DNA of 64,000 bases from Vitrella brassicaformis CCMP3155. Lineage: Eukaryota > Protista > Chromerida. Below the pieces are notes generated by a model. The model was not told the DNA's origin, ran no database searches, and saw nothing but the letters and a program-made list of their open reading frames with translations. The position numbers were made by a program, and so were the translations under genes. The DNA lies in contig CDMY01001028.1 of the NCBI GenBank assembly GCA_001179505.1, positions 1 through 64,000 of the forward strand. Reading direction: 5' to 3'. Position 1 is the first letter of the stretch. Each line of letters begins with the position of its first letter. Positions 1-64,000 of the stretch are shown one piece after another.

Positions 1-149
1 AGGGAGGGAGGGAGACACACAGAGACAGAGAGACAGATGGATATAGAGACACCTGTGTTCAAATGGGTGTATTGTGTTCACTGCCTGTCTTCTGCACCAG
101 CAAAGGCACGCACTGGAGGGCAAATGCAGCCGTCGCTGGGCCGCTCAGC

Positions 150-512
150 TCACTGCACACACCAACTCATGCACACAAAGATACACACACATGATCGATT
201 GGATGCGGTGCGAGACAATGCATGCCCCTCTCCGTCTCTCTCCCAGCACATTGCCGAGCCCGCCAGAGCGAAGTAGGCGAAGAGCGGCAGAGCGATCGCA
301 GAAAGCACCTTCAGCCACACGCGCATCGACACAGCCATCAGATCCTTCTCGCGAGGCAGCACCAAACCAAACGCCACACCACGACCGGCCGGCACACCTA
401 ACCAGTCAAGCAAGAGCAGTCGGGTGCTCGTATTCGTGCTAAGCTCGGCTCTCTTGACCGACCAGGGACGGCACGGAGCGGCGGCGGGGTGATCATTCGC
501 GACGTGTCGCTG

Positions 513-544
<32 letters not shown>

Positions 545-760
545 GGAGAGAGACTCACGAGCGAACATGAGTGAGTGAGTGAATGTCTCCCTCTCTCTCT
601 TGTGTTGTGTTGTGAATGAGCCCGCCCACCCAGCGACGGGATACGGTGCGACTTTGTTGTGTTGTAAGCTGATGTGCACGGGCAGTCCATCGCGGCCGAC
701 GAGTGTGCGGTGGCCATTATGGTGTGTGTTGGTGCGCTCGTACGAGTGGACAGCGCCATG
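150..760 (-). CDS. Probable exons of a membrane-protein gene running off the left edge
   Basis: Hydrophobic protein-like stretch GVAFGLVLPREKDLMAVSMRVWLKVLSAIALPLFAYFALAGSAM within ORF 150..524, flanked by microsatellite intron-like DNA. Exon structure unresolved. Confidence 0.3.
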
Positions 761-1013
761 TGACGCCAACCACTGATTGATTGCATTGCTGTGTGTCACA
801 TGGAGTAGATTTTCTCTCTCTCTATCTTTCAATCTGCCGTCCGTCTGTCCGCTGTCCGTTCATTCCTTCCGCCCTTTCTACCTTTCTTCTGTCTTGTCCA
901 GCATCCACCCATCCGTCCACCCCGCCCGCCCGGCGCATGCCATGCACTCAGTCAGTCATTAATGAATGAGACACAGCCAGCCAGCCAGCCAGCCAGACAC
1001 GTATGTATCACTA

Positions 1014-1488
1014 CTAGTCCAAGTGGGACTTCCAGTCGCAGCTTCTTGTCGACGTAACTGTCAACTCATCGGTATTGTCGTAGAAGAAGAGCTTGCATGC
1101 CAGCCCCTTTCCGCACCATTTCGTGAAGCCACAGTGATCCCCAAAATCGCCGCGTTCCTGCGCTCATACACACACGCATACAGAGTCACAGTCCGTGCAG
1201 GCACCACGTATTCGGCCTGGTTGGATCGGCACTTGGATCGTCACTGGCTGTTGTCCTTTTCTCTTTTCGCACCTTGCAGAGACCCTCCTGGTCAATCTTG
1301 CCGGTCTCGTCGTCAACCTGCTTGTAGCATTTCAGGCCTTTGGGGCAGTCCTTGCTCTTCGTGCAGGGCTCGGGCAGGCTGTCCTCAATGCGAATGTGTT
1401 CGGCGGAGAAGAGGATGGAGAGCCCCATTGCAGTGAAAAACACCGCGGCAAGGGCGACGAAGAGCGCGAGCTTCAGGCCGGCCACCAT
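1014..1488 (-). CDS. Small secreted or membrane-anchored cysteine-rich protein, 119 aa, 2 exons
   Basis: Exon 1 is 1488-1273 and exon 2 is 1157-1014, joined by a phase-0 GT-AG intron. Product: MVAGLKLALFVALAAVFFTAMGLSILFSAEHIRIEDSLPEPCTKSKDCPKGLKCYKQVDDETGKIDQEGLCK|ERGDFGDHCGFTKWCGKGLACKLFFYDNTDELTVTSTRSCDWKSHLD*. It has an N-terminal hydrophobic leader and 8 Cys. Confidence 0.7.
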
Positions 1489-1701
1489 AACGGAGAGGAC
1501 GTCGGTTCAGGCGTGCGTGCCAAACGAAAAGAAAAGAAAGAAACTTGAACTTCAAGGTGCGCCTGAGGGCCGCCTTTGCGAGCTGTGTGCAGGCCCCCCC
1601 CTCCGCATGCAGCAACTTGAACAAGCAGGATCCCCAACTGACAGTCAGCTCTCGTGTACATAGCAGACAGACAGACGGAGAGGCAAACAGATATATCACT
1701 A

Positions 1702-2735
1702 CAGTCCTGACATCGTAAGTGGGTCACCGCATAAGCGGGTCAATTGCGTATGTGGGTCAGCCCCTCCCGATCACTCTGTACACAGTCAAAGACGGACCGG
1801 ATAACCGGGTCAGCTCCCAAAGAGACTCAAATCAGCCATCCAAACCGACCATTCATAGCTCAAAATGACCGCAAGACGATGACGAACCTCTCTGTGAAAG
1901 AGCGGACCGATGAAAGAGTGATTCCATGGAGAAATACAGACATTTTGATGGTCATCTTCTGAGACGAATCAAAAGGCGACAAAAAGGCGAGTTTGCTTGG
2001 CGAGGTTGATCACGATGTAAACGGAAGAGCAGCTGCTTCACGTTTGAGGCACGAACACCCATTTGTGACAAGCAAGAGGGTGGTCAACAGAGTCACCTGA
2101 GGCATCTGGCGTCATTCATCAGCCGAACACACGTTTGTGCAGCCATGATGTGACTGCAGTCATTCCATGCATGATGCATCACTTCGCCCTCCGCCCACCC
2201 ACCCGCCCCATCCGCCCACCCACTCATCGTGAGAGCGATTTGATGGCCATTTCGACTGATGCATTCACTGCTGCAGGCGGCGGGAAGGCATGATTTATGT
2301 GATTTGCTTCCTGTTATGCTTGCTGTTCATGCCTTTCGTGCCATCATGGGCCCATCAGACACCGTTGATGACGCCAAGTGCATGTGTCGACGACGAATCT
2401 TTTTGCAAAATCACTCAGGCTGCATCACTTTGCGTGGCGTGTGTGGAGATCAACGATGAATCAAACATTCGGAGACATCCAATGGCTCTCGCAGCCATCC
2501 AAGGTCTGATTGAATGAATGAGAGAACGAACAGACGGTTTTTCGTCGTTTTGAGTGACTTTGAGCGAGAAAAAAAGAGTCAATGGGCTTCTGAGAGGCTC
2601 CTGTGATTCATTCACAGCGAAATATCACTCCAAAAGTCGCTGGAAAACAAGTGGGTCAGCTCTGTAGTACGTATAAGCGGGTCAAACGCGTAAGTGGGTC
2701 AGCCCTGTACTGACCCACTTACGCGGTCCGGACTG
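1702..2735. mobile_element. Non-autonomous Tc1/mariner-type DNA transposon (MITE), 1,034 bp
   Basis: 25-bp terminal inverted repeats match at 22/25: left CAGTCCTGACATCGTAAGTGGGTCA (1702-1726), right 2711-2735 reverse-complemented CAGTCCGGACCGCGTAAGTGGGTCA. TA flanks both ends (1700-1701, 2736-2737) and the element starts CAGT. Repeated TAAGYGGGTCA subterminal motifs occur at both ends. No transposase ORF. Confidence 0.78.
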
Positions 2736-2830
2736 TACCAGGAAGGGTCTGGCCAAAAAGTTGACTTTGTAGCCAAAGCTAGCTTTTTGAGCTGCGAGCT
2801 GTCGATCTGGGCGAAAGGTGACTTTCCGAA

Positions 2831-2923
2831 GCAAAAAGACAGCTTCCTCCACCAAAAAGATGGCTTTCTGACCAAAAAGATGACTCGCCATTGCAAAAAG
2901 ATAGATCATCCATCAAAAAGATA
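2831..2923 (+). repeat. Degenerate 20-21 bp minisatellite with phased A5 tracts (CAAAAAGA core)
   Basis: A5 runs start at 2833, 2854, 2874, 2895 and 2915 (spacing 21, 20, 21, 20). A further copy starts at 2755. Confidence 0.7.
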
Positions 2924-3644
2924 GCTTCTTGGTTCGCTGCTGTGACTGTGTGTACAGTACTAATCAGCCATCGATCACATCGATCACACAGTCACAACGC
3001 GTACGTACGTACATCGATCACATCGATTACGCCGCTCATTCAATCGGTCGCCTACGGCAGACCGAGAAAGACACATCAATCTTTATCGCCCGCCTGCCTG
3101 CCTGCCTGTGGGTCGGTGTGAGTGCATCGTGTCTGAGTGTGTTCTGGTTAACTATATAAGGTGGGTGCATTTGCGTGTGGTTTGTGCAGTCTGGGATGAA
3201 TGACATGCGTCCATGAACCGATCGATGTCGCGAGAGTGTGAGTGTGAGTGTGTGTGCATGTGTGTATGCGTGTGGCTGTCTGGATGTGTGCTCCGATCCC
3301 GTGTGTGAACACTACCACATATGGCCGAGGGATTTGGTGCCGATCCAGTGAGACACTAAATGGACACACCACTAATTCCCTGAGGACGCATTGCCACTTG
3401 ATGACCAAAGCTGTCGCAAGAGAGAGCGCATTTCATCATGCAGTCAATTGTCATGTGTGTGGGCACACACCCAAGCACCGCACACGGACACGACGCACGC
3501 AACACAGAGCACACGCTCACGAATGGATGAATATACATACATACATATAGTACATAGATACATATATATATATATGGCCTTTCATAGATAAAAGGATCGA
3601 TAAAAGGCTAGGCACGAACAACCATCCCCAGCCAACTCCCACAC

Positions 3645-6600
3645 TCACCTGGCTGTCAACGCGTGCAGGTGCTCTCTACACCCCTGTCTGGGCGTCGCAA
3701 TCAGCTGTGATTGATGGGACACGGCCAAAAGATATCTGTCCCTGTCACAGCACACGCCGCCGAACGGCGGAAGGGGAAAAATGAGAGCACACACGAAAAT
3801 AAACGCAGCAGATGGCACGCACACAGACAGGCAGGCAGGCAGGCATGCAGGCAGGCAGGGAGGGAGGGAGGGATAAAAGGGCAGGAGTATCCATCCGTCC
3901 ATCCGCTCCCCGTCTCTAGATAAAAGACACCCCACCAAGCGATCACCACATATATGTGTGTATGCGATTTCGCATGTATGTATGTATGCATGTGGATACA
4001 GGTAGCCCGGCCCATCCCTTCATTCGTCCATCCATCCATCCATCCATTCACTCGATTCCCATAAGGTTGTCGATGTTGGCAGACGGCACGCAGCTACCGG
4101 GCGACCTCTCGCCGTCCACCTCCATGGCACCACGGCTGTCCTTGCCGCGCCTCTCCCGCCGCCCACGGTTGATCGCCTGCTTGCGGGGGGCCTGGCTGCT
4201 CCTGCCCTTGACGATGGCCACAGAAGGAGTGCCCTTCGTCAAGGAATGGACGTCAGGCCCCGAAAACTCATGGAATGGAGGCGGGGAAGGGGAGGGGTGT
4301 GCGGGCTTGCTCCGCTTGTTGCTGCTGCCCTTGCTGCCGTTGCCGCTGTGTCTGTCGTCGTCGTTCCCAAAGTCTGAGTCGTCGTCGTGCAGCGTCGAGC
4401 CGCCGCCCAATGAGCGGACGGGAACCGTCCGCATCATATATTTCTCGATCACCTGCATCCATCGATCGACACATTCGATTTGCATATTCATTTGTACGTC
4501 CCTTCCAGAGAGCCAGTGTGTGGTGTTCTTTCTGTGCTGCGGTGCGGTGTTGACTCTCCTTCCCACCGACCCACCGACCTGTTTGTCGATCATGAGTGAG
4601 GTGATGATTTCCTTGCGCGTCTTGGCGGACATGCTGTTGTCCAGGAGCCAGTCGCGGAGGATCTTCTGCAGGCTCTCGGCATCGACGGACTCGTCGTCGC
4701 CATCCGAGTACTTGATGTCGAAGTAGCCACGCTCTCTCACGCCCTCAACACGACCCTGCACACAACGCAACACAACAATGCACACAATCCACAGACACCC
4801 ACGGACTGCGTGAACGCGTCGGGCGGACACCTCAAAGGCGCCCATCGCAAATTTCCGCTCGATTGCGGTCTTGTTGATGCAGATGCCCAGCAGGGGAATC
4901 CAGCCTTCCACCGCCTGCCACTTCTCGCCCCCACCGCCCAGCGCCCCACCGACTTCGGACGCTGCACACACACGGACGGACGCGGCACACGACGCGACGG
5001 TAAAGGAACGCATGCTGTATTGGTGAGTTGGCCGACCTTTTCTGTGGTCAGCCGCGGCGGCCACGGCGAGGCTCTTGTGCTGCAATGTGCTGCTCTTGTT
5101 CTGCCTTTGGCGCCGCTGCTTGTCGCCCTTGCGGCCAGACCCGTCACGCGACCGCACGTTCGTGTAGGCCCGGACCACTGAATGCACAATCGTCACAGAG
5201 AGAGAGGGAGGGGGGAAAGGAATGCATGTGTGGCGTTTGAATGAATGATATTCAGCAGGCCTCCTTATTACGTGCGCCGATGGTGTTTTGGGCGACGTCA
5301 CGTTCGGTCTGGTCCCTATTAGCGTCGTAATCGCGGGCCAGATGAAGGCACTGCACCCTGCGTGCAGCGCACACACACACATACACACATACACACACGC
5401 ACCGGCGCACGCGTATGCAAATAGCACGCGACGCGCACGAGAGAGACTCCTCCTCTGACTCACCACCCCACCCACCGACCCACCTGCAGTTGATGTGAAG
5501 TCCCTCTGGGTCTGCGCCTTTCTTGCGCTTCTTGCAGGCGCCGCACGGCTTGAGCGTCGAGAATGCGTCGTCACTGAGGTGGGCGCTCTTGAAGCCCCTG
5601 ACACCCCGGCTGCCCCCCTGCACCAGCGGCTGCTTCATGTTGCGCGTGCAGCCCCCCTGCACACACAGACACAGACGCAGACAGGGAGACATATGTAGGC
5701 GGATGTCCCACAAACATTCATTCTCTGGTGCATCCATCTGTAGGTTGGGTGACGGACGGGGCGGTGGTCTGCGTTGTAGGCGGCCGAGTGGACGCGACGG
5801 AGCCGCCGGACTGAGAGGGGATGATTCTTGTTGCCACCCGACACGGCGTCAGCCACACGCCTGACCGACACAGTCATTCCACAGACAGACAGCCATGTCG
5901 ACTCGGGTGTGTGTAGGCGAGTCAGTCAGTCAGTCGCTCACTCGCTAAGCGCCACGCAGTTGGGACAGAACCACTCTACGTCATCTGCAACAGACACCAC
6001 AGGAAACATCAAATCTTGAGGCGAGTGTGGCTGTCGTCTGTGAGTCGTGCGCATGCCTCCCTCCCTCCCACCCTCCCTCCCTCCCTGTCTGTCTGTCTGT
6101 CTGCCAGCACAGGTACCTGGTGGCGTATCATTGGGCTGCAGTCCCAGGCAGTGCAGGTGGAAGGGAAAGGCGCACCCGTCACACACTATCGAGCCAGTGG
6201 CGCCCAGTGGCGGCCCTCCTGCGATTGAGATGTCATCCCTCATCTGGTCGGACGTGCCGATGGGGTGGGGGTCGGGCTGCTGACAGATGCCGCACAGGGT
6301 GTGCTCGGGCGACGTCTCGCCAAACGGGTCCTGGTCAATGGCGTCGGCGTCACTGGAGGCCGGGATGGCCGGGATGCCTGCAGTGCGTGGGTAAATAGGT
6401 GCACGTGTGGCTGTGTGTACGGATGCCGCATCGCTCACCCTGAGCTTCGGCGCGGAGGAGGCGTGCGGTCAGCAGCTCGTTGCGCAGCCCCCGCATGGCC
6501 AGCTCACGCACACGCTCGAACCACAGACGACCGAAGTCGGCGACGATCTCATCCTGACACACAGACAAACACACAGACAGACAGACAGACAGACGGAGAG

Positions 6601-8033
6601 GCACGAGCCGCGTGTATCTGTGTGCGCATGTATGTATGTATGTGTTGGCCATCCATTTCTCCACTCACCCCCGGGTATATGCGCACTCCGGGAATGGTAC
6701 ACAACACCACGTGGGGCCACCCGTCCTCGTATATCTGGTGCCAGCAGGCGTTGACGTGGAGGTTTTTGGGTCCGTTGGGGTTGGCGCACAGGTCGATCGC
6801 CTCATAGTGATTCACCAACGCTGAGCAGCAAAGACACACATCCACACAGGGAGGGAGGGAGAGTAAGCAAGCCGGCCCCATGCACACATTGCGATGCGAT
6901 CGATGTGCGCGCATCTTGAACGACCGAACGGACTGACCCATTTCGTTGTGGAACCGTGACGCGTCCACGACCCACTCGTCATCGTGTGGCAGCACCAGCT
7001 CCTGCTTGCGGCCGCGTGGGCCCCCAACAGACCCATGGTCGCCGCGGACAGAAGCTACCCGTGACTTGTCGCTGCGGACAGCTCGAGGGTCGAACTCTGC
7101 ATACGCGCGTGGGTGTTGCGAGGGGAGCACGTGACAGGACATGACATGAGATGATTGACGAATGGGCGGGGCGCGTGTGGTGGGTTGGTGGCGTACCGAG
7201 TCTGAATACGTAAGTGGTGTTCTCCTGCCCCGTTTCGTCCAACTGCGGTTTGCACACCACCCCTGTGTACTCGCCCAGTACCACGGGCAACTGCAGCCAT
7301 CCATCCGCACAAGCCCGCCCCGCCCACACGGCACGGAGCCAGCCAGGCAGGCAGCCATACGTGAAGACCCACCGGCGCAGCCCATTCATTCATTCATTCT
7401 TTCTTTCATTCCTTGACTCACCCTATCGTCAATATGTTTGGTGTCGTTGAGGACGAGCGAGTAGCATTTCTCCGAGAGGGGTGTGGCGAACCTGACAGGG
7501 TGTCGGTGGTCTACAATCTCCACGACAGCCAGGCGGGGGTCGACCCCTCCTTCCAACACACAGTGCGTCGCCGAGTCCCACAGCGCCGCCTGATTCCGGC
7601 AGTGAATCGTGCCGGACACACCACCAAGACCTGCATATCATCGCACACAGGGCAGGGCAGGCTGTTCATGCAGCAGTTGTGCAGCTGTCTGTATGTCTGT
7701 CTGTCTGTGTCATGCATCTTCGATCTATCTATCTATCTCCCTCCCTCCCCACCGACAGCCGGACCGACCTGAGGAGAAGAGGTGGGGTTTGTTTCCTCCC
7801 TCCCTGCTGCCACTGCCGGCTCCGCGTGAGGCGGCCTGGATGGTGTGCTTGAGGGTATCCGAATCGGGCGTGAGCGCCTGCTTCAGGGCCGGCATCTTGT
7901 TGCGCTCCTTCAGCACCTCCTTGAACTGCACGAGGCGAAAGGCATTGGAGATCTCACACCGCGGGCTGCTCGATGAACAAGATGACGCCATTACCGCTAT
8001 CTGCCTATCTATCTCGAGGAAAGATGACGCCAA
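3645..8033 (-). CDS. Multi-exon SET-domain protein (putative lysine methyltransferase) with PHD finger and Tudor-like segment
   Basis: Spliced exons give SET motifs VLGEYTGVV (~7270), WVVDASRFHNEM, LVNHYE..PN..VN..W..IYEDGWPHVVLCTIPGVRIYPG|DEIVADFG..WF. PHD finger: CGICQQPD..IVCDGCAFPFHLHCLGLQPNDTPP|..WFCPNC (5960-6330). Tudor-like YFDIKYSDGDDESV (~4700). 3' end uncertain. Confidence 0.75.
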
Positions 8034-8092
8034 GCTGCAGGTGAGCCTCGCCGCCGATCCACCTGCCGTTTGCCGTTTGAACTTAGAAAGAG

Positions 8093-9440
8093 ATGAAGGC
8101 CTTCAAAGAGGTGAGTAGGTCACGGGAGAGCTCGAGCAGCTAGTTGCCGAGCAGGCAGTGCCTTTCCTTGGCCTCCTTCCCTTTCTGTACGTATGTATTG
8201 CAGCCTGCAGGTTTTGACGTCAACTCCACCCTCGTGATATCCGACTTCCCTTCAAGCGTCGATGAAACCGCCGTCTTCAACCTGGTAAGGACTCTGCGCG
8301 TGTTGTCACTCCCTCTTTCCCTCTCTCTCTCTCTCCCTGTCTGTCTGTCTGTCTGTCTTTGTGTGGTTGTCATGCAGCTCTGCTGGGTGGCCCCTGTGAT
8401 TCGTGTGCAGCGCGTGGCCTCCCAGCAGGTCAAGAATGGCTTCTGCGTGGTCTTCTGCGACCCCCCAGCGGCCGAGAGGGTGGCCGCCCGCACCATTGTG
8501 TGGCCCGGCAGGAAGGGCGAGAGGAGACCCCTCACCGTGCAGCGCATTGAGCGGCGCCCGACTGGCCTGACACTCGTGACCGCGTCTGTCATGAACACCA
8601 TTGATACGGTGAGTGTGTGGGTGCCGGAGTCGTGGCTGAAGCCACCACTGCAGTGTGTCGGTTTGGGATTGTTTTGTTGGGTGCACTGCAATCACTGGCT
8701 GGGTGGCTGGCTGCAGCTGTCTCATGAGGTGCAGAATCCCGACGTGGCGATTCGGACAGCAGGCCGCAGGATGTCCCAGCTTGCCTTATCTGGTAGGGTA
8801 GGTAGGGCATCATGCACCTACTGTACTCTTTCGTGTTGATTGGTGGGTGCACTCTGAGCGTTCATTCTTTGTCTCTGTCTGTCTGTGTGTCTGTCTGCCA
8901 GGCGCAACTGCGGTCTCCTTGATCGTGTCAGAAAGTACGCACATCTGCGTACGTAGTCGAGAAAGCGGCCCCCATGTATTTTTGTCACGCGTCTTCTTCA
9001 GGTGTGTCTGACGTGGCTGCCACGGTCGTACAGACAGGAGAGAGAATATTGTGTGTCTCCTCCTCCTCCTCTCTCGCGCTATGGATGGATGGCATGGCGT
9101 GCAGGTGCACAGGTGGGGCTCAAGCGAGGCTGTCGACGCTCACTCTCAGCAGGGCTCGTCGGGCCAGCAGCAGGGTGCTGGTGGTGGGGGTGTGTGATGC
9201 AAGAAGTGTTGGCTTGCTGCCGGTCTGTGTGGTGTGGTGTGGTGATGGACGGATGGACGCAAGGCGGAAGAGGCGGTTGATCGATGGGAAGATGACTTGG
9301 AAGCGTCGTGGCGTCACGGCTGCTTAGATGGTGGGATGTGGCACGCCCACCAGCCAGACGCAATTGCTATTGATTACATTGCGTGCTCGGTGACCCTCAA
9401 TGGCCATCAGGCTGGGCATAGTTTCGTGGCGGGTGCATGA
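8093..9440 (+). CDS. RRM-domain RNA-binding protein, multi-exon
   Basis: ATG AAG GCC TTC AAA GAG|gtgagt, then exons STLVISDFPSSVDETAVFNL|LCWVAPVIRVQRVASQQVKNGFCVVFCDPPAAERV with RNP2-like and RNP1-like motifs. Later exons are tentative. Confidence 0.55.
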
Positions 9441-10278
9441 GTCGGCTGTGGCGTATACGCAATACTCGGCCAGCATCGCACGTGTCATATGATGTGTCTC
9501 TCCTCGACATGTGCCTCGCTGCGCTGCATTGATCTGTGGATGGATGGACGGATAGACTGCCGGATGGCATGTGTGCGTCCTCACATGAAGTGTCATCCAT
9601 AGATGAGTAGAGAAGATGCACATGCCTGGGACCACCGATGCACTGACTGACTGACGATGTAAGTCGAGTAGATAAGCCCCTTATCTATCAACGGGCTCAC
9701 TCACTCACGTTAGCTGCGTGGTAAGTTGGGTGGTGATTCATAAATACAATATTTATTTGACAGATGGCCACGCACACACACACACACACAGGTCCATCCA
9801 TCCACAGCATCCATCCATCGCACCATGCAAGAAGGTACGAATGCACTTCCACACCACACCACCCCACACCACCCCAGGCCAGCCCACCCAGCCCATGGTA
9901 TGGCCCTTCCTTGCTCGTTTCCTCTTCAGGCCCCTCCAAAACCACATACAAACACACGTACACACACACACGCACACACAGCCATCCAGGCAGGCAGGCA
10001 GGCAGGCAGGCACACGATGTGCCTTTCTGCGTACGTCATCGGCCGGCCGGCCCCGCTGCTGGTTGTGTTCTCACATATGAGTGTCACGATAGTCAGTTTG
10101 CAATGGGATTTGATCGGCCGGCTCCAAGAAACGAACGGATCACCTTCCCATTCTGCAGTGACGTGGCGCCAGTCGAGTCACACGAGTACTGTGATGGGAT
10201 GACGACCGATTACCCCCTCGGAAGGATTTTTTTCTTTTTCTTCGTTACGAACTGGGAAAAAAAGGGCTCCTGAGGCTA

Positions 10279-10317
10279 CCCTAGACCCAAACCCTAGACC
10301 TTAAACCTGGAACCCTG
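10279..10317 (+). repeat. Degenerate telomere-like (CCCTAAA-type) repeat patch
   Basis: ccctaga-cccaaa-ccctaga-ccttaaa-cctggaa-ccctgg. Confidence 0.4.
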
Positions 10318-10623
10318 GTGTCGGCAAGTCGTACAGATTGGCGTGTGCGCGTGTGGAGGAGAAATTTTGTCCAGCGCTCAAAATTCATCGGTGTCGGGTG
10401 GTCCGATGCATTTTGCTGTTTGTTTGATTAGTTTTTTGTCTTTGTACAGAAGAAACAAAAATGCGCCGCTTTGCATATGCCCATGCCTCTCGTCCTACGC
10501 ATCAAGGAAATCTCTTGCATCAACTACAAACCTGACAACGACCCGGTGTTCGCTGGCGGGATCATCGAATGGGTCACCTCTCATGTGATGTGTCTCACGT
10601 GTGTCTCTCTCCCGTCCCGTCAT

Positions 10624-13129
10624 TCATGTCCGAAACACAAAGGCGTAGTGGCGACACGTCTCCTTCTCGTCCACGGACTGGTATCGCTCGTCCAGCGCAC
10701 GGAGGCTAAACAAAAAGACAAACGGCGCTATGGTGTTGAAGACAAGTATCCCACTGCACAGCAGCGTCACCACACGCAGAACACGCACGCCCGGCTCGCT
10801 CTCCATCCTCAGCAGCGGCAGGTTGGCCACCCTCACGGCATACTACAACACACACACACACACACACACACACAAGCACATGGGCTCTTTGCGCTTCCCT
10901 TGGTGCCGTTCTTTGCTTACGATGAAGAGGAGCCACTCAAAAATGGCCTCGATCACAATGAGCACCGCGAGACTCGCCAGCCGCTCACACAGAGACGCGT
11001 AGCACGGCTGCAGGATCTGCTCCAGCGTGAGCATCAACACATTGACGAACACCAAAAAGCTCAGCTCGGTGAGGTTGAAAGCGTGCAGCCCGTCCGAGAG
11101 AGCTCTCAGGTATCTGGGGGTCGTGTCTCTGCACACATACGCCACTGAGAGGTCGAGCACTCGTCGGGTGTATGTGGTCATGGTCGACATGCTGCTGAGC
11201 GCACGTTGAAGGGTCGACTTTTGTCTCCCACCCCGGGCGGCAGCCGACTCCTTGGCGCAGCTGGTGACACTGCGGGAGAGGATTGAGGGGCTTCGGGTGT
11301 TGTCGATGTTGCTGCTGCTGCCGGCGCGGGAGGGGGACACCTGGCCCGAATCTTGCGCTTCAAAGTCATGACGCTGGTGTTGGCTGCGCTGATGCATTTG
11401 TCCTTTATGTGGCGCCACAAAGTGGTCTTGATGATGTCACCTGGGCGCAAAGAGAGAACAGCAACATCCGTCCGTTCGTATGTCTCGTGCGTGAGCGTCG
11501 AAAAGGAATACGGCACCCAACCGTAAGGCAGAAACAGGTCGGTGAGGAAGTCGAATGTGGCGAAAATCAAAGAGTTGACCACCTTTGCCTCTACCGACTC
11601 CATACGGGCCTGGATCAACCGGGGCACGCTGATGTACAGCATTGCTGAGGTGAAGATCAATGGAGCTGTCCTTGTTGGGGGCCCGTGAGCGATAAACCGG
11701 GCTGTGCCGGTTGCTATGCCTGCAGGACAGGCAGAGACACGAACTGTCCTTGCGTGTGGACGGATGAATCTTTCTTTCAATTGATTTCGTGTTGACCTAT
11801 GAGCGGCCTGCCGACAATGAGCGCAATGAATGCAATCTTGGTGCGGCGAGCGTCCGACTGCGCCTTCGTTGCTAATGGCAGGAACAGCGTCAACCATATG
11901 GTCATGGTGATGAGCGGCATGAACCACGTCAAGGTCGCCTGCAGGGCGTATATCCTCTTCTCTCTGACGGAGCTCATGTTCATGTCATCGGCCGCCTGAC
12001 GATAGAACAGGTAAGGGGTCACCGCACCTGCAGGCACAGTGACACCGACACAGGAAACACGGACCCTTCAGAAGGAGACACGGAGAGAAGGCATACCGAT
12101 GCAGATGTAGAGGGCTGGACCGAGGAAGGCGTTTTGGACAATCGACGACAGATGAACATGGTGGGAAACGGACGTCAGGAGGGTGAAGACCAGCAGAGGA
12201 AACACGACGGGGCACGACTTTCGCAACCGTCTCCGGCACCTGTAGAGGCAATCGCCCCCAACGCCTTCGACCATGAGGGTGCAAATGAGCCAGAAAATGC
12301 CCCAATCAGTGCTCTCCTGGCGACGTCGAGGATGATCCAAGGCACATCGACGCTCGTGTCCTCACAGGAAAGCCAGTAGAGCGTATATAGCACCACCCAC
12401 ACGGCAGCGATGCCGGTCCCAGCAGCCACTTGATGGCAAATGACGTGGAGAGAGCGCCACATAGTGCGGCTGACCGGCTCTGGGTGGAACTCGGCGCCAA
12501 CCAGCACATCGACCATGAGACCATCAGGGCCCTCGGCCTCCTCGTATCGCATTCGTGTCTCAAACTCTTGGTACCTGCACACAACACAAATGCATGTGCA
12601 AATGTCTTGAACACCCATAGCCCGAAGTCAATGCTCACGCGGCATTGTATCCTGCGGCGTCGTGGAACTCTCTCTCCACAGCGGCAATGGCCAGCTCCTG
12701 CTCCCTCTCGCCCCTCGGAAGGCCCGCTTCCTCCATCATGACCCCATCTCGGCTCCTCCCGCGCCGCTCGCTGGGCGGCTCCCGGTCGATGAAAACACTG
12801 AAGAACCGCTGCACTCTCTCACGGAAGGTGCGCCGCGTCGGCATCAGCTGCCAGTCACCCCTCTCCCTCGGCAATGCGGGCAAGTTGCAGTCGCCTGGGT
12901 GTTCCGCTGGCCCCCCGACCTTCCCCCGATCATGCTCTGGCTGTTCCGTGAGCGTGACGTCGACTTCGTTGTCAGACCAGACAGACTCAGCAGACCAGTG
13001 GTCAGATGACTCGATGACAGGGGAGCTGTCGCCTTCAATTTGATTCAGCCGCACGGTCACGATGGGACTTATCGTGGGAAACGTCCGGGCAACGTCGTTA
13101 CTCTCGGTCTCGGGCTCCGTCATCTTCAT
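10624..13129 (-). CDS. Multipass membrane protein of unknown function, multi-exon
   Basis: Acidic N-terminal exon (12635-13129) followed by exons with many hydrophobic helices, e.g. GIAAVWVVLYTLYWL, TWFMPLITMTIWLTLFLPLA, SFLVFVNVLMLTLEQIL, LASLAVLIVIEAIFEWLLFIV, VVTLLCSGILVFNTIAPFVFLFSL. Confidence 0.65.
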
Positions 13130-14818
13130 TGACGCGGCGGAAGATGGCTCATTCGAGCCGCCGGCGGAGGGCTGCCAGTGTGCTGCTGGGGTGGTTGCTG
13201 GGGCCAGCAGGGTCGTCTTGGTTTGTGTTCTCCATTCTGAATCAGCGCAATGGCGATCGTCGTCGAGAGGCCTGTCGGGTTTTTACGAGGGAGGCGGGAT
13301 ACCTTTTGTGGACTCAAAAAAGACTTGGCCGCCAGGCCGCCTAGGACATCATGATTACGTGAAACTGCTCGAAAAAAGTCTCCAGTACAAGCGCCGCATC
13401 ACCCGACGAAAGACTGGCTGTGTGTGGTGCAACTGGTGTCCCAGTGCAGTTTTCCGCTGCTGCTCGCCTGGTTTGACCCGGAGACGTGTGCGGCAGCGTC
13501 GTCCTGTGAGAAAGCGCTCACAGGGCGCAGCCGCTCAAGATGTGAAGAGAGAAGCAGCGATTCAGGCACCGAGCAAAGTGAGCCATAGAAAGGCGCCGTC
13601 CCATGATGGGCGTGAGCAAGACATAGCTGACAGTGAATGAGCGTCATTCAGCTGACAATGAGCAAGACATAGCTATAGTCGCCGATTGACGTGCTGCACC
13701 CCTTTACTCGCTCAGATGGCGGTGCCGAGCGTCATGCAGAGGTATACGTTGACGACCATCACGCTGCTGAGGGTGCGGCTGACGACCAGCCGATGATGGG
13801 CGAAGGACCATGCACGTCCCGCACACGTGCAGTCAGCCATGTCTCGTACACGTACGTGCATCGATCAAGTTCCGCATTCCTGTATGTACGTGTGGATTGG
13901 CCACCACGCGTTCCGGTGGGACTGCTGCTGTCGAGGTGCCACGGATAGAAGATAGATAGCGGGTGGCTGGACCGATTGATCCACTCAGTTACCTTTACGA
14001 TCTCTACTCCTTCTAGTCGGCTGAGGCTCGGCTCTGCTATTGTCTGCGATACCCACCCAATTTCCCACATACCCACCCAGACACCCACCGACCCACCCTC
14101 ACGTGTGTGCATGAGTGTGCGAATTATATATGAATTGCATAATCAGGGTTAGATAACCACACAACGGCCACGTACATACACATACGCATACACACACACA
14201 CATACACGTACGTACACGCACATACCCACACAGACAACCACCGATAAATGCCCCATCCAATGTGACCGTCGGGGCCAATTAGCCCCTCGCTCCCTCTCAC
14301 ACACCGAAATACAGCACATATGTGCACGAACAAGAGAGAGAAAAGGGGGGGGGGGCCGAAAGCCGCCCGCATTGTATAAGACACATTGCACATTCAGAAA
14401 CAACACCATATACACACACGCACACACACAAAGGCACAAATACATACACCCTCGCGAAACGACGGGGAATGAATATGAAGTATGTATGTATGTACGTGTG
14501 TGTGTGTGTGTGTGTGCTGGACAAAGACGACAGACACAATGAAATCATTCGCAGGCACCAGGCTCTCCACGGTAGGAACGTCGATTGCTGATGACCGCCA
14601 GAAGACACGGTGGTTCGTCTGGATGTATGGATGGAACATGTAGTCAGCACCACATAGGAAAAAGCTGCACATAAGTAGCCCCAAAAAGAGACATGACATC
14701 ATCGGTGCATATGTGGGCGGCAAGCGCATCATCCAGTGAGTGTACACCGTGCCCCTAGATGCGTATGTGCATGAACTGTGTGTGAAAAAAGGCCCTCCAG
14801 CTACCCCTCTAAATGGAG

Positions 14819-17800
14819 CTACACACACTCTGCAAAGACACACACACACACAACAGACAGACACAGTCGCCTGCCCGCCTGTGTGTGGTCTTTCATGTTC
14901 TGACCGAGATAGAAGATCGTCTTGGTGTTGAGGAGTGTCTGCGAGCCGAAGCTATCCTCCACACCGAGGGCCGACTTCATGTCCACGTCAGCAGTGCCGG
15001 CATCGCCCCGACACGTCAGCAGCAGCACCTGCTCATCAGCCACAGACCCACCCACACCCCCCACGGCTGGGGCCATCCGTCGCCTATGCGAATTGGCCGG
15101 AAGCGCCGCCCACTCGCCGGGCTGCCGAATCATGGCCAGCAGCGACCGGCGCCCAGACGGCGGGCTGGGCTCATCCGATGGCACAAACACTGATGAGAAC
15201 GATAAGTACCCAGGCCTGCACACATGTGGCAAACGGCAACACACAACACAACACAACACAACAGAACACGTGGCATTGGTGTCATGAATGCGTCAATGTG
15301 TGTTGTTCATTGTGGCTGGTCCATCCATGCCTGTATGGAGGTGCGGTCCGGACGGTCTCGTTTTGCATGGTGGTGCTGCTGTTAGCCCCGCTGCCCAGTG
15401 AGGCGAGGGAGAGCTCAAAGCCGGTGGGAAGGGCAGGCGTGATGGCCTCAGGGTGGAGCACATATCTCAGGGGGGGCTCGCCGTCAGCTATGGTGAAGAG
15501 GGAGCTCAGATGCACGCCAGACGGGGCGCCCGCCTGGACGCCACGCAGCGTCACCGAGCCACCGTCGGCCTCGTATCGATGTGTGACTGACAACACGGTC
15601 AGAACACGCACAGAAATCATGGCAGGAACAGTGGATGGAGTTGACATATATGTGTGCCTACTCACTTGATGGGAAGGAGACCTCGGTGCCTTCAGCCCTG
15701 CCGTAGCTCTTCATCTTGCCCCCTGGGTGTTGGCACTCGAGCGAGCCGCTCACCAGGTCATCGTTTTCACGGACCGGCTCCTTGTCAGCTGCACGAACAC
15801 ACGGCGCATACATGTGCTGTATGCGGTGTCATCTCATCCGCCCACCCACCCACCCACCCAGATACGTACATTTGAGGAAGCACATTTTGCTTTCCGGCAT
15901 GTACGAGAAGAACCTGCACGGGGGCATCTCTTCGCACGCCCTGGCGCACATGTTGACGTCCTTGATGTTCGCCAGCCTCCCCAAGTTCGGGCGGTTGTCC
16001 CCCAGCGCCACGCCGTACTCCTTCCCCCTCTCAACGCACTCACCGCTGACCTGCTGTTGCTGCTCTTCTGCCCGGGGCTTTCGTCTCTCCTGCTCCTTCT
16101 GCTGTCGCCGAGTCTGTCCATGTGGCGCTGCAGGCGCCTTGCAGTACTTTCGACCGGAGACCAAATCGGGGTTGTTGACTGGCGTGCCCACTTCCGATTT
16201 GAAATAACACGTCTGGCGTACGGAGAGGTAAGAGAAAGCCTCGCAGGCCGGCATCCACTGGCATAGCTTCTGGCACTCCTTGGGCGACCGCACTCCCTCC
16301 TTTAAGCCGATGTGGCTGGCTGGGCGGCTCGTCTTGTAACCTTTGCCGATGTCGAAACAAGCACGCGCCAGAGGGTCTTGTTCCTTTCCACCATCCGGGT
16401 CCTGCTTGTCGGCTGCTGCAGCTGCTGGTGCTGATGGATTGTGCGTCCTGTTGGCGGCGTGCTGCTGCTGTCCTTGCCTCTGCACAAACGATATAAACAA
16501 CCAGACCAGCGCCACGAGCAAGTCATCCCGCACAGGTGGTCAACGTTCCCGCTCTCTGCTCACCTGTCCCCCATTCTTCCCGCCCTCCTGCCTCCTGTCG
16601 TCCTTGCCCGTCACGGCTTGATTCTCCTGCTCCCGCTGTGCTTCCGCACCCGCACCGGCTGTCGAGTTGAGGCTTTCTGTGTGCTTGCTGTCGTCATCGT
16701 CACGGAGAGGCCGCACAGGCGCCGGTGCATCGTCATAATCGAAGTCCTCAAGCACCATGTAGTCCTCCATGATGTCGTCCTCCCGTGTGGCCACAGCCGC
16801 GGGGGGAGGGGTGGTGGCCTCGCCACTGCCTTCCTCATCCCCGGCTGCACCACCTGCAGGCGGAGTGGTGGCACCCGCGTCTGCCGGCTGGTCGATGCGG
16901 ATGAGCAGACCCGCGTCGCTGCTGGATGGGGGGCCGGTGGTCATATGAGAGGGTGCCTTGGGGGACCCCTCCCAGCATGACCTGCGGCCGGACACCCACT
17001 TGGCGTCTTGTCTGGACGGTGCGAGACTCGTCTTGAGGTCACACACGCCGTCCGCCATAGAGAGGGAGAATGCCGCGCATCGAGTGTCCTGCTGGCATAG
17101 CAACTGGCAGACGTTGACGGCTTGCTTGGTGCTCATGGATGAGGGTGTGAGGGGCACCCTGGTCACCAGCATGCCGACGCCAAGCTCAACGCCCTCATGC
17201 ACACACGCGGGAAACTCCTCTGCCTCTGCTGCCTCTTGGTCTCGGTCTTGGTCGTCATTGTCGACGTCCATGAAGTAGAAGGTATCTTGCTCTTGCACAT
17301 CTGGCGGTGCAGGAGTCTCTGCTGCCGGCTCTTGTGCCGCATGCTGCTGTCGTTGTTGATGTGTGACGACAGGCTTGAAGACCTCGTGGGTGCCGGGGGG
17401 TGGCGCGGGGCCGCTGACGTCCACATCCTCCGTCATGGCGGGTGGGGGCGTGGTCATCTCGTTCTGGGCTATGTGTTCATCGATGGCTGCTGGTGGGGGG
17501 GTGGAGGCTGACACGTCATCGAACATGCCCGACGCCACCTGGTCTGCACACAGGCAGAGAGGAGGGAGGGAGGGTGCATGGATGGATGGATGGATGGACA
17601 TGTCTGTTCAGGTATGGCTGACTGACTGACCTTGGCTGGCGGCCTGGCCGAAACCGACGTAAGGTACGAATTCCTCTCTGAAGGGTACATACTGCGGCTG
17701 GTCCTCCTGTCGTGTGCCTTGCTCGCCGGGCTCCTGCCGCTGGGCCTCGGTCGTCGCTTGACCTGCGGAGGGACACACAGACGCGCACATGTAAGCGCTC

Positions 17801-20558
17801 TCTCTCTTGCTATGTGTGCGTGTGTCTGTAAGTGATGTCCATGCGGTGACCGTCTGAGTCTGCGTCATCGAATCCGACATAGGGGACAAACTCCTCACTG
17901 AAAGCCACGTACTGGGGCTGCGTCTGGGCTTGGGCTCGGGCTTGTGCCGTCACGTTGGTGTCTTGATCCGTCTCATCAGTGGCGAGCGAGCTGCCATGAG
18001 ACTGGGCGTCGATGAAGTACACGTACTCGAGCTCCTCGGTGCTTTCACTGTTCGCCGCATCTAGAAAGATGGATGCACACGCAGACACGCAGAGATGCAG
18101 GCAGGGTGCACACGCGCATGCGCGAGCAGCTTTATTGGCTTAAACGACACAGGTCCAGAGATGTAGCTACCTAGGTTACCTGTGTCGTTTGTGTCCTCCT
18201 TGGCCAAAACAGAGAGGTCCCGTGGGATACCCGCATTGGGGAGGGGCAGAGTCGGCTCCTTCACACTCGCACCACGGGGCGCCTCCACCGACTGCAGACA
18301 CACACGTCACCCACCCCACCCATGCACACGTACATACGCACATCTCACGTACAATACAGGCCCCACTCATTTCGGTGCCTGGCTGACTGACTGACCAGCA
18401 CAGATGTGGTGAAAAAGTTGGCGCAGCTGTAAGGCGTCTGGTCGTCAGGGTCGATCTGTACCCAGTTGGCGCCCCCGTCCATCATGTTGGGCTGGCTGGA
18501 CCCAACCATCGCGCAGTTCGGCTGTCGCGGATCAGCCGTGGCATTGCTACTCTCGTCATTGTCGCCACCACCATTGCCACTGCCCCCATCTCGTGTTGCC
18601 GTGGCGGGCACGGATCGCTGGTTCATGTAGGCGTTCCTGGCGATGGTGGTGCGCTCGATGGACAGACTGGCCACGCCGGACGGACGGACAAACAGCCCCC
18701 CTCCCCCACCTGTGTGTATGGATACATACATACAACCATCGCACATGGGCGGGCAAACAGGGAGGGAGGGATGGATCATGTGTTGGGGGAAGGATGGCTG
18801 TATGTGGCTGACTGACCGTATCTGCCTGAAGCCGTGTTTTTGCTGATGGTGGATGCGGCGACTTTGAGGGCGCTGCGTGGGGAGGTGACGGCGATGGCGC
18901 CCCCGTTGCCCTTGGCGATGTTGTGCTGCAGGTACGAGTGGGAGACGGTCAAGGGCCGCTCGGTAGTGCCACACGATGACGACACCGCCAAGGCGCCACC
19001 GGTCGATGCAGGATCCAAAACACTGCAACACAGAGGAGAGGAGACGGTTGTTGGCTGATTGGGGTGACTGGTGCGTCATCGGGTGTGTTCGTGTCTTTTC
19101 GTTTGTGCATGGCGGGCGTGCCTGTTGTGCGTCAGTGTCATCTCGTCAAGGTCAACGGCAGCGTTGCAAAGCACACCGCCACCTGCACACCACAGCACAC
19201 CGTCCATCGACCGACCCAACGAACCAATGGATGGATGAATGAGTGAATGAATGTACAGGCCAGTGTAGTGTCGATCGTCCACCCATAGACCCACCTGCTT
19301 CCACAGCCGTATTGCCCTCCACACTCGTCCCCTTGAGAATCGACCCGTCACTGCCAGCCGCAAAGTGAAGAGCTCCACCACGCTCCGCAGAATTGCGCAG
19401 AAACGCTGAAGTGACAGACATTTATTCACACCGTACGTACACAAAGGTGCCGAGAGAGAGGGGCACGCAGTGGTGTGTACCCGAGTTGTTGATGGTCACT
19501 GGCCGTTGTGTGTGCATGCCTCCGCCGGATGAGTCGTTGCCCGCACTGTTGGCCACCACCAGCGACTGGTCAATGGACAAGAGAGGTTCCTCGGCCTCAT
19601 TCGCCATGTCGCTCGCGTAGATGCCCCCACCACTTCCTGCAACGCCACACCACACCACACACAGTAGGTTGAAAGGTGATGGACAGGTGTGCACGATTGC
19701 GTGGCGCGGCGCACGTGTTGCCTGATTGTCGCGGAGGACGGTCTTGAAGAGGGTGACGCTCGCCGCACCGCTGGCCACGAAGATGCCCCCACCATTGGAC
19801 GCAACGTTCCCGTGCACATCCGAGTGCCGCATCCGCAGGTCGCAGCTGCTCCACACGGCCCCTCCATGGCCCGCGTGGGAGTACCCGGACACCTCGACGG
19901 CGTCCAATCTCATGAGCGTCTTGCCCCCCTCAGGCTGCACACACGAGATGCCCCGGGACAACCGCCCCTTGTTGATGAGCTTGACGTCGCGAAGGCTCAG
20001 GTGCTGGCGGTGGCTCTCAATCGTGCTGGGCGGACCCGGTGCGTTCGCTGCCCTTCCCTCGCGTGTGGCAGTGCTGGTGTCGACCACCGAGAAGCCCTCG
20101 AGCTTTGAAGTCCTGTCCAAATCCGCAGCATCAGCACCGCCATCGCCGTTTCGAAAGACGAAAAGGGCTGCGGTGTCTGTAACAAGGTACAGACTCTCCG
20201 ATCCAGGGCCGATGATAGTGAGCGCATCTGTGACGACAGGGAGGCCGCCATTCAGGACGAGCACCGTGCTGTCGTTGGTCGGCGGGGAGAACAGGGGGCT
20301 GGTGGTCGTGGTGGTGTCGTTTGGCGTGGTGGCGACCAGGCGGATGACGTCGTGCCCCTGTCTGCTGTTGGCGATTTCGACGGCCTCGCGCAGCGAGGCG
20401 CCCTCTTGCCCCTCGCCCGTCCTCACCACTATGGGCGCATTGTGCCGCTTCGCCACCTGCGCCAACGACACTCCACACCATGAGGCGCCCAGCAGCACGA
20501 GCAGGAGCAGTGAACACAGCGAACGAGCAGTCAAGGGAGGGAAGCCCGTTATCGTCAT
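14819..20558 (-). CDS. Large secreted protein: CSLREA-type N-terminus, right-handed beta-helix (GGAI/FxxN-like) repeats, acidic linker and three PAN/Apple domains
   Basis: Signal peptide SLCSLLLLVLLGASWCGVSLA, then GASLREAVEIANSRQGHDVI. Repeats GGAVWS..GNVASNGGGIFV, NSAERGGALHF, HNIAKGNGGAIAV. Apple modules CQLLCQQDTRCAAFSL..GVCDLK, CQKLCQWMPACEAFSY..QTCYFKS, CARACEEMPPCRFFSY..KMCFLK. Checked splice junctions at ~18400, 18178 and 16552 keep the frame. 3' end approximate. Confidence 0.8.
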
Positions 20559-20722
20559 TGAGAAAGCGGATACCGACAGGTGGTGCTGGTGGTGCCTGTG
20601 CCTCTCTCTGCTGTTCCCAGGCCGCTTGCTCCTTATATCATTTGCTCAGAGGGCAGGCAGGTCAACTTATTTGCTACTGTAACGGCCGAAGAAAAAATAA
20701 AAGTCACGCGCACACCGCAGAG

Positions 20723-21938
20723 ATGGACTCTCACCTGGCTCATCTTGTCGCGCAGCGTCTTGTCGCCTGGTGGAATGTGCTCCACCCCGACTCCCCGCCC
20801 ATGACGGTCAAACGCCGCCCAGGAACTGACCGGCGTCATTGCACAGCTGAGTAACTCGCTCAGCGTTGCCTCAGAACAGGGAGAGAGCAGGAGCTGCTTC
20901 AACTACTTCATTCCAGTCCTTGCCGAGCTGCTCAAAAGGCGCCCACACAAGGCCCTTCACCTTCTCTGGGGGAATAAAGCCGTCGTCAACTACGGCTTTG
21001 TGGTGCGCGACGCCAATGACACTACCCTGTGGCCGCCGCAGTCAGCGTGGCTGCTTGTTTCTGTCCATTCCGCAGGCTTGTGACGTCCCCCTTCGGATCA
21101 CCGACGAGCTTCGGGAAATTCTCTCGGCCGGTCTCGAGACTGCCGAGATGATGTACGCCGGCACGTCCCACAACAGCCAATACGGGGCGGGTCCGCCACC
21201 CGAGATCCGGTACGAGCCGGAATTAATCCCTCACACCCTCTCTGCTCTCTGTCGACCTGTGTTTTGAATGTGTGTAGCATGACTGATTATTTGGCTGAGG
21301 CCATTGAGTTCGCCAACGACGTGCTGCGCACCGAGATCACCCTGGCGACCAAGTGGAGGGACGCACGGCCGCTTGCCTGGCTGCTGTCCGCCATCGAGTT
21401 CCATATCGACGACGTCCACGATACCGACCTCGACGGACGCACCGAGGCGTGCCTCCGCGAGCGAGAGATGATACAGGACATTCCACAAGACCAACGAGCT
21501 TCGGGAAATCCTCTCGACCAGTCAATAGTCCTGTCTTCATACCCGATCACATGTATGGAAAGAGATCGAGAACATGACCAATGGGCTGGATGCAAACGTC
21601 TGCTGTGCAGGTTTCCAAACGTGTGTGCCTTTGTCGCATTTTGGGCCGGCAGGGATCTGGGGTTGAGAGCAATCGATCGGTCTTTCTACAAATACGTGCA
21701 GTATTTCGAGCCGCAGGTGGGAGCGCCGGCGAATCTGCACCAGGTTGTGTATACGTTCTGCCGCAGGTGCTCTTATAACCATGTGCAAAAGGGGATGGTC
21801 AGTGATGGATGTGTGTCTCTGTTCGGTGTGTCCATTGCAGATTGGTCTTCCCGGCCGAACCGCATGCATTCGGACCCTCCAGAGACCCACCAGCTGTGCA
21901 GGAGACCAAGGTACGCTCACTCGTACGTGAGTTCCTGA
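20723..21938 (+). CDS. Lineage-specific hypothetical protein (possibly disrupted)
   Basis: Protein-like exons QELTGVIAQLSNSLSV..LAELLKRRPHKALHLLWGNK, CDVPLRITDELREILSAG, and ORF 21264..21938. The 5' segment does not join in frame without an unidentified intron or frameshift. Confidence 0.4.
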
Positions 21939-22941
21939 ATCCCTTCCGATTCGATCCCCGCACGTGAGTCGTAATATTTTATCTCGGTCGGCCACAGATG
22001 TGAATGTCTGTATGCGTGCAGGGGAGTGTCACAGGTCCATGTGGGCTACTACCCGATTGGATGAGGGTGAGCGGCAGTGCAGTATCTGAATCCAACGGTG
22101 TAGTTTCTGTAGAGTGTACGTAATGCTCACATGCAGTGTCGCTCTTCTTTTGCGACGGGCCGTGTGTGTGAGAAGGTTGTCGCTTGTCAGTAGAAAAACC
22201 CAAACAGGCCAACAGTAGAAAAACCGAAACCGAAAACCGAACAGGCTGGCAGAACCGTTTCGGTTCCGTCCCTCTATTTCGTTATTTCTTCCGACTAGCC
22301 GAGGAGGCGCAACCGGGAGGGCGTGCCGACTCAACACGGATGGACACTTCCTCCCTCTCACCTCCTCGACTGTTCTGTCGGACCGGGGCCTTTTGATTCA
22401 AGACTTCTGTGGTGTGTCGGCACTGGACTGTCTCGGCTGCATCTACCTGTCGGCAGCTGATCTGCCGTCACTGTTCTGTGCGACTGGGCTGTCGCTGAGC
22501 TGGGATATGGGAGCAGCAGCAAGATGTATACCACGCATTCCAGCCCGTGAGCCACCCAAAGGGAGGCTGTAGCGTAGACAAAAGGACTGCCTAATGACCA
22601 CAGACTATCGTGGCCTTAACAAGTCGTGCGACCAATAAGGAGAACGAGAGGCATCATTCACAATGTCCACATACACTGTACCTACCACGTCCACACACAC
22701 ATCCATGCACGAACACATACACACATGCACAGCTTGACGGGGCCTCAGGGGTCGTGCGAGGGAAGACAGTCAAGGGGCGAGGCCGAAGGACGACAGGCGT
22801 GCGGATCCACACATGTCGGATGGATGCGCCAGGCGGGTTGGTCGGTCGGCCCGATATCGACCAAAGGCCGGGGAGGCTGGGCTGCAAAGCCGCCGTCATC
22901 TGTCGGGGTGGTAGTGTGAGAGCGTTGCCGTCAGTCCGTGG

Positions 22942-25900
22942 CTAGCCCAGGGGAAGCGGGGCTGATACGGGTGAGTGAGACGGACCCTCATATGCTCGGG
23001 ACGGATGGCCAGGCAGGTCGGTTGCCGGTGGCTTGAATGAGAGCCTTGCCGGTAGGCCGATAGCCTGGGAGGCGGCGCCGCAGGTGCCGCCGACGTCCGT
23101 TGAGCGGTGCTGAGAGGAACGTGGCCGTCTGTCTTCAGCTGGCGTGCCTGCCGACTGGGTGACCCGATACATACACAGACAGACAGACAGGCGGGGGCGA
23201 GATCAGGTAGCTAGGGCCAGGGAATGCCTCAGACAGGACAGACAGATAGTCAGGACGTATGCAAGACAGGGAGGGTTGGTCTGTGGCAGGCATGTGACCC
23301 TTCTCTCTCTGCGAGGACGGATCCGTTGAGCATACCTTCCACGTCGAATTGGACGAAGACTCGACCGCTGATCCATCCACAATATCATCAATTCACCGCC
23401 AAGACCACTCACCCATAGCCATCTGGACAGCTATCATTCTCCACGTGACGTGGTGTGTAGTGTGGAATGCACATCCCGAATGAGGAGGAGGACGCACAGC
23501 ATAGCTAGCAGCGGACTCGTCCCTGTGACGTGACGGATGGACACTCAATGGGGAGTGGGTCGGAAGGAGAGGCCTTGGGCAGTGGTTGAAGGGACGATCC
23601 CGAGCGAACGGATATGGTGCCGCCATCTGAAGAGGACAGCACACCGACAAAGGACAGGGAGGGACAGACAGTGAAGGGGATGAGTGAGGCGAGTGCGCCG
23701 CGAGGCGGGCAGGGCCAGTCGAGCGAGAGCGCTTGCCGATTGTGCGTGTGGGAAGAGCGATACGTGTACGTACCTCTGGCGAGGCTGCGATAGCCCGAGG
23801 AGGCGTGTGTCATCTTCTCGACCCAACACGGCGACTCGTGACGCACATCTGACGGACAGAAGGGATAGAACTATCAGATCGGCGAAAAATTTGGGGTGGA
23901 AATCGGGCCTCCCTGACCTATTTACCCATGTGCACATTCGGTCGCGCGGTGACACTTGTCTCTTTGCGCAAGTCCATCCAGAGTCGCATCCAGACAAGGA
24001 GAGTGGCAGGAGATCAGGCGAAAGACGCTTACGAAGTTGTGGTGCAAGTCTGTCTCGCACATGCGCTTGCTCTATGTGCAATGTTCGCATCGCTTGAACG
24101 CTTGTATCTTTGCTTGAGACTCAGGAGGAACTTCGTCGCCCTTTCGTGTCTTCACTCAATAAAATCCTGCACAATCCAAGACAAACACAGACGCGACAAA
24201 GGTGCACGGATGAGCCGAAAGAAAGATGGAGGATTCAGGACGAATGGGTCTGTCTCCCACCGTCCACCTCCCTTTGTTTCACGGAGATGCAGAGATGCCG
24301 TTTTTCCGAAGCACCAAAGTGGCATGTGGAGAACAGGAGGAGAGCTCCTTCTGTGTTCATTCGAACGAGCATTTTATGCTTGAATTTCGGGTCGCTGCTT
24401 GATTGCTTGGGGCGGCAGATCCCGCACCTTGTGTGCTTCCCACCTCAGATGCGCAAGAAGAACGGATTCCACGGAAGAAGACAGCTGTCCGTCAAAATGT
24501 GGTAACAAACCCTCAACCCCACAGCGGGATAGTGACCAGGGTTCAACTTACGAACCGCTGCACGTGCGACAGCACTTCCCCGTCGGTAACTGGTGCGCTG
24601 GGCCGCCAGCAGATTCTGCACAATGGCGGCCAATGCGCACCATCGCGAGAGAGTCAGAGGGTTTAATTGAAGTATGGATCACATGATGGATCAGGACAAG
24701 GAAATAAAGCGAAAGGGGACATATGTGCTGCATCTGTTCAGCCGCATTCGGACCTACAGTCTCTGCCCAGTGTGCACGATCCGCGATAATGGCTATTTGG
24801 CAGGCAGGATGATGCCCCCGGGGCAACGGCCGGACGGGCCTCTGGTGCAACTCCAGGAACAGGGACAAGAGGACCTGCACATTCGAGTTGGATGAGTACC
24901 GGTAGGTTCACCCTGTACTGAGCGAAGGTAAAATCAATTCGTTTAAAACCGATGGTTTTTATTCTTTACGAGTAAGAGTTCTCTTTGCTCTCAGTAATGA
25001 GTCACACATCAATTACTTGGGTCGCGACAGAAGGGTCGTTGCCGACAGAGGACGCTTAGTTGTTGACAGAGTCGGATTGCAAGAGAAGCAATTCTTCTAC
25101 AAGAGATGCAATTCTCACCGATTTTTACAACCGACAGATTTAGGACAGAGACGTTAATCAGCAAAGCCGGAGGGCAACTTTGCTGAGGGGCTGTTGCTAG
25201 AGCGGGGGCCTTTCCACCCTCGTTGATTGCAGGGGGTGGGTGGGTGGGCGTGCCTGGGTAGGTAGCGAAGGCTTTGATCGTTGCTGTCAATAGTTTAGAT
25301 GCGAACATGTAATCGACCGTCCCAGCGCATGGACACACGGACAATCTTACCCTAACCACCATAGTTTGCTGTAGGCCGTCTTCTCCTTGGCCAGAGTTTC
25401 TACCCCACTTTCGCCAATGCCCACCTTCACAACAACTGGCAGCAAGACCTTCCCATCTAGATGCGCTCGCCCATGAACAAACAGAACAAGTGGGACACGT
25501 GCGTTTTATCCATCGAGCAATGCATCACTCTCATCATCTCTCACTCACCAGAAGAAGTCTTGAGCTTGTCCTTGGGGAAGCCAAAGGGTGTCTCGAGGTG
25601 CTCTATATACACACAAAACAAATGATGCAATAGAGACATGCACTCGCTCAAAAACACAAACCGAGAGACATGTCGGCAAACACAACAAGCCCTGCGGTGC
25701 CGCTGGCTGAATGCCTGAGACGCCACATGCAGGTTGAGATGCAGTGCCATCTCAACACCGGATCATGTCATGATTGTCATCTTCTACCTGATCTGATATT
25801 TCTCTCCAGCGGCGGCCTCGAACTCGCAGTTCTCGTCAAGATACTCGAGTGCGGACCTGTGCTCGTTCCAAAAGTCGTAGACGTCGAGAACCTGAACGTA

Positions 25901-26210
25901 CATACACAGGCGACCCTTCTGCGTACTCGATTGTTCTTTCGTTCGTTGTTGTGCTCACTCTCTTCTGAGGGATGACGTCTTTCAGCACATGGCAGTAGAC
26001 GAATGTCGGCCGACACACCCTCTTGATGGCCTCAACATCCTCCGGGGGGGCCCAAATGAGCGTCATTTTCTCATCTGAGTGGCTCAGACCCGCCATTCGC
26101 ACTGCAAAAGAAGAGGAATGGGCCACTTGCGGGATCAGCACCTCGGCTGCCGAGAGCCCCACCACCAGGGCCAGCAGCACCATCGTCCCAATGCGGCAAG
26201 AGGTCCACAT
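22942..26210 (-). CDS. Poorly resolved multi-exon gene or genes; signal-peptide protein with faint kinase-like motifs
   Basis: MVLLALVVGLSAAEVLIP leader at ~26183. Exons DGKVLLPVVVKVGIGESGVETLAKEKTAYSKLW (~25370-25460) and HVIHTSIKPSD (~24680). No DFG found and exon linkage is not established. Confidence 0.28.
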
Positions 26211-27035
26211 TGTGATGTGGTGTATGGCGCCAGCTGGGGGCTTCCCCCAGTCTCCATCCTGGCCGATTCCGGAATGGCACGGAACCGGAAGGGAAGTCGA
26301 ATTAAAGACGCCTACGCAGGACCGAATGTGCGTAGCGTCGATGACAAGACATGGACAGGAAGAACCGCATTTCACGGATCTACAGGATAGTGCTCTCTAG
26401 GCCACGACACCCGATGGCAAATGACTAGCACGATTTCCCTGAGATGCACCTCCCCTGCAGGCGCACACGCGATGCCATGAGGTAGACGAACACTTCATAT
26501 GCACGCCATGCCATGAGGTGTGCTGATCTACCTGTCTTCAGCGTGTAACGGTGTTCACCACATCTAGGGAGCCCGTGCTCACTCGTGAAGGTCGGCAGCA
26601 CACACACGGTGCGTACCTACCACCTGGCTATCCTGGATCTTTGTCCAGTCGCTGCGACTGCGGGCGCCCCTGATCAACATGCATCATGCAGGTCAACCAA
26701 CAATGAGGACGGCTTCACCACGCCAGGTAGGTGTGTTCATATACCACACCTCACACGCCCCTCTTAATTAATCCAGCCTGCCTGCCTGCCTCCATCTATC
26801 CATTGCTGCCCTCCCGCTTGTGTAATTAATGCGGCTGGCTACAGGCCAGTCGTGAACAACACGCAGCCACAGCCAACCAGTCCCCTGACCCCGCAGCGGC
26901 AGCTCCCAGCGGCTCAGATGCAAACAAGGCATGCATCTTTCAACAACACGGACAACCAGCGAGAAGCGAGTTGCGCCGCACCAACGGCGGGCGAGAGAGG
27001 CAAGTTTACGTGGGCAGGAGGGCGAGGAGGATGGC

Positions 27036-30000
27036 ATGGCTGGTGATGGGTCCCCCATGGGCCCGGCCGACGGGCATCGACGGACGAGGGCCGCTGGGGC
27101 GGCAGGGGCGCCGTCGTCAGTCACCGAATTTCTCGAGTATATAAGACACATACATAGACGGGCAGTGGGAGCCACGAGTGCACTCGTGTCCTGTATGTAT
27201 TTGTGTGTATGTCTGTGGTTGCGTCAGTGTCTGACGAGCACGAGCACGAGCACGATGGTGAGGACGGCAAGATGGCGGATGGGGATATGGAAAAGGACGG
27301 TAGGCAGGCACCAGGAAGCACCCGATGCATGCCGCTGGTTTTTCCCATACGTACGTGTTGTGTGTGTATGTCAGACGTGGCTATAGAGGCATCACTGGCT
27401 GCTGCTGCTGCTGCTGTTACTGCTGGTCGACATTAATGACGAGTCGGCCACTGCGCAGCTGAACAGTGTGGAGGAGGACTGCCATCGGTCCTTCATGGCC
27501 AAATACCGCCAGCGCATCCATCGGCCAGGAGCTCGCAAAATGGTGTCAGTCACATTCAAGCAGAAGAGACAGCGCAAGGAGGCCGTCGACGTGACCGTTC
27601 CCCTTCCACCCGATGAGATCCAACTGACTGACCATCACGAGGAAGCCCTCCTCTTCGTGGCAATGGCAGCACATGACCAGGAGGCTCAGAAACCGCCACT
27701 TGCCGGTTCCTCTGGCACATGCGGTGGGTCGATCGGCGTATGAGAGTGGCCCTGTAGCAGCGGGCCGGGGAGGGGGAGGCGGGCGTGAGAGAGAGGAGCA
27801 AGACAGCATGGCTGGTGGTGGGCCCCCCATCGCCCGACGGGCATTGCCGACGGCCGCTGCGGCTGCGGCAGGGGCACTGCACCGTCGTCACCAAACCTAC
27901 CGAGTAAAGCACATGGGCGAGTACATACCAGGCGTCAGTCACGAGCATTTATGTATTTGTGTGTATGTCTTGTTGGGATTGCGTCAGTGACCTCTGACAA
28001 GCATGAGGATGGCGTCGGTGGAGAGGAGGGTATGCAGCCAGCAAAGGAAACAAGTATCCATGGCTGGCCTCGTGCACATTGCTCTGTGTCTGTGTCTGTG
28101 TGTGTGTGTGTGCGAGTGTCAGACACGGTGGCCATGGGTGGAGATGCGCAGCTGAACAGCGTGGAGAAAGACTGCCGTCAGTCCTTCATGGACGAATACG
28201 CCGAAGACATCCCCCTCCACTACGCCCACAGCGCCACATTCAAGCACAACACACGCTGCGGTCGACTCGGTGAGGACGCCGTCGACGTGACCATTCACAG
28301 AGACAACCGCGCCATCATCCACCTGACCATCACGAAGAAGCCCTCCTCTTCGTGGCAATGGCAGCACATGACCGCGGCGCTCAAAAACCGCGGTGTCAAT
28401 GTTCCTCTCGCCGACGAGATCCGAAAGAGGGAGCCCAACCGCGGCAGTGTGCGTCGACGTGAGGCAGCCGCTGAGCACGGGGGTGGATCGTCAAAGCAGA
28501 GGCGCCTCACGTATGGGCGGGAGATGGGGGCAGGGGATGTAGCTGGTGCGTCTGGCGATGGTGGGTTGCCGAAACGCCGACGCTCTCAGAGAGCGTCGGC
28601 GAGGGCAGCTGCAGCGGCTTTGAAGTCCATTGCGGCATGTAAGGCAGGCATGTGTGACACATACAGACATGGCCATGTATCTGCAGTTCTTGTCTGCGCC
28701 TCTGTGCCTCTGTGTGGTTGCGTCAGCTCCTCGTGAGCATGAGGGCGATGAAAGCGACGCGACGATGGACGACGCCCCAGATGAGAGTACGTATGGCTGC
28801 TGCACCAATCACATCCTCTGTCGTGTGAATGGTTGTGTGGTGTGGTGCGGTGTGGTGCGGTGTGGCGTGGCGTGTCAGATGTGCCTCGTGGTTGCTCCTC
28901 AGCTGCTGCTGGACCAGGCGCGGCGGCTGCTGCTGCTGCTGCAGCTGCTGCTGTTGCTGCATCATCGGGCTCGGCTGTCGAGTCGTGCAAGCGCGACTTC
29001 ATGCTCATGAGGGCCGACCCCAAGACCATATTCTCACGTCTGCCAGAGGGCGTCAAGACCAGCTTCGCCCTCTGCGGCACCGACCTCGTCACCGTGACTA
29101 TTGGCCCCTTCCAGGATGCGTGTGGTGGCGACTACTACGTGCAGGGCACAGCGACGCCACGCCGGAGGGGCAAGCAGGGGTGGAGCTTTTCCCAGGACCT
29201 CAGGAAGATAGAGCTTTTCCGTCCCCACCCGGAGAGCTACCACTTCATTGAGGGGCCGGGGGGGATACGCATCATCGTGGGCCGGAGGGAGCACGGCCAC
29301 GGTAACGACAACCCAACAGACACAGACGGATGAATCAAGGGGCGGGTGGGGTGGTGTCTGTTGGTTGTGCAGGAGGCGGGGAGGGAGAGCCAGCGGCAAA
29401 GCAAGGCCATGGGGATATAAGAGCTGCTGGTGTGCGTGGCGGCGGTGATCTGCATCCGTTCGCTCGCCCGATGGCGCCGCTGCGCGGTCCCCACCCGCCA
29501 CTCCGACCACCATTCTGCGGTACGCCGACGCACAAACACCAACGACCATCCCATCCCATCCCACCGATGGTTTTCTCTGCTCTCCGTTCGTTTCGTGGAA
29601 AGGTCGGCCCGTGACGAACAGGGCTTGGCCATCCACTGCGGCAGGTCAACCTGCTGCCGATGCAGCTCTCGTTCAGTCTGGTCGAAACGCGGCAGCGTTC
29701 GCCCTCTCAACGCCCCTGGTGCTCGCCCCTCACTGCCGGGACGCCTCGCCAACCTATTGGCAGGTGAGCCGACTGCAGCAGTGGGTGTGTGTGTGGGTGT
29801 GCAGCTGACTGAGTAGACTCTCTGTGTTTGATGTCTGCTGCTGCCTCTCAGGCGGTCGCATCCGTCACAACATGGCTGCGCCGCCTCCCCCACCAGCACC
29901 TGTTCCACCCCTGGATCCCCGCCCTCCAGCCCACTCCGCCCATGATGCGGCCGGCCCCCAGCACTCATTCCCCCATTGCTCCAGCCACCACCGGCAGTGG

Positions 30001-32400
30001 ACCAGACAGCACAGCAACAGCCCCGGCCAATAGATCAGCAAGAGGACTACCCGATGAAGGAGGAGCATTCGATAGACGGCCAGCAAGCAGGGGATCCGCA
30101 GCTCCAGAATGACGAGCAGCAGCAGCAGCAGCAAGAGGATCAGCCAATGGACCCCGACGGCCAGCACAAGGCACGGGCAGCAGGGGCGGCAGGGGGTGGC
30201 GATCCGCGCCACCAAGACGAACAGCGGCAGCAGCAGCAGCAGCAGCATCTTGCAATCATAGATGATCACCCAATGGAGCGAGACGAGCAGCATGAGGAGC
30301 GGCCAGCGCTGGACGGTACTGCAGCAGCTGCTGCAGCATCTTCTGCTGCCATTCCCCCCGTCACGCCGTCTGCCGAGCCCCCTCTCGTCAATGTCAACAC
30401 CCACCAGTATGTCGACAATCTGCCAATGGAGCATGTCGGTCCTCCACCGCAGCAGCAGCCTGAGGCAACGATGGACGTCTCGGGCCGTCCACCTAACCCA
30501 CGGCCACACGCTGCTGCTGCTGCTGAGCGGCCAGAGGGCATGTCGTCAGCAGCTCCGGCCCCCCGGCTCTGTCGTCAAAACGGAGCCTGTCGACACGGCA
30601 CCAGCCGACATGAACCAGCACAGCCGTCACGGCGGAACCAACATCGAGCCACAACCACACATCAAGCAGGAGCAGATGGGGGAGGGAGAGGCTGGGCAAC
30701 ATCACCCTCCTCCAGCAGCAGCAGCAGCATCCGAGAGGGTGCAGGGTGCACCGCGGGTCAAGACAGAGACGGGTGCGTCCGGGGCAAACATACGGGATGG
30801 GCGTGGGCCGGAAGGTGCGAGCAGTGTCGGCCATCACCAGGGTGAGGTGGTAGACTTGATGGCCGACGAGGAGGGCGATGAGAGCGGAGGGGGGAGCAAA
30901 GAGTACGTCAACAAGATTCTGCCGATGCTGTCACATGCGGAGCTGGTGGCGGCCCTGGAGAATCAGAGGGCAGCCCTGAAGAACCAGAGGGCACACGCTG
31001 CCCTTGAGGTCGTTGAGGAGGTCAGTGCAGCGAGGTGCAGCGAGCACACCTCCACCCCATCCACTGCAGACATGTGCCATTATCTCGCTCTCCCTCTCTC
31101 TTTCCGTTCGTGTGAGTGATTCAGATGACGTTTGACGGGAGGAGTTTGGCTTCTCTGCGGGAGATGACGGTGTCTGACGTCGTCCGTGAGTTTTACGATG
31201 GTAACCGAAAGGACAGCGCGCGAGTGTTCCATCTCAAGAAGTGGATCGACAAGAGTAGCAGAGTATGCATTCACTCAACCTGACAGCCAGCCAGCCAGAG
31301 AGACAGACAGACAGACAGACACAAGGACCACGTGTGTGCATCAATCAATCAGGGCTGTCTGCGCGTGCCGCTAGCATCGGCATCGGCATCAGCATCAGCA
31401 TCAGCACGCTGACCATATTCCCCAGGTGACATGATATCCCCACTGAACCGACGACACAGGCCACACCGTGCTCCGCTGCTGTGCCTTGTTCGTGTGTCAG
31501 ATTGACCCCATGGCCGAGAGTTTTTCTTTAGCTGCGGGGCAGTCTAGCTGTAGGGCGGTCAAGCGTGGCTACAAGCGTCCGTGGTTGGAGAGGGGAAAGG
31601 TGTGGCTTCATGATTGCTATGATTGATTCGTGTGCTGCGTGCTTCCTGACCGGCCCACCTGCCTGTCTGCCTGCCTGCCTGCCTGTGTGTGTGGTGTGAT
31701 CCCGATTTACTCATGAGCCCACATCAGCCCTTTCGCCATTCACGTAGCGCTGTCTGTGTGCCTCCGTGAATTTAACACAGCTACGTGGAAAAGACGGGTG
31801 GGTGGGTGCAGTCACGATGACGTTGTTGCCGCCCAGTATTGTAGCGTGTGTCGATACCAAACCCAAAGCTCTGTCTGTCTGTCTGTCTGCGGCCATCGGT
31901 CCCTCTCTCATTGCAGATGTCCTGCACGAGTTGCAAACATGCAGCTCGTGCAACCTTGGAGATGGTGGGCGGATGAACGCAGACAGGCACAGACGATGGG
32001 ATGGATGGATGGATGAGTGGCTGAGGCGATCGATTGTTGCCCCTTTCCTCCCCTTCCCCCGTTGCTGCTGGTTGGATGTGAGACACCTCTGTTGCCCATA
32101 CGGTTCTCTCTCTCTCTCTCTCTTCTGTGCTGGCGTGAGTGTGCTGTACTTGATGAATGCGGCTTTCGTTGGTACCTTTCATCCCTTCTCTCTCTCTCCA
32201 GAGCTGCTGCCGCGCCATGCGAGCCGTTTCCACAGATTCGTCCGTGGCGGCTCGCTCCGTGGACGGCGAGAGGGACGAAAGCAAGACAGACAGCCAGATA
32301 CTAAGAGAGGCGTTCGGCAGAGAGAGCCGCCGCTACAAGGACATGTCAAGAGAGGAAGAGAGAGAGAGAGAGAGTCGGTCGATAGGAGAGAAGATACTCT
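27036..32400 (+). CDS. Large low-complexity hypothetical protein with three copies of an unknown domain; two apparent frameshifts (possible pseudogene)
   Basis: Repeated domain starts LNSVEEDCHRSFM, LNSVEKDCRQSFM and SAVESCKRDFM, followed by Q/A/P-rich exons and a C-terminal exon MTFDGRSLASLREMTVSDVVREF. Frame breaks at 27624-27631 and 30559-30564. Confidence 0.5.
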
Positions 32401-32999
32401 GCGATAGGTGGGTACAATAGGGCGGATAAATGTAGCACGATCCATCAGATATATAGTTGGCTGTGGATGAGTGAGTGGCGCGTCGATCTGTGGTACGCAC
32501 GGACTCTCTCTTGTTGGACTGACGTTGAACCGACGTTCACCCGGACAACAGTGGCAATGAGCACGAGCGAAGAGGAGCGATTGGATTGAATCATGTGCGA
32601 GACATGTATGGGCACCAGTATCAATCAATTCAAATCGACAACACTCACGCACACACACACGAGCCACACAACACACATGCAGGCATGGATGGATGAGTTC
32701 GTCATGTAGAGCTAGCGCTGCGCTACCTACCCGCCGCCCGCCACTTGGTGGTGGCCGTCCTCCATACGCTCACCTGCCACGACAATCCGTTCATGTATGT
32801 GTCCCGCTGATCTGATTCCTCCCCTTCCGCCCATCTCACTTCCTCCTGCTGCTGCTGCCCCTACTTGCTATCGTCCCACTCATCGCCCCACTCGCCATCC
32901 ACGTCTGCACACACACAGGGAAGGCGCCACACACATCCAATTGAGACCCATGCCATGGACACAACACACATACATCCCCCACTGCCGGCCCGCTGGGGC

Positions 33000-34667
33000 G
33001 GCGGCAGCAGGCTCTGAGTAATCCGATCGCTTGGCCTTGGCGGCGAAGAATGCCCTGCGTCGATATGCGGTGGGGGTCGGTGGGATGATGTGCGGTTTGG
33101 TTGCATACTTGAGTTTGCGTCTCTCTTTGGCCTTCTTGTCAGCCTGCATCTGCTTCATCTCACGCAGCAGCAACTTACTGCATGCAGCCCAGCGCACACA
33201 ACACAAACAAAGAGAGAGACATACCATCAAAGTGCGGTCGCTTTCGCCCTTTTCCGCCCCGTCTGTCTGTCTTCCTTCCCTCAGGCACGCACCTGAGTTT
33301 TGCGTCGGTTGGTGCGATGTCTAGTGCTATGGTGACGTCCTTCTTGGCCTCATCGAAGTCCTTTGACTTCCAGATCGTGCTGGACCAGGTGGGGGTCGAC
33401 GGTGCACCGACGGATTGTCATGGCACGCCGCCTGCATCCATCCACAGACACAACAGACACACATGATGTGGCGTGTTGGCCGTTCTTGTGCCTGCCGACG
33501 GGCATACCTCATTGAGTTTGCAGAGGGTAGCCAGGCGTTTCTGCTGCTTTTCGATGTCACGGTTGGGCGCCATAAAGGAGAGAGACCCCGCTGCCCGCGT
33601 GTAGTGTCGATGCTTGCCCTGTCAGCATCACACCATCACACCAACACACAATAGATGGGTGTATCTTTCTACTTTCGAGTCGCTGTTTTGCCTCTTCTGT
33701 GGTGACAATGGCCGGCGCTGCACACACACACAGACGGGGAATTCACACACACACACACACCACTCACTGCCCCTCACCGCCGTCGCCACCATCCTTGTCC
33801 TCCCCCTGTTGGTTGAGCACCATGTTTGCGCTGGTCTTGCCCAGCTGGCCCATGACAGACGGGGCGGTAGTGGGCCGGCGGTCCTTGAATGGCGCCGATG
33901 CGTCACCCACTGGTGGCTCAGTGATGACGACACACATCCACACTGCACCCAGCAAAACAGCACACGGCAAAGGATGGCTCAATTCAATCAGCACACAGGA
34001 TCTGCACGCCAAGGCAGCCATCTTCTCGCGGCGATGTCACCTGGACACGAACAGGGAGACCGACTTGGGCGTCTGTGTGTTGTCTGTGTGAGTTAGTTGT
34101 GGGCGCACCTGATTCGGTGAGTATGGAGCGTCCGAACGCCTTGACGAGGGCACGGTGGGCGGGGTGGTTCTATCCCTTCCTCACCTTGGTTCTCGTTGTC
34201 GGGGCTGGCAAAAAGGATACAGGCGATGAATGGGCTGTCGTACGTCGTCTACAGGTGGACTCATCTCGTCACACCTGCCCGCCATGACGGCCGTGCATCC
34301 GTCGGGCGGCTGGTGGGGCGAGTGGTTGAGGAGCCGGGCGTGTCAGCATTCTGTTGCTCGCGCCGACGCCTGTCGCAGCTGCAAAAAGCTGGAGCAGCAA
34401 GTCGGGCACCAACAGAGACGCGACCACAACGAGCAGCCACCGACACACACAAGCATCAACACAACACACAGACAAGGGGTCGACGGGGGGCATTTCCATG
34501 GATGGATGTGCCATGAGTGCATTCACCTGGTTGCCGTCTTGAGAGTGTCTGAGTGTCGCGAAAGTCGCGTAGGCAGCCAACACTGAGAAGGGAACACACA
34601 CACATACAAATGGATTCATGAATGGCCCAGTCGGCCAGCGTATTGGTGTCCGTGTCCGTTTCTTCAT
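33000..34667 (-). CDS. Multi-exon gene with a C-terminal TPR-like helix and basic tail
   Basis: KSKDFDEAKKDVTIALDIAPTDAKLR|KLLLREMKQMQADKKAKERRKLKY resembles the final TPR plus capping helix of FKBP/Cyp40-type proteins. Upstream exons unresolved. Confidence 0.35.
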
Positions 34668-35271
34668 TACGTGCGGCAGCGGAGAGCAGGGCGATCAGTC
34701 AGGCCGCCAGAGACACCAACACCAGCTACACAAAGGGAAGGGAGACACACACAAAGAGAGGGCCACACAGAGACAGTGGGATTGCATGGAATATGATGTG
34801 TTGCGTGCCTGTGTGACGACTGACTGCCTACCAGCAGAGCGCTTCAGGTGACGAAGTGGTTATGACAGATTCGTTCGTTTGGGTGGTTTAAGGCGGGGGC
34901 ACTGGTGTAGTGTGACTGTGAACACGGGTCGCCGTACGACATGGCTGCATCCATGCCGGGCCAGGTAGATAGATCGACAAGTGATGCTACAACATCTCTC
35001 AATGGCGTCGGTCAGTCGCGACAACACGGAAAAGCTACCAGCTCACACACCAGTTGGCAGCAGACAGATGACTTGATCCTTAGACAAATAGAATGACACC
35101 CTATTGAAGTCCACTGTCAATCACTTATTGAATGGTTGTATCCGCCAGCCAGCCAGCCAGTCAGTCAGTTGCTCACACGGCTCTTTATCATCCTCTTCTC
35201 CATCCAGTAGCCACGTCAGCACTCTACCATTGCAGCAAATTCAGACCACTGAGCACGTCAAGCCTCATCCA

Positions 35272-35678
35272 CTAGAGGGCCTCACTCTCCATCCACGTCC
35301 TCGATGTGCGTAATGTCTCTATCCGAGCCACAAAGCGCTCGAAGAGCTCCTTGAGCACCCAGCGAGAACTGCGGCACGCAGGCCAGGAAGCAGAAAGGAA
35401 CATTGTGTGTGACCATACGTTGTCTGACGGATGCTATGTGTATGGACCGACATTGGTTTCTCAACGAAAGCCGTGTCAAACAAAGCCGGCGCGTCTGGGT
35501 ATTGTCTCATGACATTCTGCGGCATACACAGGAAGGGCAGAGGACAGACGACGTGGCGACAATCGATGGAGGCGCACAAGTGTGTCTCACTCACCTCTTT
35601 GCTTTGTGCAGTGCCTGTAAACACGATAGACAACGTTATGAATTGTGTGTTGCGTGTTTCGTCTTGTTTGTTCTTTGC

Positions 35679-35709
<31 letters not shown>

Positions 35710-38700
35710 ACATAAGGCAATGAAGAGCGGTGGCGACGTGCGGTCTTGCAACATCCCTCTGATGCACCTAGTGGCTGCGACACCATCCAGCTCCGGCATT
35801 TCTAGGTCGGTCAGCACAAGCATAGGCGTATCGCATGTCTCGCCGTGGGCTCCCGCCAAATGCCTGCTCTTCTTGTCAAGTCTCTCCTTGACGGCGCTGA
35901 CAAGGTCCGCGCCATTGAGAGACCATGTGATCGATGACTCTGGTACGCCCATCTTCTTGATTATGATATCGAGAGACTGCAACAGACAAGAGAGATATAT
36001 TCCGGGCTCCCCCCCGCCTGGGGGGGCATTACACCTGTCGATTGATGAAGTCGTCGTCAGCCAGGAAGAGGTGGATCTGAAGACGCTGCATTTTGTCAAT
36101 GAGAGTTTGTAACACCGTGGAATCCATCGTTTGTCGATGGGGGCTCCCCTGGCCGCTCCGCTTCGCGACATTGAGCTCATACATGCCCCAGCAGTCAAAG
36201 CAGAATGTCGCCGTGGTGCCCTTGTTGACGCCTTCAGACTTCAGCTTGCAATCGCCTCCCATTGCCTTGGCAACCATCCTGCGCCGAAGAAAATCGAGAC
36301 AAGTAGAAAATGGTACCGACGGAAGCATTGCTTTGCCTCGCGATGTTCAACCCTAAGCCGGTGCCGATGGGTGCATCCTTCGCTTGGACTTGCTGCGGGA
36401 AAGGACTTGATTCCATGCTCAAGGTATTTTAGCTGACCGGCTGCTGACCTCAAATTCGTTGCCGAGGCTTTGAAGCTTGTCTGCAGGAATGCCTCGACCA
36501 CTGTCTGAATGCGGAGATGCGAAAGGAATGCTAGGCAGACCCCGACATGAAAATCGCTTACCCTTTATCCGAATTTCAATGGAGTACATCTTGAGCGATT
36601 CCGAATCGCACGACGGGTGTTTGACGAGGTCCAACGGAGGTGGCTGGCCATCCTGTAAATGGACAAGAGGTGAGGCACGCGACATCACTAACATATCATA
36701 CCTGCTTTTGGATTGGATTAGAGGTGACCAGGACTTCAACATAGCCTGCACACATTGAAGCTGCCTCATTGCCCGTATTCCACCCGCACACAAACCTTTC
36801 TCAGTCATCTTCAGCGCGTTTGACAGCAGGTTGTTGGCTGATCCGCAAGGAGGGCACAGACATAGAGAGACACGTTGTGTCCTTTGGGGGGCTGCTGGCT
36901 GTGATCCCGCTTACCTGCCTGGCTCAAGCGGACCATATCCGCATATATGAAGCAAGGCCCTTGATAGGAAGGGATCTGATAGGCCAGCTTCTTGAGCCGA
37001 GCAGTGGGAACATGTAGATGAAAGACCTATCGTAGCAGGCAACCAATAGCTCGAATAGCTGGCATAACCAGCACATGACGGCACAAAGTCTTGATTTCTC
37101 ACCTTCTTCATGCACGTGCGAAGGTCCATCCAGTCCTTGTGGAGTGAGAACACGTCGCTAAGTGTGGCATTTCCGCGCTTATCCTCCTGACATGCACGGT
37201 GCAGCAGTCTGTCAGATCGGCGTTCTTTGGCTCGAGTCCAGCAGCAGGTCGGCGTGAATTCTAGAGATGAGGACGGATGGATGGGCAGTGCTGCGTCTGT
37301 ATCGTAGCTATTCTTCCGCTGTCTCTTGACCGTCAAGCGGGACACCTCGAGTAAATTGTTAGTGAGCACTGCGTGGGCAAATAGGTAAAGGGTGACAATG
37401 AAGTATCAAAGCTGAAGCCCGGGGAGCCTACTGACAAAGCATATATTCGGCGGCAGACGCCATGATGTCTATGTAGCCTCCAACTGAAGGAAAAGAGGAG
37501 CACCACAGAGAAATGATATCATCCTGTGTACACAGATTCTCCCATACAGACGAGCGGGTATACTCGGATGTTCTGGAGACACATTTAGCCCTTCTAAGTC
37601 GTTCCTCATAAAGTCAGCAGAGTTGATGATGCCTTAAAATCAGCAACCTTCATGAGAAAACGATCTTGAGTGATTTTTGAATGTATGCGGCAAGTCACCA
37701 TTCAAAGGGGTCCTGAGGTCGTGGGCTATCTTTGCAAATGTCGCGTGCTGGCTGGCGAAGAATCTGAAATGAATCCCACACAAACAGCCTCATACAGAGA
37801 GAAAAACAACCGTAGGCGCAAAGATTACCGCTCTCTCTCCGCTGTCATTCTTTCCAGCCTTTTCTTTTCTCGAATCACTTCGCGGCTCTTGCGCTCCATA
37901 GAGATGCTGACCCATACAAGTAGCTGCGCCATGACTGCGGAGACAGACAGGCGGCATAAGCGAAACACATCTCCGACCGAGGCAGTCTACGTACGTGCAT
38001 TGGCGACGAGCCGTCCCCAGAACACAGGACCTGTAGATGTAACCAGCTCGGCCAGAAGGAACCTGGCAAAGGCGAACAGACTGTAAGCCATATGCATTGG
38101 CTCCGGATGATTGGCGAATACCAGGAGAACATTGAGAAAGTGACACAGCTGCATTGAGAAAGCACACAGGTAGGAACGCAGATACAGAAGTGATATGAAA
38201 AGCTGACTTACCCTGCGAAAAAGCTGTTGGCTCTAAAGACGCTCCAAAATGCAACCATGCCGAGATCAAATGCCAAGTCCGAAGCCGGTGCGTCACCGTG
38301 TTGGATGTCCCATGAAAGATCAATCATGCGGCTGCTGCTAAAGGTGTATCGAGTGTGGAAAGCGTTGAGACATCCCATGACGGAAAAAAGAACAACCATG
38401 ATCTTCAGATCCCTTGCGCGAGACATGTGACTCTTGTTCGGCCAGACGCTACGGAACAGCAAGTAGCTTCCCAAAAGAGACACTATCAAGCTGCAAGACA
38501 AAGACGAAAGCATCTTCAAGCGCCAATAGAGTCTGACTCACTTACACGTCTCGAACAAGTCTTGACGCACGAAATGTGTCGCCTTTTCCTACCCTGCCGA
38601 CTTCAATGATGGTGTGCAACACGATTCTGTCATTCGATGTGTCACACGGTGAGTGGACTTGTTTCAGGCCCATTGACCATACCCGATTGAGAAAATGGTC

Positions 38701-39219
38701 AGTGGCACCTGAAAGGAAACGAACATCGCACATCTTCTGCTCTACTCATTCGAGCTGCCTTTGACTGCTTTTCTCTTGCCTGTATCCACCGGACAAAGTC
38801 CCCAAAGCACCACCGTTCGAACGCTGATATCACACATATAATGGAAGGATTCACTTCATGTACACAGGATAAATCGAACGCTTGCATCATTGAATTTGAC
38901 CTTCAGGCATGGAGCCTGCCTCCACACCGGGTGGCACTAAGAGATGCACAAGACTACAATGGGAAAAAGGGAACAGGCGGTTTCTCTCCTGTGTCCTACC
39001 CTACAAGCAACAGAAGCCAAGGACGTGGTTTGGGATAAGCACACTCACCTCTATATCGGCCCAGTTCCTCGACTTCTCTTTCGTCAACAGCTGCTGCGTA
39101 TGGTTGCCATCTCGCACTGCCCCGCCTCGGGCAGCGGACGTCTTGCCTTCTCTCTCTTGCCTTCTCTCTCTTGCCTCGGGCGGCTTGGAGGTGCCCTTCT
39201 CTACGTCATGCGTCTCCAT
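35272..39219 (-). CDS. Membrane-bound hybrid sensor histidine kinase (TM sensor, HisKA, HATPase_c, receiver)
   Basis: H-box FAKIAHDLRTPLNG (~37700-37730), N-box NNLLSNALKMTEKG (~36810), G1 DSGRGIPADKL, G2 GTGLGLNIAR|RMVAKAMGGDCKLKSEGVNKGTTATF. Receiver IHLFLADDDFINRQV..MLVLTDLEMPELDGVAATRCIR..FIAL..FVEKP. Several TM helices at 37900-38500. Confidence 0.87.
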
Positions 39220-39450
39220 TCTGGTGCGTGCACGTGTGTATTCGCCTGGAGAAAGGTGAACGGGGGAAGGTATTGGCGGGACCCGGGATGGAAGAGAGAA
39301 AGGAAGAGGAAGAGAGAAAGAGAGGCGTGCGTGTTTACAGGGAAACTGCGAGCTAGCTGTGACCATGAAATATGGAAGTCTGGATGTGGAGGTGCCTGCC
39401 TGCTGCGCCGACAGGATGTCACAAGCTGGAGTTGAGTTGAATCAGAGTCA

Positions 39451-42400
39451 ATGATCTGGGAGCGCTTGCCTGATGTCATCCACAAGACTGATCCGGAGGA
39501 TCCCGTTGGCTCTGCGATCCACTCAGCAGACTTCCAGCCAAACGGAGGGCGACTGGCCACAGGCGGAGCTAACAAGGTGCACATATGGTGGCTTGACATG
39601 CACGGCAAGGTGCGACAACCGCATCGAGGGCCGGCCATTGACCTGACAGACGAGAGCGGTGACGGGGGAGGTCGTGTTGAAGATCGGGACTATCTGCCCC
39701 GCTGCGGTTGCATTCGGCTGGCGACGCTGTCCCATGGGAACAGCAGTGTGTCGACGGTGCGATGGAGCCCTTCCGGCAACCAGCTGGCGTCGTGCGACTG
39801 GCCGCCTCCTCTCGCAGATGATCCCCTCATTGGCCCCCAGCTGCAGCCGAGCAGAGAGCCAGCCATCGAGTCAGGCGCCGTGCTGATCTGGCAGCGATTC
39901 AACAACGGCGGCCAGTCGGCATCGGCGTCAGCATCAGCGGCATCTTCCAAGGAGCAGAACCTGGAGGACTGGCGTCGCGTGCACATTCTGAAGCCCTCAC
40001 CTGGCACCCAGACGAGGGAGGTATCGGACATATCGTGGTGTCCGGACGGCCTCCACCTGGCATCGAGCGGCACTGACGGCAAAGTGCTCATCTGGCACGT
40101 GCAGACCCAGACACTGAGGAGCACCTTGTCGCTGGGAGCCAATGCCGGTGCCGAGTGGGCCAACGGCATCGCCTGGGACCCCCTTGACCAGTTCATGGTC
40201 GTGGCATTGGAGCAGAAGGGCCGGCTGATCGCTGTCTGGGAGCGCAGCGACAGAGTGGAGAGGCATCGTCATCAGGTGTGTGGCGGTGGACATGAGGGGT
40301 CGTCCGATGGTGGCGAGAGGGAGGAGGGACAGGTCAGCGCGGCCGACGGCATCGAGAGCAGCGATGGACAGTGGAGACTGACAGCCACCATACGCGAGCC
40401 ATTCGAGGACGGTACGCACGGACAACGGCACACGTACATGCGGAGATGAACGAACGAACGAATGCACGCCGTTCGTGTTATGCTGTCCGTGGTTGGCTGT
40501 GGTATCTATCGTCTGTCTGTCTGTCTGTCTGTCTGTCTGCAGGTCCCCGTCAGCCGTCGTTTTACCGGCACCCATCATGGGACCCCGAGGGCCGCAATGT
40601 CGTCTTACCGTACGGTGAGTCGCCCAACAGCCATGCCACATTCGGCGTGCTCTTCGAGCGGGGCCGCTGGGCTGACGAGCCGTGGCGCTTTCTCGGACAC
40701 CCGCACCGTGTCTGTGCCGTGCGATTCTTACCCGTGGCTTTGATGCCACTCGCCGGCAAGCAGCCCTTCTGCTTGTGCGCGATGGGGAGCCACGACGGTG
40801 CGCTGTCGATATGGAAGTGCGGAGGGCACCAGGTGGTGTGCTACGCCATCGTCAAGGACTTCCTGCAGCCCGACGCTTCCCTCATCGACCTGGCCTGGAC
40901 CAACGACGGCCTCGCCCTCGTCATCACGTGCAGCGACGGATCGGCGGGGCTCTTCCGATTCGATGCCAACGACATGGGGGGCAGGCCGCAGAATGAGGGC
41001 GGTGCAGCTCTGGCGAGACCCCCCTCATGCACCGGCCTGGCTGCTCAGGCGTCGCGTTTGCGGCCCCTCCACCCACTCAAGGGCACCGCACCTGCCGCCC
41101 CACAACAGGCACAGCACAAGAGAGAGGAAGAGCCGTCCAAGGCAGCAGCAGCAGCAACGGATGACAGGGAGCCCCCCCCAAGACCTTCCCCCGCAGCACC
41201 GGCTGCATCACCAGCACCAGCACCAGCACGGCCTGCAGCAGCAATGGCGGCAGGTGGAGCGATGGGGATGCCGAGTGCTGAGGAGGTGCTCGACCATCAG
41301 AGGCGGCACACGAGTGAGCAGCAGGGGAGGAAGCGCATCGCCCCATTGATCCTGCAGGCGTCTTCTCCTGCCGCTGCGCATCCGCAGCCTCAGGTGGGTC
41401 TGGTCGGTCAGTGGATCTTTCTATCATGCACACAGGCCTGATTCGGTCACATATTTATGTGGTCTTTCTGCCTTCAGGCTGCAGCAGCAGCAGCAGCAGC
41501 GCCACGGTCCGGGAGCCCTCCACCCCTCTCGCCCCCGCCCCCCGGCACCCCGTCGCCATCGGCATCTTTGCCAGCCGTCGACAGACAGGAGCCACTCAAT
41601 CTGCTGCCCGAGGGGGCAGAGAGGAAGAAACGCAAGCGAAAGAAGGACGCTCTGCCTGGAGACAACAGCGACGAGGATGGTCGCCGTGGTGACGAGGGCA
41701 ATAACGTGCGGCCGCCAGCAGGCAAGAAGGCCAAGAAAGCTGCCGCCCCCCCGCAGGACAAGAAGCCCCAGCAGCAGCAGCAGCAGCAGCAGAGGCAGCA
41801 GAAACGTGCTCCAGAGGCGGCCGCTGGTGGGCGGGGTGGGCGGTCGGGCAATGTCACAGCAGCCGCAAGCAGAAGGCCGCACAGGGCCCCCCGTCTGTCC
41901 ATGGCGTCCATCCAGGCCACTGTGCGTCATCTGGACCCCTTCTATGAAGCCCACCGGGACGACATGGGCAAGATCTTGGCGGCCTTGACGGAGCAGGGGC
42001 TGTCATATGATCGCATCGACGGTCTGGTCGACACTATGGATGTGCCGTATGCCGAGCTGGTGGTCCGCAATGACACCGAGGGCGCCGGGGGGTCCAGGCT
42101 TATCTACGAGCTCCACGAGCCGGGCTGTCAGGGAGGCGACACAAGCGACTTGAACAGGGTTGTCAACGGCGTGTCGAGCCGCCACCTTGCCACCACCGCC
42201 ACCACCACCACCACCACGACCCAGTGGGACTACTGCTTCCCGCAGGACGTTATATCGCACTTGGCCATCTCGTCCTCCCTCATCGCCATCGCCACGGCCC
42301 CCCCGCCCCCCACGCCCCCTGTCAACCCGTCCTGCCGGCTGCCGGCCACCCAACCCACGCGTCTCAAGGGCTGGCAGCCCAATCGGGCAGAGGTGCATTT

Positions 42401-43699
42401 GGTCCGTCGGCAGACCGGCTCGCTGTGCCTGGGAGGCCTGCAGGTGGGCGGGGGCGGCGTGGTGGCCATCGCACTCGACGCTCGTCGGCTTGGGGTCCTC
42501 AGCGGCGACGGACGTCTGCAGCTGTGGTGTTTGGACAAGCCACATGCAGGTGTGATGGGCGTGTGTCTGCTGCGGCCACTGATGGAGACCAACGTGATGC
42601 CCTTCTGCCTCGACAATATGATCGGCGTCCATTCGGAGGGCAGCACAGAGGCGAAAGTCGACTCGGTGGCCCAGATGTTCCTCTTGCACCATGACGGCAT
42701 TGATGGCCTGGCCCTCTGCTTCAGGTCTGGCCGTGTCTTGGCGCACCAGCCGGCGATGAAGGCATGGCTGCGCGTCGATGCGCTGCCATATCCCCAGTCG
42801 CAGCACTACGGCAATGTGCCTGGTGGTGGTGGTTTTGAGGAGGCTCCCCGCCCTGCTGACATGGCTATCCCGCCCCTCTCCCCCTGTCCCCTTGCCGCAC
42901 TGCAACACTACCACCCTTCGCACAGACACAAGCACAAGGCCGCCAACAGTGGGGCGCCTTCCAACGGCCCACCACCAGCAGCGGCAGCGGCAGCAGCGGC
43001 AGCCCCCGCTGCGTGCGCGTCAATGTCATCTGGCCGGAACGGTCATGGTGGGCCTCTCACTCGAGTGGGTGCCTTGGTGGGTGTGGTGACGGCGCAGCAT
43101 TTGCACCACCAGTACTGCTGCAGCTGCCTTGTTGGCAGCAACAGGGAAGTGGCTTTCTGGCTGGCGGCACTGGTGGGGCACCTCCTCGACCATGGGAGGG
43201 TGGGGCAGCTGGCTGATGTGCTCGAGGGGCTGCTCGGGTGGATGGCCGGAGACCACACGCAGACAGAGGGGGCGGACGTGATGAACGACGGGCGGTTTGT
43301 GGGCGGCATGTCGGCGTGCAATGGTGGGCAGGACGTCAGCATGAGGGCGGGGGACAGTGGTGCCGCAACCAGTGACCGAGGGCCAGGTGGGTGTGGCCAA
43401 CAAGCAAACGAACACACCAATCCACGAACATACGGACACACACATCTGTCTGTCTGTGAATCTTTGCAGGTGTTGGTGTGGTGCCCGTTGCGAGTGCCAT
43501 TATGTCGCCCCTCTTTCAGCGGCCCCCCACACAACGAGCTGCGCTGATGGGCCTCATCAAGGCGGCCCTGCTGCCCCGTCTGGAGGCCGCCCCGTCAACA
43601 AGACCCACCACACCCTTAGCGAGTCAGCCGGTGGCCGGGCTGGTGGGTGACGTCAAGACAAGGCTGGCTGCCGTCCAATGCATTGAGATGAATGAATAG
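39451..43699 (+). CDS. HIRA: Histone H3.3 chaperone HIRA/Hir1 (WD40 repeats, B-domain, Hira domain)
   Basis: N-terminal AIHSADFQPNGGRLATGG, VSTVRWSPSGNQLAS, VSDISWCPDGLHLASSGTDGKVLIW, PSWDPEG, ERGRW..FLGH, AMGSHDGALSIW, LIDLAWTNDG..LVITCSDGS. Asf1-binding B-domain-like GRKRIAPL. C-terminal HLHHQYCCSCLVGS..EVAFWL. Confidence 0.9.
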
Positions 43700-44224
43700 C
43701 CACATTCATACAGACATTGCAGTCAGTGCGTGTGGTGGGTGGGTGGGGTGTGTATCCTATCCGTGTGGGCGGCTAGCTGTGTAGGTAGGTAGCTTCTGCT
43801 TTGTTAACATATTGGGTACACTCACGTGCGTGTATACGTCCGTGTGTGGCATGGCCTGGCATGTGCGTATTCATGCATCCGTCGATGGTCTGCGTAGGTG
43901 GCCAGCCGGGCCTGTCTGTCTATCTTTCCCCCACGCAACACATGGCTGTAGGTCCATTACAGGGAAGTGAAGGGCATACACACATACATGCGGATCATAG
44001 ATAGATGGAACACGCTTTATCCAGACCATATCCAGACGATGGACTGAGGAAAGGGTGTCTGTCTGTCTGTCTATGATTGCCTGAGGGACATTAAGAAATT
44101 CCTGCTCGCACTGCTTCGCGAAGCAGCACCGAATGCTACGACACAGCACACACACACACACACACAATCCGCTCCGCTCCCTGGTCTTTCGGCCATCGGT
44201 CCGTCCGTCTGTCTGTTTGTCGTC

Positions 44225-47200
44225 TTACATGAGGATCTCGATCTGCCGTCGGTTGTTCCCCCTTTTGACCTGTGAGCCCTCATTGCGGGACAGCCCCACG
44301 TTGTGCGCACCTTTCTCCCTCGACAGCTGCACACACGAACACACACACAACGCACCCGAGATGTCCACAAAGATTGAGACGGATAGGGTGGCACTATCAG
44401 CTGGGCTGGCAGTGTATGTGACCGATCTGCCCAGCCTGTCCATATTGCTCTTGATCTCCTTCAAGTACTGCTCCACCTGTGTGAAGGAAAGATCGCCATG
44501 TCTCTCTCTCTCCCTCTGTGCCTCCCCTCTGTCTCCGTGTCAGTCAGTGAATGAGTGAGTGGTCGACCGTTTGTTCGAACTGCTGTTTGTGGTTGTCTCT
44601 GCTGTCTGCCTTTGACAGTGAGCTCTCGAGAGGGAAGGGGTCCTCCGGCCCTCCAGCATCGACATAGCGCTCGATGCTGTCCTCACCCTCGCTGCACGAC
44701 ATCTCAAGCACCTGACCCACCAGACAAACACACTCACACACACACATGGGCAGACAGAGGCTACGTGTGTCTCATGGCCGATGTCTTGCAGACACTGACC
44801 GACCTGTTTGCCCCCGGCCGGCCCAATGTCAGAGTCGTTGAAGGCGAGGGGCTCGTCGAATGCCATCGCCTCTATGTACCGAACCAACACGCGCGGCGGC
44901 ATCTGGGCCTCCGTCGACACGATCTGTGTGTGGATGGATGACAAACCGACAGACAGGCAGGCAGGCAGACAGACAGACAGCCGTGATGGAATGTGTCCAT
45001 CCATCCATCCATCCATCCAATGAATGTGCGTACCAATCGTGCTCTGCCCATCCTTGCCAGCGCCCCTACATTCGCGAGGACGAGTGCATAGCTGTTGGCC
45101 AGCTGGGCTATCAGCAAGTTCAGCATCACCAGCACGGCTGCCGTCACAAACACAATGAGCAGCACCTGCAGAAAAAGGTCACGGTGCGCGCCGCGCAGGT
45201 CGGGACGCCTACACACACAGACACACACAGAGAGACAGACAGAGAAGGAGACATTCGATCCATGTGTGTGTGTGTATTCGCCGGCCCACCACAGGTTGAG
45301 CATTAGGCTGTAGAGTGTGAGGAAGGTGGTGCCCATGTTGTCAAAGTCATCTTGCAGGGCCGGTCCTCCCTGCACCCATCCATCCATCCATCCACAGGCG
45401 GCCTCACACCCACACTACCTGTGTCGTGAATATATCGATGCCTGTGCTGAATGCGAGCAGCAGGACCACCATGACGGCGACGAGTTTGAACACGTCCTGG
45501 AGCAGCGCTATGATGGCGTTGAAAAAAGCCGCCAATGTTTGCCACACACCGAACGACTCAATCACCAACAGAACCATCATGCCGCCTGCACACGACACAC
45601 AGAGCTTCTCACTGTCAGACAGACATAAGAGTGTGGCTCACCAGCCGACGCGCTGACGACTTGCCACTGATAAAAGTGTTCAAAGAAGGAAAGAAATCCC
45701 GCATGGCCGCCCGCTGGCAACGAGTCGATGGTCTGCATCCACACACGTGTGGTCGGACACACACACTGTGGTTGTCACGCTCGTGTGCGTACTCTCGAGG
45801 CGTGCTGGGTGGAAAGAAAGAAAGGGTCCAGACCGGCAGCCCAGAAGAGAAACAAACTACTCACACACACACACACACACACAGGGACACAGACGTGTGG
45901 CTGTCTGTCTGTCTGTCTGTCTGTGACTCTGTGTGTGACCTGAGAAGGAGTCTGAGGACGTTCCATGTGTTTGTAAGATGGTAGGGGACCCGCACACCAA
46001 ACACACCGACAATCGTCTCACCGTGCTGCAGCTGACCTGCAGACAGACAGACACACACACAGAGGTAGATAAGATACACGCCCAGACAGACAGACAGACA
46101 GACAGACAGGCGTGCATTGGTCTCTCCCTCCTCCCTCCGTCTCTTTGTTTCTATTTGTCTAACTCGTGGCCACATGGACGTGTTGGCATGTGTAGATGAG
46201 CGTGAGCACCCAGGCCAGCACCCGACACACAAAACTGGCCAGGGGGTAGTGGCGAGACAGCAACGTATAGCCAGAGGGGAACAGCACCAGCTGCATGACA
46301 CACCAAACACCACACGCCGTACCATACCATAGCAGCCAGCCAGCAGGTTGGTTGGAACATCTGAGGGCCTACCTGCAGCAGGTAGATGCCCTGTATCCAC
46401 AGAAACTTGGACCTGCCGTACAGATACCACTTCTTGTCCACAATGAACTTCAACACTGACGACAGACGTAAGCACACAAGACGACCGACGTCTGTCTCCC
46501 TGTCTCTCGCTGTCTCTCTCTTTCCTTCTCTCCCTCTCTATGTGTCTGTGTGTGTGTCCCCGTCTGTCTGTTTCGCCCACCAGGGTGCAGGAAGAGCTCT
46601 GCGTGTCCCTGTCTGACCAGTAGTCCAAGCGGCGACTGCCACGCAGAGCTGCCCTTCGGACAGCCCCATAACTCACGGACCTATATCGAAATGCACACGC
46701 CACCCACCCACCCACACACATAACGCACACAATGCAATGCAGTTTCCATCAGGAACTTACGTAGTAGTTGACTTTTCTGTATCCGTTGAGTATTTGGTCT
46801 GACCGCCAAATGTGTCCGTCCAGCAGGTCCGGCAGCAGGGAGGGCGCAAGTTCTTGCACAGCATCTGAATGATGTCGGGGTGGTGCTTCCACAGCTCGTC
46901 CCTCCTATAGTAGAAGAACGATCTGTCTGCGCGGATGGCCAGCAAGTCCCGCAAAATGACGCGAGCCATCTGCACCTTGCCCTCGTTAATCGCCCTGATC
47001 ACGCCGACCAAGAAGAAATACAAAGCGAATGCACACTTGTATGTTGTCGGCTTGTGTGCTGGATCGACTTCCTCACCAATACAGGGGCGAGACATGCTCC
47101 CCATTCACTTCCACAGAGCACGCCCAGAGAGCACGCTTGTTGCGGGGAGCCTCACACAGTGCCAACTGCGAGAGACAGAAAGACGGTGGGTGTGTGGCTG

Positions 47201-50200
47201 AATGTATGTACCACATCTTCTTTGCCAGTACTCTCATGTCGTCAGCGCTGCCGCATATGAGAGTCCTGGTACACGCAGTTAAGTTGGTACTTGACGTATG
47301 TGTCTCTCGTCGGTCTCTTATCCGTCCCATCTCCCACCGCACCCCGCCCCTCCCCGTCGCACACCATTCACGCCATGTACACACAGATGACGGGATGATT
47401 GCCAGCTGCACACACGAGCGGCACGGCACACAGGCTTGCAGACCTCAACGACGCAGCTGCCCTGACTTGATCCACGTACCATTCAGCACCTTGGTCAGCT
47501 CAGACCCGGTCTGAACGACATCCACATCGACCACCAGGTTGAGCGTTAGAGCCATAATACATGAATCTGTACCACTTCCCAGAGTGCCTGCCACGCAGCT
47601 GTGTGTTCTGCCGTCCACTCCTCCCCCCCTATGCTCGCGAATGTCTCAACGATGAGCTTCGAAAAGAGCGGCACGTGGGACGGTCTGACTCCGTGCTTAA
47701 TGTGGCGGAGTGCCTACAGGGCATGCCGGAAGGGATGCATGACGCAGCGAACGAAGGTGGACTGGCGTCCTGTACTGTGAGCTGCCCACCAGTTCCTTGT
47801 TGTTTTGCCACACTTCGGCAGGGTCATCGAGATGGGCCAACAGCATCTTCAGAATCTGACCGAAGATCCTGCCGGCAAGCCAGATACGTATATGTCTGCG
47901 CATCCTCTGGATGCGGTGCTTTGTTCTCACCGTCCATATGTGGCTGATGGCCGGACGAACAGCTTCTGGAGCGTCGGGGCGTTCGAAAACAGATTGTGCA
48001 AAAAGACTATGCCGATTTCCTGACACCACACATCATGCAGCAACCCATTCAGAGGTCGCTCCACATATCCAGCTGCCCCCCTCCACCGTCGTGTCCATCC
48101 TTGACAAACGCACACTGGCAATGTCTTCGAAGCTGGCAGTCTCTTCTTGTGCGTCTCCCCAGCCAACAAAGGCAGAAACACGCCGGCTGCTGGAGACCTA
48201 TAGGAGACTCAACGACAGCAGCATTTGTCTGCTCGAAGTCACCATACGCAGCTTCACTTACAATGCTGGTACGCGGAGGTGGCGACTTGACGTTGATGCT
48301 GTCTCGCTTCTTGTCTCCCGCTGGACCGCCCCCTCCTTGAGGCTGCTGCTGCTGCTGGTGCTGCTGCTGGCTCAAGGCAGCGGTCCTCTTGCGGTCCATC
48401 ACCTCACGCGCATGGTCAGACCCTGTGCGGCGCCAAATTGGGATGTACTCATCTGCGACCCGCTGTCTCTTCTCATCTCACGTGTGCTGAGGGTCGTGGC
48501 GCTGGATGTCTCGCTCGTGGCGTCCACCTCGCGGATGGCGAGGGGACCGTGGCTGCCCTCCGGCAGCTGCGGCGTGGCGTCGACGGACGGTGCCAGCTTG
48601 CCCTGAGCGACATATGGAGCCATAATCCTGGTGTGTGGCATGTTGTTCCGGAATTAATCCAACCACCTCATCTGTCAGCTTCTGTGATACAGATTTCCGG
48701 AGGATCCCCCAAGAGTCCACAATGGTCGAACGGTACCTGGCCCAATAAAGCGAACGGGTGTATGTGGCGATGGGCGGTCCCTGGTTGGATCACTCACTCG
48801 GGTTTCCATCTATCGGTTCTGTCCTAATGGCGACAAAGCAAAAAAACTCGTCAAACACGTGTGCACCTGAGTCGCTTCGTCCGTACACGTACATGTATGG
48901 CGACCTCCCTGCACACATGCAAGAGAGGACCAAGCCAGCCTTGTGTGTAGCTATCTGTGTATTTCCCCCATCGTCTCTTACCAGAGCCAGCTCCACACTT
49001 CCTGCTGTGCGGCGTCCCATCGCGCCCCCAGGATCTCCTTCAGCGTCTTGATGGCCACCTCACTCAGCTGCGCACCCGCAATACCACACAAGTCATATGG
49101 ACGCGTCACACAATGCACGTCTCCACGATTTGACTGCCGGTTGCGTTGCTTGCCTTCTTGATGTCGACTTGGGATATGAGGGTCCCTGGCTGGGTGCCGA
49201 GACCGAGGGACTTGTTCAAGCCCTGACAACACATACATGCAGGAGATGTGTAGACACGTCTAGCTCTTCCAAATGTGGACCTGCTTGCCTTAAGGTGTTC
49301 CAGGTCAGTCACGATGCGCACCATCTTACCCAGAAGGTCGCATAATTCCCTGGCCATCCTCTTGAGGCATACAAACAAACACAAAGAGGGGATTCCTGTA
49401 CAACCCCCACGTGTTGTCTTGTACGTATCTGACATGGTGTAGCTCATTGCTGTTTATGCTGGTCACGCGAACACCAACTGCCGTGGTCTTTGCCCTCATC
49501 CCAAGGCTCTCAGCGTCAACCATCAGATTGGCATGCAGCTTGTATTGGCTGACACATAAAAGGAGACATCTGGATGTACAGGGAAGACGGACTGCAGCCC
49601 GCCATTCTTTTCTGTGCTTGTACAAAGTCTCAATCCCGAACTCATCATTGATAACCTGTACATAAAGACCAATGCACACTGTGTGCACAAAAGTGCCTTT
49701 CTCTGCCACTAGCAGCAGCGCGCACTCGTCCGTACGTACGTTCCATACGAAGAGGAGTGATTCGACGCGCCTCTGGCTGGCCGAGACAGACGACATGAGC
49801 AGCTCAGCTACACCATTCCACAGCCACGTCCACGCCTCTCCTACCTGCCATCAATCAAGGTCAAACGCATCCGTCCCCATGGAATATACTCGTGTAAAGA
49901 TGGGTTTGCCGCCTACGTTCGAGTCCCACTCGTCGCCCAGCACCTGCTCCCTGCAGAAAGGCATACACTACTGAAAGAATGCGAGTGTCTTGCCTTCTCT
50001 CCCTGTCGGCTCGCCTGTTCCAGTGCAACGAGGACAGCCTGTTGGAGGATCGGAAAGTACTGGAAGGGATCGTCCTACAGCATTGCAGCACAGTCAGTCA
50101 TTGAAGAGGGGGAATGTATAGCAATGAGTATACGGACCAAGTCAGCAAAGTAGTGGACGTGTCTGAGACCGAGGATGCGCATCGACTGGTCCAGGCTCAC

Positions 50201-50922
50201 CAAGTCGCCAGCAAATGAAACCATAGTTGCCTATGTTGGCAACCATCGATACACAGACGCATACAGCCATAGACAAACACAATGAAGGGCGTGTGCGTGT
50301 ACATCATTTATGCCTTCACATCCTCACTGACATACAAGAACTGTCTCGAATGCTTGCGCCATGTACATGCTGCATACGCAACCACACACACAAAGGCACA
50401 CAGCATCTCGACAGGTGGTTGTTGCTTACGCGCCGCGTCTGTAGATGGATTGGAGCTCAGGAGCATAACGCAGCATCTTGGAAAAGATGATCGCGCCTAT
50501 GCTGCGTTGTATACATAGATAAAGACCATGAGTACATGACGAAGAACCTCGATGCGGGCCATCAGCAATCATGCCACCTCGCACCTGTCTCTTGCCGTCT
50601 GCTTGCTGAGCAAGCGGATAGAAACCATCAAAGAAATCACCATGTATCCCGCAACTGAAGTCGCTTCTCTTCTGTGTCCTTACGCTATGACACGACGCCG
50701 TGACTCCATGATGAGATCGAGGTAGACCTCGGCCGCCTCAGCCTCATCCTCCCCCAGCCGATCGTCCACTGCTCCCTCTATCTGCTCTACTAAGTGGTCC
50801 GCGCTGAAGTCACTCTTGGGAGTGCCGACCTCGACATTCGCCCCATGACACGCCTCACGGACAAACAGACGACGATGTCCATTCGTGCTGACCTCCACGT
50901 CTCTCTCGTATGCTAGGCGCAT
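44225..50922 (-). CDS. Triple-globin plus TRP-like cation channel fusion, copy A (one apparent frameshift at ~46850)
   Basis: G1: IMESRRRVIA|KQTARDS|IGAIIFSKMLRYAPELQSIY..LDQSMRILGLRHVHY..DPFQYFPILQQAVLVALEQ|VLGDEWDSN|VGEAWTWLW. G2 lacks the His. G3: EIGIVFLHNLFSNAPTLQKLF..|IFGQILKMLLAHLDDPAEVWQNNKEL|ALRHIKHGVRPSHVPLFSKLIVETFASIGGEEWTAEHTAAWQALWE. Channel: ELFLHP|VLKFIVDKKW, FDNMGTTFLTLYSLML, FVTAAVLVMLNLLIAQLANSY. 3' end approximate. Confidence 0.85.
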
Positions 50923-50934
50923 GCAGCCGATGTC

Positions 50935-51718
50935 ATGATCATTTCGCGACGCGGCGAACGAGCGAGTCCCGACCCCCCGACGGAGGAGGGCAACTCATGC
51001 GAACTGGGGGCCTCCTCGACGTTTACAGCGAACTGGGGGCCTCCTCGAGATAAGATGCGGCGGAGACGGCCCGCAGACGACGGTCCGCCAAGCCAGGCCT
51101 CAGACGACCGGCGCTTGGCCTCTCGCCTTGCTCATCTTCGATTCATCGGTAACTGGACGGACCGATGGATGGACGTGTACAGTACGTTCCAGAACAGGAT
51201 TGCGTGGAATCATTTCAGAAGCCTATGGACAGTGTATCACGGGGGCAGCGGCGGGGGGTATAAACGCTTCCCAATATCGCAGTGCGTGACAATAAGAGAG
51301 AACACTCTTAGCGCCATCTTCTGTGAGTTTGCGTGATTGCTTCTCTTCCAGGTACCGAAGCAAGACCGATGCCCTGAAGCATGCCATCCTATACCGCGAC
51401 GACAATTGCCCTCTGGGAAAAACCGACCTTCTTCTTTTGGATGTCTCTCCTTATGCTGATACCGTGAATTGGGACACGGCCAAGATGGAGGAGTACGTCG
51501 CGACGACGCAAGGGATCGCATGGACCAGCAGTACGCCACATCGCTGGAGAGACAAGGAGGGCATGCGAGTCGGCATCCGCGTGGACATGCTGGAATCACG
51601 GGCACGCGGTGGCGGACGGAATCAACTTGAGATACCATTCCACGTCTTCCCTGCCGGGTCACAGGTCAGCACCGCTCTCCAGTATGCGCGCGCATGGCGC
51701 TTTCACTATGTTTCCTAA
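50935..51718 (+). CDS. Small protein with two AP2-like DNA-binding domains, 2 exons
   Basis: Exon 1 ends at 51281 and exon 2 starts at ~51351. Spliced: FQNRIAWNHFRSLWTVYHGGSGGGYKRFPISQ|YRSKTDALKHAILYRD, matching the ApiAP2-like pattern (W..W.V...K.F.I.KY..A...AI.YR). A second copy reads TQGIAWTSSTPHRW..IPFHVF..VSTALQYARAWR. Confidence 0.6.
50999..51048 (+). repeat. 21-bp direct repeat, 29-bp period
   Basis: gcgaactgggggcctcctcga at 50999-51019 and 51028-51048. Confidence 0.9.
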
Positions 51719-53168
51719 AACGCCTACATGCGCAATCCAAAATATCGAGGATTCCAGCATGTCCACGCGGATGCCATGATTCCAGCATGTCCACGCGGAT
51801 GCCATGTCAGGGATGGCCTTGCCAGCCCGCATGCGCCATAACATGACCCACGCCACATAGTGGCCCATTCGTTGCTTTCCACCGTGATCGACGTGCGACT
51901 CGATCCCCACCAGCCGGTAGCTTCTTTCCTCTCCCCGGTCATCCACCTTGTAGACCAGCGGACACATGACCGGCCGTGGGTCTCTGTCCTCGCCAGACAG
52001 GATCGGCTCCTCCTGGCCGGTCACGGGGTGCCTGCGCACTCCCGCTGGCTTGAGCAGATAGCGGCTGATGGACACTAGGAAGAGCTGCCGGTGGGAATGA
52101 ATCTCCTTTGTTATCCGAGTCGGGGTGCGCTTGGCGCACAGGGCACAGTCGACATCTTCAACCTCGCCGCCACTATCCGTACCACCACCCCCAGTGGCCC
52201 AGCCGGTGATGGCGTCCTCCATCTTGATGGGAGCCGTCTCTGGGTGGTAGATGTCGTAGTGAGGCCGCTGTGCGGCTGCCAACAATGTGTGCGCGTATTC
52301 TGTTTTGTGGCGGACGGCGGAGCAGATCGTGCACTTGATAGTGGTGTCGAGGGAGGCACCGATGAGCCGGTGCGTGGGGATCTCGCTGAGGTGGTCGGCC
52401 TCAAATTGCTGCTCTTGCCTCCCGGAGCGCTGGCTCATCTCAGAATTGTCGATCAGCCTGAATTCAGATGGTCTCAGCCCGATCACACAGGTGATGGGAC
52501 GTGCTATTTGTAATGCCTTACCCGGCGAAACACTCACTCGCGTCCTGCTCGGCCTTCGGCGTGAAGCTCCCGTTAATAGAGCTGATATTGTCGACCCACT
52601 CTTTGAGATAGAGACTCCGCCGCCGTCTCCCGTCTGCCACAGATTCTCGGTATGTGTGCAGCGCCAGTTTCTCGGCCAGACATAGGAAACACATCCCCGT
52701 CCACAGTCCGTCCTCCACAGAGAGCCGTCCCACGTCTCCACGATGAGAGACGGCTCGGCTCTCGCAACATGTGCACGAGTGGAAGTGCGAGACGAGGAAA
52801 CGCACGAGGGACGGGGCGTGCGTGAGGAGTTGGAGCAGCCCAAGCAGGTGGCAGGTCATCTCAGCTTGCCCGCTCCTTCGTATAAGACCGACAAGCGCTG
52901 GCTCCAAGTCAGCATCGTCTCCCTCCTGCAGCACATCATCGTCGGCTCCGATAAGATATCTCCGATTCGAGATACGGCTCTGCGGAGAAGCAGCCATTGG
53001 AAGATTGACCCTCTGCTGCGTTTGAAGATTGACGCCCAAGGGAGACGCGCCAATCGTGATTGTAAATTCTTCCAGCTGGGATGCTGGTTGTGGCGCTCTG
53101 TTTGCGTGTTTTGCCGATGGCAAGGCATGGCGGTATGAAGAGTATCCGGGACTGCAGCACACGGACAC
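51659..53168 (-). CDS. Divergent ubiquitin-specific protease (peptidase C19/USP-like), 2 exons
   Basis: Cys box GLIRRSGQAEMTCHLLGLLQLLTHAPSL and FTPKAEQDASE in exon 1 (GG|gtaagg donor ~52521). Exon 2 has Zn-finger pairs KCTICS and DCALCA, YRLVGIESH, His box MGHYVAWV, and WTCWN. Confidence 0.72.
51750..51805 (+). repeat. 28-bp tandem duplication, with an inverted 26-bp copy at 51572-51597
   Basis: gattccagcatgtccacgcggatgccat x2 (51750-51777, 51778-51805). The reverse complement ggcatccgcgtggacatgctggaatc is at 51572-51597. Confidence 0.92.
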
Positions 53169-53283
53169 ACATCCATGATGGTGTATATCGTAAGAGGGAG
53201 CAATGTGTAGTCATCGCATGGAGACCAATAAACATCATGAGATATGCTCATGTCCGAAGGGGAAGGGGGGCCTAGGCATGTCC

Positions 53284-53435
53284 GCGAAGCATCCCTCGCT
53301 CCGCCATACATGAATCACACAGATTGACTGACATGCCGTCGGCGCTTCGGGCACCTTCGGTGCCCTCCGCATTTGAGTCAATCGCTGGCTAGTCGTTGCT
53401 CGGCTCGGCCCTTCGGGCCTCGCCTTCGCATTTGA
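53284..53435. other. Cluster of GC-rich DNA mini-hairpins with TTC/GAA triloops
   Basis: gcGAAgc (53284-53290), gggcacc-TTC-ggtgccc (53349-53365), ggccc-TTC-gggcc (53407-53419). The two larger hairpins are each followed by cgcatttga (53368-53376, 53427-53435). Confidence 0.7.
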
Positions 53436-54201
53436 TCACCACAGAGAGGCTGCAGACTTTGTTCAGGGGTGGCTGACATGCGATGGCGTGGGTGGGATGT
53501 GTGTCCACGGGCAACTTCACGGCCTTTGGATGTCCGAAGTGGAAGCATCAATGCCAATCATGGTTACCCTCTGAACGGCCTTCTGAAAATTACGGTCGCT
53601 GTCGCTTTGCTGCTCTCATTTTCAGGAAGGCCGCACAGGGGGACGAAGGTGGGGGGGGAAGCCGCCAATCTGCTCTGGTCATCCTCTTGTCCCTCGTGCC
53701 ACGTCCTTCTGAGTGGGTCGCTATTGTCCATGCCGTCGACGACTCTGAATCCGAATCGCCCTCGTGATCACTAGCCAGTGGCATCTCATCAGACCTGCGC
53801 TCTGCCTCTTTTGATCTCGCTGATCCGCCCAACGACGCGTTCGTTCGTTCGCTCTGCTCCATGACGTGGATCATGGCGGTGAAGGGGCACCTTGATATCG
53901 TGTCCATGTTCTGCGCAGCAGCTGTGAGACTAAGTGGGTGGTTGTGGGGAAGGGGAGGGTGGCCGGGGGGAAGAGAGGCCATTGGAAACACTTGGATGCT
54001 GGAATTTAAGATTGCAATCTCTTTAGAACGGCCAACGGTTTGCAAGGTTCGGAGAATGATCGGGGACGGGCTGCCTCCCGGGCGGACCCCCGGTAGGCTC
54101 GAGAAGATGATGTTGTCCCGAGAACAGGTAAGGCGAGTGTCACAACCAAGGGACGACTCACGCAAAGTGCATCCCGTGTGTTTGTTCTCCTTGCGCTGCA
54201 G

Positions 54202-57200
54202 CCTACCAACCCTATGCGTCACCTGCAGCAAGAGCTCGAAAAGCGGCTTGGCAAACCAGTCACGTCAATCCCTCTCGACACGGACGAAAACATCGATGAG
54301 GTTGAGCGAGGATCAGGCAACATCAAGACACCGCAAGAAAGCCTCGCCAGTGAAGGAAGGATCCTCAATCAACGCGACACTTCGGCGGAGGCCGGAGCAG
54401 AGAAGGGCCGTGGGACGCCACGGTCCAAGTCACCCCCCATACATAGCCCTGTCAGGACGATGCCTCAACCCGAGCAGCCAAGGCCGTCGGAGCCACTTCC
54501 GTCAGCACAAGAAGAAGGCGGCTCGGCTGATGTTCCAATGCCGCCCGCCACGCCACCTGCGGCTACGACACCTCTCTCCCCCCCAGGTGACCATCTGGTC
54601 TGGCACAAGGAAGGCCTTCCAGATGACAGCAGGATAAGGAATGTCCATCGGCCGACTGTCGAGCGTCGCTCATCTTTCGAGAAACGCAAGGCCAAGCGAT
54701 TCGACTCGCTGGAGGAACAAGGACTGCTGACGGGGCCTGTCGGCCCCCTGGATGTGATCAAAGAAGGCGCCAACGAAGTGATGGAGGCGGATGCGACAGA
54801 GAGCAAGCTCGACCAAGAGACTATCGATGGCTACCACGCCATTATCAAAGAGAGCTGGCGGCGCGTGATCACCAAACAGGTCAGCTGCATCCACTAAATG
54901 CTATTGGCCGCTCATTTCGCGTCTGTCGCCTCAGTCGAAGAAAAATAATGTGGGCGCCTTGGTGAGAAAGGCAACCGAACAACAAAGCCAGCCAAGTATC
55001 TGCGTGTGTATGTGTCGTGTGTGTACTGCGCGTTTCGGCAGGTATTTGACTCTCTTCTGCGCTTTGCCCCAGAAATCTCTGTCCTCTACAGACATGGCAA
55101 AACGTACATGTCTGCCGCTTTCGAGACTGTCTTGAGCGCGATGGTTGCCTTCTCGACGATTGGGGACGACGTCATGGTGGAGAACGCCATGCGCATCCTG
55201 CCCTTAGACACGTCTTCTACCTATCCACTATCAGCGATCCGTTTCTCTACTTTCCGATCATGAGGCAGGCCATTCTTGCAGCCTTGGAGCAGATCCTGAG
55301 TGACGAGTGGGACTCTACTGTCGCGGCCAGCTGGACGTGGCTTTTCGACTGGCAGTCGAAGCTCCTCATGGACGGCATCCGCGTCAGCCAAGAGAGGGTG
55401 GACGCCATCACCACCACATGGCAGGTCATCAATACACTGGGACGAGACACGTTTGTTTTGAAGCTGCACGCGAACCTGCTGGTCGAGGCTGTCGCACATG
55501 GGAGAGAAGACAAGCTCGACCAGGTCCGTGGGTGGTCGTGTGAATAAGGGGCCGACGTACCGTATGTCCGAGCGACATGCCGTGTGTCTCGCGTGTACAT
55601 GAATCGGTGTCTGTGCGTTTGTGCAGCAAGTGGCTGTCGATTTGATGGCCTTGATTGAGGACATGGTCGACGCCTGTACCAACATCCATCGACTGAAGGT
55701 GAGACGCATGACAGGCAGGCGATAGAGACCGAGGACAGAGCGTCAACCCTTGTGAAAACGTCAGGGTATGAATACGACCATGGGCATTCGCGTGAGTCCC
55801 TCTCTTCTTGGCATTCTCGATCTCAGAAGTGTACGTACGGAAGAAACAGGCCAGTGGATGCATAGAATGCGTGCATGTATACGATACAGCTCAAGGAGGT
55901 GTGTGAGCGATCTTTGCGCGAGGTCATGGGTCCGCGATGGCAAGATGCACAGACAGAGGCGTGGCGATGGCTCTTCGAGGTGGCGATCGAGGAAAAGGCC
56001 GGCAGATGGAGAAACAAGTGTGGATGGATTGAACGAGCCGACATATCCGCTCACCAATCTGTTTTCTTTGCCCATGTCTCCTGTCCGTTCAGGCACAAAA
56101 AGCGAATCATTGCATCCATGCGGCTCCTGAGGCGCAAGATACAGACCATCCTGGACGAAGACGAAGCGGCCAAGCATGAGCACCATCACAATCCAAGCCA
56201 AGTCGCCCCCGCGCAGCCTGACGCCCCCGTGTTCAGCGATGACGACGAGTCGGATAACAGCGACGCGGACGGCCTCAAGTCCCAACCCAAAAGGAACAGC
56301 CGCGCGGCCACCGACAAGAAGCACTCCAACGCTTTGCCGGACACAGCCAAGACGGAGAAAACTTGGCGGTCGTTCTTTGCTTACTTGTGGTGTGGGAGGA
56401 CGACAGGACATCGGAAAGACAGTACGAGAGCCGCAAAGGACAGGAAGACAATCGCGGATGCTGCTGCGGCGGCCAAGAAGCGCCGAGTATCCGTGTTTAC
56501 GATGTTGCCTACGATGCCAACTGTCGACGAGGCCGTGCTGAGTGTGGGTGAGCCGCCAAGGAGCAGCATAGTGGTGTCTCAGTTGCCAAAGGCGGCTCCC
56601 TCTGCCTTCGAGCTTATCGGGGAGGGACGCGGGGCGTCGCTGGACGAGGTGTCGAAGGTGACGTCGTCAAGGAGAGATCGTTTCCCGACCTATGGCTATT
56701 GGGCCCTTTCCTGTCTTTTAGATTGTTGGCCTGAAGTTTCACAGTGAATTGTTTGCAGAGGGTGAGTGGGGACTCATTTCGATAAGATTTCCCCCCTTAT
56801 CAAGTGTTGCTCTCTTTCGTTTGTATATCTGTGTTGGCGAGTAGCACCTAGTCTGAGCAACCTTTTCCTGAAGCCTACGGACGCATATGCGAGGCAAAGA
56901 TAGACGTTATCTGGCGCCCCAGTACACGGAATAAGCTGTGTGTCGGTCTGTTGTCGGTGGTGTTTGCAGGGTATTTGTATCGGTCATTTGAATGCTGTTA
57001 CAATCGCTCGATGACCCTGAAAAGCTGTGGCAGCAGCAGAAGGACCTCAGGTGAGCCAGGAGATGCTGCTCCTTCTCATGCACTCGGTATCTGGAAGGAC
57101 TTGGTGCTGACTGGCTTCGTTTGTCAGCCTCAGACACATACAATTTGGCGTCCGTGCCGCACACGTACCCATGTTCGGTAAGCGACGACAGAGAACTGCC

Positions 57201-60200
57201 GCCTTACGCAGACAATACCAGTGTCGTATTTGCAGCAAAACCTTTTATTCAGACGCTCCGCTCTCTCGGCGAAGACGAGTGGACCGACAAAATGACCGTT
57301 GCGTGGTCTATTCTGTGGGAAATTGTACTGAGAACAACACACACTGAAGCCATAAAGCGAAGCGTGCATTGCCATCTTCACTTCCAGACTGGAGCTGGCC
57401 TAAATAGGTCTCTTGCTGCTGGCGAGCACCCTGTGACGCGGTAGACGGCAGGCAGCGCACGCCACACAGCAGTGCGAATCGGACTGTCGCTTGCTTGGTT
57501 CTGGCGCCAGGGCGCTGATCTGCGGCGGTGTGGATGACATCAAAGTGAGGGACGGAAATGCAGGGAAGAAAAGGGCGAATCATACATACGTGTCTCGTGT
57601 GTGCCCTTTTCTATGCTTACAGACTGCTCTCGGCGACGCCCCTCGGAGGTAAGCACGTGAGACTTATCTCAATCGAAGTGCACACACACGGGCAGGAAGG
57701 CAAGCCTGTGTATACTGGCTCTAGTCTTGGAGACATGGAGGAGACATCTGATCTTACCTTTTCAGTCTACGTGCTCTGTGGGAGTGCAAGGCGGAGGTAC
57801 ACGGACAACACGTGTCTCCCTTATATTGGTAAGTTAATGCCCGAGCGGTTGTCCCCATCCGCTCATGCACGCCTTTTGTGTTTATACTTAGGGCCATCAG
57901 AGAGGGCAAGATGAGTGTCGCCCGCACCTTGCTACAGGACGTGCTGGCCATTCGGGCAGACATGAACGGCTACTACTATGGTAAGCACACACATGCGTAT
58001 CTACCACAATCGCCGTGATTGATCGATCTACGTGTAGGCAGAGACGAGCTGTGGCAGTGCCACCCGGACCTGGTCAAGGCGCTGTGCGACGAGGCGCCCT
58101 CACTCCTGCCGGACTTCCTAGATGGACACGTATGGCGGTCCGATCAGGTGTTTAAGGGACTCCGCAAGGTGAACCAACCGCGAGAGCATCAAGTCGTACA
58201 AATGCACATACGACGTGTTGTGGCACTGCCAGGTCAATTATTATGTCCGTGAGCTGTGGGGCGACCCTTGTGAGTCCAGTAGCGCTTGGGACCAGCCGTT
58301 GGGTCGTTTGGTGAGGCTGGGACACGCAGAGCTCTTCCTGCATCCGGTTGTGCCCTATATCGTCAACAAAAAGTGGCGGCGGCTCGCCAGCTTCACATTT
58401 TTCAGAGACCAAGCGGTTTACTTATTGCAGGTAAGAGCGAGAGCGAGAGCGCGCGAGAGACACAAGGGTGCATGTGGCATGTCGATAATGACGGGTTGTC
58501 TGTCTCAGATCGTGTTCTTTGTATTGGGCTACAATTTTCTGATCTCCCAGCCATTTCCGTCTTTCTGCTGTCGTGCTGCTTCATGGGCGGTGTCGTGTCA
58601 GTACACCATCAAGCACGTCGGCATTGCATATCGTAGGCCCGTCTCCCTGCTGCCTTTCGCACCTTTCTTCCCTGACGCATACGTACGTGTGTGTTTTCAG
58701 GTCAGGCGTGTCGTGGCGAGTCACAGGTGGTTTCGTTTGGCGGCCTGCGCCTCGCTGTGCCCTATCACTTCAAAAATTCATGGAACGGCTTTAGAGTACT
58801 CCTCAGGTCGAGGAGGAACACTAGACGAGATGCGCGTGTAAAACGCGGCTCTTATCCTGTTTTCATTTCAGCCTTCTGCTGTTCTGTGCGGCTTCGGTGG
58901 ATCCGTGGGTGGTCCAGCAGGCGTCACCGCTTTCGTGTACGCACCATCTATTCTATAAGTGGAAGGCGCTGTCGTCGGTGAGTGGGGTCATGATGTGGCT
59001 GCTGTCCATCCAAGTGCTGGCTGCGCTGCCCTCACTGGGCGCATTCCTCTTCGCCCTGTCAATCATACTCAAGGACGTCATCAAATTCGTCCTCTGCCTC
59101 GTAAGCAGGATCATCAGAAATGCACCACCCATCCCATGTGCCTCCCTGCCGGTGTGTGCCTGATGTGTGTCAGTTTGTCCTGTTGCTGTCCTTTGGCACA
59201 ATGCTGACGGTCTTTGGCCAGTCGCGGGGTCTCGACGAGTTCAGAGACCTTTCGACGAGTCTCGTTACACTGTACTCGTTCATGCTAAAGGTGTGGCAGC
59301 CGGACTTTGCGGGGAGACACGATGACCCATTCCTAGTAGGAAACAAGTCGGGCAGGCGCATGCGCTCACTCATTGACGGACGTCTGGTTGTTTGTGTTGT
59401 GTTGCTTTCAGGTGACGTCCTTTCTGCTGTTCGTGACTGTCGCTATAGTGGTGCTGCTGACGCTGCTGGTGGCACAGATGCGGACCTCGCTACACCTTCT
59501 GACGCAAGACATGACGGCCATTGCTTGAATGAGCAGAGCATACCAGGTCGTCCCACGCACACATGGGATGAAGAGATGGTCGCACACGCCCTCATCCATC
59601 CGTCCTTCAGGTGGTTGAGACGGAGGCCATTCTGCCAACCCGCCAAAAGGTGTCTCTCTACGATGCCATGCATTTCGACGAGCCACTGGTAGGCACACTG
59701 AGGGACTCACGAGACCGTGACTCTGTGTGTATGTGTCAATCGCTGCGTGTGTGCGTAGGAGTTCCACGGAGAGGGCGACCTCGGCCCAGGAGGCGGGAGG
59801 CAGGAGCTGGAGAGGGTGGACGACACCAATATAAGAGACAGGATCATCCGGTGTCTCGACAAGGGTGGTCCCGACGACCCATGGCCCACCGACAGACACG
59901 GATCAGCCGACACTTCACACGAGTTCGAGACGGCCACACAGAAGGCTCTCAAAGAGTGCAAACACTCCGTCGACAGGGTCATGAGGATGGTAAGATGCGG
60001 GTCACAAATGGAGGCTCGCGGCGAGCCATGCCACGAAGTGTGTCCTTGCATGTTGGCAGGCCGTCAAGAAGGATCACGTCTCCGGGTTGTCGCGCAAACT
60101 CAAGGGAAAAGGAGGGGGCAGCATCAGTGGAGGCGGCACCGAATGTAAACCCCTCACACACTCTCACATACGACATGCCGTGGTCTCTGTCTGACTGTCC

Positions 60201-60573
60201 CTCCCCGTCGACTCCTTCATCAGCGCATCTCGGGAGCGTGTTCACGGGTCTATCGGGGAATCCGACGAATAAGAGCACCGGCATCAGTGCGTCTCTCCAG
60301 AAGGCCGCCGCCGCCAACCAGCTGCAGGCCGTCTCCCGCATCATGACGCGGCACAAGACTGGCAATAGTGTCGCGGGATCTGAACCAGACACGGCCGGAC
60401 CCGAGCACAACCATTCTCAGCCAAAGCTGCGGCGAGGCAAGTCGAATGCGGCGCTGAAGCGTTCTCTGGGTGGTGAGAAAGACTCGAGGACGTTGAGAGA
60501 GAGGTTGGGTTCCCTCGAGCAAGCGGAGCAGAGCGGCAGCATGACGGGACGACAGAGGTGGACGGGTGAATGA
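54202..60573 (+). pseudogene. Triple-globin plus TRP-like cation channel fusion, copy B (probable pseudogene or disrupted allele)
   Basis: Collinear with copy A: [13 protein letters not shown]|..[17 protein letters not shown]3 SLDDPEKLWQQQKDL|SLRHIQFGVRAAHVPMF|AKPFIQTLRSLGEDEWTDKMTVAWSILW, ELFLHPVVPYIVNKKW, LGAFLFALSIILKDVIKF, FVTVAIVVLLTLLVAQM. Lesions: 1-nt deletion at ~55199, in-frame TGA at 56989-56991, in-frame TGA at 59526-59528. 5' start may lie upstream (53600-54130). Confidence 0.8.
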
Positions 60574-61092
60574 TAATCCTCAATCGAGGGATGGAATACG
60601 TCCGTGTCTCTTGGTTACGCACATCTTGCGTGCCTGTCTGCGTGTTTTCGCTGCTGTTGGGGGGTGAGTAGACAGACAGTCCAGGAATGATCATTGTACC
60701 GTAGCATACGTCACCCGGTAGCCTCGCTCGCAGTCGCCGTTGTGTGTGTGTGGAGTCGGACTGACTTGTGTGCATTGACCTCTGTTGGCTATTTTTCGGC
60801 TGTATATTTGTACGCGCGTCGTACATGGGTGTGGTGGGTGTTATGCCGCACGCTGCAGGGGAAGGAGAAGAAGGGACACATATCAGCAAAAGAAGCGTGC
60901 TTATATGGATCGACTGCGTGTAGCCAAGCCGACCGACATGGGTCAGCGATCGACTGCAGTGAGTGAATGAATGGATGAATGCGCGTGTACGAGATCCTTT
61001 TACTACTTGGTGGCAGCGCGGATTTATTTATGCTCGCTGCGCTGACTCGATCGATATCTACGAATGCACTTAATTACTTTGATCAATCGGTG

Positions 61093-62847
61093 TCAAAGCT
61101 CATCTCTACTCCTCATGTCCTTCTTCCTGAACCCACTGTCACCCTGACCGTCATATCGTAGCACAAACAGCAAACCCTTGACTGGCTCCCCGTACTCAAA
61201 CCTAGGATAGATCCGCTCCCCGTACATGGCCGAAAATCCCCACCTGCCACCCTCACGCACCACATACTCTCGCGTGTGTGCAAAACGACCCGTTGTCTGC
61301 ACTTGGTAGCCCTTGTCCTCTTCGTCACTCGTCAGCTCACTCGTCAGCTCCTCCACAGAGAATGCCAAGAAGCCCCTCCCATCCTTCCGAATAACCTCGC
61401 TTGACCGCTGAAAAAACTCTCTTAAGTCACCAACGTACACGAGCACATCAGCAGCAGTAATCAGGTCCACCTTCCCGTGCAGCCCATGGCCAGCGAGTGC
61501 CCCGAATCCACTCTGCAGATCACCGACATGAGTGGCATTGTACACACCTTTCTCCTCAGCGAGCCTGATCATTTCTGGCGACAGGTCGAAGCCATAAAGA
61601 AAGGTCGTCACGTTGCGAAACACTTGGCCCGAGAGTCCCGTGCCACAGCCCACGTCTAGGACGTTTCTCAGGGGGTAGGCTACAAGCAAGCTCTCCTGGA
61701 GCCGATCGACGGCCATTCGGATCATCAGGGGCGCCTGATAGTGGAGCTTTTGCAACGACTTGTCGAACGTGTCGGCATAGTGGTCGAATAGCGACTTGAC
61801 GTAGTCGGGTGATGCTTCGGTGAGTGTGGAGTCCTTCTGCATCGACCGCAGGGAGTAGTCGGCAATGCTGTTGCTCTTGTCGAACCTAAGGGCACGGCGG
61901 AAGTGCTCGGCGGCGAGCTCGACACAGCTCCCTGGCGAACACTCATACTTGTACTTGCGTGTGCCCTCCTTGCCAGCTTCCTCCCAGTAGGTGTAAGTCC
62001 CGGCTTGGATCCGCAGCAGCCCCTCCGCCAGCCGCGTGTGCATTTGGCTGATCTCCTCGTTCGTCAGGAAAGCCGCGCCGTCCCCTCTACGGGCACTTCG
62101 AGCGTCGATCTCTGTCTGGTCAGTAAGGTCACCCATCAGGCCATCCAGGATCTCCATCGCTATCTGATAGGTCTCAACTGCTTCAGGAAGGCTCTCTAGC
62201 GTCTCATAAGCAGAGCCCATGTTGGCCGCCGAGGCCACAGATGTCCAGCTGAGCGAAGGCATCTCACTCATGGCCGCCTCAGCGGCGATTGCCTGCTCAT
62301 AACGATCGATGGCTTCCCAGTAGTGATGTGTGTCGTGAAGCACCGTACCCAAGTTGAAGAGAGCGTCCGCGTGGTCAGGCTGAAACGCTACAGCAGCCTC
62401 GAAGAGCCTCCTGGCCTCGTCAAGATCCCCCTTGTCGACCATAAGAGAGCCCATGTTGCAGAGAACAGACACGCGAAGCTCCGCCAAGGCGGAAGCGTCC
62501 TTTATCTCCCCGTTAGACTCATCCACACCTTCCAGTAGAGAAACGATACTTCGGTATGCCTTTTCTGCTTCATCCTTCCTGTTGCTGCGGTAGAGTGCGT
62601 TGGCCTCGTCGAGATGCTTTTGCAGCAGAACAGCGGGGGGGGACAGATCTGCTGCTCGGCTACCATCTCCGTCATTGAGTGCATGAGTCGAAAGGGAAAG
62701 AATGGCCATGCAGACCACAGCCGAAATAAGAGGCATCGAACCGATGAGCACTAGCACCGAGAAAGAGAAGAGCGCAACCGCCTCACAACTTTGAGCTTGC
62801 AGCAGATCTCTCACGTGAGAAAAGGGCTTCGTCAACGTTTCGCTCAT
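61093..62847 (-). CDS. Intronless TPR-repeat SAM-dependent methyltransferase (COG4976-like) with signal sequence and C-terminal RDEL
   Basis: Single 584-aa ORF. The likely start is Met38 at 62736 (MPLISAVVCMAILSLSTHA). TPRs such as VLCNMGSLMVDKGDLDEARRLFEAAVAFQPDHADALFNLG. YVKSLFDHYADTFDKSLQKLHYQAP, SAM motif I VLDVGCGTGLSG, GFDLSPEMI, LITAADVLVYVGDL. Ends RDEL*. Confidence 0.87.
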   Translation of the reverse strand: MSETLTKPFSHVRDLLQAQSCEAVALFSFSVLVLIGSMPLISAVVCMAILSLSTHALNDGDGSRAADLSPPAVLLQKHLDEANALYRSNRKDEAEKAYRSIVSLLEGVDESNGEIKDASALAELRVSVLCNMGSLMVDKGDLDEARRLFEAAVAFQPDHADALFNLGTVLHDTHHYWEAIDRYEQAIAAEAAMSEMPSLSWTSVASAANMGSAYETLESLPEAVETYQIAMEILDGLMGDLTDQTEIDARSARRGDGAAFLTNEEISQMHTRLAEGLLRIQAGTYTYWEEAGKEGTRKYKYECSPGSCVELAAEHFRRALRFDKSNSIADYSLRSMQKDSTLTEASPDYVKSLFDHYADTFDKSLQKLHYQAPLMIRMAVDRLQESLLVAYPLRNVLDVGCGTGLSGQVFRNVTTFLYGFDLSPEMIRLAEEKGVYNATHVGDLQSGFGALAGHGLHGKVDLITAADVLVYVGDLREFFQRSSEVIRKDGRGFLAFSVEELTSELTSDEEDKGYQVQTTGRFAHTREYVVREGGRWGFSAMYGERIYPRFEYGEPVKGLLFVLRYDGQGDSGFRKKDMRSRDEL

Positions 62848-62855
62848 CCATTGCC

Positions 62856-64000
62856 ATGAAGATGCTGAGACTGTCGACGCTCTCAGTGCTTCTTCTTTCC
62901 GCTTTGGCTGCTGTCCGGTATCATCAAGTCGGGTGCCGCGCGAGCGACAGTGTCGCTTTCCTGAGGACTCCGCTGCTCAGAGATCAACGTCCCAGCTCGT
63001 CTGCTCTTCATCGACTCATTGCTAGTGAGCCTTTTGCGCCCCTCGGGTCATCCATCTTGGCTGCCGAGCCCACTCGTGATAGAGATGGTGACCGTACTAT
63101 GATGGGGCAGAGCTCGCCATCGTGGCTGCAGCTATCGCTGCCGCCCCTGCTGTCCTTCTCCGTGACGGCCCTCATTGCCCTGAGCACTCTGCATGGCGGC
63201 AGTGCGTCGGTTGTGCCCCAGCCGCCCGCAGCGGAAGCTAAGGCGGTTGCGCCTGGAGGCTACAAACTGCCGCCTATTGATAGGTAGGTAGGGAGGCAAC
63301 ATGAAGGGGCATGCAGTGCAGTGCAGTGCAGTGCAGTGCATCGTGTGGACCGTGTGCGTGCACTGCAGGGCAGATCCCAACCGATGTCGCTTTCAGTCGT
63401 CGGCTGTGGGCCAGGCCAATGCCCAGCGCGACAAACTCTACGACCTGCGAGAGTGCAAGATGGAAGGCAAAAACGCCGCGGGGTATGACATCAGCGGCGT
63501 GCTAGGGTCCGAGGCGGGTAGGTGGGCAGCCAGGGCAGACACTCGAGAATCATGCAGCGAGAAAGACGGCGCCGAGGTATATATGTCTGTTTCAGATTTC
63601 TCTTACGTCAACTTCGAGGGCGCCCAGCTCAGCAAGGTGAGCCGAAAAGCGACCGGGCGCGCCGCACACACCATGGATTTGTCTGTGTATTCTCTTTTCT
63701 GCCCTTGCATGTCTTCATTACCCCGCCTGCAGGCATTCATGGAGGTACGCACGTGTACACACACGAGTGGCTACTGCTCGGCCCTGTGGCACCCATCCAT
63801 CCCTCCCTCATGTGTGCGTGGGGTGTGTGTGGGTGTGTGTGTGTGTGTGGCAGGACTCTCGATTCGACGGCGCCAACTTCAAGGCAGCTGTGGTCGACCG
63901 CGTCACCTTCAAGCGCTCCGACCTTCGCAATGTCAACTTTGCAGCCGCAGTTCTCTCGGGCAGCACTTTCGAGGACGTACGACGCACTGCACTCACACGC
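62856..64000 (+). CDS. Thylakoid-lumen pentapeptide-repeat protein, TL17-like (partial, runs off the right edge)
   Basis: Signal peptide, then transit-like region (ASDSVAFL), then hydrophobic lumen signal ending AEA-KA. Mature part LPPID|RADPNRC..VGQANA..DKLYDLREC, ..SK|AF.., ANFKAAVVDRVTFKRSDLRNVNFAAAVLSGSTFED matches the plant 17.4-kDa thylakoid lumenal protein family. Confidence 0.8.

Follow-up and report, generated by a model that had tools for sequence, protein, structure and literature searches.

The window analysed here covers positions 1-64,000 of contig CDMY01001028.1 from Vitrella brassicaformis CCMP3155. It contains two related genes in head-to-head arrangement, A on the minus strand (about 44225-50922) and B on the plus strand (about 54214-60573), separated by a UCH gene (51659-52997, minus strand). 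Paralogue A was delimited by tblastn against B, by RNA contigs, by its exon chain and by public gene calls with PF00042, and paralogue B by a single RNA contig, checked splice sites, its exon chain and public models. RNA contigs were taken from run X5 and DNA contigs from runs X1-X4; a further run labelled as RNA, X6, yielded nothing for the locus. The outer limits of the pair are the stop codon of A (TAA, at 44225) and the final base of the stop codon of B (TGA, 60571-60573), and a previous reading based on the bare sequence had correctly placed an inverted gene pair at 44225-60573.

A and B share 51% amino-acid identity across 586 aligned codons, can be aligned in their exons only, and are saturated at synonymous sites (pS 0.70, against a pN of 0.33). 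They are true, anciently duplicated paralogues, and the combination of this identity with these substitution levels argues that long purifying selection preceded their inactivation. From its N terminus, A encodes an N-terminal region, a globin (G1), a second globin without the proximal histidine (G2), a polyQ/low-complexity spacer, a third globin (G3), an ANK-like linker, a TRPV-like six-transmembrane channel and a conserved C-terminal domain. The motifs listed in the sequence-only reading (SPLYWAI..G..., LLAIRAD, YY..DELW..HPD, LFLHP....V.KKW, LGAFLFALSIILKDVIKF, LTLYSLML, LNLLIAQLANSY and ARMGRA) are all found in place.

Transcripts and coding status

A single spliced 7103-nt RNA contig links the globin exons of B with its channel exons. 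The 28 exons of the gene are separated by 27 introns 55-117 nt long, 26 with GT-AG boundaries and one with GC-AG; the exon chain sums to 3950 nt, which equals the contig span exactly, and specifies a conceptual product of ~1469 aa from an inferred start ATG at 54214. The chain was fixed by the piece boundaries of the RNA contig, without which thousands of solutions exist. Stop-free chains of the right total length could be found near S6, but they read the equivalent of an A intron as coding and omit a conserved block, and the homology-consistent chain with its TGA was therefore preferred. A longer B protein, drawn from the extension of the contig 2.5 kb past 60600, was also rejected: the reading frame closes at 60573, beyond which the contig passes through a methyltransferase gene of convergent orientation.

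For A, a spliced 2310-nt X5 contig extends from the conserved C-terminal exon past G3, taking in the channel and linker, and the RNA contig after it begins at a CAG repeat. The A contig is spliced from a GC donor (45442) that lies 23 nt before the GT donor (45419) which would keep the frame, and it retains an intron at 47266-47380 (minus strand) between HPVICV and TLICGS, within a piece (47232-47405) that is continuous in X5 record 23. This intron, unspliced in the sole A RNA contig, carries the TGA that closes the public 613-aa globin model; enumeration of in-frame introns gave an in-frame GT..AG removal as possible. Since assembled contigs can mask minor isoforms, forms lacking the retained intron may exist, while lesion-avoiding forms of B are unlikely. 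Both genes are well represented, with RNA contig depths of 76 and 44, and each is transcribed across globin and channel exons on one mRNA contig. The proposed combination of globins and channel, for which the sequence-only reading had suggested a check of splicing by RNA, is accordingly real at the transcript level.

In neither gene does the spliced mRNA carry an open frame from end to end. B has three lesions. In the first (55199-55203, plus strand), one base is missing from the Pro codon of ..MRIL-P-LRHV.. (CTG CC CTT AGA CAC), two residues ahead of the proximal histidine of G1, and the upstream frame stops at 55261; the mRNA piece around it (55041-55520) is gapless in RNA (X5) and DNA (X1, X2) contigs. 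In the second (56989-56991, plus strand), an in-frame TGA interrupts the globin 3 E helix between VFVSVI and MLLQSL, where A has AAG (Lys). The third (59526-59528, plus strand) is an in-frame TGA after S6, between TAIA and MSRAYQ, where A has AGG (Arg); it falls on the K/R residue of the motif G-[YF]-A-[KR]-[ML]-x-R-A shared by the family, and the C-terminal domain downstream remains in frame. Both TGA stops run straight into a conserved ATG (TTGAATG, twice), an odd coincidence that could reflect recoding or reinitiation.

The lesion in A (46848-46855, minus strand) is a stretch of 8 nt (AAGAACTT) whose counterpart in B and the family is 6 nt long. Within a single exon (46761-46994) it puts ..IIQMLCK and ELAPSLLPDLLDG in different frames, and translation in the unshifted frame meets a stop as the following exon begins. 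Across this site an RNA piece (46759-46993) and DNA contigs from X2 and X3 (46566-47327) agree with the window and show 0 gaps. If splicing keeps the frame and a single X stands for the indel, A is stop-free over 732 codons. The lesion sites of both genes fall at conserved positions of the family alignment. Neither the DNA contigs of X1-X4 nor the RNA contigs of X5 showed base or indel differences from the window at the lesions; all runs probably derive from one cultured strain, to which the lesions could be specific. A full-length fusion cannot be made from A or B by ordinary translation, and the 613-aa triple-globin ORF of A is at best an example of a possible truncated product. With three lesions in B and one in A, the two are expressed pseudogenes or sources of truncated products. 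The idea of a working candidate channel at this locus fails on these broken frames, which independent DNA and RNA contigs confirm.

The public annotation divides both genes. A appears as a 613-aa Globin protein (47368-50922, PF00042), with the channel as a second protein (up to 47237), and B as a 332-aa protein (54056-55263) and the 1014-aa P0001 (55368-60573), whose introns are invented and skirt the lesions. Because such introns mask the breaks, the public models are unsuitable as templates.

Globins, linker and channel module

Each copy has three globin units, as had been proposed. G2 lacks the proximal histidine, which is replaced by Asn in both copies. The histidine of G1 lies in LRHV and that of G3 in LRHI, in A and B alike. 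G3 of A (47573-48019, minus strand; exons 47931-48019, 47790-47868 and 47573-47713) is in open frame, as is the whole G1-G3 region of this gene; it has the proximal histidine in ALRHIKHGV and, by the family alignment, a CD1 Phe and a Tyr at the E7-equivalent position. Short single exons were mostly uninformative in Pfam searches, except that the A G3 exon 47573-47713 alone matched Globin at 30.4 bits against a cut-off of 22 (E 6.2e-7); the G-H helices of B G1 gave a weak match (13.6 bits). The G3 histidine column is an invariant R-H in 14 homologues and aligns with the F8 region of solved globins. Throughout the family the last globin retains this histidine, ~45 residues before the ANK-like repeat. 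It can be aligned over its full length with bacterial globins of the Hell's-Gate type, with RH..YGV falling on their proximal histidine, and its best match among solved structures is the HGbRL globin-Roadblock fusion (PDB 3WFW; E 2e-9, full length).

The linker of B (57388-58168, plus strand) comprises one ANK-like repeat (SPLYWAIREGK..LLQDVLAIRAD) and then a TRPV-type linker domain (YYYG, HPD, LLPDFLDG, RKVNYY). Its channel core (58233-59546, plus strand) contains pre-S1, S1-S6, the pore helix (LVTLYSFML) and the start of a TRP-helix equivalent; P0001 gives a weak PKD_channel match (15.9 bits). The channel core of A (45034-46680, minus strand; exons 46581-46680, 46373-46455, 46162-46290, 45940-46031, 45793-45859, 45642-45732, 45419/45442-45585, 45290-45369 and 45034-45208) extends from pre-S1 to S6 and the TRP-helix equivalent (LNLLIAQLANSY...ARMGRA). 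The C-terminal domain of B (59611-59989, plus strand) reads FDEPLEF..GD.GPGGG.Q ... DRIIRC..GGPDDPWP, with columns that are invariant or nearly so in alignment A1, and a non-conserved tail leads to the stop codon at 60571-60573.

The fold was modelled on the channel module of an intact homologue, P0008, which is 33% identical to B, and not on the window's own protein. The AF2 model (pLDDT 88.3, pTM 0.83) has a helix after S6 (419-437), a hairpin (106-121) and C-terminal strands (455-474). In Foldseek its top 50 matches were all TRPV channels (E 1e-10), namely TRPV1-6 and Nanchung/Inactive, and VIA-align gave Z 18-20 over ~410 residues. The match covers TRPV3 265-743 and TRPV1 251-752; model residues 1-480 align with TRPV1/2/3/5/6, and the equivalent of the B linker falls on the last ANK repeats and linker of these proteins. 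Six transmembrane helices, with a re-entrant pore helix between S5 and S6, are predicted from homologue Pfam scores and from the model, and A and B align throughout. The model also has a TRP helix after S6 and a linker beta-sheet closed by a C-terminal strand. Pfam Ank gave no match in any family member searched, and there is a single ANK-like repeat against the TRPV domain of about six. The TRP-box consensus is not matched on the TRP helix, which bears the family motif instead (ARMGRA in A). The assignment of the channel module as TRP-like, made earlier from motifs, is supported by the homologue profile scores, and the model points more specifically to a TRPV-like fold.

Intact relatives in other algae

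A single 66-aa exon used as query gave 52 significant family matches, while word-index searches with P0001 and P0017 yielded few relatives. Intact homologues of 950-1500 aa, all of them single chains, occur in cryptophytes, dinoflagellates and a probable chromerid relative, their sources including Hemiselmis, Chroomonas, Hanusia, Durusdinium and Effrenium; the last two bear out a suggestion in the sequence-only reading that dinoflagellates may hold similar architectures. These homologues carry one to four Pfam Globin domains (matches of 2-4 stretches at E 1e-12 to 9e-36) together with Ion_trans/PKD_channel, and so contain both halves of the proposed fusion; Ion_trans and/or PKD_channel scores exceed the gathering cut-offs in P0002, P0008, P0019, P0053, P0058 and P0064. 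Of these, P0008 is 953 aa long, P0019 comes from Chroomonas CCMP1168, and P0058 is Hemiselmis andersenii A0A7S1DKS7. Some, including P0061 and P0072, have an N-terminal Cyt-b5 domain (E 7e-23). The common layout is an optional cytochrome b5, one to four globins, the ANK-like repeat, the TRPV-type linker with its beta-hairpin, pre-S1, S1-S6 with the pore helix, the TRP-helix equivalent and the C-terminal strand domain. In the tree, A and B group with P0017, and P0002 is sister to this clade; P0017 is a probable third Vitrella copy.

Two Guillardia theta globins, EKX33177.1 and EKX39126.1, have been described as proteins of >1000 residues with three globins and a putative N-terminal cytochrome b5 (Biol Direct 2014, PMC4101818), in a paper in which the word 'channel' occurs 0 times. 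Their layout is that of P0061 and P0072, and they are likely members of the family. A globin review mentions neither channels nor alveolates. The sequence-only reading knew of no characterised globin-gated channel; our literature searches also turned up none, nor any paper on a globin-channel fusion. The fusion design is intact in other algae and, as far as we could find, apparently unstudied there.

Interpretation and comparison with known systems

We propose, with a probability of roughly 0.8, that A and B are decayed but still transcribed paralogues of an algal family in which an array of globins is joined to a TRPV-like channel. The head-to-head pair would have arisen by duplication within a family whose heme-type globin array lies N-terminal to a TRPV-like six-transmembrane channel, and the Vitrella copies would have gained their frame-breaking lesions after duplication while transcription was kept.

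In intact members, the globins may sit where TRPV channels have their ankyrin repeats. The input signal would then arise at the heme of the last globin, from a redox change or from bound O2, NO or CO, and might pass through the ANK-like repeat to the linker sheet, the TRP helix and the S6 gate, with a cation channel modulated by gas or redox as the outcome. That the intact proteins are heme-globin-sensing, gas- or redox-gated TRPV-like channels of an undescribed class, with the Vitrella pair as either a recently decayed remnant or a pair sustained by recoding at the TGA-ATG sites, is a tentative proposal that we hold to be possible rather than probable.

The globins of the family might instead have no part in gating. 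They could be catalytic or protective, as NO dioxygenases or as O2 buffers beside a Ca2+ channel, with cytochrome b5 as reductase partner, or they could be structural replacements for the ankyrin domain. Cytochrome b5 is the usual electron donor to globins, and its presence at the N terminus of some members fits such a role, as do the nearest solved globins, which are flavohemoglobin-like or Hell's-Gate-type and not sensor-type, and the array domain that has no proximal histidine. Against this, the last globin, with its invariant R-H..Y-G-V, always stands ~45 residues ahead of the ANK-like repeat, the element just before the gating linker, and the fixed order of globin, ANK-like repeat and linker in three algal lineages is as expected for a coupled sensor. 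We regard a purely non-sensing role as rather unlikely, though still worth serious weight.

Gene fission is an improbable account of the Vitrella locus. Under it, the globin and channel parts would now be separate products, acting as subunits or independently, which would suit the split public models of both genes (that of 613 aa in A having PF00042), the open frame over G1-G3 of A, and the retained intron whose TGA ends the 613-aa ORF in the only A RNA contig. Yet globin and channel exons share one mRNA contig in both genes, the channel ORFs would require internal initiation, the channel part of A is frameshifted downstream of its proposed start, the fragments of B would break within the globin E helix and the TRP helix, and every intact relative is a single chain.

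That both genes are functional, their lesions bypassed (TGA read as Sec or Trp, readthrough, frameshifting, or termination-reinitiation at TGA-ATG) or mere errors or strain artefacts, is very improbable despite the ATG after both B stops, the conserved sequence in frame beyond each and the depth of the RNA contigs, for the terminator of B is itself TGA, an Rfam search of the window found no SECIS or any other family, neither indel site is a slippery heptamer, the stops replace ordinary K/R positions, and the window agrees with independent DNA and RNA assemblies.

Among known channels, the decayed pair and its intact relatives come closest to TRPV1-6 and Nanchung/Inactive, on which the family model superposes from the last ankyrin repeats to the C-terminal strand; as in TRPV, the S4 sequence of the family shows no regular arginine ladder. 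The family differs from TRPV in its low sequence identity (12-16%), in having one ANK-like repeat plus one to four globins, with or without cytochrome b5, in place of the six-repeat domain, in a C-terminal domain of its own (FD.PLEF..GD.GP.GG.Q ... DP-W-P), and in its hosts, which are algae and not animals. With globin-coupled sensors (HemAT, globin-diguanylate cyclases and kinases, HGbRL) it shares an N-terminal globin with a proximal histidine joined to an output. That output is a eukaryotic ion channel in the family, and not an enzyme, chemotaxis domain or regulator, and the globins stand in tandem arrays with one His-less unit. Channelrhodopsins and bestrhodopsins also combine a cofactor sensor and an ion pore in one algal polypeptide, but they use retinal and light where the family would use a putative heme and gas or redox, and the two groups have neither sequence nor fold kinship.

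Heme-based gas sensors drive enzymes, kinases and chemotaxis receptors; on ion channels, to our knowledge, free heme or gases act only indirectly. If the proposed gating is true, a single protein, its globin array covalently attached at the place of the regulatory ankyrin domain of TRPV channels, would link O2, NO, CO or redox state directly with membrane current and Ca2+. Such a protein would bear on oxygen and nitric oxide sensing in algae, coral symbionts included, and could supply a gas-controlled actuator for cell physiology. The proteins of functional interest are the intact cryptophyte and dinoflagellate orthologues and not the Vitrella copies.

Arrangement and transcription of the paralogues

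We began with the layout of the locus. Window coordinates correspond to bases 1–64000 of CDMY01001028.1 (GCA_001179505.1), and P0001, the public 1014-aa model of part of paralogue B, ends at 60573 in record and window alike. The two paralogues are arranged head to head: A on the minus strand (public start 50922; stop TAA at 44225–44227) and B on the plus strand (likely ATG at 54214; stop TGA at 60571–60573). Between them, as they diverge, lies a minus-strand ubiquitin C-terminal hydrolase gene (51659–52997; 424-aa public model, PF00443). A convergent TPR/methyltransferase gene (61093–62709, minus) lies 3' of B, and a pentapeptide-repeat gene starts at about 63099 on the plus strand. Public annotation divides each paralogue into two genes (models 47368–50922, up to 47237, 54056–55263 and 55368–60573), and P0001 avoids stop-bearing stretches through invented introns that lack support in the RNA contig of B.

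Splicing was followed in assembled contigs from public sequencing runs containing DNA of this locus, of which X1–X4 behave as genomic and X5 as RNA. A single X5 contig of 7103 nt maps to 54700–60600 with 27 joints. Fifteen of these were read directly, and all are GT-AG except for one GC-AG intron (56894–56969, plus strand). The other joints were worked out from where the directly placed pieces fall on the contig, with canonical splice sites and homology as further guides, and the resulting 28-exon chain totals exactly 3950 nt, the same as the contig's length over that stretch. The contig continues for approximately 2.5 kb beyond the stop (60600–63200), across the convergent methyltransferase gene. 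Additional B protein in this extension was rejected, as it shows no conservation with A; the extension is UTR or an assembly merge: the 3' ends may overlap, or the two genes may have been joined by unstranded assembly.

For A, one X5 contig of 2310 nt carries the C-terminal conserved exon, S6, the pore, S5–S1, the linker and all three exons of G3 (the third globin), and continues upstream. It retains the intron at 47266–47380, whose TGA terminates the public 613-aa globin model, and uses a GC donor in S5 (45370–45441, minus strand) that lies 23 nt before the GT donor needed to keep the frame. A second RNA contig begins at a CAG repeat (48332–48374, minus strand) encoding polyglutamine (SQQQHQQQQQPQ) in the spacer between G2 and G3, where DNA and RNA contigs of several runs break. 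The introns of A are rich in short tandem repeats, (CA)n/(GA)n and (GGAT)n (45204–45251, 45364–45403 and 44939–45031), which are masked as repeats in read mapping. The sequence-only reading had joined globins and channel in one product; contigs are not single molecules, but in both paralogues they place the two modules on one transcript, and the alternative of separate mRNAs fails.

Old duplicates with broken reading frames

Every motif quoted in that earlier reading was found in the window sequence. When translations of A and B were compared, likeness was confined to short blocks corresponding to exons, while introns could not be aligned. Over 586 aligned codons, amino-acid identity is 51%, synonymous sites are saturated (pS 0.70) and non-synonymous divergence is far lower (pN 0.33). 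These values indicate that the duplication is old and that both copies have been under purifying selection for most of the time since. Both also retain every conserved column of the family alignment.

Neither frame is intact. At one site in the linker exon of A (46761–46994), which is continuous in RNA, 8 nt stand in place of the 6 nt seen in B and every relative. The indel puts ELAPSLLPDLLDG out of frame with the ..IIQMLCK that precedes it, and without the shift translation meets a stop where the next exon begins. If splicing keeps the frame and the indel is bridged by one X, no stop occurs in the 732 codons that extend from the end of G2 as far as the C-terminal domain. In B, the frame shifts within an unspliced 480-nt exon of the mRNA: in MRIL-P-LRHV the Pro codon, two residues ahead of the proximal His of globin 1, lacks one base, and the upstream frame stops at 55261. 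B further carries two in-frame TGA codons on the plus strand, one in the E helix of globin 3 (56989–56991; Lys, AAG, in A) and one just after S6, at the K/R site of the family motif (59526–59528; Arg, AGG, in A). Beyond the latter, the conserved C-terminal domain is still in frame.

Both TGAs directly precede a conserved Met codon, with the heptamer TTGAATG at each (56986–56994 and 59523–59531); the counterparts in A are AAG-ATG and AGG-ATG. This pair may hint at recoding or reinitiation and is the sole feature sustaining that reading. Since the natural terminator of B is likewise TGA and no SECIS was found, we treat it as coincidence.

Over A and B, every DNA and RNA contig matches the window without a reported substitution, insertion or deletion, so the lesions are a property of the sequenced strain and not assembly errors. 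They are few relative to the saturated synonymous divergence, which argues for recent inactivation of A and B. Both genes at the locus are transcribed and were broken recently.

An intact family with a TRPV-like channel

Next, we asked where else the architecture occurs. A search of 1.84 billion proteins with the 66-aa exon of B at 58233–58430 gave 52 significant representatives. Full-length members have 950–1500 aa, with Pfam Globin in one to four stretches (E down to 9e-36) and Ion_trans and/or PKD_channel above gathering scores; some carry an N-terminal cytochrome b5 (Pfam, E 7e-23 and 2e-17). Members come from cryptophytes (Hemiselmis andersenii, Chroomonas sp. CCMP1168, Hanusia phi) and dinoflagellates (Durusdinium trenchii, Effrenium voratum), with further ones among transcriptome and metatranscriptome ORFs. 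The proposed globin-channel architecture is thereby supported and widened to an intact family across three algal lineages. Maximum-likelihood analysis groups A, B and P0017 in a supported clade whose sister is the transcriptome protein P0002, and dinoflagellate, cytochrome-b5-bearing and cryptophyte groups separate. P0017, an aberrant 875-aa model, is probably a third Vitrella copy.

Database names for the members are limited to 'Globin domain-containing' or 'Ion transport domain-containing' protein, and full-text literature searches found no description of the fusion. NCBI and UniRef title one member, P0062 (Durusdinium trenchii, 970 aa), 'NEDD8-like protein RUB1'; the protein aligns as globin-linker-channel and gave no Pfam hit to a ubiquitin-like domain, and the name looks like an error. 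Two Guillardia theta proteins of >1000 residues (EKX33177.1, EKX39126.1) were described as carrying three globins and, at the N-terminus, a putative cytochrome b5 (Biol Direct, 2014, PMC4101818). That paper makes no mention of a channel in them; they are probably members of the globin-channel family.

To characterize the channel, residues 425–930 of P0008, an intact homologue 33% identical to B there, were modelled with AlphaFold from a 23-sequence alignment (mean pLDDT 88.3, pTM 0.83). The top 50 Foldseek matches in the PDB were all TRPV1–4 (E ~1e-10, TM 0.55–0.60, ~570 columns), and VIA-align gave Z of 18–20 over ~410 aligned residues, with insect Nanchung/Inactive also among its matches. 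In VIA-align, model residues 1–480 cover TRPV3 265–743, TRPV1 251–752, TRPV2 213–716 and TRPV5/6 166–638, a span comprising the last ankyrin repeats, linker, pre-S1, S1–S6, TRP helix and C-terminal strand. These matches uphold the earlier 'TRP-like' assignment and narrow it, supporting a TRPV-like channel module in the family. However, it departs from defining features of TRPV in having a single ANK-like repeat and a TRP-helix motif that differs from the TRP-box consensus.

Globin domains and possible gating

The G3 F–H exon of A by itself exceeds the Pfam Globin cut-off (30.4 bits), and the public N-terminal model of A carries PF00042. An R-H..Y-G-V motif in the last globin does not vary across 14 homologues and is found in A and B as well. 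Over its full length, the last globin of P0019, another homologue, can be aligned with bacterial globins of the Hell's-Gate type and with 3WFW, a globin-Roadblock fusion (E 2e-9 to 5e-9), and its R-H..Y-G-V falls on their proximal-His region. In both paralogues, G3 has Tyr at the E7-equivalent position and Phe at CD1, G1 retains LRH, and G2 has Asn at the F8-equivalent position; the G2 counterpart in relatives is a shortened, poorly conserved domain. In a full-length P0019 model (pLDDT 76.9), helical domains of globin size precede the channel module.

The His-bearing last globin always precedes the ANK-like repeat by ~45 residues, and this repeat in turn leads to the TRPV-type linker. In TRPV channels, the linker and TRP helix couple cytosolic domains to the S6 gate, so by analogy a ligand or redox change at the heme could modulate gating. 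Alternatively, the globins could be redox-cycled enzymes of the NO dioxygenase type, or a redox sensor, and not a simple gas sensor, which the cytochrome b5 of some members allows. Gas gating is a reasonable hypothesis for this arrangement, and the intact orthologues are the best material for pursuing it.
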